From the NCBI GenBank assembly GCA_964106645.2, contig OZ067038.1: a DNA stretch of 64,000 nt; one strand, 5' to 3'. The position numbers were made by a program, and so were the translations under genes. Each line of letters opens with the position of its first letter. Position 1 is the stretch's first letter. Below are positions 1 to 64,000 of this stretch, piece by piece. A model generated the notes under the pieces. The model was not told where the DNA came from. It did not search any database and saw nothing but the letters and a program-made list of their open reading frames with translations. Source of the stretch: Podarcis pityusensis (lineage: Eukaryota).

Positions 1-134
1 AATGTTTTAATCATCTTGCAGCATTACAAAGTGTTGTCCTAACATGATAATTGATTGATAGTATCTGGTAGATACAAGATGAATTTTTCAAGAAAGCATT
101 TTAGTAAAATGTAAATAATTTTTTCCCCATACAG

Positions 135-3100
135 AGATTTCTAGCTCTATTATTGTGTCTTCTGAGGAAGAAAGAACTGAGAGTTACACCAGCGGCCTAC
201 AATTATCTGATAGAGATAAAACACTTGAACTCATGCCTGAAGATCCAGTTTATTCTAGCAGTTTAGAGGTGAAAAGGGAGAAGAGCAATGTCCCAACCTT
301 CCTCAAGCATGTGTCAAATGTTGAAATAAGTTTAGGAGATTTAGCTAGACTTTCTGTTGTAGTTACTGGGGATCCAAAACCACAGATACAATGGTATTTC
401 AATAGTGTTAAGCTGACATCATCTGCAGACTACAAGTTTGTGTTTGATGATGAAAACTATAGCCTCATTATTCTCTCCACAAAATTTGACCATGAAGGGG
501 AATATACTTGCATTGCTAGTAATATCCATGGAGAGACGGCCTGCTCTGCTTATCTGAAGGTCAATCCTAAGGGAGAGGAAAGGGAACTGGAGGCAGAATT
601 CACTGCAGAGAAGACAGGAAGTCCTCGACCTCCATATTTTGTTAGGAACCTAGATCCTGTTCAGTGTGCACAAGGTGCTCCTGCTGTGTTTGAGTACAAA
701 GTGGCTGGGGATCCCCCTCCAGAAATTCAGTGGTTTAGGGGAAACAACCAGATTTTCTCCTGTGCACAATACACTATCATTCATAATCGAGATGGTTCTG
801 GGTCACTAATGGTGAATAACTGCCAGGGGGTCGATGGTGGCTTATACATCTGTAAGGGAATCAACCTCATAGGTGAAGCCTCTAGCAGTGCAGAACTTCT
901 TGTTCTCTTAGACGTGCCTGGGGAGGCTCCATATAAGGAACAGAAGAGTAAACAGAAAACACGCACCAAGTCATATAAAGAAACTGTAAGTGACGAGGCT
1001 ACTGTCTCACGGATATATGCCGTTAAACTGCCTGGTGATGATAGGCATGATGGGCAGCATGTGATGTATACAATTGGAACTGAAGATAGGCATTCACTAC
1101 ATAGTGAAGTAGTAGACGTTTTGCAGGTGGCTTCCTACTCAACAGCTACTGTACAGCAGGAAGCCCTTGTGACCCAACAAGTAGCCTTGCTTGAGTCTCA
1201 CAAAGTTGGAGAAATTGCAGATCCATCATCTCAGGCCAATGAAAAGGTGGCTTCTTCAGCTTTTACCACAGGTGAGGTGAAGGAGCACCCCGGTTTCCTA
1301 GAGCAACACTCTGAACCAATTCAAAGCCCACCAATAGTCGAATTGCCAGGTTCCTGGTGCCACCAAGTTTCTGACATCTGTTTACCTGTTGTGGAGGAAA
1401 TAAACCAAGAAGACAAAGAAAAGGGGCTGCAAACCAAGCTTCCAGAAATGGTCAGGCCAATGTCAGCTATAGAGCAAACATCTCAATTTGCCTCCATTAT
1501 ATCTGAGGAGAAATATGTGGTAAGCCCCGGTGAGTCTGCTGTATTCTCAGTCCCAGGAGCTGAGGAAGTTATTGAAACCAGTGAGCCTAAACATGCAGTG
1601 TGTGTTCCTAGAATTGAGGGCATCCAAGAATTGTCCAAGGAAAGTTCTTTGGCAGACCACACACACAAGTGGGAGAATGTCACACCAGCTAAAGAACAAG
1701 GCAGCTTTTTTCAGTCTGTTGTAGCAGCAGAACAATGCAAGATAAGTGAAGCTCATGCTGAGGCAATTGATTATGCTGATTCACCTGCAGAAGTTCGTCC
1801 AACCCAAGAATCATCCAATGTATTACATGTGGCTACGATTGCCTCTGAACAGATGTTCCCCAAAGAGTCCGCCTTTGATGCAACCATTGCAGAGCAGCAG
1901 AAGGGCTCGCTGGAACAGGACAGGCTTGTCCAAACAGCTCTGGTTGCTGAAGAAAAGCAGCAGCTCTCTGATGAACACACTGAGGACCTTCCCAGGTTAG
2001 ACTGCGTGGTGGTAGCGGAAATCCAAAGAGAGGGTGAAAAGCCACTGCATTTGCCTGTTGTACATGGACAAGACTCGCTTCCTAGAGAAGAGCATTTTAG
2101 TTCTGAGGTGCCCCTGGAAGATGAGGCGCTGTCTAGGAAAAGCCCATGTTTGCTACACTGCTTAGTAACAGAAGAACAAGTCTCCACCTCTTGTGAAGAT
2201 GCTAAGCAGTTTCCTCCTCTGGCAGAGGCAGTTAGCATTCAGGTCACCCAGGAGCCCATTTCTGTGTTGCATCTCCAAACGAGCCAAACTGAGCAAGTGT
2301 TGCCTAAGGAAGGCATCTTGGCTGTACAAGAACCTGAACCCCAAAATGCTTTGCAGAAAGCTGAAATAATGCTCAAACGTTCTGTGGCGTCTGAGGAAAA
2401 AAACCAGATAGCTGCCGAGGCCCTAGAGGCCTTTCAGAGTGGCATTGCTGGAGAATACCCTGTGGCTATAGCAGAGCCTCAGCTTCGTAAGTGTCTGACC
2501 ACTGTGGCTGAGGAGATGCTTCTGCCCAAAGAGGAAATCCTCCCCGAAGTAGGAAAAGAGCAGAAAGCTACCCTGGGGAAGGAAGACTTTCAAACAGTGA
2601 TGCAGGTATCTGATGTGACTGAAGAGAGGGTCTTGGATGTCGGACATGCTGAGCCATTTGAGGCTGTTCAGGTCATGAGTTGTGAGGTGGTGTCTGAGCC
2701 CAGGTTGCCTTCAGAATCCACCTGCGTTGAGGAGCAAGGTGTTCCGATAGAGAGCATCGATCTCTTGGAAGCCACAGAGCAAGAATTTGCAGCCTGCATC
2801 CAAGAAGGTCAGTCAGTCAGGCTCCCGTTGTTATTGGAGGAAAAACAGCCATTAAAGGAAGAGCACTTGGACAAGATCGCAAGGCCAGATGCTGAGAATG
2901 TAAAGGCCCAAAAGCAACTGGGGCTGCTTATGGATGTGCCTGAAACATGGGAAAACAAAGTGCTTCGGAAAGAAGAAGAACTTGCAGTTGAGACTCCAGT
3001 ATGTTGTAGCTTAGATATGAAGGCTCAGATCAGAAGGGCCCTGAAAGTAGCTCTGACAAATGAACAGCACTTATTTCCATTGGATGCTTTCGATGATATT

Positions 3101-3998
3101 GAGAGTGTTCAATTAAAAACTGTAACAGTGATCAAAGAACCTAAACATGCAACATGTACTTGCCTTATAATCTTGGAAAGTTCCAATACTGCAGAAATAG
3201 CTCTCTCTCTAGATGGAATATATTCTCAGACAGCTGATTTCAAAAGTGAATTGCAAGCTGCTGTTCATTCCATTATTTATGATGAGAAACATGTTCTGAC
3301 AGCAGAGGAACCCAGTGCCATAGCAGAACCTAAACACCACAAGTTGCTTGCTTCTTGTTCACCTTCCAAACTAATGCAGTCTGCTACTGTAACTGAGACA
3401 CCTGTTCAGCAACAATCTGTCAGTAATATCATTGGTTCACCTGAGCCACATCATGCTTACCTGAGTACTGAATCAGAAATACAGGAGGAGCAACTTGTGT
3501 CTATTCAAGAAGTCCAAACTATTGCTCTAAGTGAGCACATTAAAGATGTAGGTACAACCACACTCACGCTTGATATTCCTGTAGCAGCAGCCCCAGCTGA
3601 GAGGTTAATAGATGCTCTAAAAGTGAAAGAGAGAAAGGAAGAACTTTTTGAGGAAAATGAAGAGGAGGCACATGTAGTTAAGGCTAGCAAACAAGAAGAC
3701 AGTCTGGTGAGCAGGGATTGTCCCATCATGCGCCAAAGTTTTATAGACACTGTTGTTGAAGAAGGTGACAGCGTAAGTCTTACTTCCATTATAGAAAATG
3801 TTAAAGTGGTGAATTGGTATTTTGGGGATAAGCTGGTATCTTCAGGAAATGAGTTCAAGTGCTTGCAAGACCATGACACATACACACTAGTAATCAACCA
3901 AGCATTCAAGGAAGTGCATCAAGGCGAGTACACCTGTGAGGCTCTGAATGAAGGTGGAAAAACAACAGCAGCAGCGAAACTCACAGTTGTAAAAAGAG
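135..3998 (+). CDS. TTN: N2B exon (human exon 49 equivalent): I24, I25, N2B unique sequence, I26
   Basis: acag|AG..AG|gttgga, 3864 nt; [33 protein letters not shown] match remembered human N2B. Confidence 0.95.
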
Positions 3999-6900
3999 GT
4001 TGGAATATGGGGATAAAATATTGCTTTCCTATTTTCACTCATTTGCTAACTGAATAGAACACACATATACATATTTGTATCTCTAGTAGCATTTTGGATA
4101 CAGATATAAGAAGTATATAAACTTCAGCTGTGCATCACCAAACTAATCACAAATCCTCCACTTTTTGTTTCCTCTTTAGAACTTTTATTTCTTTAAATAT
4201 ATTTCTTATTCACACCTTTTATTTGCATTTTGCACTTTTTGGTACTGAAACAAAATCAACTTTTGTTTCATGAATGATGATTGTTAAATAAAACTATTTG
4301 TAATTTCAGATTTTTTTAAAAGAGTGCATGTCTTAGGAGCACTTTCATCCCCATATCCACAGAGCAACTTGGTTCACTTTTCCTTTTCATTGCTACAATA
4401 AAGATGCAATCCTGAACACGCTTACTAGGGAGGAAGCCCCACTGAGCACAGTGAGACTTGCTTCTGAGTAGACGTGCCAAGAGATTGCACAGCACGTTGT
4501 AGAAGTCATTGCACCATTCTAGCATAATGTCACACATTTCATGTTGAAAATGTTCTGGTACAACCTGGTATAATTTCATATATCATGTTGTTTGCATGCC
4601 TTTAATAGTAAGTAGCACATCAGAGTATCTTCAGAGTTCCATTATGCACTGCAGTGTATGTAGCCCTCTGGTAGACTGGGCACTGCTTTCGGTTTGCTTT
4701 CACCTCTGACAACCATTTTTCTTTACAGCCACTTTCCTTGGATAGCTCATGAAACCACACATCTCATTTCTGTTGGTCACTTTATTAACAGTGTTTTGGA
4801 ATGTACACTTATAAGCACCATACATGCTATTAGTATTACAATATCCACATGAACGTGGATGGTTGTAACCACATTATTCTTTCACTTTTAACTTCAGTTG
4901 GACCCATACTGAGGAGAAGGCTGGAATCCCAAGAAGTCGCTGTGAACCACCTTGCCAAGTTCACCTGCGAGATCGAGATGGCGCCAGACGTACGGTTTCA
5001 ATGGTACAGAGCCGGTCGGGAAATCTATGATGGCGACAAGTATACCATACACACCGCTAATTATACATCCACTCTTCAAATCCCGAGACCGCAAGTAGTT
5101 GACTGTGGCGAATACAGCTGCAAAGCTTCCAATAAGTATGGCAGCGTAAGCAGCAAAGCAACCTTAACGGTAACTGGTAAGTGCGAGACATGAACCCTGT
5201 GCTGCTTCCTTGTTAGGTAACTGAACGTGTTCACCATTAGCATGTGGTAAAATGCATCTACGGCCAATAGCAGACTAAGGATTTCCATTTCTGTGCATAT
5301 AGAAATAGAAGAAAATACCAGGTATTTGGCCCCCAGGTTCAACGTACATATCCAGGAGCAAAAAATGTATTTTCATCGGAAGCTGAGTCAAAGAACAGAT
5401 TTGTAATTATTGTATATTATTTCTGAACTCTTTTAAGTGTGGAGGAAAACTTACGAATAATAAAGGGAATACTCTAGATGTGCACCATTTGGTACAAGCA
5501 CACACACTAAAAGCACCTCTCTCTAGTGATGGAAGAACTGCAGTTGGTGAAGGAGATTGTAGGCAAGAACTTCCACACTTAAAGCATTTCACACTGGGGT
5601 CGGGAGGAGAGAAGAATGCAGCAATGGCATGGATTGTGCCCAGAGGCATTTGAAATGTTTTTTGATTCCGTCATATTCACCTATAAACATTCGCTCTTAA
5701 ATGTCTTAAGCTTCTCAAAAAGATTATAGTATTAACTGAGTCGTCTGATCATGATCTTGCCTGGGATGCAGTCGATTTTATTTACTCTTTGAGATCCATG
5801 CTTACAGACGTAGTGGGTGGTGGGAGCCATCTTGAAGTGAATAAAGGATACATAATGACATCGCTCTTTTAAAAAGATCTCCCTAGGCCTTTTTATTACT
5901 ATAATAATTGCCTATACCTTTCATCTTACTGGAATCTGTATTGCTGGTTAATTCATGACATGCACTTCAAATCGTCACATGTAAACCTAATTTCATGACT
6001 AAATAACTCTTGCTAGATGGCTTTTAAAACTGCTCTTTTAGATAACAAATAACTCTGGCTAGATGGCTTTTAAAACTGCTAGATCATCGTAATGATTTAC
6101 TGGATGTATTGAGTCTTGGGAATCTTTACTGCACATTATTTCTAGGCAATTTAATGTGTGTATATGGAGACAGCGTTTCTGTCTCCTTTCTTTGGTGCTG
6201 GGGTGTGGGGAAAAGGTTGCTGTATTGGCCAAGTCCATGTCAACTTTCCCCCCTTTCTTTTGCAGAAGCGTTTCCTCCAACCTTTCTAACCAGACCCGAA
6301 TCTATTACTACTTTTGTGGGTAAGAGTGCCAGGTTCCTCTGCACAGTGGCAGGCACCCCCGTAATCGACACAGTGTGGCAGAAAGATGGTGCCGCCATTT
6401 CTTCCACAGAACACTGCAAGATTTCAGCTTCTGAGAATAAGCACAGTTTAGAGATTCCACGCCTCACAGTAAATGACAGGGGGGTATATACCTGCAAAGC
6501 CTCAAACAAATTTGGAGCAGACATCTGCCAGGCAGAAATAGCTGTCATTGATAAACCACGATTCGTCAAGGAACTGCAGTCTGTTCAGTCTGCAGTCAAT
6601 AAGAAGATACATCTTGAATGCCAAGTGGATGAAGACAGGAAAGTCACAGTATCCTGGAGCAAGGATGGAACCCGAATACCTCCAGGCAAAGATTACAAGA
6701 TTTGCTTTGAAGACAAGATAGCATCACTTGATATCCCTCTGTCTAAACTTAAAGATTCAGGAACATATGCATGCACTGCTGCAAATGAGGCTGGAAGTAG
6801 CTCTTCTTCGGCCACTGTAACAATCAGAGGTAAGGAAATTGTCGGCCTGCTAAACTTGGTGCCATTTATGTCCTCTTATTTATAGTAGTTGCGCTTCAGA

Positions 6901-9900
6901 GAGGAGCTGCCAGAGTCGCACCACGGGTTGAAGTGGGCCCCGCCACACCCCCACAGCACCCTGATTGGCCACCTGGCAAATGGTGTGGCCGGGTCACCCT
7001 CAACGTGACGCAGGATGCTATCCTGCAGCATGCTGAGGCGCGGGTGGGGCCTGGTGGCCTGAGCGCAACCCGGTCCCACGCGGAACCGATTTGTTAGTTC
7101 CAAATAATGAAGAAGTGAGAGGTAACATTAAGAAGGAAAAAGCTAATCATAGCACATTTCTCCAAGTGTGGTGTGGTGTTTCTTTGTAAAAAGAAAAGCT
7201 ACAATCTTTTTCACTCGTCTTTGTGTCTTTACTAAAGCTTATTGTCTGATTTCCTTAAATGTGCAAACTTTATTCCAGTGTTGACTAAAACTGTCATTTA
7301 TTTATTTTTCCATCCTAGGTGATTCTTTAGAGAAGTTCTGGTTACCATGATAAAAAGCAGAATTAAGAGCAATGGCAGGAATTGGAGTTTTGTCCTGGAT
7401 AGATATCTGCATGCTTCTCAATAGCTTGTCTTTGTAATTGTCCTATCAAATCGATCTTCTTAAGGTGTTATATTTCAGGCTTCTTTCTTTCTGAACTTTT
7501 CTTCTAGAGCCACCATCGTTCCTGAAGAAAGTGGACCCCTCTTACTTGTTGACTCCTGGAGAGTCAGCACATCTTCAGTGCAAAATCAAAGGGTCTCCTG
7601 AGATCCAGGTGACATGGTACAAAAATAACAAAGAAATTAGAGAGAGCGACACACAGAGGATGTCTTTTGCCAATAACGTGGCTGTGCTAGATATTACCAA
7701 TGTGAAAGTTGATGACAGTGGAAGTTACTCGTGCGAAGCAGCTAATGATGCTGGCAGTGACAGCTGTAGTACAGAGATTGTTGTCAAAGGTTTGTTCTTA
7801 AACCCAGGGGTGCTTTCTTTTCAAGGTGCTCTGTTCTGCTGCAAGTGTACTATCGGTCACTAATTCTTTATTCATGCTTTGATGATTTTATAGAGCCTCC
7901 TACTTTCATCAAGACTCTTGAGCCAGGCGACATAGTGAGAGGAATGAATGCCACTCTTCATTGTGAGGTTTCTGGTACTGGACCATTTGAAATCAGTTGG
8001 TTTAAAGACAGGAAACAAATTCGCAGTAGTAAAAAATACAGGTTGACTTCCCAAAAGTCTCTTATCTCTCTGGAGATTTCCTCATTTAATAGTGCAGATG
8101 TTGGTGAATACGAATGTTCCATAGCGAATGAAGTTGGAAAATGTGTTTGCAGTGCAACATATATACTGAAAGGTTAGTGAGCAAGTGAACAAACAAAACC
8201 TATTTTTAACATAGTGCAAAAGGAGAAAATAACTCTTTCGTGGAAACCAATTTTTCTTTTTTAGTTGTCTCCTTTCCTTCTCTTTCTGTGTCTTGTTGCA
8301 TCTTGGAATCTTTTCTTATATTCTTGAACGCAGGAATAAAGGCAGAGAACAGATTTCATTGAAATTAATTCCCAAGCAAGAGGCTGTTTTACACATGTTT
8401 AGGGGTGGAGGAGAAAGTCAATTCAGTTCTCTTTTAAAGGTGACCTTACCTTTCAAGACAATATGCGGACCAGAACATGGCTAGCCTTTCAAATTCACAC
8501 TTCTCTGAATTTTGCAATGCAGTGTTGCAGCTGGGAAATGAATACTAAAATGGAAAATAGTTTTGGGAAATAGTGAATATTGGGCAAAACAGCATTAAAA
8601 ATGTGTGTGGTAGAAGAAATGCACACTAAAATGCTGATAAATTTTCACGAGGACTTCTTTTAAAAACTGCAAACTGATGTGGAAATGTGAGGACTCAATT
8701 TAAGACTTTTTTAAAAAGAGGAACTGATAGGTTTGCCCATCCCTACACATGATATGTAAAGAGTTTATTGCTTCTGTCAGCTTGTGATACAAATGTAAAA
8801 CCTACCCAAGTCAGAATTCTAATTTGCAATGCTAATGCATCTTTTCATCTCTCATCCCCCACATTATCAGTACTCAAAGTTCCACCAAGTAATGAAAGAG
8901 GAGCCCAAAGGCAATTCATATGTAAAAAATTCTCTTAGCATTCCCACATACTTACTTAAGAGTAAGCCTCGCTGAACTCAGTGGGACTTACCTCTGAGTA
9001 GCAACGTCTATGGTTGGTCTATTAGCCTTTCCTTTGAGGAGTATAAAGTAAAGGTAAAGGTACCCCTGCCCGTACGGGCCAGTCGTGTCCGACTCTAGGG
9101 TTGTGCGCCCATCTCACTTAAGAGGCCGGGGGCCAGCGCTGTCGGGAGACACTTCCGGGTCACGTGGCCAGCGTGACAAAGCTGCATCTGGTGATCCAGC
9201 GCAGCACACGGAAACGCCGTTTACCTTCCCGCCAGTAAGCAGTCCCTATTTATCTACTTGCACCCGGGGGTGCTTTCGAACTGCTAGGTTGGCAGGCGCT
9301 GGGACCGAGCAACGGGAGCGCACCCTGCCGTGGGGATTCGAACCGCCGACCTTTCGATCGGCAAGTCCTAGGCACTGAGGCTTTTACCCACAGCGCCACC
9401 CACGTTGAGGAGTATAATGTCATGCAAATCAGAGGGATTCCAACATAAAGCATAGCCAAAAGGCAAAATCTCTACTCCCGACATCCTTCTGAGAAGCAAG
9501 CTTTGGTGCCCAGTAAAAGAATTCCTCTTTTACTCTTCCTAGTCCCCTCATTTACACCAGTAGTGGGGAACCTGTGGTCCTTCAAGTGTTGCTGAACTAC
9601 AATTCCCATCAGCCCCAGCCAGCATGTCCAATTTGTAGTTCATCAACATCTGGAGGACCAAAGGTTCTCCACTCCTGGTTTACTTCAATGATGGGGAACC
9701 TGTAGCCCTCCAGATGTTGTTGGACCCCATAATTTCTGACCATTGGCTAATGGGGTGGGAGTTGGAGTACAATATCTAGAGTGCCACAGGTTCCTCACCT
9801 CTACTTCACCTGGATTAATTTGCCTGCTGTCAAATGGAAGACATTTACTTATTGCTCAACAAATAATGATTCGTTCCTCTGTCTCCAGATTGAAATGGTA

Positions 9901-12900
9901 AATTTTCCCCTAACATTCAGAGGTAGAAATCCATAAAAGACGTTGCCATTGTATCCAGAAGGCAATTTATTTTCTTTAAAAAGCCTTAAATGCAGCACCA
10001 AGCACCATATGATGCAATGATAGATAAGGGTTTTTCTTCCTTCCTTTCTTTTTCAAATTAGAACCTCCCTCTTTCATTAAGAAAATCGAAGATGTTACTG
10101 CACTCGCTGGGGATGAAGTTTTCTTACAGGCAGCTGTGAGAGGCTCAGCTCCTATTTCTGTCACTTGGATGAAGGGGAAAGATATTATTAAAGAAGATAA
10201 CAAAGTCAAAGTGACCTTTGAAAATGGCATTGCAACTTTGCAAATCACAGATGTCCAGATTAGTTCTGGTGGTAAATATACATGTCTGGCTGAGAATGAT
10301 GCAGGAAGCCAAACATGTTTTGGAGAATTAGCAGTCAAAGGTCAGTGTAGGAGCACTTTAAGATCACACAATTCTTCTTATACACAGGCATATTGTTTGC
10401 ATTAGCTCTATAATGACCACTGTTTAATTCTGTTATAGAGCCTGCTACCATTGTTGAGAGAGCTGAATTCATTCAGGTGACAGCAGGGGACCCAGCAACT
10501 CTGGAATACACTGTTGCAGGCACTCCAGAGCTAAAAACGAAATGGTTCAAAGACGGAAAGCCTCTGGCTTCTAACAAAAAGTATAGAATCAGTTTTAAGA
10601 ACAATGTTGCTCAGTTGAAATTCTACACCGCCGAATTGCACGATACTGGCGAAATCACCTTTGAAGTTTCAAACGATGTTGGACGCAGTTCGTGCACCAC
10701 CTCATTTACTGTGTTAGGTTGGTAATCCAGTAGCGCTACTGCGATTTAGATGGTAGAACAATTAGAAGGCGGGAGGTGGAAGGGGACACTCCTAAAACAC
10801 TCTTTTTGATATATATTGGTTTTCTTTTCTTTGCTGTGCCTTGGAACAGATCGCACCCTTCCTCCGTTCTTTACCAAACCTCTGCGGAACGTGGATAGCG
10901 CGGTTGGTGGCTCCTGCCACTTTGACTGCAAAGTATCAGGTTCTCTTCCAATAAAAGTGTCTTGGTTTAAGCATGACAAAGAGATCACTGCCAGTGCCAA
11001 GTATGCAATACGCTACGAAGAAGGTTCAGCGTCTTTGGACATCAAACACCTGGATACCAATGACGCAGGAGTGTATTCCTGTAGAGCTACTAACTCTGCA
11101 GGGGGCAAAGAAAGCCATGGAACTTTAACGATAAAAGGTTTGACATCTTCTTTTGCATTCTCTTCTCAGTATCTCTTTTAACCGTTCTTTCCCCACCCCC
11201 TTTTAAACTCCTCACTACATTAAGTTGCACTACTGATTCTTTCCAACTCTTTCTTTCAAACAATGTGTAGAGCCACCTAGCTTCGTGACAGAGCCAGAGT
11301 CTCAAGAAATATCTCCCGGGTCAACAGTGCGCTTGAAGAGTACATTTAAGGGAACAGCGCCACTCTCTGTACAGTGGTTTAAGGGTGATGCTGAGCTAAC
11401 AACCGGCGGAGCTTGTTACATCATGACGGAAGCTTTGTCAAGTTACTTGGAGCTTTACGCTGTGAAACCTGCTGATTCTGGCGCCTATTCTTGCAAAGTC
11501 AGCAACGCGGCTGGTTCAGCCTCATGCAGTGCAAACTTGTTTGTCCAAGGTTTGCACAACTCTTTCTCTTATGATGATATGCTTGGGTGGCGATTTGAGG
11601 TGCCTCTTATTTTTCCTTAACCTCTTTCTACAACTCTTCTTAATAACATTCTTTAATTCCACAGAACCTGCTACTTTCGTGGAAAGACTTGAGCCGTCGC
11701 AGTTGATTAAGAAAGGAGAATACGCCCAATTAGAATGTAAAGTTACAGGCACGCCTGAAATTAAAATCTCTTGGTTCAAGGATGACAGGGAGATTAAAGA
11801 CAGTGCCAAACACAAGATGACTTTGGTGGGCTCCACAGCAGTACTCAGACTCTTGGATGTCACTCTTGAAGACTGTGGTGAATATACATGTGAGGCAAAA
11901 AATGATGCTGGGAAAGATACCTGCAGTAGTGTCGTGGTTGTAAAAGGTGTGTGCAAAAGTACCCCTGCACTCAATTTTCTCAGCAAGTCTTTCAAGCCTT
12001 TTAAAGGTCCCAGAACCAATTAACAACCCCCACTCTTTCCTTCTGTCTTGTGCTATAGAGTCACCTTACTTTGTCAAGGAATTTGAACCAAGGGAAGTGT
12101 TAAAAGACTCAGATGTGATACTGGAATGTGAGGTCTTAGGTACCCCTCCGTTTGAGGTCTATTGGCTAAAGGACAACAAACCTGTGAGGAGCAGTAGAAA
12201 GCACAGAATAAGCATTGAGAATTCCTTGATTAGCCTCCAGGTTTTCAAGTTTGACTCTTCAGATGCAGGAGAATACCAGTGCAGGGTAACAAACGATGTA
12301 GGAAGCTGTGTCTGTAGCTCTGAGTTGGCTCTGAAAGGTCAGTACCGCCTGGAAAATATAATAATTTAATTCTGATGTTTAGTTGAGGCTAATACTCACC
12401 AAGGCACCTATTCTTTCAATAGAACCCCCACAATTTGTGAAGAGGATTGAGAACATTAGCTCGCTTAGAGGAGGCACAATAGTGTTTCAAGCAACTATTA
12501 AAGGTTCCATGCCTATAACAGTCTCTTGGCTGAAAGATAATGATGACATTGTTGAAGACGATAACACCAAAATGACCTTTGTGAACAATGTGGCCACTCT
12601 TATGATCAGGGCCATAGAAGTGAAGCACGATGGGAAATATTTTTGCCAGGCTAAAAATGATGCTGGAATCCAAAGATGTTCTGCTTTACTAACAGTAAAA
12701 GGTTTGTAGAGCTTCCTCCCACCTCCTTAATTTATAGCATCGTGTTTTGCTAACATCTACACTTCAAGTCACCCAGACTCATATTTGCTCCTGTATTTAC
12801 CACAGAGGCAGCCACCATCACTGATAAAGCTGTTTCAATTGATGTCACGGAAGGCGACCCAGCCACATTGCAGTGTAGATTTTCAGGAACAAAAGATATT

Positions 12901-15900
12901 ACTGCCAAGTGGTTCAGAGATGGAAAGGAGTTGACATTGGGACACAAATATAAAATCAGTGTTACCGATACAGTCTCTATGCTAAAGATTGTTTCTACAG
13001 AAAAGAAAGATAGCGGCGAATACACATTTGAGGTTTCAAATGATGTCGGAAGCAGCAGCTGTAAAGCTAGCATTAATGTCTTAGGTTCGTATTGTGTATC
13101 CCTCTTCTCTTGGAGGTGGGTGGGTGGGTGGGTGCTGGCCGCAACTGCAATTCTTTTTTTTCTTTTTATGCCAAAGACCAGCAAAGTGGCAGCCTAATCT
13201 AATATATATCTTTTTGGTTTGTCTTGGGTAGATCTGATCATACCGCCTAAATTCACCAAAAAGCTAAAGAAAATGGATAGCATTAAGGGCTCTTTTGTTC
13301 ACCTTGAGTGTATAGTGTCTGGTTCACATCCAATAAGTATTCAGTGGTACAAGGATGGCCAAGAGATAACTGCTAGCGAAAAGCACAAGTATTCTTTCCA
13401 TGACAACATGGCATTCTTGGAGATCAACCAGCTTGAAGGTGCAGATAGTGGCTCTTATACCTGCGAGGCAACAAATAAAGCTGGAAGCAACCAATGCAGT
13501 GCCCATTTAACCGTCAAAGGTTTGGACATCTTGTACTTTTTCTCCTAGGCGGCAGGCTTATTTGCCACGTTGCTTTGATTCTGGTTTTTGTTTATCGTTC
13601 CAAAATGAATGACCTCCCTCTTTTCCTGGTCTTTCTTCCCACTCTTTGTAGAACCCCCATGCTTTGTTGAAAAGCCACAGTCGCAAGATGTGGTACCAGC
13701 TGCCAGAGTCCAACTCAAAGCTCTCGTGAGCGGCACACCTCCCATACAAATAAAGTGGTTCAAAGATAGCAAAGAACTCCTTTCGGGAGCTTCTCGCTCA
13801 GTTTACAAAGATGACACTTCAAGCGTGCTGGAACTCTTTTCGGCCAAGACGTCTGATTCAGGGAACTATATCTGCCAATTAAGCAATGACGTCGGGACAA
13901 CAACCTGCAAGACAACTCTTTTTGTGAAAGGTCTGCACTTTTACATCCCGGGTTATCAGTTGTGATTTGCGCAGCTCAGTCCTATGCATGTCTACTTGAC
14001 TGTAAGTCCCACTGTGTTAGATGGGGATTACAGTAAGTATGTGCATAGGATTGCAATCTACCTTAGTTTTTTTGGTTGGTTTGTGTTTTTTAAAGCCAAT
14101 TACTATTTTCTAAATAATTATTTTAAATTTTATTTTAGAGCCCCCTAGGTTTCTTCAGAAGCCTAGCCCTGTAGTAGCTTTGAGAAAAGGACAGTCTACC
14201 ACTTTTGAATGCCAGGTAGCAGGTACACCAGAAATCCGTGTCCTTTGGTACCTTGATGGGAACGAAGTGCTGGACCATGCTAAATATGGAGTCTCGTTTG
14301 TAGACAACATGGCGACTTTTAAAGTTTCCAATGCTAAAGTGGAGGATAGCGGGACTTACATCTGCGAGGCCCGCAATGACGCAGGTAGTGAGAGTTGCAG
14401 CATTGAACTGAGAGTGAAAGGTTAGTTGCTAAGAATTCCTTTTATAGTTCCTTCAGCCATGCAGTTGGGTTCCTACCCTTATTTCTGAGGTTGCTTTGTT
14501 TTCTTCTACTACTTTAGAACCTCCCACATTTGTGAGGGAGCTAAAACCTGTGGAAGTAGTAAGAACCTACGATGCTCTGTTAGAATGTGAAGTCACAGGG
14601 ACTCCTCCGTTTGAAGTGACCTGGCTGAAGAACAACAACGAGATCCGAAGTAGCAAGAAATACACCATGACTGATCAGCAATCTGTTTTTGCCCTTCATA
14701 TCATGAACTGTGATGTTCAGGATGCTGGCGAATACCAGTGCATTATTTCAAATGAAGGGGGCAGCTGTTCCTGTAGCACAAAAGTCAGTTTGAAAGGTCA
14801 GTTCAGTAATCATAGTAGGGAAAAAGCCTAAGAAACATTCCGTTTGTTCTCTCACCTCCTTTAGCAAATTTTAAACCTTACCCAGGTTTCATTCCGGCTT
14901 TTTTATATTTTTAATAAACACAGAACCCCCATCCTTCATCAAGAAGTTAGAAAACGTCCACGCTGTTTTGAAGAGCTCTGCTGTATTTCAATGTACTGTG
15001 GCTGGTTCTCAGCCTTTAACAGTGTCTTGGATAAAAGACGAAAGAATCATCGAAAACGATGACAGCTTCCACATTACATTTGAAAACAATGTGGCGAGAC
15101 TGAAGATCAGGCATGTTGACCTCGGTCACAGTGGGAGATACACCTGTCAGGCAAAGAATGAGTCAGGAGTTGAGAAGTGTTTTGCTTTACTTTTAGTGCA
15201 AGGTTTGTGAGTTTTGATTCCTATTTTGATTCCTCAGTAAGCACCAGTCTTCTGCCGGTTACTCATCGGAAGACTTTAATATATTTGTGTTTTTATTCTT
15301 ACTCCAGAACCTGCTCAGATCATAGAAAAAGCTAAATCAATTAAAGTTACGGAGAAAGACCCAGTCACTCTAGAATGCACTGTGGCTGGAACACCAGAAC
15401 TTCAAGTAAAATGGTCCAAAGATGGCAAACAACTCATGCCCAGTAGATATTACACCATGAGCTTTGACAATAATGTGGCTAGGTTCAGGATTGAATCCAT
15501 TATGAAGGAGGACAGCGGCACATACACCTTTAAGGTCGAAAATGAGTTTGGAAGCAGCACCTGTGAGGCTACTTTGTCTGTACTAGGTTTGTATTTTGTT
15601 TGGTCAAAATGGAGCATGTTCTTTTTCAATCAACATTTTAATTGCCTGTGTATTTTTCATGAAGAAGAAAGAATAAAACAAGGAATCTGATGCTACTTGC
15701 CTTCTTCCCTCCCTTCTGGGCAGATCAAGCAATCCCTCCTTCGTTTACCAAAAAATTGCCAAAAATGGATAAAATTCTGGGATCATCTATTCATATGGAG
15801 TGCAAAGTCTCTGGCTCACTCCCAATTACTGCAAAATGGTTTAAAGATGGAAAAGAGATACCCGAGAGTGCAAAATACAGGCATCTGTGCCATGAGAACA

Positions 15901-18900
15901 CTGTATCGCTTGAGGTTAATTACCTAGAGTTGACAGATTCTGGAAATTATACTTGCAGCGTAACAAATGTTGCAGGAAGTGACTCATGTAGCGCCGTCTT
16001 AACTGTGAAAGGTTTGGATTTCTATCTTCTTTCTATACACTGTATTAAAATATAAATCTTTTTCAACTTCACATCATTATCTTAATATCTTTGAATGTAG
16101 ATCCCATTTAATGTTATCTATATGGAACCTTTCTTTTCTTATTAACTTTGACACATGTTTTATTTCTCTTTATTGGTTTGCTGTGGCTTGCCAGGCCATA
16201 TTTCTTGCTCCGGAACCTAATTAGTTTTCTTTTGTTTCTTAAAACCTTTAGAGCCACCAAGCTTCTTGGTAAAACCAGAAAGTCAATCAGCTATACCTGA
16301 TTCAACAGTGGAATTTAAGGCATCTTTAAAGGGAACACCGCCTTTTAAAATAAAGTGGTTTAAAGAAGATTTAGAACTTGTGTCTGGACCTAACTGTTTA
16401 TTTGGGATTGAAGGGTCAACTGGTTTCTTAAATCTTTATTCTGTGGATATATCAAAAAGTGGAAACTATACTTGCCAAGTTTCCAACGATGTTGGCAGTG
16501 ATTCTTGTACAACCACACTGAGCATAACAGGTGTGCTAATGTGTTCTGTGTTGCTCTTTTCTTAATTGTCTTCTGCAGTCTTTTGTGTAAATGTTTCTGA
16601 GTTACTTTTCTTCCTGCATTGCTAAAACTAGAAGTTAAGCGCCCTTTTAGATTTCTCTCCCCTCTTATTCTATATACCTTTCAACACAATCCCTCTTTTC
16701 TTCCAATTTACCTTGCTTTCATTTTTCTTCCGTTTCCCAGAACCTCCAAAGTTCATTAAGAAGCTAGACCCGTCTAAAGTGATTAAACAGGGCGACTCCA
16801 CACGACTTGAATGTAAAATCAGTGGCTCTCCGGAAATCAAAGTGGTATGGTACAGAAATGACACTGAAGTCCATGCTAGCGAAAAATTCCAGATGTCATT
16901 CACAGATTCTGTGGCAGTCATTGAAATGAGGCATCTTGGTGCAGACGATAGTGGAGATTACATATGTGAAGCACAGAACCCTGCTGGCAGGGCAAGCTGC
17001 AGTACTAAACTCCTAGTCAAAGGTTAGCAAACATGCCTTGGCGGACTTCCTTCTCTTTGACTAACTGTCTCTAAAAAGATTGAGATTAGCTCATTCTGAT
17101 TCTTGTATGGCTAAGCTAACTGTTAGATTGCTATAACTGCCCATTGTGGACAGGGTCCTATTTCTCATCTAATTAGCCTCCAGGTTAATTTTAAACAAGT
17201 ATTCTCTAACCTGTGGCTTTCACTCTTTCCTTCAAGAATGTTCAAAGGGATGTGGTGTGTTTACTATTATTTATTTAGGTTATTTAATTATTACAATATT
17301 TGTATGCCACTATTAAACCAAAAAACCAAAGTGGTCTACAACAACCACATAGTAAAAACTTCATTTTTTAAAAAAAAACAAAACCCAGAGATAATCAATT
17401 AGCTATTACAGAAAGATGTTTTCTTAATTACCCGCATAAGCTTGGTGGCAATTATAACCCACTCTTCATTAACGTCAATGAGTGGGGTATTTAAATCAAG
17501 GCTGCAACCATCAGTCAATCAAATATGCACCACAACACTGAGAGGGTGACAAAACTCCTCCTCCAGTCAACTAATCAAATGCTTGAGTTGGCGTCCACTG
17601 AATCTGCAAGAGGCAGCAGTGACCATCACAGCTCTCTGCCTCTTACAGAAAGGATAAGTAATCAGTCAGTTGGACAACATTCCATGTGAAAGGAGGAGAA
17701 AAGGGTTGTTAAATGCATTCCTGCACTCACCCTTTTGGCTCAGCATTCTAGGATGGTCATTGCTTTTATTACTGAAATGACCAATTACCCTATTCCGGGT
17801 GGGCAACAGTTGCAGCCTCTTGCGGGCTGGCTGGCTGCCAGCCATTCCCAAGTGCTGGGATTTGCGTGCACACTGAAGATCATTCGGCCAGCCGCATTGC
17901 AGGGCGGGATTGCCCACCAAATACACTAAACTGCCCAATCATGGGCATCTTAGTCGGTGGAGCTTTGCTGGCAGACTGGGACATGCATGTTTCCATTCCA
18001 GTCCGTTGGCTACCCTTAAAAACCAGCTGTGAAAAGAAAAGGTGCTTCTTCAGCTGCATGCATGCCTTGGCAGTGGAACAGATACATATATGGCAATTCT
18101 CACATTATATTCATATTAAACTAGCAACATATATATTGAGGTAACTTTCTTTAAATGATGCCTGATTCTTCCTTTCATCCTAGAACCACCCATCTTTAGC
18201 AGGAAGCCGTCTCCAGTAGATACACTCAAGGGTACTGAGGTTAGCCTTGAATGTGAGATTTCTGGGACACCACCTTTTGATATTACGTGGTATAAGGATA
18301 AGAGGCAAATCCGTAGCAGTAAAAAGTACAAAGTCGCATCCAAAAACTACCATGCAAGTGTTCACATTCTGAATATTGAAGTATCTGACATTGGTGAATA
18401 CCAGTGCAAAGCTCAGAACGATGTCGGAAGCGACACTTGCGTTTGTATGGTAAAACTTAAAGGTAGGTATTATTTGAGGAAATACGGTGTGCAATCATCA
18501 TTGTCTTTATAAAAATGCACAATTCTTGTTGGAACTCTTGATGCCCATTGGCTCTTTCCTCTTCAGAACCACCAAAATTCGTGACCAAAATTAACAACCT
18601 TACTGTTGTGGTGGGTGAACCAGTAGAGTTGCAGGCCACCTTGGAAGGCTCTCAGCCGATTTCGGTGACGTGGCTCAAGGACAAAGAAGAGGTCATCAGA
18701 GAAAGTGCTAACAGGACAATAACATACGTGGAAAATGTTGCCACTTTGCAGCTTGCCAAAGCAGAACCAGCAAGCGCTGGGAAGTATATCTGTCAAATCA
18801 GTAACGATGCTGGAACCCGGGAGTGCATAGCAACTTTAACCGTTCTAGGTTGGTAATGACACAAACTTAGCTTTTTATTTTCTTTAAAAGAGAGAGAGAG

Positions 18901-21900
18901 AGTTACTTTTAAAAGATGGGAAGGCTAAATAACATTCAGAGCCTTGAGGTTGTGAGGGGGGGCATGTCATCAGTGTACATGGTGCATTACAGAGTATTGG
19001 AGAACAGGTTCTGAAGCAAAATGTTCAGGTAACCCATTGGGGGCTTTGTACTGCTCTGCTCCTATTGGTTGGGCAGTCAGCTCCTCTTCTCTGGAAGACA
19101 GATAAGTGGCATGGTGGTGTTTACAGTGTTTCTCAATTCTAGAAAAGAAAAGCCATTAATAGCTTTGTAGTGGCTCCTTTCCAAAGCAGAAAACTGTGGC
19201 TTTAGAGAAGTGATTTCTGTAATTGCAGTATTAAGCCATGTGGCTAAGGAGACAGTGATATTCACAGGTAGATATTGCTTGAATCTCTTTCCAGAGCCAG
19301 CTGTCATCACTGAGAAGGCAGAACCAATGAAAGTCACCGTCGGAGACATTTGTACCCTAGAGTGCAAAGTGGGTGGAACACCAGAACTTTCAATAGGCTG
19401 GTTTAAGGATGGAAAAGAATTAACCACTAGCAACAAATACAAAATTACCTTCTACAACAAAGTGTCCACACTTAAAATTATTGATTCAGAAATGGAAGAC
19501 AGTGGCTTATACACTTTCGAGGTGCAGAACAATGTTGGCAAAAGCAGCTGCACAGCTTCCGTTGATGTTCTGGGTCAGTTCTGTTGCTTCTCTTCATTGT
19601 ATTCCCACCAGAAAATGGTTCTCCTTTGTGGGGTCCTCATTTTCTTTTGTTTACCTCCTCTTACACAGATCGGATTATTCCACCTTCTTTCACAAGAAAA
19701 CTTAAAGAAACTCATGGTGTACTGGCTTCTTCAGTGATTCTTGAGTGCAAAGTGGCTGGCTCCCTTCCCATTACAGTCGCTTGGTTCCATAATGGACATA
19801 AAATCACCAGTGGGGAAAAACATCAAATCTCATTTTCAGACCATGTTTGCAGTTTGCAGATTGGTTCACTGAACTCATCTGATACAGGAACTTATGCATG
19901 TAAAGCTGCTAATGTGGCAGGCTCTGATGAAACCAAGGCTGCTTTGATTGTACAAGGTCAGTATTCAATAAGTGGCTAACACTTTGCAGAAATCTTCCAT
20001 AATCTTTATTCTTGCAAAATTGCATTCTCTTGGTGCCGTGATTTGAGGAAATTTTTATTTTCACTTTATGATTCCTTCATTATCGACTGATCTGTTGTCA
20101 CTTTCAATGCTTCTTTAGAACCACCCTCTTTTGAGAAGGTACCTGAATCTGTGGATATTTTACCAGGCAAAAGTGTTACATTTTCTGCTGTTATTAGAGG
20201 AACACCACCATTTAAGGTGAGGTGGTTTAGAGGCGTCAATGAACTCGTACCAAGTGATAAATGTAACATCTACTTGGAAGATTCGGTCACAGACCTGGAG
20301 CTGTTTGATGTAGAGCCACAACAGAGTGGAGAATATACTTGTGTTGTGACTAATGAGGCTGGCAAAGTGTCTTGTACGGCACATCTTTCTGTAAAAGGTT
20401 GGTATAGGTTGCACTTTTTCGGTTTGGATTGTTTAGGTGTTTGTGCAGCGTTGATGCCAATACTTGACTTCTTATTGCTCACCAGAACCAGCCGTTTTTG
20501 TGAAGAAGCTCAGCGACCATTGTGTGGAGCCAGGCAAATCCATAATTCTAGAGAGCAGGTACACTGGTAGCCTTCCGATTTCAGTGACATGGAAGAAGAA
20601 TGGCGTAACTTTAGGCCAGTCCGAAAAATGCAGCATCACCACAACAGAGAAGTCATGCATTCTGGAAATTCTTAACAGTACAAAGGATGATCAAGGAGAA
20701 TACACATGTATGGTTGAGAATGAGGCTGGAGAAGATATCTGTGAAGCACTGGTATCCACTTTAGGTCTGTCTTTAGCGCCTTCTTAATAATATTTTTTTA
20801 TTTAAAAACCTCATTGTTTCTTCATTGTAGCATTCAGGTGCCATTATCCTAATGCTGACTCTTTGTGTCCCCAGAACCTCCTTCTTTCGTCACTCACTTG
20901 GGACCTCTTGAGGTGTCAGTTGGAGACTATACCACTTTGCAATGCCAAGTTACTGGGACCCCAGAAATTACAATATCTTGGTTCAAAGGAGATACAAAAT
21001 TAAGATCTACTCCTGAGTATAAGATGTACTTCAAAGATAATGTTGCTACACTTATTTTTAACAAAGTGGATGCCAGTGACAGTGGGGAATATATTTGCAA
21101 AGCAGAAAACAGTGTCGGAACGGCCTCTTCAAAGGCTGTCTTAGCAGTTCAAGGTGATTATTTTATTTGGGATTGGTTAAAAACTCATACTTACAGATCT
21201 TTCACTCTTTAAAAAACCTTTTCACCTGTCCAGATGCCTGCATAAGCCGTATGTTTATTGCATGCTTCTTTTCTTGCAGAGCGAAAACGTCCACCTTCTT
21301 TTGCAAGGAAATTAAAGGATACAGAGCAAACCGTTGGCTTCCCAATCAAATTAGTTTGCCGTCTAAATGGGTCAGAGCCTATAAGTGTTACATGGTATAA
21401 GGATGGTGTGCCTTTAAGAGATGACTTTAATGTGCAGGCCTCTTACATAGATAACGTGGCAACTCTTCAGCTGTTGCAAACTGAGATGAGTCACACTGGG
21501 CAATATTCTTGCACAGCGACCAATCCTGTAGGAACTGCTACATCTAGTGCTAGGCTCACAGTCTCAGGTTAGTTTCATACCGACTCTCTTGTTTTCATCT
21601 GTTACATTCAACCACTCTTCCTAACCTCTAAAAAGATTTTACAGTATTTAGCTTTACCGCGTCCGAAAGAAATCCAATCGTTCCTCTTCATTTTATTCCC
21701 CAGAACGCAAACAAGCTCCCTCCTTTGATATCACACCCGAGTCCAAAGATCTTCCTGTTGGAGAAAGTGCTGACTTTGAGTGTCATGTTACTGGAGCCCA
21801 ACCTATACATGTAACGTGGGCTAAAGATGGCCGCGAGATCCGTACAGGAGGAAACTATGCTATTACCTTTGTAGCAAATACAGCCCATTTGAGAATTCTG

Positions 21901-23930
21901 AGAGTAGGCAAAGGAGACAGCGGACAGTATACTTGCCAAGCTAGCAATGATGTTGGGAAAGACTTTTGCTCGGCTCAACTTAATGTGAAAGGTATTTGAA
22001 TTTAAGTTGACTGATCTTTTATGCAGAAAAGGGATTTTCTTGGGATTTCTTTTCCACAGAATTCTTTGTTTCTAAAAAGAAAAAGGCAGACCTCTTTCAA
22101 ATTAACAAAAATTCATAGGAAACTATCTGTAAGTATTTAAGATCCAAACTATTTTCTTCTCCTTACTGTGTCTTGAAACCCAAGTAGAGCAAAAGAATAA
22201 TGTTTGCGCTCATAGAAATGTGATGGATTCTTATGACAAATTACACGCGCCGGTTGTGATTTACAGATACCCACGCTAAATGTAGCTTTTATAGCATTCT
22301 TTGGTTTTTGCCGTTGTAAAAGTCAAGGCGGATTTGATTCATTTACAGTTTATGTATAATTTACATTCTAAAAAATAGTTGCATGGGAAAATATATATAG
22401 ATAGCTTGATCCATTAGCAGGGATTTACCAAGAGTTTTGCACACCTCTCCAGTAGATGTCGACAAGTTGAAAGGGGAGTGGGGAAATAGCAATTGGCCTC
22501 TGCACTCGTGCACCTGTCAGGGATGTCATCTTAGCATCCCACCCCCAGGCTGAAATTTTGAGAGGGCTTTGAGTGCCAGTCAGCAAACAGATGAGATGGA
22601 AGCAGATGGAACGCCTGGGGACAGATAGGCTCCTTCCTCCCCTCCTCCAGATTATTGTACCTGGGAGAGGCTTATCTCATAAGTATTGCTTCTCAAAATA
22701 TCCATCTGTTTTGGGGAGCACAGGTGCAGGAGAAGAGTTCTCCTATGTTGAGTCTGGGTGCTAATTTCCCACCAATCTCCCTTCTTTGTAGTGGACTGGC
22801 GTTAAGGGAGGCATGAGGAAACAAAGGCTGTATTTTGCTGTGTTTACTGTTCAGTGAATCAGTGCCATGGCTTATTTCAGCAGAAATGTCAGAATTTTTG
22901 CAGTTGTTTTTTTTTTTTTATGGAGGTTTCTCATACACTTACTAATTTTTGTTGTTATCCTTCTTGATAATACCATATTATGATTTCCACTGCAATTTTT
23001 TTTTATTTATTTTTTATTTTTTGCATGTTCTTAATTGTTCTTATTCCTCTCCATATTGAATGCTACTTTCCTTCCGGCTTCTCAGAACCTCCTAAATTTG
23101 TGAAGAAACTGGAACCATCAAGAATGCTGAAACAGGGCGATTCATGTCAACTTGAATGCAAGATCAGTGGTTCCCCAGAAATCAGAGTTGTGTGGTACAA
23201 GAATGACCACGAAATCCATGCTAGCGACAAGCACCGTATGGCATTTAGTGACGGCACAGCAGTGCTGATCATTGTTGATGCTACCCATGAAGACAGTGGA
23301 GATTACATTTGTGAAGCTCTTAATTCTGCTGGCACCGCAAGCTGCAGTACAACAGTCACAGTGAAAGGTTAGAAGCCAATGTCTACTCTGACTTCCTCCA
23401 CTCTACCCAACCCTTAGGAGCACTGGAAGGTGTTTTGTTTTTTTCCCATCATACGGAGTCAGACCATTGGTCCATCTACCTCAGTGTTATCTTCACTGAC
23501 TGACAGTGGCTCTCCAGGATTTCAGTCAGGACTCTCTCCCGGCCCTACCTGCAGATGCTGGGGAGTTGAACCTGAGGTCCTCTTCATTCAGAGCAGATGC
23601 TCTACCAGTGAGCTGCAGGCATTCCCCTACTTTACCCTTAAATGGTTGGATGATAATGCTATAATGCTGGGGACGCATAGTCAAAAGTACTGACAAAGGA
23701 CTGAGATGTTTGAAATCCAAAGACTCCTCGACTGTAGTGAAAATGGTGGCAGTGCTGATGAGGAGGTCAGGCACATTATGCAAATAGATATAGTAAAGCA
23801 GTCTTGAAAATTTTAAGAGCAGGAGAAGCAGTCTTAGAGGATCAGTGGCCCCTCTAGCCTTTACCTATCACTGGCCTGTGTCAGAAATTACAGAACTGTG
23901 AAGTAGCACAGGAAGGAAAAGAGTAAAATC

Positions 23931-23972
<42 letters not shown>

Positions 23973-26900
23973 CAGTGCTTTTTTTCTGGGGAGATGCAAG
24001 GGTACACATACCCCTAAACATTTTGTAAATCTAAGTTTGGCCTCATTGAGGGGCAGTATTTCAATATGAGTAGGAAAATGAGAGTACCCCTAAGCATTTT
24101 TTTTAGGAAAAAAGGCACTTGTTATTATCAGTATTCCCTGCCTGTTTCCTTGACTGGACTTAAGGTGGCTTACAGATAAAAATAAGAACCACTACCAACA
24201 CAGAAAAACAATCATTAAAAAGCAATTAAACATTGACAGAATTATAGCTATATACATATCTAAACATCTGTTAAACCTATACCAATAATTACCATAAAAA
24301 CAACACAGCACCAGCCCTTTCACTAAAAGCAGTCAGTTCCCAAAATCCTGTTGGAACAAGAAAGTCTTCACCTGCTGGCTGAAAGACAAGAAGCAGGAAG
24401 CCAGCCTAGCTTCTCTAGGGAGGGAGTTCCAAAAAAAGTCTGGGAGCAGCCACCGAGAAGGCCCTCTATTCCCTGAAAATTCAGTTTACAGGCAGTGAAA
24501 GGTTTAAAGATAACCTATGCCTCAGTTAGGATATACTCCTTGAGCATCTGATTAATAGCTAGGAAGTTGACAAGAAGAGGCAACAGGTGAACGGATCAAA
24601 GAAGTGGGTGATAATGCAAGATATAAGGTTACAGGAGTAGGAGGACCAGTTTTCTCTTGTGTGTGCCAGCTACACAATCTGCCAGGTGATCGTCTGTTAC
24701 TTCCTAGCAACACTCTATAGTTAGATAAGACATAAGATGTGAATTGCAGTTGCAGGGGACAGTGGGGAAAGAGTTACAGGATTTCTTCTATTTAAAAATA
24801 AAATAAAATACAGTACTTATAGGGATAAGGAGGAGGACCGTAAGAAAATAAACCTTTGGCCATGGAAGGTTTAGAGCATGTGTTTGAGGGTGTCAGTTTG
24901 AGAATAGCAGATGTGGGAGTGGAAAACGTTATGCGGAGGTACACACCCATGCTTATTAACTGCATTTATTTGGAAAACTCAGTGCCACATGCAACAGGAA
25001 TTTGTGGGGGGGATGACAAAGTTTCCAAGCAAGACTTTGCAGCTTTAGAAATAGAAATGACCTAAAATTGACCTGCTATGCACTTGGGAGAACTAGAGAA
25101 AGAATCTTCTTAGGCACCTAAATGGGGATTTACAAGCATACCTTCTGCCTTCTGTTTCTGGATGTCTTGCCCCTGTTAGCAAGAAACCCCTCCCAGGAGT
25201 CCCGTTACATGTCCTCGTCTCCTTTCTTTTATAGAACCTCCCGTTTTTAGCAAGAAACCCAGCCCCATAGACACACTCAAGGGCTCCGATGTCACCCTTC
25301 AGTGTGAAATAGCAGGCACACCGCCATTCGAAGTCGTCTGGTTCAAGGACAGAAAGCAAGTCAGGAGCAGCAAGAAGTTCAAAGTGACAACCAAGAACTT
25401 CAGTGCCAGCGTCCACATTCTCAACCTCGAAGCGGCAGACCTTGGGGAATATCAGTGCAAAGCCACAAATGAGGTCGGAAGCGACACTTGCTCTTGTGCT
25501 GTGAAGTTCAAAGGTTAGTAATGAGTGCAACTGCGGTGCAAAGTCTGCGGGCACGCTTTCCTTTGCCTTTCTTTTGCGGCTTCCTTGCCACCTTCCTCTT
25601 ACCGTAAGGAATTCTCTTCCCTGCCAGAACCTCCTCGGTTTGTTAAGAAGCTGAGCGAAACCTCCACCTATGCCGGGGAACCCACAGCACTGCGGGCCGT
25701 AGTAGAAGGCTCCCAACCCATTTCCGTCGTTTGGCTTAAGGACAAAGGCGAAATAATACGGGAAAGCGAAAACCTCAAGATTTCCTTTTCGGATAACATC
25801 GCAACTCTTCAGATTGCAAGTGCCGAAGCCACCAACAGCGGGAAGTACATCTGCCAGATTAAAAATGATGCTGGAATGAGAGAATGCGCAGGGCATTTAC
25901 AAGTTCTAGGTTGGTACAGGCACCCATCCCCTTCTAAAGAATTGAATCTTGGCTGCCTTGGCCATTGCAGCTAATTTGCTTCTTAAGTCTTGGTTTTCTC
26001 GAAACTCAAGTTTTCTGGATTGTCTCCCTCATTCCAGAGCCGGCTGTGATTTTAGAGAAGCCCGAGCCCATGACGGTGACCTCTGGCAATGCTTTTACTC
26101 TGGAGTGCACAGTGGGTGGCACTCCAGAGCTAATTACCAAGTGGTTTAAGGACGGAAGAGAACTCACCAACAGCCGCAAGCACCAAATCAGCTTTTCCAA
26201 CAAGGTGGCGACACTTAAAGTTCTCTCCGCAGACATGAATGACAGGGGATTGTACACTTTTGAAGTACACAATGAAGTGGGGAAAAGCAGCTGCACTTCC
26301 TCCGTCGACATTTCAGGTTAGCTTGGGATCTTTTTCGTTTCTCACTTGCCCTTCTCTTCTGTCGTTTCTCTTCTTAAAAGTTGGCTCTTTGTTGCCTTTT
26401 CCTACCCAGACCACGTCGTCCCTCCTTCTTTTATAAGAAGATTGAAAGAAACCTTTGGCGTGCAGGGCTCCTCGGTTGTTTTGGAGTGTAAAGTTGCCGG
26501 CTCCCTTCCTATTTCAGTCACTTGGTTTTATGGAGGAAATGAAATTTTCCCAGGGGACAAATACGAAACCGGCTTTTCAGATAATGTCTGTGCTTTGAAG
26601 GTGAATGCTCTGGACTCGTCTGATACAGGTCCCTACACCTGTGCTGCCCAGAATGTAGCTGGTTCTGACGAATGCAGTGCCTTTTTGACAGTGCAAGGTC
26701 AGTAAAGGATAGACAAGGTATCCGTTGCAAATCTTTCCCGTGCGTGTTTATCTTGCTTTCTTGACAGCCTGTTTTATACAGATGTTAGCTACCTGGCACA
26801 TTTGCGTTAACTTTTTAAATGTTGTGTGTAATTCTAGAACCACCCTCTTTTGCAAAGACGCCAGACCCGCTGGAGGTTTTACCTGGAATGAGTGTAACGT

Positions 26901-29900
26901 TCAGGAGTCTGATTAGGGGAACTCCTCCATTCAAAGTGAACTGGTTTAAGGGGAGTAGAGAACTGGTGCCAGGGAAAACGTGCAACATCACCTTGGCAGA
27001 TTCATCTGCGGAGCTGGAATTGTTCGAAGTGGGACCACTCCAGACCGGAGATTACACCTGCCTTGCCACAAACGATGCTGGCAGTGCTTCTTGCACCACA
27101 CATCTTTTTGTAAAAGGTTTGTCCAAATGCTATTATTATGGCATGTACACATGTTAAGTGTGCGTGCACGTCTGTGTGATATACACACACACATAGAGAG
27201 ACACCCATATTGCAGTTCTTGGTTTAACCACTTCTTTCATATGACTTTATCTTAGAGCCTGCTGTGTTTGTGAAGAAGCTGAGCGATTTCAGCATAGAAC
27301 ATGGGAAATCCATAATTCTAGAAAGCACATTCAGCGGAACTCCTCCACTCACAGTAACGTGGAAGAAGAACGGCTCAAACATCACACAGTCTCCAAAATG
27401 CAATATAACCACCACGGAAAAATCAGGCATTCTGGAAATTCTTAATAGTTCTACAGAAGATGAAGGAGAATATATCTGTGAAGTTGCAAATGACGCTGGG
27501 GAGGATGTATGTCATGCCCTGGTATCGATCATAGGTGTGTTGCTGTCTTAATAGTTGGTTAACCATTCTTGTACTAATTGCCATCTTCTGATGTGCTTAG
27601 ATTGACTGTGGGTATTGACTATGATTATTTCTGCTGCAGAACCGCCTCATTTTGTTAAGCACTTGGATCACTTGGAGGTGACCATCGGAGAGCCTGCAAC
27701 TTTACAGTGCCAAGTGGCTGGAACACCGGAAATTAAAGTGTCATGGTACAAAGGAGATACCAAACTAAGGTCTACACAGGCTTATAAAATGCACTTCAAG
27801 AACAATGTGGCTTCACTCGCTTTCAGCCGGGTAGAGAATGCTGACATTGGCGAATACATCTGCAAAGCAGAAAACAGTGCTGGGTTTGCTACTTCAATGA
27901 CAACAATCACCATCAAAGGTGATGGCTCTTTTTAAAATAATTGACCCTTGTCATATTACACACAATGTTTGTGTGTAATATGCTGAAGTGTGTGACCCAC
28001 TTGAATCACAGGCATGGTGACGGGGCTCTCAGCTTGTCCACAAGCTGCTTGGCTGAGCTGTAAGGAGACTGAGATATCTCTGAGTTCTTCCTGTGTCTCC
28101 GTGCAGCCTTCCTTCCTTTCCCCAAACCCTGCAAATTACTGAACTTGCATGAGTTTGAAAGGGATGACTGGATAAGGGTATGGGAGGCACACACAGACCT
28201 CCTACTCCCTGTGTGTGCCCATATAGGTGTGGGGGGCATGAGGGGTTAGGAACAGAGAACATGGCTCTGTTTATTTTTATTGGAATTCTCCACATGTGCA
28301 GGGCATACTGGCCCAGGTATTCTTTTTAGTCTTCTTGCATGGCCAGTTATCATACCCTGCAATTTATTTTTTTGCAGATGTTAAACTTCCTCCTTCATTC
28401 ACGAGAAAACTGAAAGACGTGCAGGAGACTCTTGGTTCTCCTATAGCCTTTGACTGCCGCATTGTTGGCTCTGAGCCGCTTGAAGTGTCCTGGTTGAAGG
28501 ATGGGGTGCAGCTGAGAGATGACGACAACATTCAAACCACCTTCTTAAGCAATATAGCGACGCTTCAGATCTTGCAAACCTCCATGGCTCATGCTGGCCA
28601 GTACACTTGCACAGCTCACAATGCTCTTGGGACTGCTTCTTCCAGTGCCAAGCTCCTACTCACAGGTTTGTAAACAACTAAGTCCAAAGTCGTTGTATGC
28701 TGGTTCAGTTTTAAAGAACGTGAACAAGTCACAGGGCCGTAACAACAGACTAAGAGTTTGCTGTTTGAAGGGAAGGCAATACGTCCTGCCATGCCTTTCA
28801 CTTTTTGATTTTCTTTCTTTTCCTTAGAACACCTGAAACCACCATTCTTTGATGTGAAGCCTTTGCCCCTTGACGTTGCTCTTGGGGAAAGTGGTTCTTT
28901 CAAGTGTCATGTCACAGGTTCAGTGCCAATGAAAGTCAGCTGGGCAAAAGATAACCGTGAGATCCGCCCTGGTGGCAATTACAAGATTACACTGGTAGAA
29001 AACACTGCCACACTGACCATTCTTAAAGTAGGCAAAGGTGATGGTGGACTGTATACTTGTTATGCAAGCAACAGTGCTGGGAAGGATTCTTGTGGCGCTC
29101 AGCTGAGTTTCAAAGGTAATTTGATGGAAAGTACTGTCATTTCTTCTTCTTCTTCTTCTTCTTCTTCTTCTTCTTCTTCTTCTTCTTCTTCCCCCCCATT
29201 TTGTAAAAATAAAGACATGTTTGAATCTTCCAGCTAAAATGGGCACAAGTGGGTGGCATTCTGTATCTAGAGTAGCAGCTGATAAAAATCTTCTTGAAGT
29301 TATTTTCTTGAGCATATTAATACCACACCGGGGTTTTTGTTTATTGCTTACAAGCCTGTTTAAAATTAGCAGCCTGTGGAAATTTATTAGGCCGTAAACA
29401 GGCTGAACATAGACTCTCCTTTTAATATGTGACACTTGAGTTGTGGTATCATGTTTTCCACTGAAGTGCGATTAAGCTGGGAAATCTGTGGTCCAGAATA
29501 AGAAAAAAGACTTGGTGTTTATTTGTGCGATAAGAAAATACAGTGTTGTATCCAGTCTAGTCTCTCTCCATTGATAGAAGGCTCTTGGATCCACTGGAGG
29601 CTTCCATCAGTGGAACAGGGAGGGAGGTGACGTCAAGCAATTCTCCCTCCCCGCAGTCCACAACCTCTCATACCACCTTTCACTATGTTTCAAAGGATCC
29701 CCCAACCCTCTGGAACACTTTTGATGGGTGCCTGGGGCTGCTGATGGGAGGGGAAATTGCAAACATTTCCTTCTCATTCCTCCAAGGGAATCTTCCACTC
29801 AATCAGTCCAGTGGAGGGACACCACTGGATTGCAACCCATGCAGCCATTATTTAAATGGGCAAGAGTGTTAGGAGCTTCCATAACTTTAACTGGACATAG

Positions 29901-32900
29901 ACAAGTTTTAGGGAAAACTTCAGGCCGGATCTGAAATCATATTACATAGAGAAACCAGCCTTCAGATATTGCACGTTTAGAAGGAATCTGAGTGGCTATT
30001 GATGTAAACAGGCCTGCTGAGTTGTTTCTATCAAGGCCCTTGGCATTGTATGAATAGCAGAGATTCAATACATGGAGCTTTCCCCAGCATGATAATGCAA
30101 CAATAGGGGAAGCTTTACCTGCTGAATACCCTCCTAATGCACAGTTGTCAAAGGCACAAAATCACTGCTCCCCTGACTAATCTCAGAATACTAGGCTAGA
30201 TTTAGAAGCAAGCCAAGCCCCATTCCACAGAGAATGCATATGGAAGGCACGTTCAGCCAGGTCCACTGCATTTCCCTAGCCTGGTACAGTGCAGTAGTGA
30301 TGGTAGATGTCAATTCCTGGCTGTCTCCATGCATTCTAGGAGGAACGCAAGGATGGAAGAGGAGCAAAATGTTGCTGGGGTAGTGAGCAATATTGACAGC
30401 CTCCTTCTTAAAGTTGGAAGGGAGGCTCAAGCAAATAGATCACAGTGTGGGTTACTAACTCTGGATAAAGTATTTGCAACGGTATGTGCACAAGAGTTCT
30501 GCTGGATCAGATCAAAAGGTTCTCTAGTCCAGCCACAGTGGCCAGTCAGATGTCTCTGGGAATTCCATAAACAGGAGATGAGGGCAATAGCTCTCTCCCA
30601 CTGTTTCCCTCCAGCCATTTCTATTTGGAGGCTTGCTGCCTCTGATCTGATCCTGGAGGTAGCCTACAGCAATCATGACTTCCATCCATTGAGGGCCTAA
30701 TCCTCTGTGGTTATATTTATCAGTTGTATTTCTCCTTTTTTGTCTTAGTGTAGTGTTGCATATAATGGAGATAATTTAAATTTTACAAGGAGGGGCTGAT
30801 AGAATCCCCTGTGCTTCCATGTGTGCTTCTCCAGTCTTTTTATCATACCACCACCATGAAATATACTTCTGAGGCAGATGTGGTTTGAACTGTTCTTGAG
30901 TGCTCTATGGCTTGACTTGTAAGGGATCAGTTTGCTGCTGTAGATTGACCGTAAACTCTTTGCCAGTACACTTTGATAGCTAATATAGATGACACACATT
31001 CCTGAGATCTTGCAAAATTAACACAAGCAATTTTATGTATTCATTTTCTTTCCTTGTTGTTTTTTTTTAATAGAGCCACCGAGGTTTATTAAGAAGTTAG
31101 ACTCCTCCAGGGTTGTGAAAGAGCACGATTCGACTACATTTGAATGCAGAATAGGTGGCTCTCCAGAAATTAACATTGTGTGGTACAAGGGTGAAACTCA
31201 AATTCATCCCAGTGACAAATTCAGCATGTCATTCATCGATTCTGTGGCAGTCATTGAAATGCACGGTCTGAGTGTTGAAGACAGTGGAGACTACACTTGC
31301 GAAGCCCAAAATGCAGCGGGTAGTGCGAACAGCAGTACTTCACTGAAAGTGAAAGGTCAGAACCTGCTCTTCCTTTGCTTTCTCTACCCTTCCTGTTGTA
31401 GAAGGTTGCAAGGGCTTGCCGTCTTCTACTAAGCAAGCCAATATCAGTTTCCATTAAAGGCCACGAGTAGGCCCCTTTATTTGGAATGGGAAATTTCCTT
31501 TGCATGTCTCTTCTCTCCCATTTCCTTGCAATCCTTCATTCTTAATGGTGTGCTCTCTGTTCTTTCAAACGTTGCTCCTTTGCATTTAACAGAAATCCAA
31601 ACCTCCTCTTTTGTAGCTCCTCCTGTTTTCCGCAAGAAACCGCGGCCAGTAGAGACTCTGAAAGGTTTCGATGTTCACCTTGAATGTGAGCTTCAAGGCA
31701 CTCCTCCCTTCCATGTTTCATGGTACAAAGATAAAAGAGAAATAAGAAGCAGCAAAAAGTACAAGATTTTGTCTGAGAATTACCTTGCTAGCATTCACAT
31801 TCTCAACGTTGACGTGGCAGACATTGGTGAATATCACTGTAAAGCTGTCAATGATGTAGGAAGTGACACTTGCATCTGCTCTGTGATGCTGAAAGGTTGG
31901 TAAAAGACTTTCCATTGCCATGTTTTCCCGGCCACTCCAGGTTTTTAAAATCTTACTCTCTTTTCCATCACTTACATATTTTCCACCTCTTGATCAGGAC
32001 CCCCAAGGTTTGTGAAGAAACTTAATGATACCACTGCCGTTGTTGGGGATCCAGCAGAACTGCAAGCTACGGTAGAAGGTTCTGAGCCAATTTCTGTTGT
32101 TTGGATGAAAGACAAAGGTGAAATCATCAGAGAAAGTGAAAATGTCTGGATGTCATATTCCGATAAAGTTGCCATCCTTCAGGTTGTAAATGCAGAGCCA
32201 AGCAACACTGGGAAATATACCTGCCAGATTAAAAATGATGCCGGAAGTCAGGAGTGTTTTGCTACTTTATCAGTTCTAGGTTGGTATAGAGTAAAAACAA
32301 CAACAACACAAAAGCATACGGAAGAATAAATATTTTAACATATTAACATCTTATTTACAAATGTGACTCGTTTTGCATCTTATTCCAGAGCCAGCATCTA
32401 TAGTGGAGAAACCAGGACCAATGAAAGTCACAACTGGAGATTCTTGTACTTTGGAGTGTACAGTAGCTGGGACACCAGAGCTGACTGCTCGGTGGTTCAA
32501 GAACGGACACGAGCTCTCTTCTGACCACAAATACAAAATCACTTTCTTCAACAAAGTAGCTGGGCTTAAGATTCTGAATACAGGAGTAGAAGACAGTGGA
32601 GAATATACGTTTGAGGTGAAAAACAATGTAGGCCAAAGCAGTTGCAAAGCATCAGTCCAAGTTTCAGGTTAGTTGAATAACTTGAGAATATCCCATCTGC
32701 ATCTTGACATATGGACTTATCTAATTCAGTGATTTCCTATACTGCTTAACCACTGAAATTTCCAAGTGCTGTACAATCAAACCAGACAGCGGATAAAATA
32801 AATTTAAGTGAATGATTAAAGGTGGAAAGCTTCCTTAAAATGCCTACTGAAATAAGAAGGTCTTCAAAAAGCACCTGATGTTGAACAGAGAGTGGGCTGC

Positions 32901-35900
32901 TCTAATGTTGGCTAGGAGAGAGTTCCACATAATTGGACCCACAATACCGGATGTGGAGACAAGGAGAAGCCATGGACATGCCTCTAAAATGAAGAGAGTG
33001 CATATGCCTGCTTTCAAGATCCATCTCAAACTTCTTATGCCAATAAATAGTTTAATTATTGTTAAGCCCTTGGGGATCTATTACTTTTTTAAACTAAACT
33101 TAACATGCCATAATGTTTCTATCTTTGCTTTGTGCTCCACAGATCGCATTATACCACCTTCATTCACAAAGAAGCTGAAGGAAACACATGGGCTCTTGGG
33201 TTCATCTGCTGTACTTGAGTGCAAAGTAATTGGGTCACCTCCCATTTCTGTTTTTTGGTTCCATGATGGAGAAGAGATCACTAGTGGAGAAAAGTATCAA
33301 GCAACTCTTACAGATAACACTTGCTCTTTAAGAGTGAATGCTGTTCAAGAGTCAGATGCTGGAAATTACATTTGCACGGCAACTAATGTAGCTGGATCTG
33401 ATGAATGTGATGCATATTTCATTGTCAGAGGTAAATACTGAAACTTAGGTAGATAATAAGAACAGGATATCAGGGGTTGGTTTTTTGTTTTTTTTTTTAA
33501 ATGTTCCTTATATTCTTTATATCTTTTGTAAATGCAGCTGCTTGCCTTTCAACCATAACTATGTTTCATTAACCTCTTGTTACGTATGTCTAGAACCTCC
33601 ATCTTTTGTGAAGAAACCAGAACCTCTGCAAGTTTTATCTGGGGCAAATATAACTTTCACAAGTATCATTAAAGGAAGCCTTCCCCTTGATGTGAAATGG
33701 TTTAGGGGTAGTGTTGAACTATCCCCAGGACATAGATGTAACATCTCTCTGGAAGAATCAGTGGCTGAACTGGAGCTGTTTGATGTACTCCCAGCGCAAA
33801 GTGGAGACTATACTTGCATTGTTAGTAACGAAGCTGGCAAAATCTCTTGCACAACCCAACTCTTTGTAAAAGGTTTGTTCTTTGTTTCGGCTTCCTTTGT
33901 TTACACTGGAACAAAATCCCAAATCTCAGGCAGTTATCTTAAACTTTTGCTCTCATGTTATTTCTGATAGAGCCAGCGAAATTTGTGAAGAAACTGAATG
34001 ACTTCAATGTTGAGAAAGGAAAGCAGTTAATCCTGGAATGTACATACACTGGGACACCTCCTATTGCAGTGTCCTGGAGGAAAAATGCTATAAATATATC
34101 ACAGTCTGAAAAATACAGCATCACCACTACTGAAACATCTGCCATACTTGAGATCTCTAGTAGCAAGCTGGACGATGCTGGGCTGTATTCTTGCCATATA
34201 GAAAATGACTCGGGACAAGATAATTCACAGGCTACGGTCTCAATACTAGGTTTGTAGATTGTTTTGAAAGTGACCGCCCTTTTTCATTAACTTTATGGTT
34301 GTTGTGACATGTGGAAGGGTCTGCCTGGTTTTGCAACTGAGTCTGTGTGCTTCTTCTCTAGAACCACCTTATTTTGTCAGAAGCCTGGAACCGACTCAGG
34401 TGACAGTAGGGGATTCTGCATCACTGCAGTGCCAAATTGCGGGCACACCAGAAATCACTGTGTCGTGGTACAAAGGAGACACCAAACTGAGAGCAACTGC
34501 TACCTCTAAAATGCACTTTAGAAACCAAGTTGCCACGCTGGTGTTCACTCAGCTGGGTAGCAACGATGGTGGAGAGTATATTTGCAAAGCAGAAAATAGT
34601 ATTGGAGAAGCTTCCTGTTCAGCACTACTGACTGTTCAAGGTGAATATGGCAATATGCTTTTGAAAGCCCCAGAGACAATGATTTATTGCTCTTTTAAAA
34701 TGTGCCCGTGCGTCAGAACAGGAAATGTATTCTATGCCGTGACCCCGGACTTCCTTATTCTTGTGCCTTCATGGTGGTGTGTGCTCATGATGGTGTTGCA
34801 GCAGTGATCTGGCTTTCAAAACTGCTTGTGCCTACAAAGTTTTAACAGTGGACATGCTGCTTCTTTCCAATCCGTGCACATCCCATGGGTCCTGCTAAAA
34901 TCCTATAACTTTTCATGCCACACGTTTCATGTAGCGTAGGGGGTTTCGTTCCACTTTTGCAGTGCTGTAGTGCAAGAGTGTCTTTCCAGGTTATCAATGA
35001 GGGGGTAACACACTGGAGAAGCATGGCATGGCAGGTAATAATATGGAATAATGTGTGGACAGTTTAAATCCATACTATTGCACTATTATTGCCTCGATGG
35101 CATGGTGCAGAATATATCTGCAAAAGATCCCCATGTTTCTACCTGTTCTTTATTCCTTAACAGCAAATTTCCATAGATTTAATATAAACAAGTTATGATG
35201 CTTCACTATAGAACCATCTGTGTCATGGACCTGACTAGAACTTCTCTATGACGTAACTTCGTTCCTGCCCACAGGATTCAATCTTTCTGTTCTTGCTAAT
35301 AGTGAATAATCAAACATCGGCGAATCTTTAAAAATGAATTCCATCTTCTATGCCATTCACTATTTATCAGTAATGTTTGAAAAAAAGACAATGACTCCCA
35401 TTCAACTTTAGCAGCCAATTAAGCTAATTCTCACTTATTTCAATGGGATTTAGTCATCACTGCCTTTAGCTAGATTGGGGACATATGTTGCTACAAATGT
35501 GCATACTATTTATCTCTATGAAAAAATCTTAAGCAGTGGAAATATAGTACAACAACTGAAACATTCAGTCAACAACACTCCAATGTACAATATTTGTTCC
35601 CTTGCAGAGCTTAAACTTCCTCCTTCATTTTCCCGGAAATTAAGAGATATTCACGAAACTGTTGGATTACCAATTACATTTGATTGTGGCATTACTGGTT
35701 CCGAACCCATTGAAGTAACCTGGTATAAAGATGGCGCACAAATAAGAGATGGCTATAATGTGCAAACATCATACTTAAACAACGTTGCAACTCTGCAGAT
35801 CTCACAAACTGACATGAGTCTTGCCGGACAATATACTTGCACAGCTTCCAATGCTATTGGAACTGCTTCTTCTAGTGCCAAACTCATCCTTACAGGTTTG

Positions 35901-38900
35901 TCAAGTGTCAAATGTACTTTTCTTTGATGTCAACAATGGGATGTTTCCCCACTTACGTGCCTATCCTAAATGATGAATATGCTGTGACTTGGGCCTCTTC
36001 CTGCAATTACCATGTGTTTCTTTCTTAACAACGTAACTCATCTGGATTAACATGTGCAAAGTTACACCTTATTTTTACTTCTTCCAATCTTTAGAAGGGA
36101 AGACTCCTCCGTTCTTTGACATCCCAATTGCACCTGTTGATGCTGTTGCTGGTGATGGTGCTGACTTTGAATGCCACATTTCTGGAACACGCCCAATAAA
36201 GGTTACTTGGTCAAAGGATAACCGAGAACTGCGAACTGGAGGGAACTACCAGATCAGCTATGTGGAAAATATAGCCCATTTGACAATTCTGAAAGTTGGC
36301 AAAGGGGATTCTGGAAAATATACATGTCATGCTAGCAACGAAGTTGGAAAGGACTCTTGCACAGCTCAACTTAATATTAAAGGTACTGGGTGCTTGATCT
36401 GTACCAGCTTCCATTATATCATATTGGCTTCTCTCTAAAGAACAGTGAGCAGATGTTCACATGTGGGAAGGGTTTTGTTTTTGTTTACTTCTCCCCGCAT
36501 CTTCCAAAAAGTCACATTTGAATTTCAGAGGATGACCTGTAATAGTGTGTTATGCAGTGCAGGAGGTGGCTGTACCTGGCATTGGAATCAACAAACTCTG
36601 GTGACCCCTCGTATGAGTGCCTTCCACTCGCCTAGGAGGTCTCAGAGTTCAAGCTACAATGACAAAGTGATGCTTTGGAAAACATCACAACATCTGTATT
36701 TTGACAAGACATACTGGAGGAAACTGAAAATACGCATTGAAGAGTGTTTGGGTGGTAGTCCGTGGCATGTGAGCGGATTTCCATTTGTCCATTGGGACTT
36801 CCCTTTCCTCTCCTTCCCCATGCAGTCCCATGAACTCCCACAAATATGTTCTTGGGGGGCACTCAATCCTCTGGAGCAGATTTGTGGGAGCACTTGGTCT
36901 TCGGGGGAAACTGAGAAGAATGGGAAGTCTCATCACGCAAGTGCAAGTTTGTTCTGCTGGATGTGAGCCACTGACAGTAAACGGGGAAATCCAGGAGAAT
37001 AGAAGACAGTTGTTCGGAGGGTGACAAAGATTTTTCTTCCTTTCTGACAGAACGACAGACTCCACCTTCCTTCACCAAAAAGCTGTCAGAAACTGTGGAA
37101 GAGACAGAAGGAAACACATTTAAACTTGAGGGCCGTGTTTCTGGCTCCCAGCCTTTGACTGTTGCCTGGTACAAGAATAACCAGGAGATTTATGAAAGCC
37201 CTAATTGCGAAATATCATTCAAGAACAACACTCTTCTCCTTGAAATTAAGAATTCAGGACAAGCTGATGCAGGTTTATATACCTGCAAAGTGTCCAATGA
37301 GGCTGGGAGTGCACTCTGTACTTCTTCTGTGGTTATTAAAGGTCAGTTGACAGCCTCTATGGTATTTATTTTTCTTCTTAAGCTCATAAGCTTTTGGTGT
37401 TTTCTGATTGTCTAATTGCGCTATAATACTCATTAATTGCAATTACTTTTCTACATTGGGTGATAAAATCCAGTCCCACCTTATTTATTCATAGGACTTG
37501 CAGGAGTTAAACTGTAAGATTAGGAAAATAGTAGGCAATTCTTCTGAAGCTGTTCATTACTTGACATTTCTCTTATTAAAAATGTTCTGCTGTTTACTAA
37601 ACTCTTTAATAATGCCACTTTATGCATGCTTGAAGAGGCAAAAATAGTTTGAAAAAGACATCTTCCAGATGTTTTTCTGTAAATGCTAAGCCTTCTGAAA
37701 AAATTATCTTATCTTTTCATCACTTTTAAATATAAATAATTAGTGCTCATACTTACTGTTAACAGTGCATAAAAATTTCATCCATTAAAAAAATGTTTTG
37801 CAAATAAATCCATTAAGGACTGCTTCAAAAGTTAGAAAGTGTTTAATGCTTCTCAACACTTGAAGATATAGCTGCATTTGTGAGAGTCTGATCAGATAAG
37901 CAATATATTGAGTGCCTGCTTTTTCTTACATGGAACTGCTATCCATGTAAGGACTCTTTGAAATGTTTTTTCCCCTTAACAATATCACATTAAAGGTATC
38001 AAAGGTGAAGGATTGCAACCAATTGTGTAATATATTGTTCCAACCTTTCTGGCTTGTACATCTTTGGTAGCTTGGTGTGAAATCATCAAATTTTGGGCTG
38101 TTAACATAAAAGGCGATAATGCATATTTTGCAGCTAATTCAATGCTTTCATATTCCTTTCTCTTTGCAAAATAACAGCTTTATGTGCTATCTTAACGTAT
38201 GCATACTTCACACCTCCATTCTTTTTGTACTACTTCTACCATATAAATATTGTACTGGGGAAATGGAATGGATTCATCAGCATCTGCTGCATAATCTTAT
38301 TCAAACCCAGATCTGTATCTTGTTATGGAAGAGAAATTATTACTTAACATCTTTTCTTCTCTTGCTTCATTATTTTGTCCCTTCGAATGGCATTACAGAG
38401 CCCAAAAAACCACCAGTATTTGATCAACCTCTTAAACCGGCAACAATAGAAGAAGGTAAAATCTTGCAGCTCAGTTGCCATGTCAAGGGATCGCAGCCCA
38501 TCAGAATCCAGTGGCTAAAAGCTGGGAAAGAGCTAAGATCATCTGATAAATGCAGCTTGAGCTTTGCTAATGGATCCGCTGTTTTGGAAGTCCAGGCAGT
38601 TACTAAGACTGATTCTGGCGAGTATATATGCAAAGCTTCGAATGCAGCTGGAACTGACTCTTGCAAGTCAAAAGTGACAATTAAAGGTACAGTGAAACTG
38701 AATGCTTAGGTGATGAAACAGTAACTCAAAATTCCGGTATCAGTCTATTCAGTATCTCCCTGTTACAGTAAATAGGAGCAGCTTCACCTATAAATTAGCA
38801 GGTCAAAACTGCTTATTTTTCCTGGGCATGTGACTGCATATCACACTACGACTTGCCTATTCACATGCATTATTTCATAGTATTGCCATCCAAAATGCAT

Positions 38901-41900
38901 TTGCTTCAATACCCTGAGCTAGTTGTTCCTTGGTATCCTGTATTTTATACATGACTTGTGCGGGGGTATAAAATTAAATCAAACAAAAGGACCCCAATAC
39001 ATAAGCTGGGTAGTATTTTGTGCATTTAGTCAATGGTCTCATCTATGGCATGGGTTGCTGTTGTTGTTTGGTTTTAGTGTAGTCCCTTTCTGCTCCACCA
39101 CTTAATTCCCTCAATATTCTTTTTTCAGAAAAAGCAGCAGCTGCACCAGCAGCAGCTAAGAAAGCACCAACTGATGGCAAGCTTTACTTCGTCTCAGAGC
39201 CTCAAAGCATCACTGTCATCGAAAGTAAGCCAAGCTTTAAAAAAATAGCCATCTTTCATAATACTTGAATTTTGGCATATGTTGACTGCTGTTTCCCCCT
39301 GGCCAGGGACAGACCTTTTCTTTACCACATTTCATTTCTTTTCTTCTTCATCAGAGAGCGTTGCAACATTTATTGCCAAAGTAGGTGGCGATCCCATCCC
39401 CAATGTTAAATGGATGAAGGGGAAATGGAGGCAACTCAACCAAGGAGGTCGCATTAGCATCCAGCAAAGAGGAGATGAAGCCAAGCTGGAAATAAAGGAT
39501 ACAACAAAAACTGATTCTGGGCATTACAGATGTGTGGCTTTCAATCAACACGGTGAAATTGACAGCAACGTCAACCTACAGGTTGAGGAGAAGAAACAAG
39601 AAGTGATAGAAGGTGATCTTAGAGCAAAACTAAAGAAGTAAGTACCAGAATTGCTCTAAGTTTTAATCTGAAGGTGAGGCGGGATCTGTACCACAAATAT
39701 AACTCAGGCTGCAACCCTAAACACTCTTAATAGCAGTCGTGTTCCACTGGACTTAGCAGGACTTATTTCTGACTAAACATGCCTCTTGAAGTCTATCAGA
39801 CTATACCTGATCATGACACTCAAGCTTCAGTCTGGTAAACATGTAGTAGATGTTATGCAGCCTTTTGCAGCCTTTTCAGCACTAGGGACTAACAGAATGT
39901 TGTATTAATTAAAGTCTGAAACCACAATTTGATCCACTCGCTAATGCTGAGGACAACAGCCATGAGTTTTAGAAAATCAAACATTATGGTTTAGGTTGTG
40001 CTTAATCATGACTAACAAGTCCCACTGAGTTCAGAGAGTCTACTCTAAGCATGGTTCAATCCATATCCAATTGTATATGAATGAGATATCCCACAACGTG
40101 ACAGCAGACCTACAGGGATATATCAGACATGCTGTTTTAAGGGCATGAATGAAAAGTTCTTTTTCCTGGTCAGAAAAATCATTAAGAGAAACTTGTCAAG
40201 AAGTAATTTATGATTCTCCATGGCATGTTACATAAAGGAATGTAAATTATCTGAAAAGTTAACTAAGTGCAAACCTATGCATTGTGCACACAGAGGTAAG
40301 CTTGGCTGAGTTTAAAAAGGATTCTAGATTCAGGTAGGTAGCCGTGTTGGTCTGACGCAGTCAAAATAAATTAAAAAATTAAAACATTGTCCAGTAGCAC
40401 CTTAGAGACCAACTAGGTTTGTTCTGGGTATAAGCTTTCTTGTGCATGCACACTTCTTGAGATACACTGAAACAGAAGTCACCAGACCCTAATATATAGT
40501 GGGAGGGTGCGGTGGGGATTTTCTCAGAAGGGTAGTAGGAGATGGGTGATTGACTCAATGGGTATGGTAAACCTGTTAACGACTGCAATTAGTCTTACAG
40601 GAAAAAGCAAGGGATAGTCTGCAGATGACCAAAAATAGCTTTAGCAATTTAGCAATTCAGAACATTGAACCATTCAACACAGAGAGCATATTTTATGAAC
40701 AACACCAAAAATTCTGCCATTTCTATAGGACCCCAACTAAAAGGAAGGAAGATGAGGAAGAAAAGGCCATTGATATAATGGAACTTCTGAAAAATGTAGA
40801 TCCTAAAGAATATGAAAAATATGCACGTATGTATGGAATTACCGATTTCCGAGGTCTCCTCCAAGCCTTTGAGCTGCTGAAACAAAGCCAGGAAGAAGAA
40901 ACTCATAGACTGGTAAATACCAGCATATACATTTGCTTCAGAGTAATTTTTTGAAATGTGTTGTGCTATTATTGCTTAAATAAGTGTGTTCAATATTCCA
41001 GATATGCAGTTAACCAATTACAGAGATTTATATTCTATTTTGGAACTTAGCTGTTGCTTCTGATGTCATGAAGGTTCACATTTGGGGATCGTTTATTCAT
41101 GGCATCTTCACAGCAAACCCTACTCAGTGTTGTTCTCCAAAAGATGTCAATCATACCTCATCACATGAGGTGTATAGACTAAGAGGCATTGTTTAGGGAC
41201 AGTACAGAAGAAAAGATGTGCTTCTGATAGTTTTTACTGGGTTCTCTTTGGGTAACCTTAAGCATTTTGGAAGGATTGGAGTTGAGCTGTCCTGCATGTA
41301 AAGGAAGTTAGATCTGCAATGAATATACAGAACTGCTTCATTTTCATAAAGTTTTGGCAAAAGGGAATAGCTAAAAGCATGAAGGTTTTCTACCATTTTA
41401 AACCATGGTTTTTGTTCCAACAGGAGATTGAAGTAACACAGAGATCTAGAAGGGAAGAACAAGAGTTTGATGAACTGGTATCATTTATTCAGCAAAGACT
41501 TACACAGACAGAGGTAGTTATTGCCATATATTACACAATTTAATTATGTGTGCTGACAACTGTAGCTAATACATAGCATAGGCTGTGCTCTGAAACAGTC
41601 AAACATATGAAAAATGTTTTTCAGCCCATCACTCTGATCAGAGATATTGAAGATCTGACTGTAGTAACAGATGAAGATGCCGTGTTTGAGTGTGAGATTA
41701 AAATTAACTATCCAGAAATCAAACTTTCCTGGTACAAAGGCACAGAAAAACTGGACTCTAACAACAAGTATGAAATAAGAATTGAAGGTGACCGACACAT
41801 ACTTAAAATCAGGAATTGTCAACTTGGAGATCAAGGAAATTACAGAGTGGTCTGTGGGCCACATATTGCCAGCGCTAAGCTTACTGTGATTGGTAAGTGC

Positions 41901-44188
41901 AAAATTTCTGTTTAACACAAACTTAAGCTTTGATTTTACTTGGCATTTTCTAAAATATGTACTTGAACTTGCTAACAGAACCAGCAATTGAACGGCATCT
42001 GCGTGACACTTCACTCAAGGAAGGCTTTACGTGCTCTTTCGTCTGCCAGTTTTCTGTTCCAAATGCAAAATCCCAGTGGTTCAGAAATGGAAAGGCTCTT
42101 AAGATAGGAGGTAGATATTCAGCTGAAGTCTCAGAGAAGATGCACAGGCTCATTATTAAGGATGTGCGAACAGAAGACCAGGGGCGCTATACCTGCAGGT
42201 TTGACCATCTAGAAACAACTGCTGACCTAACCATTGAAGGTTTGTATATGCACATCTTTATGTAAGAATAAGCAAGTTTGGGGGTAATCTTGACAAATAA
42301 GACAGAAAAGACAATGCTGGGAAATCCTCTGTTTGAAGAAAATTCTGCTATACTTCTTCCCTCACCGCCCAAGATATCAGTCATGCTGTCATTGTACACA
42401 TTCTTATCTCAGCTTATTTCTCTTTGAACATTCTTATAGCTTGACTTTACAATGGGAGGGGTTTTTCCACCCCATTTCATCTTTTGGCACTTTTATGCTG
42501 AGGTTTTTACGATGATCGCAGCCCTTTCCATTGTTACCTGGCTTCTCTTGCTTCTGACACAGCGCTGTGCCAACTATCTTAAGTTTCGGATCTACTTCCA
42601 GTATACGAACTCGCTGTCATGGAATGCCGAATGCTCAGTTCTTTGTATAACTTTCTTTGTTTTTTGGTGGAGTCGTGTATGTAGGCAAAGCTTCATGTAA
42701 AGGAATAATGGTTACATTTTCAAAAAATTGTTTCCAAAAACAGCTGAACCCATCCAGTTTACAAAGACCATTCAGAACATAGTGGTGAGCGAATACCAAT
42801 CTGCAACCTTTGAGTGCGAGGTATCCTTTGATGATGCAGTCGTCACATGGTATAAAGGCAAAGTTGAACTCAGGGAGAGTCAAAAGTACAGTTTCAGAAG
42901 TGAAGGCCGTTGCCATTATATGACTATCCACAACGTTACTGCAGATGATGAAGGTAATGTTACACTATTTGCTTCCTTCCCTTGCTGTCGTCCCCCGTCC
43001 CGTCCCCCCGTTGCTGACAAAAATGATGTCACATAACAAATTGCCTTTGTGATTTCAGGGGTGTATTCTGTAATTGCTCGTCTGGAGCCAAGAGGTGAAG
43101 CAAGAAGCACTGCTGAACTTTATCTGACTACTAAAGGTTAGTAAATGCTTTCTTCAACTTAAAAAGCAACAACACAGGACGTAAGATGGAAGGGTGGACA
43201 TGATGTCCGCGAAGTGGAAATAATTTCAAATGCAAATCTGCTTTCTTCTCTTGCAGAAATTAAACTGGAAGTGAAGCCCCCAGGTAAAGAAAAAAAGCAT
43301 GGATGCATTTGTCTCAAGTTTTATTTTTGTATTTGAAACACCAGAGTGCCCACACATGATGAGGTTCTCTGCCTGTACATTTCCCCTTCCACCCTACCCC
43401 TCTGGGTTGGATGCCAGTGTGGCGCCTCCCCAGACTTTCAGCAATGGCCTCTGGATGTTTCTAGATGGGGGGTGGGGCTAAAAATCCCCTGGTACATGCA
43501 CAAAAGCCTGCAGCCTTCATACTAAAGTTAGTTTCAGTGAGCATAGGCTATTTGTTCTTGTGTGTTCCAAGTAGGACAATTAAAGGGTTGGAGCCAAACT
43601 TAGTTGCTTGCAAATGAAAGCCACCCTTCTATCCTGAAAATACCTCATCCTTTCTTCCATTTTTGAAGGCCTCCTAACCCCCTGGAACAGATTTTAAGAG
43701 GGTGCAAGGGACTGCAGAGGGAAGGCGGAATTGGCAAAAGTCATCCTCTTTCCTTCCGCCGGAGTTCTGCTCCCACTAGCAGGATGCTCCTGTCAGTGGG
43801 TGAAACATCTGGATCTAAGCCAAATGGAATATTTAGAATGGCTTTTTCATAAAGGCAAATGACTTAAGAGTCATCTTCTAACTGAACCAGGACAGTCCAT
43901 TCCATTCCAGGACACACTATTCTTTTCCTCCTGGTTTTTAATTTCTTCCCCCCTCCACAAAAGTCAGCAAGCGTGCTGTGGCCCCTTTTCATTCCTTATT
44001 GTGCTGTGCTTGGTTCCCGTGCTTTGGAAATAAGTTTTTGCACTTCTGCAAACTTCATGACAGATGGGAACCTTTGGCCCTCCAGAAGTTGCTCAACAAG
44101 CATGGCCAGTGGGAGTTGTTGTTCAGCAATATAAGGAGGGCCAAAGTTTCCCCATACCTGCCTTAAGAGATTTCCAAAGCTTTGGGTA

Positions 44189-44219
<31 letters not shown>

Positions 44220-47200
44220 GTGTCACTTAAGCTGCATAAGGATCCACACTTCGAGAATGAGTTTCTTATTTGTATACGGGATGCAGCCAGATTAATCTGA
44301 TGGTCCCTTTCCTTGCACATTTGGTTCTCCAGATATCCCAGATGCTAGAGTTGCAGTTCCTGTTGAAGTTCCAGCTGAAGGTAAGCCTTATATACAAAAG
44401 ATTCCGCTGTTAAGGGTGGGAGAGCAGGTGGTTTAGAATTTGTGTGCCATATGAATGTTCATTGATTGAATTTTCCCTTGCGTTTATCAGAAACTCCTGC
44501 TCTTCCTCTCTTCCTTCTTATGCCAGAAGAGAAGAAAAAGGAAAAAGGTATTACAGTTCTGTTGCATACATGCTCAGAAATGCAGATCTTTACATGCACT
44601 TTCACTTGCTGCTGGGTTCATTTTGGGTGGCTAATGGCTTTATCTATTTTGTACTTGTTTTAGTCGTTAAAAAGACAACCGTGCAGAAAGTCACCAAAAA
44701 GGTGGTTCCAAAAGCTCCAGAAGAAGTTGCCCCTCCTAAAGGTACTATCATACTAGAAGTGTTGATTCAAATACTATAAAATTGATTTATAAGGAACATA
44801 TGTTAACCAGTGTAGATTAAGGCATAATCACAGCAAAGGAAGGGGGGGAAACCATCTTCCTCTCATTCTAAAATCTTTAGGAGTTTTCACATGTTACTAC
44901 AAATGCATAAGTTCAGGAACATCTTCTATATCTGCAAACATGTGTAGGCTCTCTTCATGCAATAGGGTCCAGTACTATTTGGTTATTAAGACACAGCTCC
45001 AGCTTATGTCACAGAGCAGCCATATGCATGTCTACTCAGATGTCTATTCAGCCAATGGGACTTACAGTCGACAATCTGCCCTCACTTATCTGGGAGTAAG
45101 AATTCAATAGGGTTTACACTGGAGTGTTCCTGGTTAGGACTGCATTGTAAGGGCAGGATTCCACTCATGAGTCCTGTCAGTGGAAGACCTGCAAGGGGAC
45201 TTCCACTTGCACAATGGGGCTTCCCCTCTCCCTGTGTGCCCCCTTTCCCCATGAAACTGGTTCGGGGGAGGGGGGAATCAAGACAACCCTCAGAACAGCA
45301 ACAGTGGGAAGAGAGGGGGGTCATTCTGTCTGGCAAGTCAAAATGTTTCCCCTGGTGGAACAGTTGTCCTAGCATGACATTGAATTCCTCCCTAGCTGTG
45401 GATGGCTTTAAAAGAGTATTAGGCAAATTAATGGAGGGGAAGACTGCCAGTGGCTACTAGCCATGTGGAGAGCCAGTGTGGTGTAGTGGTTAAGAGCGGT
45501 AGTCTCGTAATCTGGGGAACCGGGTTCGCGTCTCCGCTCCTCCACATGCAGCTGCTGGGTGACCTTGGGCCAGTCACTCTTCTCTGAAGTCTCTCAGCCC
45601 CACTCACCTCACAGAGTGTTTGTTGTTGTTTTTTAAAAAAAAGATATTTATTAAAGTTTCAAAATGTTACAAAAATAAAAAGAAGAGAAAAAAGAAAAAA
45701 AGGAAAAAGAAAATACAAGTACAGAAAAATAAAAACAGTTAAAAACAAATCAATCTTTCCATATCTTATCTTTCATTTACTTGTTTCCCAGACCTCCTCA
45801 CACCTCCCTTTTTTGTATTCCAGTTCAATTAGTTAATTCAGCAAATCCTTTCCCTCTTTATTTTTATCTTAATCCTTTATCTTAATATATTATAACTTTA
45901 GATTATCACCTGTTAACAATCCATTTTTACATTTTCCTTTATAACATTGCTGCTAAAAACCACTTAACTTCATTCCGACATCATTCTAACATTCATTAAT
46001 TTTGCAGTATTTCTGTAAATAGTCTTTAAATTTCTTCCAATCTTCTTCCACCGACTCTTCTCCCTGGTCTCGGATTCTGCCGGCTCACAGAGTGTTTGTT
46101 GTGGGGGAGGAAGGGAAAGGAGAATGTTAGCCGCTTTGAGACTCCTTAAAGGGAGTGAAAGGCAGGATATCAAATCCAAACTACTCTTCTTCTTCTTCTT
46201 CTTCTTTGTCTTCTTCTTCTTCTTCTTCTTCTTCTTCTTCTTCTTCTCTACTCCACTTCTCCCACAGTTGGAGGCTGGCGCCGCAGCAAAAGGCTGCTGA
46301 ACACGCCCCCTCCGAGGCACCTGGTTGGGTGCCTGCAGAGGGGCGTGGGCGCCAGCCAGGTGAGGTGGAGGCAGGGGACTCCAGGGGCGGTGCTCGGGCT
46401 CCCGCCCACAACCACTCCCCTCTCTTCCAGGGAGGAGAGTCTTTAGCAATATTTGTTCCTGAGATTTGTTCCTCTCCCATTTGTCTTTAAATGTTAACGA
46501 GAATGCCGTGCATCTTAACAATACAAACCGAATACAATACAAATCTCAGTCCAGTTTCACCTGACTGATGTTAATGAGACCAGATGAAATTAAATCCAAA
46601 GGCTAGCTCATGATGCTCAATCAAGCCGCTTAGCAGACATATCTGTAAATGTTTCAGAAGTGGCAAAGGAACCAGAACCCCCATCTTCGGCCCTAGTCCC
46701 AGTTCCAAAAGTACAGGAAATTATTCCAACAGAAGGTAAAGAATCAAATACTGAAATGCGCATACTAAGAAAACAATCTTTTATGGGGAGAATGGCACCC
46801 ACTCCCCATCTTTTATTGCTTGGGCCATTTAAAATGTGGCGCTGTCATTCTTCATTTTCCCTTCAGTCATCCTAACATCATTATTCATGCAAAGGTCATC
46901 CCTTTACAGGATTTTCCAGATAATACTAATTTGATCTCTTTCTTCAATGTTTACTTCAGGAGCTTGCTGCAGATAAGCCGGGGGATTTAACTATCAGTTG
47001 ACTAGAATACCCACTGAAATACTGATAGTTTATTAAAAGGACTTTGAAAAGACAGTAGGTAGAATTAAAGCAGAATAGCTTTTGATCTAGTGGAGGTGTG
47101 TACTAGCACAAGAGATTAGGAGGCAGTTTTTTCATTAGTTTTTTCTCCTTGCAGCCCCCTTTGCCACCTGCCACACTGTTCCAGAGTGAAACCTCTTGAA

Positions 47201-50200
47201 CTGATTTTCTGGGGACACAAGGGGCTGCAGCAGAAAATGGAGGAGAGGGTTCAGCAAAAAAATCTCCTCTCCTTCTCTTATATCAGTGGACACTTCCATG
47301 CAGAATTGTATTTCATAGGGTTGGAGGAGACATTCAATTTTGTTTCCGTTTTAATGACAAACTAACTAGTTCACACTTTTTGATCCAATAGCCAAACTGA
47401 AATGCAGCTGTCCTTTGAAATTCACACTCCTTCAAATTTTGTGATGTAGTTCTCCAAGCATAAATTTGTATACTAGGGGCAAGTGCGCATGAAAATGCAT
47501 CAAATAGTCGAAACACTTCATTATATTAGGGGAAAATACTTGCAAAAATATGTATATTAGTCAAAACTGNNNNNNNNNNNNNNNNNNNNNNNNNNNNNNN
47601 NNNNNNNNNNNNNNNNNNNNNNNNNNNNNNNNNNNNNNNNNNNNNNNNNNNNNNNNNNNNNNNNNNNNNNNNNNNNNNNNNNNNNNNNNNNNNNNNNNNN
47701 NNNNNNNNNNNNNNNNNNNNNNNNNNNNNNNNNNNNNNNNNNNNNNNNNNNNNNNNNNNNNNNNNNNNNGAGGAATCTGTGGTTCTCGAGATGTTGGTGT
47801 ATTCCATATCCTATCAGCCCCAGTCAGCATAGCCATTTGGCAAGGATGATATCTGGAGAGTCACAGCTTCCCCACCACTGCACTATATGATTAATTTCCA
47901 ATACCTCTCATTTCACTGTTCTTTGGAGGGGGAAGAGAGCTCAAATGTGGTTGGAAAAGCTGCTGTTCCTTTTTTTCTATCAAATTTTGCTTTCTTGCAG
48001 CAATATACTTGCAGAAAATATTTCAATTTTTTTAAAAAAAATAATTTTTATTTGATTTTACAAGTGCAAAGGTAAAGGGTAAAGGGACCCCTGACTGTTA
48101 AGTCCAGTCGCGAACGACTCTGGGGTTGCAGCGCTCATCTCGGTTTATTGGCCGAGGGAGCCGGCATTACAGCTTCCGGGTCATGTGGCCAGCATGACTA
48201 AGCCGCTTCTGGCGAACCAGAGCAGTGCACAGAAACACTGTTTACCTTCCCACCAGAGCGGTACCTATTTATCTACTTGCACTTTGACATGCTTTCGAAC
48301 TGCTAGGTTGGCAGGAGCAGGGACGGAGCAATGGGAGCTCACCCCGTCGCGGGGATTCGAACCGCCAACCTTCTGATAAGCAAGTCCTAGGCTCTGTTTA
48401 ACCCACAGCGCCACCCGCATCCCTTTACAAGTGTAGAATTATAACAATACAAAATACATATGCATATTTAGAGATTTTTCCAAATCTTCCCACCTTCCCC
48501 TCCTTGGGTCCTATTATCAGCCTTTTCAACTGCATATTATTTCATCGTCCAAATTTTATGTCTCTCCATTTTGTCCATAATATTTTCAACATTACAAGTG
48601 TTATTGCAATCCTGCTAAAGTTTTCATCTGCTTACAGTGGTCTCTCAAGTAAATTACTTTTTTTTTTCTCATTCTTTATTAAAGTTTTGGTCCTCTTGGT
48701 CCTGAGCTTTTTGGTCAGTTTTGCCATTTCGGCATAATCCAACAGCAGAAAATATTTCAAATGGATGTTCATCCAATCTAAATCTGCCTGTACCTTGCCT
48801 TACAGGTCATATTAAAAAATAAGCATATTCTTTTGCAGATGGAACAATGCTTCACTGCTTAAGCAAATTGTGGCCAGTGTTGATTTCTATTTGGGCCAAG
48901 AATACACAACTGCTAACATTCCCTGCACTCTTTTTCTTTCTCAATTATACAATCCTTGATGTTTATGAAGCAGGTGTAAGGTAATGTTCTCTAATATAAA
49001 TGTAATGTATGTTACAGTTGTCCAGGTCCCAGGAAAGCCAGAACCACCTACGCGGAAACCACCAGAGATTTCAGCCAAGAAAGTAGAGAAGAAAGTTGTG
49101 GTAGAAAAAGGTATGGCCTTTAGAATTTTAGTATCAAAACATTTCCCACTGCAGCAAGCCCTATTCAGATTCTCACAGTCCTATTTTCTTTCCTTTTCTT
49201 TCCTTTTTAAAAAGTGCCTATTCCTATTATATTCTTAAGATAACTTCTGTGTAAAATGAACCAATTTCCAGCTAATGTGAAATTATTTAAATTCCCTGTA
49301 GTTACACGGAAACCTGTAACCGAAGAGGTGGAAAGAAAGGCTAAAGTGATGGAGGAAGAACATCTCAAACGGGCCAGAGGTATTACTGAAGATGATATAA
49401 ATTGCATGTGCATTTGCATCAATTTCATATCCATGAAATACATGAAACTGCCTTAACAGGTCAGCCTGTTTTGTTCATCTGATCCAGTGTACTGTTTCCT
49501 CTGGCTAGCACTGGTCTCCATGACAGATGCCTTTCGTGTTATCTGCACCCTGTCCCTTTTAACTGGAGAGGCCAGGGACTTCACCTTGGACCTCCTTCTT
49601 GCAAACTAGGTGCCCAGCTACTAGCAGAGGGAAGGAAGTAGTGATGGGGAAGCAAATGGAGATGAGTTGTCCATTAAAAGCAAGAGGTTATAGTTAAGAG
49701 TTATGGGGTTTTCCCCAACCCCCTGGAGCAGATTTGGGGGAGAGACATAGGAAAGCATGAGGAGACAAGGGGACTACTGCTATGCATATTGAAGTCCTTG
49801 CACGAACAGAATGACTTATTTGGATACAACCCTTTGCTATGTATTGATTTGGTCTTTTGTAAATTGTATCCCACGAGTGATGCAAAAATGCAAGTGCATA
49901 TGCAGTGTGAGGTTACATTTTCTGCATGTAATCTTAGCCTAGAAGGCTTGGGACTAACTATTTATATCCTTTAAGCTCCAGAAGCTCCACCACCAAAACC
50001 TGCACGAAAGGTGGTCCATGAAGAAGTGGTAGAGAGAAAAGGTACAAAACACATTTTTATTTTTTCAGCATTTATATGTAATCCCTGATCCGAATATTTC
50101 CATAATGTATGCATGCAGGCCCACATGTTCACTCTGTGCTGACCTGCAGTGATTGCTGGTTTTTATTAACCCATTGTGTTGTTCCCACTTCACAGTCACA

Positions 50201-53200
50201 CATGGCATTCTCTTTCTCTATGCAGGAATGGTGACCATGCCTTGAGAAATCCCCAGATCCCCATACACTTACCACAATTCTGTTTTTCTACTTCCCATAT
50301 CACAACACTCCAAAACACACCAACTCCCAAAGCATGCTAGTGCCTCTTTTGTTTCTCCTTAAGGCTCCTTAAAGCCATCTGTTTTGACTCCGGTCCTGTT
50401 GTTGTCCTTGATCTGAGTTTGCCATTAGAGGAAGAAATGGTAGTTCTCATCACTATAGGGTGTGTGTGCTTTAAATGAACGTGGGGGAACAGGGTTCTCT
50501 TAAGTCCTGTGGGGTTTCTACAACACCTAGGCACCGAGTCTATATTGGTGCAGAATTCTTGCTTTTTGGTTTCTTTCTTTAATATCTTCTACATTCATCT
50601 AATTTACACTATATGTTACCATTTAATACAACAAGAGAGTGTCCACTCTCTTGTTATTCTTATGTCTGCTTTTCTTTGGAAACGGGGCTTTTGTACATTC
50701 TCTTTGCACACAAAAATGGTTTGGACTGCTTGAAAATGCTTTTTATGCTTTATGGTCTCAATTGTTACCTGTTTATGATTTTTGTTTCTCTTTATTGCTG
50801 TGGCACATCCACCCTAATGGTGTAATTTTGAGCTGTGGTGCTGAGTTCGCTAAATGTAGTATGTGGCGTTATACAGCTTCCATAAGGATAGATTCATTGT
50901 CTACCAAATCTTTAATTTAAAAAACACTAAAGTGAATTCTTGCTTTTTAAAGTACCAACAGAACAACAATGGACCATTTCAGAAGAAAAGGTGTCTGTTT
51001 CGTATCACAGAGAAGAAGAATATACATACGGTTCAGGTAACTATAAATATCTTTCCTCACTTCTTTTTCTCCTTGCTGTCTTGTCTCGTGTGAAAATGGC
51101 GCCTTTTAAATTTGTCCCGATACAATGGTATCTTATGGATGTGGGACCTCTCTGCATTCTCCTACTCTCCTACTCAGAATTCTTACATTCTTTTTTACTT
51201 GATGATAGAGTAACAAGTGAGGATCTGCTCCCTATACTGAACTGCATGGGGCAATACTCATGCACAAGAGTTTTGTGAGCACATGGGAGTGCAAAGATTG
51301 CTTAGGATTGATGGAATAGACAAAGTCTGTTTGCTGTTGCATTTCTTAGTTGTCATTTTGTGTACCAATCCAGTATTATCTAAAACAGAGTGAAAGTACA
51401 GTTTTTACATCTTACAATTTTCTTTAAAGAACCAGAAGAGTATGAAGAGGACAGCTTCTATGTGGAATATCCAACTGAAGGTAGATTCGCTCTTTTTCCA
51501 AATCAGTTTTATCTTGTTTTGTACTATGCGAGTTCATCTAAACTGTTAACTGTTGAAATGTGTAGCTGTCATTGTATACCGTTTTTGATACTTCCCTGGG
51601 TTTGGGCATGTCTTTATCACTATTCAGATAACGGATCCATATGTTGGGTGGTGGGACTTAAGATCATGCCCGGAATTGTTGCTCCCAGATTTGCAAGCAC
51701 TGTGGGGAAAGAGCCTAAGCACATACAATTTGTACACACCTAGACTCCATACGAAAGATCAGATGGACACTTAGAGGTGTGGATAGCAGGAGCAATTTTT
51801 TCTTCCACCAATTCATCCATCATCTTAATAGGTCTACATGTAGCATTTCAGTATTATCTAAAATGGAGGGTAAATGTAACTTTTTAATCTCATAATTCTC
51901 TTTAAAGAACCAGATGAGTACGATGAGGAAAGGTTCTATGTGGAAGCACCTGAAGTTCCACCTCCCAAAGGTAGATTATATTATTATTAATATTATTATT
52001 ACTACTACAATTTTAGTATGTGAGTTTATTTAAACCAGGGTTTCCCAAACTTAGGTCTCCAGCTGTTTTTGGACTATAATTCCCATCAACCATGACCACT
52101 GGTCCTGCTAGCTAGGGATTATGGGATTATGACAGCTGGAGACCCAAGTTTTGGGAAACCCTGGTTTAAACTCTTATCCATTAAGAACTTGATATCTGCA
52201 GTTATTTTATATTTTGTTGATCAGATTTGGGTGCTTATGTATGTTTACATGTGTCACAAAAGCCTGTAAGTTTTTAAAAATATAATGTGAGGGTGGCTCT
52301 GACGACCACTATCATCTGATTAACCCAAAATTAATATCTTTAAAGTTCCTGAGGTGAAGAAGAGAGCAGAAGAAAAAGTTCCCAAGGAAGTGGAGGCCCC
52401 GCCGGCTAAAGGTGAATAATATATGTGCAATAATAACAATATCTCAGACAGGTCTCTTGCCTGCGTATCTTCTAGATGATTGATAAACACACAGCCAAAA
52501 ATGTGGCTGTGCTACTGCATCAGAAAGACACCTTTACAACTAAGATCCTACATAATAAACCTTATACGCAAGTTTAATCTTCAACAGCCATAACTGTCTT
52601 TGTTAAATAGATACATGGTTTTAAATCCACGCTGGCATTTCAAACATTTTCTTCACTGCTATGAACTGTAGGCCTGTAGCGCTTCCCTAAACCTTTTATA
52701 CCTGTGTGTCTTTAAAGTGCCTGAGGTGCCAAAGAAACCAGTCCCAGAAAAGAAAAAACCTGCTCCTCCTCCAAAAGTAGAGGCTCCGCCAGCTAAAGGT
52801 ACATCCATTGTCAGAGATGATCCCACCATCTTGCTTATCTGAACTCTTCTCCACGCTCTAAAATGTGTCCATCCATGTGTTACTTAAGTGGCTTTGTGGT
52901 CTTTTTCTGCAAGCAAAGTGTGTATAATATACATGTACTTTAGTGATGGCCCAATATTCATTTGCTAAATTTTGCTTTGTAATGTAATGGATGCTTACTC
53001 CTTCCTGGGTGGGTGCCTGTTGTGGTCCCTCATGCTCAGTTGCCATCCCTGGGCAGTGAGAACAGAGCGCACATGGCCAGGCAGCCATTGGGGTAATCCC
53101 CCCTAGCTGTCTGGGCATCTGGCTTGTGTTCCCGCTGGCTGCTGCATTTCAAATTGGCCAATCAGTGGCCTCTCCCGGCTGAGAGGGCATTGGCTGCACA

Positions 53201-56200
53201 CATGCCCTTGCAACTGATGAGGTATAAAAGCCAGCAGTGTTTTCCAGCCCCAGCGCATTTGCCAGATTTCGCTTTGTTAACATAATATCTTCTGCATGGC
53301 ATGATAACTGTTCGATTTGCATGCCGCATATAGAAGGCACTCATACAGACACACAATTTTGTGGATCAAAATGGGATGTGTGCCCAGTGCAGCTTTTTTC
53401 ATGACAGATTACCCTTACCTGTTAACAGATTTGGGACGTGGGTGGCACTGTGGTCTAAACCACTGAGCCTAGGGCTTGCCGATCAGAAGGTCAGTGGTTC
53501 GAATCCTCGCAACAGGGTGAGCTCCCGCTGCTTGGTCCCAGCTCCTGCCAACCTAGCAGTTCTAAAGCACACCAGTGCAAGTAGATAAATAGGTACTGCT
53601 CCGGCGGGAAGGTAAATAGCATTTCCGTGCGCTGCCCTGGTTCGCCACATGGCCCGGAAGCTGTCTGCGGACAAATGCCAACTCCCCTCGGCCTACAGAG
53701 CGAGTTGAGCGCGCAACCCCAGAGTCATCCACGACTGAACCTAACGGTCAGGGGTACATTTATCTCTTTATTAACAGCTTTTGCTTGATGCCTTGATATG
53801 CCATTTATCTCGCTTCTGCTTCTCTCCATATATTTCTGTGCAATCTTGGATGTTGGGCCTCAAATAGGAGTTCCAAGTTCTAAAACCTCTCTTTTTTTAA
53901 TGATCAAGTGCCAGAGGCGCCTAAGAAACCTACGCCAGAAGAAAGAAAGCCTGCTGCTGTTCCCAAGAAAGAACCGGCACCCCCAGCTAAAGGTACTTTT
54001 CTTGAAACGAAAGCCACCCAAAGAACCTTTGTCCCCTGTGCTTTCTCCCCCATATGCAACCACTGTTCGGAATGAGTTTTACAAATCCAGCGTCTTTCTG
54101 TGTTTGGTTACCAAAGCTAATGTATTGAATATGTGGGAATCTTAAATGGAGGTTCTTCTGGGTTAGAGCATTCCTTTCCAAAATACCATCTCTTCCTTGT
54201 TGGGAAATGTAATCACAATATGTGAGATGTCATTGATCAGTTGTTATGTGTCCGGGTGATTCTCAGAATCTGCTTTTGATATCTTTAAAGTGCCCGAAGT
54301 ACCTAAAAAACCAGTCCCAGAAGAAAAAGCACCTGTTCCCGTTCCTAAAAAAGTGGAGCCACCTGCTAAAGGTATGAGACCACCGCTCATAAGCAGCTCT
54401 TTTCATTTGTTGCTTCAAATGACGTGTCGTGAAAAGATCTGAGATCCCACAGCAGTGATTGTTTTTGTGTCGTAATCGTCGTCTTCCTATATTTGTTCAT
54501 TGCTCAACAGCATCTTCATTAACAAATGTTCTTCAGTTAAACACCAGAACACTAAACGGACAGGGTGCAATGTTATCGTAACACATCTAAATTCGGTAAA
54601 GTGCCCAGTTCACTTGTAAGTGATCTTACAACTTGATATAGGACCCTGCTCCTCACTTTATAATAGTTAGCAATATTTGATCCCAATATTCATAACTGAT
54701 GTTTTTTTCAAAGTGCCAGAGGTACCTAAGAAAGTAGAAGAAAAGGTTCCTGTTCCAAAGAAGAAAGTGCCTCCGCCACCCAAAGGTACAAGACACAAAT
54801 CTTATATATTTGAAAAATATATAAAACTAAATCTTAAGACTCTTTTGTTTCTCTCTTTGGATCTTCCTCTTAATCATATGTATGTTCATTTCATATTTGA
54901 GTCCTATGCAGCATATGTTTGTGTATAGTTGTTGATAATAGCCGTCATGGTCTCTTAGTCTCTACATATTCTTACATATTCTCATTTTAACATTATTAAA
55001 AGTACCTGAGAAAGCGGTCCCTGAAGAAAAAGTGCCGCGGCTACGCAAAAGGGAAGAAGCTCCTCCAGCTAAAGGTATGCTATCCTTCAGAACAAACAAA
55101 CAAAACAGAACAGAACAAAAAGACCATTGCAGTCAAATGTAGACAAGGATTAAATGTAAGGTATTCGTTGTGTTTAGAATAGATTTATGAAAGCTTTAGA
55201 AAACTTATTGATTAGAATATTTGTGTGAGACTGTATGGGAAAAATACGGAATAACACATACAATCTTGCTTAAAATGTATATAGGAAGTGCAGTGTAAGC
55301 GATGGAAGTCAATCAATGAAATTTTATTATTATTTTCATATTGAGATATTTGTAGAATAAATTTGGAACAAATTCTTCCAACTTTTCTTCTTCTTCTTTT
55401 CTCTTTATTTCTTTTTTATTTTCTTATTTTCTTCTCTTTTGTTCCCTTTTTCATGTATATATGCTTATTTGAAGTGTATATGTGTGTATGTATTTGCAGT
55501 GTTTTACTTATATTTTGAAACGATTATGTTAAATAAAATTTAAATTTAAATTTTTTTAAAAAAACAAAAAACCAAAAAACAAAAGACCATTGGTCTTTTA
55601 CATCGGCACCATTATTTAAATGTCCTCTAAATCTTTTTAGTTGCTGCCTCTTCTTTGTAGCCGAAATCTGTACTTTTAACATCATTCTTGCCACTTCAAA
55701 AAAATTCTAAAACTAAATGGTCTCTTTAAAGTGCCTGAGGTACCTAAGAAAGTCATCCCTGAAGAAAAATTACCTGTTGCTGTTCCCAAAAAGGTTGAAG
55801 CTCCCCCAGCCAGAGGTATGCATTTAAGTGGTCAATGGTCTTATTATCTAAAAGAGCTTTTACCTTTCTTTCGTATGCTGACCATCATTTTTTGTTTCGT
55901 ACCATGTCACATTGCTTGCAACTGTTCAACATATTTTCATAGGGCAGGAATGGGGAACCTTAGATCTGGGGGCCAAATACAGCCCTGTGGGCTTCTCCAT
56001 CTGGTCTTCAAAACGCTCCTCAAGCCACATACCCTCCCAAGGTCCCATGCCTCATCGGCCATGCTTTGTATCCTCCTTGAGTAAAAGGACGCGGGTGGCG
56101 CTGTGGTCTAAACCACTGAGCCTCTTGGGCTTGCCAGTCAGAAGGTTGCCAGTTCAAATCCCCACGCACGATGGGGTGAGCTCCCGTTGCTCTGTCCCAG

Positions 56201-58537
56201 CTCCTGCCAACCTAACAGTTCGAAAGCACACCAGTGCAAGTAGATAAATAGGTACCGCTGCGGTGGGAAGGCAAAAGGCATTTCCATGTGCTCTGGTTTC
56301 TGTCACGGTGTTCCGTTGTGCTAGAAGTGGTTTAGTCATGCTGGCCACATGAGGTATTTTTGCCTGGCTGGGATGGATGCTTAGATGGATGGATAATAAA
56401 GCAGGGTTGGTGAGTGTGTGTACAAACTGACCTACCGTCAAATTCGTATTGGTTCCTCTCTGCACATTTGCCTCTGGCCCTGTGCACCACTGATATGTGT
56501 GCCCTGGAAGGTTGCCCCAAAGAGAAGGCAGCCCTCAGGCTAAGAAAGCTTCCCCATCCCTGTCAAGAGGGGAGGAATTGCTTATGTCTGTTTTGCAGTT
56601 CTGTATTAGCTTTACTTTGTATGTTGCCTAGTAAAGAACAGTATGTAGTTTACTTGTCCATTTTGCAGTTGTTAGTTGCACAAGTGTTTAGACAAACCTC
56701 CTCAGATATCAATCAGGAATCTGTATATCCCCATTAAAACTCAATGCGTTTAATGTCTTTTAAAGTGCCTGAGGTGTCTAAGAGAGCTGTTCTAGAAGAG
56801 AAAATATTTGTTTCAGAAGAAAAAGTATCTGTTGCCATTTCTAAAAGAGTGGAAGCTCCACCACCTGAAGGTATATGTGCAAATAATTAGAACTGTGAGG
56901 AATTTAACTGTTTTCAGGCGCTTTTTGTTGTCGCTGCTCTTCACTGCTCTTCCCTGTTAACATCTGCCATTACAGTTTTGTGTGTCTCTGGACATTTGTA
57001 TAACATCTGACACCCAGGCAAGATCCTCAGAGGAAATGTCTTTTCTCAGATCCAATTCCTTGGTTACCCAGAGTGTCAATAGCATTTATTATTTATCCAT
57101 TACATCCCACCCTTCTCCCAAGCATCTCAGGGTGATATACATGGGCCCCCCTTTCATTTTGCTTTTGCAACAACCTAGTGAGATGAGTTAAGCTGAGAGA
57201 TAGTAATTGGTCCAGTCACCCAGTGAGATTCATGGCTGAGCCCCACATTCTAGTCAGACACACCTATATCATGGTGGCAGAAGTAAATCTTGCACAAAGT
57301 CTTACAGAAGCCCTTGTGAAAGTGGAGGAGCTCCTATGGATCTGGGGTATATTTTGTCATTCAACGTTCTTCCATTAAGTCAGAAGCAGTCCAACTATGC
57401 TTGGAAAAGATTTTCTTCTAAATGAAGATCACCTTTGGATCTAACCCATTATCCTTTCAACTTTCCATACTCTGTGGAAAGAAGTCATGATTTAGGGACA
57501 GTGTATACATAGGACACCTGTAGTGCGACATGGGTTTTCCTACATAAAACTCCACCTGATTTTTCTTGTAAGAATCTGTCCCCTGATGGAGTCATCACAT
57601 ACCACAGTGCAGGATTCCATAGATCAAGAGACCTTGGCAAGTCATCTAGACCCTTGCAGTAGCTAACTTTGATGTAGATACTTTGCTATTAATTCTCTTA
57701 TGTACCTGTTGTAATGGAAAAAGATCTGCGATCCCTAGAATTGCAGTTGATATGAATGTGTGTTTCTGTGTATGCAAATCAGTTCATGTCCTTTGTATAT
57801 GCCTGTTTGTAGTAATTACACTGACCTGGCAAGGGTGGTTATAGGACATCTAACCCCACAGCAAAATTAAAAATAACCCATCTTTAAAATATTAACAGTG
57901 GAAGAATGGCCTGAAGAGGTGGAAGAGGAAGAAGCAGAAGAAGAAGAAATTTATGAAAGAGAGGAGGAGATTTCTTATGAAAGGGAGGAGGAAATTTCTT
58001 ATGAGAGAGAGGAGATCTCTTATGAGAGAGAGGAAGAGATTTCTGAAGTAACAGGTATGCCTCAATTCAACAGCCAGCAGCAAATGTTGGTATAGTATAA
58101 TATCTGCCATTATATCCTTTGGGCTGAATTGAATGTAATTATTTAATGACCTTTTGAAATTAAGCCAGTCATTTGCTGCTTATGATATGATTTACTTTGT
58201 TCGGAACCCAAACAAAGGTTTAAAAGAGTAAATTTAAGAGTGCATACACTTTTTCTTTTCTTATTTCCCTCCATCATTCTTATTTTCACATGAAAATACA
58301 GAAACGGACCCAAGTGTTCTTTTCTCAAATTTACAAATATAGGCAGAGCACTGCAAGCCAATTTGTATAAGAATAAAAGATTCCTACATTCCTACACAGA
58401 TAACACATATTATTTAGGGTGGCTCAACTTTCAGAGCCTCATTACTCTCCCAAGAAAGCTGGAACCACCAGAAACAGACAGAAAAAGAGCTACATATTTG
58501 AAAGAGATAGTATTTATTTATTTATTTATTCATTCAT

Positions 58538-58573
<36 letters not shown>

Positions 58574-61500
58574 TCATTCATTCATATGATCTATTACTTG
58601 CTTATCATTAAAAATAATTCCAAATATAAGTCACCTTCATATCAGCCACGTCGAGCTAAACAAAACAAAAGTACATGAAATCTAACTTACCTAAAGCCAT
58701 TGCTCCAAGAGCTATGGAATTAAAGGATGTGATCTAATACCCCATTCATAAGGCTCCCCCTATTTATTACAAGAACCATTGAGATAGGCCCTTTCATGGA
58801 TGTGACCTTTTCAAGGAAGTTGAGATATGTCATCTCTTGCTGAAATCACCGTGGATGTTTACATTGACTTCAATGGGAACTGGGAAGTAATCTACTCACT
58901 TTTTTCCATGAAATGGTCAGAAGAGAGAGTATGGCCTCTGTTGAGAGGAAAGCAGGGATGGAGAACCTGTGGGCCTCCAGAGCTTGCTGGACTCCCAATG
59001 ACCCCAGCTAGCATGGCCAATGGTCAGGAATTATGGGAGTTGTAGTCCAGCAATATCAGGAGGTCTGTCCCTGGAGTAAACCTACCTGCACATGTACTAG
59101 GAGTAACATGAGATGAAAGTAAATATATGTGTGTTTGTAAGAGCTGTCACTTTCTTGTTTTGTTAATTGTATCAACATGTGCATGTCAACTATTCAACTA
59201 TACCTTCTTAATATCTTTACATTAACAGAAGAGGCCTACTACGCTGAGGAGATAGTGCATGAAGAAGTCCCACCAGTTAAAGGTATACCAGCAACTCTTT
59301 GGTATTAAAGTATCAACTCTTCAATATAGATGTTTGACAGCTGTCTGTCCCATGCTTGTTACTATTGTATTTGTGCTTGTTTTTTGTCGTTGTAGTGCTC
59401 AAAATATTATGAACTATCTTTTTTGACTAGCAAGGACCTGTTTGCAAATTCCTGTGCCTTTCTCAATTTTAAAAACCCTAATTGCCAGCAATGGCCCATT
59501 TTGCTTTCATATAACCCCTTGTGTATCTTTTTATTCTGCTGTGCAGAGATGAGTATGTCTTAGTGTGTGTTTCTGTGTGTATATAAAACAGAATTAGCCT
59601 CTGAACATTTCGACTGAATTTTGCATTGAAATATGGATTCACCTCCTTATTTTTCTATACTGTTTGAATAACATGCACAGCGAACATAACTGATACTTAA
59701 ATATTCTTCCTGAAGTGCCTGAGGTTCGGAAGAAACCTGAACCAGAAAAGAAAGTACCAGTTGCTGTTCCCAAGAAAGTGGAAGCACCCCCAGCTAGAGG
59801 TATATATATAGACTGCTTTTTTTCACTTAGGCAAAATTAGGGTTGCCATACGTCTCGGACATTACTGGGATTTCAAAGGCTCAACAACTTTGGGGTTTGT
59901 CTAAAAAAGCTCAACAACTTTCAGGGTGCCCTGGTTTTGACTTTTTGAAATATGGCAACCCTAGGCAAAAATGCTCTTTTTTTGTTTTTGTTTTTTTGGT
60001 CGTCTGTCATCTAAACTATTTGAGTTGATGTTAATCTCTTTTGCATTAAGTGTGAGCAATTGCTTGTCTCTAAGCATTCTGGCTGTGGATTTACTCAGTG
60101 AAATGTATGTGTTGTAAGTTCTTAATGCGTTTTCCTATTGATGTTAAAATCACTCCAACGTTATAAAATTTTGTAATATTTTTAAGTGGCCAAGAAAGCT
60201 CCTCCTGAGGAACGGGCACCACCTAAAGCAAAAGAACCTCCAGCACCCAAAGGTAACACACACACAAAATCATGTCAGTAATGTGCTTTGTCTAGAGAGC
60301 GTCATGTATATATTTTGTTGGTCCATTTCACATAAGAATTATATGGGTTTCATTCACATTAATATCTTGAGGGACTGTCGCCATGTATTGGCCCCTCTTT
60401 CAATCTTCTGCCAGTAATGTTGTCAGTTCCTCGGTCTCTTTTACTGTCTCATTCATGTTTTATATATGGTAAATAATAAATCAGTATTTTTAAACGGAAC
60501 TGAATTGTATTCAAAATATATTCCTGTCATTCTGAGATGGAACCACATGCAATATTCCTACCTTTGTTTGTTGTCTTTAAGTGACCGAAGTACACAAGAA
60601 AAAGGTTGTCACTGAAGAAAAAGTAACAGTCACTAAGAAGGAGGAGGCTCCACCAAAAAGAGGTATATAAAGTTTTAAATTCTGTGGAATTTATATATAT
60701 GTATCTTAAGATTTCTTGGGAACTAAAGAACTGCACAGCAAATGCGAGAAACCCAGGGGACTCCGTCCTCAAATATCTCCCTCCATGACGCAGAGCAAAC
60801 CACTTTTGAAACCAAATGAGCTTTCAAAGGCTATTTGTGATATAGCATAGGAGAGGAATATAGCAGGGGGAGAAAGAATTTATTGTTCAAACAAAAAAAG
60901 TTGTTTTTAGGCATGCCTTTGCATCCTTCTTTTGCCCTAGTGATCGAATTATCTTAAATAGTCTGCGTTTCCTTTTCTTGTTTTATGTACAATGTCAAGA
61001 TCTCGGTACTTTGAATCGTTTTGTTACCTGGTTTATATTTGTCACATGTACGTGATTTAAGTCACCTGAAAATTAATAATATCTTTCAAGTGCCAGCTGT
61101 GCCAAAGAAAGCTGTGCCAGAGGAGAAAGTCCCCATTCCGGTTCCCAAGAAAGCAGTGGCTCCACCAGCTAAAGGTACACCTGCTTTCTCTGACTCTACA
61201 AGAGGGCTTTTGAATAGGTCAGAAACAGGCACCCGCTGGAGTTGTGAACCAGCTGCTTCTGATAAGGAAAAAGTAAACTTGACTAAATTTCACAGAAATG
61301 TTCTGCTCTGTGTCAAAACAAATGCAGAATATTAGGGTTAAACTGGGACACTTGAAACGCTGGTGTTAATGAATTCCTGTAGGCACTTTGCCTGCACAAC
61401 TTCGAACAGCTGGCCTTTGCTGATCTGCAGCAGTTCATTGTGTTGACTGTGTAGTTTGTAAGGTCTTTTGCGATATTATTTTTATGTGGGTAAAACTGCC

Positions 61501-63974
61501 ATGTGCTTTAGACTTCTTATTGCATTCTTGTTTTGTGAGGCATTTCTCTGTCACTGTTAAAAGCTGTCCTGAATCTTAACGTCCTTCTTGAAAGTTTTCT
61601 GTAGTGTACACTCTTTTGGACCTTTATTTTTTTAAAAGAAGAAAGAAAGAAAATAAATGATTTCATAAATATTATTTCTGTTTAAAAATCTGCAGTGAAT
61701 ATTTTACATTATGACGCCTTTGGATAAGAAATAACTATTTCTGTTCTTGAAAAAGAGCAAATTCCATAAACCAAAAGCAGGCCAGTTAATTATCTAAGTG
61801 TATTGTCAAGTTTTTGCTAAATGTATGTCTGCTTAATATTATGTTGTCATGTTGGTCTCCTGTATTAGAAAATCTTGAGATAATCAAATGTCTATGAAGT
61901 TTTCTTTGTCTATAATCCTCTTACAAGACCACCAACAGCGACACTTCAGAGAGAGGGTTTTAAATTCACCACGTGGTTTTCTTACATTTCCTATCTTTCA
62001 AGTGCCAGAAGTTCCAAAGACAGTTGTCTCAGAAGAAAAAATATCTATTGCTGTCCCCAAAAGGAAAGCAGCCCCTCCAGAAAAAGGTATACAAGCTTTG
62101 AAGTAAACTAAATCAAAGTCCAAGTGGTTAATGTGCTAACAACCTACCTATTAATTCCTATATCCAAACCTAAGTTATTAAGCAAATTCTTTTTTTCTGC
62201 TCCAAATACATTTGAGGGGATATTGCTTTGGGCACTCCCCTCCCCCAAATTATTTATTTTATTTTATTTTATTTAAACCTAGAAGGCTTGCCATAAAAGT
62301 TACATTTGTTTTGTAACTGCTTAATCATTCTTATCGAAATTCCCGTTGTCTGACTCAAATAGTGTTTCCCATAAGAAATGCTAAAGTTCAATACTCTGTC
62401 TTTAATAATAGTTGTGGAAGAGCACTGGGGGTATTCGGAAGAAATGTCTGTTTCTCTTCATACAGAGGAGGAAGTTTCATATACAGGTATGAGCTCAACC
62501 AGGGTAGGGGAACAGGAATCCTAACCAATTCACTGTATAGATTATTGGGCAGGGTGAGAACATAAAATGAACCTACTAGATCAGGCCAATGACCCATCTA
62601 GTCCAACATCCTGTTTTCACAGTGTTTCATGAGATGCCTTTGGGAAGCATGTGGCATAGTTGTCAACTTTTCCCTATTCTTGCGAGGAATTCTATTCGGA
62701 ATAAGGGAATTCCCCTTTAAAAAAGGGAAACGTTGACAGCTATGGCATGTGGGTATCACCTCAGTTTTCACTTTTATATTAAAATGAGGTGTATCTAAAG
62801 GTGTTCTACTGATCCATTAGAGGCTTCCATCAGCCAAATGGTGAGGAAAGTGATTTTTGCCAAATCCCTCTTGTTCTTGCAGCCGCCATGCCTCTGCGCC
62901 ACAAATGTGCTCTGCGGGAGGTGGCATGGAAGATGCAGAGGGGAAGGCAATTTGGTGTAAACTGATGTTTCCTTCCCTGTTCTGATGACAGAAGCCTCCA
63001 CTTTCTCAACAAAAAAAAAAAAAACAAAAAAAAACCTCCCGTCGGTAGAGGTGCATCTTTGGAAACAACCCAGTCTGTCTTTTTCTTACATTAGCAGAAT
63101 TATTAGTTCTAGAACTAAACCAGTGTGAATGCTAATTCACTAAAGAGGTTCACTGATATAAAACAGTGGTGCAGGATAGTATTCATGTAAGAATTGCTGA
63201 GGGTGTTCAACTTCATTCATAGTGAGGCAAAAAAGAAGCAGTTTGTTGGCCTAAACCACAGATAACAGTGGACATTTGGTTGTTTGGCTCCCCACACCCT
63301 CCAACAGAGTAAATTTCACAGCTTGCATAAATTATTGGTTTGTTTGTTCATTTTTGGCTTGGATGACTGCTACAGTTGTCCCATCCCATAAAGCTGAAGG
63401 CTTAAATCTTCCCACATAATCTCTTCTAGAATGTAGAAATTTCTTCAAAATGTCATTAACCTAAACAGAGACTTGGCATAATACCCACTTAATGTAACCA
63501 GACTTTCAATGACTTCCACCCCTTTGATTTACCATACATAGCAGCTTGCAATGAAAGTCCCTATGTATTATCTTGAAAAATTACTGTAGATTACTGTCTA
63601 GACTATTTCTAAGTAATAGCACCTGAAGAAATGGGAAGCTTTCCAATATGATAGACATATAGACTCCACTGATCCTAACAACAAAATGGTGTATATGCAC
63701 TACACCAGTAAGAAGACGGATGTATAAAGACTATACCTGCAACTATGCGTTAGCCACATCTTGTCCAAATGTTTGTTCATTTGTCTGGCAACTTAAATGT
63801 TTGTTTCTGTCAAATTTCCTACTGCTCTTTATGGCCTTCTGTACCTTTACCATCAAAGTTCTGAAACATAAATATACTGTGTCTTTAAAGTTCCCGAAGA
63901 ACCTGAGAGAATTCCCACAAAACAGAAAATGCCCATATCAATTGCCGCTAAAGTGAAGAAACCTCCAGCTAAAG
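135..63974 (+). CDS. TTN: Titin (connectin), partial multi-exon CDS: N2B, middle tandem Ig, N2A, proximal PEVK; gene extends beyond both window ends
   Basis: Serial I-set Ig exons (PPxF..W.K..DxGxYxC), N2B and N2A signature peptides, PEVK microexons; canonical AG/GT, frame-compatible. Confidence 0.98.
4898..5176 (+). CDS. TTN: exon 50 eq., I27
   Basis: 279 nt, [16 protein letters not shown]. Confidence 0.95.
6266..6829 (+). CDS. TTN: exon 51 eq., I28-I29
   Basis: 564 nt, two Ig domains. Confidence 0.95.
7508..7789 (+). CDS. TTN: exon 52 eq., I30 (start of 6-Ig super-repeat 1)
   Basis: 282 nt phase-1 Ig exon. Confidence 0.93.
7894..8172 (+). CDS. TTN: exon 53 eq., I31
   Basis: 279 nt Ig exon. 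Confidence 0.93.
8400..8745. mobile_element. non-autonomous hAT-like DNA transposon
   Basis: ends tagggg(t)gg / cccatcccta; 8-bp TSD cacatgtt/cacatgat; related copy at 47316-47569. Confidence 0.7.
9047..9404 (-). mobile_element. Sauria SINE, near full length
   Basis: (ACCTTT)n tail and tRNA-like head on the minus strand; 13-bp TSD ttgaggagtataa at 9034-9046 and 9405-9417. Confidence 0.92.
9558..9803. mobile_element. two adjacent palindromic hAT-type MITEs
   Basis: ggggaacctgt..ccagatgttg / caacatctgg..aggttc inverted arms; same family at about 44061-44160, 47770-47880, 58953-59073. Confidence 0.75.
10062..10340 (+). CDS. TTN: exon 54 eq., I32
   Basis: 279 nt Ig exon. Confidence 0.93.
10439..10717 (+). 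CDS. TTN: exon 55 eq., I33
   Basis: 279 nt Ig exon. Confidence 0.93.
10850..11137 (+). CDS. TTN: exon 56 eq., I34
   Basis: 288 nt Ig exon. Confidence 0.93.
11271..11549 (+). CDS. TTN: exon 57 eq., I35
   Basis: 279 nt Ig exon. Confidence 0.93.
11665..11946 (+). CDS. TTN: exon 58 eq., I36 (start of 6-Ig super-repeat 2)
   Basis: 282 nt Ig exon. Confidence 0.93.
12059..12337 (+). CDS. TTN: exon 59 eq., I37
   Basis: 279 nt Ig exon. Confidence 0.93.
12423..12701 (+). CDS. TTN: exon 60 eq., I38
   Basis: 279 nt Ig exon. Confidence 0.93.
12806..13084 (+). CDS. TTN: exon 61 eq., I39
   Basis: 279 nt Ig exon. Confidence 0.93.
13232..13519 (+). CDS. TTN: exon 62 eq., I40
   Basis: 288 nt Ig exon. 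Confidence 0.93.
13652..13930 (+). CDS. TTN: exon 63 eq., I41
   Basis: 279 nt Ig exon. Confidence 0.93.
13973..14058. mobile_element. short palindromic MITE-like repeat
   Basis: tcctatgca/tgcatagga arms around a taagtcccact core; degenerate relatives at about 4404-4490, 8937-9025, 39707-39780, 45016-45145. Confidence 0.6.
14139..14420 (+). CDS. TTN: exon 64 eq., I42 (start of 6-Ig super-repeat 3)
   Basis: 282 nt Ig exon. Confidence 0.93.
14518..14796 (+). CDS. TTN: exon 65 eq., I43
   Basis: 279 nt Ig exon. Confidence 0.93.
14924..15202 (+). CDS. TTN: exon 66 eq., I44
   Basis: 279 nt Ig exon. Confidence 0.93.
15308..15586 (+). CDS. TTN: exon 67 eq., I45
   Basis: 279 nt Ig exon. Confidence 0.93.
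15724..16011 (+). CDS. TTN: exon 68 eq., I46
   Basis: 288 nt Ig exon. Confidence 0.93.
16252..16530 (+). CDS. TTN: exon 69 eq., I47
   Basis: 279 nt Ig exon. Confidence 0.93.
16741..17022 (+). CDS. TTN: exon 70 eq., I48 (start of 10-Ig super-repeat 1)
   Basis: 282 nt Ig exon. Confidence 0.93.
18184..18462 (+). CDS. TTN: exon 71 eq., I49
   Basis: 279 nt Ig exon. Confidence 0.93.
18567..18848 (+). CDS. TTN: exon 72 eq., I50
   Basis: 282 nt Ig exon. Confidence 0.93.
19295..19573 (+). CDS. TTN: exon 73 eq., I51
   Basis: 279 nt Ig exon. Confidence 0.93.
19669..19956 (+). CDS. TTN: exon 74 eq., I52
   Basis: 288 nt Ig exon. Confidence 0.93.
20119..20397 (+). CDS. TTN: exon 75 eq., I53
   Basis: 279 nt Ig exon. 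Confidence 0.93.
20486..20764 (+). CDS. TTN: exon 76 eq., I54
   Basis: 279 nt Ig exon. Confidence 0.93.
20875..21153 (+). CDS. TTN: exon 77 eq., I55
   Basis: 279 nt Ig exon. Confidence 0.93.
21280..21567 (+). CDS. TTN: exon 78 eq., I56
   Basis: 288 nt Ig exon. Confidence 0.93.
21704..21991 (+). CDS. TTN: exon 79 eq., I57
   Basis: 288 nt Ig exon ([28 protein letters not shown]..), absent from the ORF track. Confidence 0.92.
23086..23367 (+). CDS. TTN: exon 80 eq., I58 (start of 10-Ig super-repeat 2)
   Basis: 282 nt Ig exon. Confidence 0.93.
23450..23625 (-). mobile_element. degenerate tRNA-derived SINE
   Basis: antisense B/A-box region gttgaacctgagg..gctctaccagtgagct; relative at about 49455-49625. 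Confidence 0.6.
23931..24470 (-). mobile_element. L2-like LINE 3' fragment with (ATT)n tail, interrupted by a MITE
   Basis: (att)n at 23931-23972; gggagggagttcc..gccaccgagaaggccct motif; related fragment at about 32750-32990. Confidence 0.55.
23973..24120. mobile_element. hAT-type MITE
   Basis: TIR cagtgcttttttt / aaaaaaggcactt; TSD attattat/gttattat. Confidence 0.7.
25235..25513 (+). CDS. TTN: exon 81 eq., I59
   Basis: 279 nt Ig exon ([25 protein letters not shown]..), absent from the ORF track. Confidence 0.92.
25628..25909 (+). CDS. TTN: exon 82 eq., I60
   Basis: 282 nt Ig exon. Confidence 0.93.
26038..26316 (+). CDS. TTN: exon 83 eq., I61
   Basis: 279 nt Ig exon. Confidence 0.93.
26410..26697 (+). 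CDS. TTN: exon 84 eq., I62
   Basis: 288 nt Ig exon. Confidence 0.93.
26838..27116 (+). CDS. TTN: exon 85 eq., I63
   Basis: 279 nt Ig exon. Confidence 0.93.
27256..27534 (+). CDS. TTN: exon 86 eq., I64
   Basis: 279 nt Ig exon. Confidence 0.93.
27640..27918 (+). CDS. TTN: exon 87 eq., I65
   Basis: 279 nt Ig exon. Confidence 0.93.
28378..28665 (+). CDS. TTN: exon 88 eq., I66
   Basis: 288 nt Ig exon. Confidence 0.93.
28828..29115 (+). CDS. TTN: exon 89 eq., I67
   Basis: 288 nt Ig exon. Confidence 0.93.
29141..29191. repeat. (TTC)17 microsatellite
   Basis: direct reading. Confidence 0.97.
29545..29838. repeat. dispersed palindromic repeat with a ccctctgga(a/g)ca(g/c)(a/t)ttt core
   Basis: tgtatccagt/actggattgca ends; core motif recurs at about 36866, 43678, 49719. 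Confidence 0.5.
30490..30700 (-). mobile_element. CR1-like 3' fragment
   Basis: ctgctggatcag..tctagtccagc..cacagtggcca..cagatg; second copy at 62558-62646. Confidence 0.55.
31074..31355 (+). CDS. TTN: exon 90 eq., I68 (start of 10-Ig super-repeat 3)
   Basis: 282 nt Ig exon. Confidence 0.93.
31617..31895 (+). CDS. TTN: exon 91 eq., I69
   Basis: 279 nt Ig exon. Confidence 0.9.
31998..32279 (+). CDS. TTN: exon 92 eq., I70
   Basis: 282 nt Ig exon. Confidence 0.93.
32389..32667 (+). CDS. TTN: exon 93 eq., I71
   Basis: 279 nt Ig exon. Confidence 0.93.
33143..33430 (+). CDS. TTN: exon 94 eq., I72
   Basis: 288 nt Ig exon. Confidence 0.93.
33594..33872 (+). CDS. TTN: exon 95 eq., I73
   Basis: 279 nt Ig exon. 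Confidence 0.93.
33971..34249 (+). CDS. TTN: exon 96 eq., I74
   Basis: 279 nt Ig exon. Confidence 0.93.
34362..34640 (+). CDS. TTN: exon 97 eq., I75
   Basis: 279 nt Ig exon. Confidence 0.93.
35608..35895 (+). CDS. TTN: exon 98 eq., I76
   Basis: 288 nt Ig exon. Confidence 0.93.
36095..36382 (+). CDS. TTN: exon 99 eq., I77
   Basis: 288 nt Ig exon. Confidence 0.93.
37051..37341 (+). CDS. TTN: exon 100 eq., I78
   Basis: 291 nt Ig exon. Confidence 0.93.
38399..38686 (+). CDS. TTN: exon 101 eq., I79
   Basis: 288 nt Ig exon. Confidence 0.93.
39129..39224 (+). CDS. TTN: exon 102 eq., N2A linker and start of I80
   Basis: 96 nt, [32 protein letters not shown]. Confidence 0.92.
39355..39637 (+). 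CDS. TTN: exon 103 eq., N2A I80
   Basis: 283 nt, [27 protein letters not shown]. Confidence 0.93.
40331..40650 (-). mobile_element. Penelope-like element terminal fragment
   Basis: caggtaggtagccgtgttggtctg..tagcaccttagagaccaact..agctttc..gtgcatgcacacttctt..agatac, as remembered for squamate Penelope termini; right boundary approximate. Confidence 0.75.
40729..40912 (+). CDS. TTN: exon 104 eq., UN2A
   Basis: 184 nt, [31 protein letters not shown]. Confidence 0.95.
41424..41513 (+). CDS. TTN: exon 105 eq., UN2A C-terminal part
   Basis: 90 nt phase 0, [17 protein letters not shown]. Confidence 0.92.
41625..41892 (+). CDS. TTN: exon 106 eq., I81
   Basis: 268 nt, [19 protein letters not shown]. 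Confidence 0.93.
41979..42239 (+). CDS. TTN: exon 107 eq., I82
   Basis: 261 nt Ig exon. Confidence 0.93.
42744..42953 (+). CDS. TTN: exon 108 eq., I83 first part
   Basis: 210 nt, [17 protein letters not shown]. Confidence 0.93.
43059..43136 (+). CDS. TTN: exon 109 eq., I83 second part
   Basis: 78 nt, [26 protein letters not shown]. Confidence 0.92.
43257..43283 (+). CDS. TTN: exon 110 eq., 27-nt microexon
   Basis: ttgcag|..|gtaaag, EIKLEVKPP. Confidence 0.88.
44193..44219. repeat. (GT)n microsatellite
   Basis: direct reading. Confidence 0.95.
44333..44380 (+). CDS. TTN: N2A-PEVK junction exon
   Basis: 48 nt, [16 protein letters not shown]. Confidence 0.88.
44491..44547 (+). CDS. TTN: PEVK exon
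   Basis: 57 nt, [19 protein letters not shown]. Confidence 0.83.
44664..44741 (+). CDS. TTN: PEVK exon
   Basis: 78 nt, [26 protein letters not shown]. Confidence 0.87.
45467..46247 (+). mobile_element. tRNA-derived SINE (Squam3-like) with (TTC)n tail, split by an L1 insertion
   Basis: A box tggtgtagtgg, B-like ggttcgcgtct, gtgaccttgggccagtcac body; resumes at 46084. Confidence 0.85.
45627..46083 (-). mobile_element. 5'-truncated L1-type LINE
   Basis: 19-bp TSD ctcacagagtgtttgttgt; minus strand reads [31 protein letters not shown], then AATAAA and an A-rich end. Confidence 0.85.
46658..46735 (+). CDS. TTN: PEVK exon
   Basis: 78 nt, [26 protein letters not shown]. Confidence 0.83.
47570..47769. 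other. assembly gap (200 N)
   Basis: run of exactly 200 N. Confidence 0.99.
48027..48744 (-). mobile_element. 5'-truncated L1-type LINE carrying a nested SINE
   Basis: 16-bp TSD gcagaaaatatttcaa; minus strand reads [13 protein letters not shown].. (decayed ORF2 end). Confidence 0.8.
48067..48423 (-). mobile_element. Sauria SINE, full length
   Basis: 10-bp TSD tttacaagtg; homologous to 9047-9404. Confidence 0.92.
49018..49110 (+). CDS. TTN: PEVK exon
   Basis: 93 nt, [31 protein letters not shown]. Confidence 0.83.
49302..49379 (+). CDS. TTN: PEVK exon
   Basis: 78 nt, [26 protein letters not shown]. Confidence 0.78.
49976..50041 (+). CDS. TTN: PEVK exon
   Basis: 66 nt, [22 protein letters not shown]. 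Confidence 0.85.
50953..51036 (+). CDS. TTN: PEVK exon
   Basis: 84 nt, [28 protein letters not shown]. Confidence 0.85.
51430..51480 (+). CDS. TTN: acidic PEVK exon
   Basis: 51 nt, [17 protein letters not shown]. Confidence 0.8.
51908..51970 (+). CDS. TTN: acidic PEVK exon
   Basis: 63 nt, [21 protein letters not shown]. Confidence 0.85.
52036..52163. mobile_element. hAT-type MITE
   Basis: TIR cagggtttcccaaa/tttgggaaaccctg; TSD atttaaac/gtttaaac. Confidence 0.88.
52346..52411 (+). CDS. TTN: PEVK (PPAK) exon
   Basis: 66 nt, [22 protein letters not shown]. Confidence 0.87.
52718..52798 (+). CDS. TTN: PEVK (PPAK) exon
   Basis: 81 nt, [27 protein letters not shown]. Confidence 0.9.
53433..53770 (+). 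mobile_element. Sauria SINE
   Basis: gggacgtgggtggcactgtgg head; TSD ttaacag(a/c)ttt. Confidence 0.9.
53909..53992 (+). CDS. TTN: PEVK (PPAK) exon
   Basis: 84 nt, [28 protein letters not shown]. Confidence 0.9.
54291..54371 (+). CDS. TTN: PEVK (PPAK) exon
   Basis: 81 nt, [27 protein letters not shown]. Confidence 0.9.
54714..54785 (+). CDS. TTN: PEVK exon
   Basis: 72 nt, [24 protein letters not shown]. Confidence 0.9.
55003..55074 (+). CDS. TTN: PEVK (PPAK) exon
   Basis: 72 nt, [24 protein letters not shown]. Confidence 0.87.
55130..55580 (+). mobile_element. retroposed 3' fragment (L1 3'UTR-like)
   Basis: 12-bp TSD aaaagaccattg; AATAAA near 55532 followed by an A-rich tail. Confidence 0.7.
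55732..55815 (+). CDS. TTN: PEVK exon
   Basis: 84 nt, [28 protein letters not shown]. Confidence 0.9.
55945..56562. mobile_element. hAT-like element with a nested SINE
   Basis: TIR caggaatggggaacct / agcttccccatccctg. Confidence 0.65.
56087..56352 (+). mobile_element. Sauria SINE, 3'-truncated
   Basis: ggacgcgggtggcgctgtggtctaaaccactgag head. Confidence 0.88.
56766..56870 (+). CDS. TTN: PEVK exon
   Basis: 105 nt, [35 protein letters not shown]. Confidence 0.88.
57085..57280 (-). mobile_element. old SINE remnant (CORE/Squam-like)
   Basis: caacaacc..gtgag..agctgagaga..gtcacccagtgag..catggctgag, antisense to the body of the 45467 SINE. Confidence 0.5.
57899..58054 (+). CDS. TTN: polyE-type PEVK exon
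   Basis: 156 nt, [18 protein letters not shown](YEREEEIS)n EVT. Confidence 0.87.
58511..58584. repeat. compound (TTTA)n(TTCA)n(TTTC)n microsatellite
   Basis: direct reading. Confidence 0.95.
59229..59282 (+). CDS. TTN: PEVK exon
   Basis: 54 nt, [18 protein letters not shown]. Confidence 0.83.
59716..59799 (+). CDS. TTN: PEVK exon
   Basis: 84 nt, [28 protein letters not shown]. Confidence 0.9.
59838..59963. mobile_element. hAT-type MITE
   Basis: TIR tagggttgccata/tatggcaacccta; TSD ggcaaaat/ggcaaaaa. Confidence 0.87.
60187..60252 (+). CDS. TTN: PEVK exon
   Basis: 66 nt, [22 protein letters not shown]. Confidence 0.86.
60582..60662 (+). CDS. TTN: PEVK exon
   Basis: 81 nt, [27 protein letters not shown]. 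Confidence 0.88.
61091..61174 (+). CDS. TTN: PEVK (PPAK) exon
   Basis: 84 nt, [28 protein letters not shown]. Confidence 0.9.
62003..62086 (+). CDS. TTN: PEVK exon
   Basis: 84 nt, [28 protein letters not shown]. Confidence 0.9.
62655..62744. mobile_element. 90-bp hAT-type MITE
   Basis: TIR catagttgtcaac/gttgacagctatg; perfect 8-bp TSD gcatgtgg. Confidence 0.9.
63891..63974 (+). CDS. TTN: PEVK (PPAK) exon
   Basis: 84 nt, [28 protein letters not shown]. Confidence 0.88.
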
Positions 63975-64000
63975 GTACATTTAATATTGTGCCAATGTAT

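What the first reader, a model, noticed from the sequence alone, without database searches (positions are those of the whole stretch)
1200..3400. The N2B 'unique' sequence is a cryptic 74-aa (about 2x37) tandem repeat array
Seen: an EE(K/Q)-type motif recurs at nt 1505, 1727, 1949, 2171, 2393, 2621, 2837, 3059 and 3281 (SEEKY, AAEQC, AEEKQ, TEEQV, SEEKN, TEERV, LEEKQ, TNEQH, YDEKH). The spacing is 222 nt except one +6/-6 offset. A second (L/F)PKE-type motif recurs at 1415, 1637, 1862, 2084, 2306, 2528, 2747 and 2969 with 219-225 nt spacing. The two motifs resemble each other (EEKQQLSDE vs QTEQVLPKE) and alternate about every 36-38 aa. Established: N2B-us is usually treated as a non-repetitive disordered spring. 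Inference: it arose from about 9-10 modules whose length is held much more strictly than their sequence, which suggests a spacing function such as register with a periodic partner (nebulin's actin modules are about 35 aa). I do not know whether this has been reported.
Basis: partly seen in the sequence, partly recalled or inferred. Interest (0 to 1): 0.75.

Follow-up and report, generated by a model that had tools for sequence, protein, structure and literature searches.

The report
Hidden 74-residue repeats in heart titin
The heart-specific spring of the giant muscle protein titin, long treated as a non-repeating sequence, is built from nine to eleven worn 74-residue repeats whose length is kept from skates to lizards but broken in mammals, and it likely works as an evenly spaced docking strip for LIM-domain signalling proteins.

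Summary
Confirmed. The window opens with the N2B exon of a lizard-like titin. Its 'unique sequence' has a 74-aa period: z 9-10 against shuffles whose best peak was 5.2. A lag-73/74 peak passes the shuffle threshold in 18 of 24 orthologues, including a skate and a frog. Repeats share only 9-20% identity with each other, so the duplications are older than the skate-tetrapod split. Length is held tightly: 0.64 indels per 100 mismatches in R2-R7, against 4.6-5.5 in the flanks and 2.2 in the Ig region. Birds lost the first repeats; mammals broke the register. The last 1.5 repeats are the folded N2B-us domain published in 2024; R2-R7 do not fold in AlphaFold2. The 2x37 split is only suggestive. My best mechanism (0.4, untested) is a stretch-presented docking array for four-LIM FHL proteins; a chain of marginally folded modules is the main rival. 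No report of the repeat was found in 10 literature searches.

The parts
133..3996 (+). Titin N2B exon (ends +/-2 nt): short leader, two Ig domains, unique sequence, one Ig domain
   Evidence: ORF 119-4057; three I-set stretches; contigs of runs X1, X2, X5 cover 133-3996 and join to 4896 at GT..AG, a contig of X6 enters at 4904 from another exon (RNA status of these runs is a guess of the tool)
293..562 (+). First Ig domain of the exon (I24 by the usual numbering, recalled)
   Evidence: Pfam I-set aa 59-148
632..907 (+). Second Ig domain (I25, recalled)
   Evidence: Pfam I-set, V-set stretch aa 217-262; start read from the sequence
1001..1414 (+). Two decayed outer repeats R-1 and R0 (EE-type anchors at nt 1082 and 1280); length not conserved
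   Evidence: above shuffle 95th percentile in 11 and 10 of 17 orthologues; 10.9 bits at aa 309-362
1415..1636 (+). Repeat R1 (degenerate; about 37 aa shorter in the teleost-like orthologues)
1637..1858 (+). Repeat R2, 74 aa
1859..2080 (+). Repeat R3, 74 aa, closest to the consensus; first half predicted helical
2081..2302 (+). Repeat R4, 74 aa
2303..2524 (+). Repeat R5, 74 aa
2525..2746 (+). Repeat R6, 74 aa
2747..2965 (+). Repeat R7, 73 aa, best conserved across species; first half predicted helical, second half disordered
2966..3187 (+). Repeat R8, 74 aa, part of the folded domain
3188..3307 (+). First half of repeat R9 (third strand and closing helix of the domain); the array fades after it
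   Evidence: profile match covers positions 15-50 only
3008..3304 (+). Folded domain (helix, short helix, three strands, helix) = R8 plus half of R9 = the published N2B-us structural domain
   Evidence: AlphaFold2 pLDDT 60-81; mammal-like us 354-468 maps to window aa 956-1071; PMC11530556
3722..3988 (+). Last Ig domain of the exon (I26, recalled)
   Evidence: Pfam Ig_2 aa 1202-1290
4896..5176 (+). Next titin exon (I27-type Ig, recalled), spliced to the N2B exon

Best explanation
[quoted passage not shown] Shown here: the array, its age, its length constraint, its loss of register in mammals. Shown in print for human: FHL2 binds at many sites along N2B-us, more under force, and one 115-aa part folds and hides sites until about 5 pN unfolds it. 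Predicted here: that folded part is modules R8 plus half of R9; R2-R7 stay largely unfolded with a helical first half in some. Inferred: a rigid chain of four LIM domains reads about 18.5 residues per LIM (74/4), which would penalise indels but tolerate substitutions; stretching the spring would bring the modules to the matching length and recruit FHL-bound kinases.
For: Array and conservation. Length constraint in the part that AlphaFold2 leaves unfolded: 11 indels per 1711 mismatches in R2-R7 against 46 per 909 in the flanks in 8 disjoint species pairs, binomial p about 1e-12; lower than the Ig region (12 per 559) and the folded domain (4 per 371). A free entropic spring would not need that. 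FHL1/FHL2 are the best characterised partners of N2B-us (PMC8553726 passages); the mapped FHL2 region us 79-308 corresponds to window aa about 624-917, late R3 to R7; FHL2 binds by antiparallel strand addition at many sites and binding rises with force (PMC11530556 sections 7, 8, 10). Known LIM-binding peptides use 8-10-residue motifs with 1-9-residue spacers (PMC4195752 passage), i.e. up to 19 residues per LIM, so 74 fits four LIMs at the upper edge. The unit shows a 9.25-residue acidic periodicity (p 0.02-0.04 family-wise within a property, five properties tried).
Against: No complex was modelled or measured here. Human N2B-us binds FHL2 although the mammalian register is broken by -41/-52, -9, -5 deletions, so the 74-aa register is not needed for binding. 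The other known FHL2 site in titin (M-band is2) does not match the repeat profile. The published predicted sites are 3-5 aa long with 5-15 aa linkers and were not described as periodic. A shift of 18-19 columns is not significant in the profile self-comparison (z 2.3). The hydropathy pattern of R2-R7 matches that of the folded R8 in register (r 0.41-0.53, best shifted control 0.22-0.31), which a folding constraint explains as well. Large deletions in frogs and squamate-like sequences are not whole modules.
Confidence: 0.4

Rival explanations
1. Every module folds, at least marginally, like R8-R9: a chain of helix + three-strand units closed by the half-module R9 as a capping helix. The non-mammalian N2B spring would then be a series of low-force unfolding units, and mammals kept only the last one.
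For: Indel rate as low as in folded domains; hydropathy of R2-R7 in register with R8; near-invariant hydrophobic columns in the unit; helices predicted at the same unit position in R2, R3, R5, R7, R8, R9; the array ends on a half unit that forms the closing helix.
Against: With the same alignment AlphaFold2 folds only R8-R9; R2-R7 stay at pLDDT about 35-45 apart from helices, and R7 does not pack on R8 in a shorter model. R1-R7 are less hydrophobic (0.28-0.30 against 0.36) and more acidic than R8. R4 and R7 carry conserved prolines in the helix segment. Alignments were shallow (32 and 39 rows), so low confidence is not proof of disorder.
Confidence: 0.25
2. The register is set by another periodic partner or by self-association (neighbouring titin strands, small heat-shock protein oligomers, an unknown I-band protein), with FHL binding incidental.
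For: The length constraint needs some template; N2B binds several other proteins (PMC8553726 passages); FHL2 binding survives loss of register in mammals.
Against: No candidate with a matching period was identified; no test was run.
Confidence: 0.17
3. The half-modules of about 37 residues lie along the thin filament, one per actin subunit, like nebulin modules.
For: Lag-37 signal in 9 of 24 orthologues; two deletions are close to one half-module (-36 in P0004; about -37 in teleost-like R0-R1); earlier negative tests may not apply to non-mammalian arrays.
Against: A review states that N2Bus3 showed no direct association with actin (PMC8553726 passage citing Yamasaki 2001); over-expressing the middle N2B region did not disturb thin filaments (PMC2150553 passage); R1-R7 are net acidic; the halves are unequal in character and only weakly alike; no nebulin or other Pfam repeat match.
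Confidence: 0.1
4. The period is a relic of how the exon grew; today the region is only an entropic spring and the low indel count reflects a dense set of unrelated short motifs.
For: Repeats are only 9-20% identical; birds lost about three modules and mammals broke the register.
Against: Indels per substitution are 7-8 times rarer than in the flanks of the same exon and rarer than in its Ig region; skate and lizard align over 555 residues with two 1-residue gaps.
Confidence: 0.08

Closest known systems
Titin N2B unique sequence (N2B-us, N2Bus3) and its 115-aa structural domain (PMC11530556)
   Same: Same exon, same element; the folded domain has the same make-up (three strands, two helical regions) and maps to R8 plus half of R9.
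   Different: The paper, its preprint and supplements do not describe a sequence repeat (term searches); they treat the rest as unstructured peptide. The lizard-like element is about 934 aa against 572 in human and keeps the register.
Tandem beta-zipper LIM-interaction domains (LDB1-LID, ISL1-LBD, DEAF1 on LMO/LHX proteins; PMC4195752 passages)
   Same: Disordered chain with short hydrophobic motifs at 9-19-residue spacing that could add strands to tandem LIM domains.
   Different: Those are single 30-residue segments for two LIMs; this is a 9-11-fold array of 74 residues. No sequence match to a LIM-binding family was found.
Titin Z-repeats and PEVK PPAK repeats
   Same: Tandem non-Ig repeats inside titin; Z-repeats bind a partner, PPAK repeats are elastic.
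   Different: Different length (about 45 aa recalled; 26-28 aa), exon-encoded and easily seen; no profile match anywhere else in the titin locus. The N2B array lies within one exon and is highly diverged.
Nebulin modules (about 35 aa, actin-binding; recalled)
   Same: Length-conserved, sequence-divergent modules of similar half-period.
   Different: No nebulin motif or Pfam match; acidic; published evidence against actin binding.
SEK repeats of invertebrate I-connectin (recalled, about 41 aa)
   Same: Glu/Lys-rich repeats in an I-band titin spring; a recalled resemblance only.

Membership tests
Titin N2B element | One large exon with Ig-Ig-unique sequence-Ig, followed by the next I-band Ig exon | tested here: met
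   neighbours upstream (novex-3-type exon) and downstream (kinase, M-band)
Titin N2B element | Alternatively spliced: included in some transcripts, skipped in others | tested here: met
   contigs of X1, X2, X5 join 3996 to 4896; a contig of X6 reaches 4904 from another exon; runs are from related organisms and only guessed to be RNA; tissue not shown
Tandem protein repeat array | Significant periodic self-similarity against composition controls | tested here: met
Tandem protein repeat array | Units recognised by a profile built without them | tested here: met
   R1-R9; the window's own R8 scores only 4.7 bits
Tandem protein repeat array | 2x37 internal duplication | tested here: inconclusive
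N2B-us structural domain (PMC11530556) | About 115 aa, three strands with two helical regions, at us 354-468 | tested here: met
   prediction; position, through mammal-like orthologues, not the human sequence
Tandem beta-zipper LIM-interaction domain | Binds tandem LIM domains in an extended, fixed register | not tested
   the complex predictor was not available; binding of human N2B-us to FHL2 is published
Tandem beta-zipper LIM-interaction domain | 8-10-residue motifs with 1-9-residue spacers | tested here: inconclusive
   9.25-residue acidic period, p 0.02-0.04 uncorrected for five properties; 18-19 shift not significant
Nebulin-type actin-binding modules | Match to the nebulin repeat profile | tested here: not met
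   no such Pfam family for the ORF or for 21 units
Nebulin-type actin-binding modules | Binds F-actin | not testable with these tools
   reported negative for the mammalian sequence
Folded solenoid-type repeat protein | All units adopt one fold | tested here: inconclusive
   only R8-R9 fold in two AlphaFold2 runs on 32- and 39-row alignments; no fold match at E <= 0.001

The most novel reading that the evidence does not exclude
The ancestral cardiac N2B spring of jawed vertebrates is an unrecognised repeat family: 9-11 modules of 74 residues, each a force-gated unit that is marginally folded or templated by one four-LIM FHL protein, so that the spring counts stretch in module steps. Birds shortened it, mammals broke its register and kept one folded module, which changed the element from a modular sensor into the mostly disordered spring studied in human and mouse.
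Probability: 0.35. Interest if true: 0.8.

Novelty: new variant of a known kind. Interest (0 to 1): 0.62.

Why it matters
N2B-us is one of three springs of cardiac titin, a phosphorylation and FHL-signalling hub, and carries cardiomyopathy variants. It is modelled as non-modular and disordered because it was studied in mammals, where the period has faded (lag-74 z 2.2-2.8 in three mammal-like sequences). A repeat frame gives residue-level equivalences between the folded domain and the rest, natural construct boundaries, a way to read variants by unit position, and a direct test of how FHL2 engages titin. It also says that fish and reptile N2B (the zebrafish heart models) may not behave like the human one.

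Tried and rejected
Chance or composition artefact: rejected. Recent DNA-level duplication or assembly artefact: rejected, no long DNA repeats, repeats 9-20% alike, relatives' contigs collinear without indels. Repeat in novex-3 or elsewhere in titin: no match among 1680 plus-strand ORFs of 314 kb around the gene, no lag-37/74 peak in four novex-3 ranges. Non-titin homologues of the unit: none; profile search gave 9 hits among 7986 scored candidates of 131-2000 aa, all N2B-type (weak evidence; giant proteins were outside the length range); none in PDB sequences, Pfam or the ESM Atlas. Fold searches of both models: no match at E <= 0.001 in PDB or BFVD; the VIA-align searches were never available. 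Whole-module indel rule: not seen. Stacking of R7 on the folded domain: not predicted. FHL2-repeat complex prediction: tool not available, no result. A genome-wide profile scan was not possible; a single-protein search found only this locus. No RNA holder was listed on record as RNA. Earlier findings of this scan: none. Literature: 10 searches found no description of the repeat; most subscription papers (including the original titin sequence papers and the comparative connectin papers on chicken, turtle and zebrafish) are not in the library, so absence from print is not established.

Full report
What the locus is. The window starts with a 1312-codon open frame at 119-4057 holding three I-set Ig domains around a 934-residue linker. 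The best named relative is a Phrynosoma protein at 64% identity, so the genome is lizard-like. The next exon at about 4896-5176 is an I-band Ig exon. Contigs of three public runs from related organisms cover 133-3996 and join to 4896 at GT..AG; a contig of a fourth enters the next exon from elsewhere, skipping this one (the tool only guesses these runs to be RNA). A novex-3-type exon lies upstream and the kinase and M-band exons downstream. This is the cardiac N2B exon of titin; domain numbers I24-I27 are recalled.

Autocorrelation peaks at lag 74 (z 8.9-10.1), 148 and 221, above the best peak of any of 1000 shuffles per range (maximum 5.2). The unit consensus from 115 units of 18 orthologues is PKE..L....Pqe..A...egq.lLhsa.aEEqq.L.eEHte.Lp..e..v.v.v.kEPk.pL.Lqvv.e..vL. 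Leaving out one repeat position at a time, the profile still recognises R1-R9. Two further decayed units lie upstream, so there are 8.5 clear and up to about 10.5 units. The 2x37 split is only suggestive: under threshold in the window and in the profile test, above it in 9 of 24 orthologues and in a galliform sequence.

It is old and its length is guarded. Orthologous exons came; named ones are a skate (Rhinoraja), a frog (Leptodactylus), an arowana (Scleropages), galliform birds and beaver; the rest are unnamed and assigned by likeness. A lag-73/74 peak passes the shuffle threshold in 18 of 24 sequences; the six misses are P0009, P0017, P0018, P0025 and the mammal-like P0023 and P0028. Different repeat positions share 9-20% identity while the same position shares 27-38% across species, so the duplications precede the skate-tetrapod split and have not been homogenised. 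108 of 126 R2-R8 units are 73-74 residues. Skate and lizard align over 555 residues at about one third identity with two single-residue gaps. In 8 disjoint pairs (the bird and mammal pairs left out of the totals) R2-R7 have 0.64 indels per 100 mismatches, the folded domain 1.08, the Ig region 2.15 and the flanks 4.6 and 5.5 (pairs still share some tree branches, and the upstream flank includes the decayed units). Against a strict rule: larger deletions exist and are not whole units (-36, -63, -31, -67, -20 in non-mammal or unassigned sequences; -41, -52, -9, -5, -5, -1 in beaver and P0023), though two sit near one half-unit; some unnamed assemblies may be artefacts. Bird sequences lack everything before mid-R4 but keep the register after it; mammals break it, and beaver has z 2.8 at lag 74, under threshold. 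That explains why the repeat is hard to see in human and mouse.

It is confined to this exon. The profile matches nothing else among 1680 plus-strand ORFs across 314 kb of the titin locus, novex-3 and the M-band included, nothing in Pfam, PDB sequences or the ESM Atlas, and only N2B proteins in a limited database search.

Structure. AlphaFold2 on the whole array (32 rows) folds only aa 963-1060; a shorter run (39 rows) gives helix, short helix, three strands, helix at pLDDT 60-81 and leaves the second half of R7 disordered. This is R8 plus the first half of R9. Through mammal-like orthologues it maps onto us 354-468, the 115-residue domain that PMC11530556 predicted and confirmed with magnetic tweezers (sections 6, 7, 8, 10 read). 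So the one known folded part of N2B-us is made of repeat units, its two long helices one period apart. Foldseek finds no fold match at E <= 0.001. R2-R7 share the hydropathy pattern of R8 in register but are less hydrophobic and more acidic.

Mechanism. A stretch that varies freely in sequence, is predicted mostly unfolded, and yet refuses indels needs either a template or a marginal fold. The best documented partners are FHL1 and FHL2 (PMC8553726 passages). The FHL2 pull-down region corresponds to late R3-R7; FHL2 adds strands at many sites and binds more under force. Known LIM ligands use up to about 19 residues per LIM (PMC4195752 passage); four LIMs would read about 74, and the unit has a weak 9.25-residue acidic rhythm. 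I therefore favour a stretch-presented FHL docking array with a folded latch at its end (0.40). This step is inferred: the complex could not be modelled, human N2B-us binds FHL2 without the register, and the is2 site does not resemble the repeat. A chain of marginally folded modules (0.25) fits the indel and hydropathy data as well and is compatible with cryptic FHL sites. Another template (0.17), actin register (0.10; against it) and a neutral relic (0.08) follow.

Novelty. Titin N2B-us, its spring role, its FHL partners and its folded domain are known. A sequence repeat was not found in 10 searches, nor by term search in PMC11530556 with its three readable supplements (one spreadsheet unreadable), its preprint (supplements closed), PMC8553726, PMC12241362, PMC11033294, PMC13649281, PMC12198301 and PMC2150553 (passages only); the last calls the element nonmodular. 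The bioRxiv paper on ABLIM1 was seen as abstract and outline only. Subscription papers were not searched. Verdict: real, probably unreported, a new repeat type within a known protein; mechanism open. Interest 0.62.

Noticed in passing
G000:C1, about 14.6-6.2 kb upstream of the window (L003/L002), 2801-codon ORF: The novex-3-type exon carries a near-exact 8-residue Ser/Thr-Pro tandem repeat (ERYSTPSE type, about five copies) before its C-terminal Ig domains, a cluster of possible proline-directed kinase sites; its unique region has a weak 45/90/135-residue periodicity (z 3.1-3.9 against thresholds of 3.4-3.5).
   Followed up: partly
L039 (G000:C20:50681500-50691400) and L040/L041 (G000:C19:14143000-14157000): Two near-identical FHL1-type genes on different large contigs; either a duplication or two sex-chromosome copies.
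   Followed up: no
window 4400-4480: A short intronic stretch between the N2B exon and the next exon draws unrelated contigs with loose ends in three runs, as a small interspersed repeat would.
   Followed up: no
L061 (about 252 kb from the window start, downstream of titin): A 1558-codon open frame with protease-, reverse-transcriptase- and integrase-like motifs, an apparently intact LTR retrotransposon; observed only.
   Followed up: no
P0017 (unnamed): An Ala/Arg-rich N2B orthologue that keeps R3-R8 in register but has lost about 30 residues inside the folded domain; its taxon would help to date the loss of register in amniote lineages.
   Followed up: no
P0028 (unnamed, mammal-like): N2B-us of only about 347 aa that keeps little more than R7 to R9, the shortest seen; may be real or an assembly artefact.
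   Followed up: no
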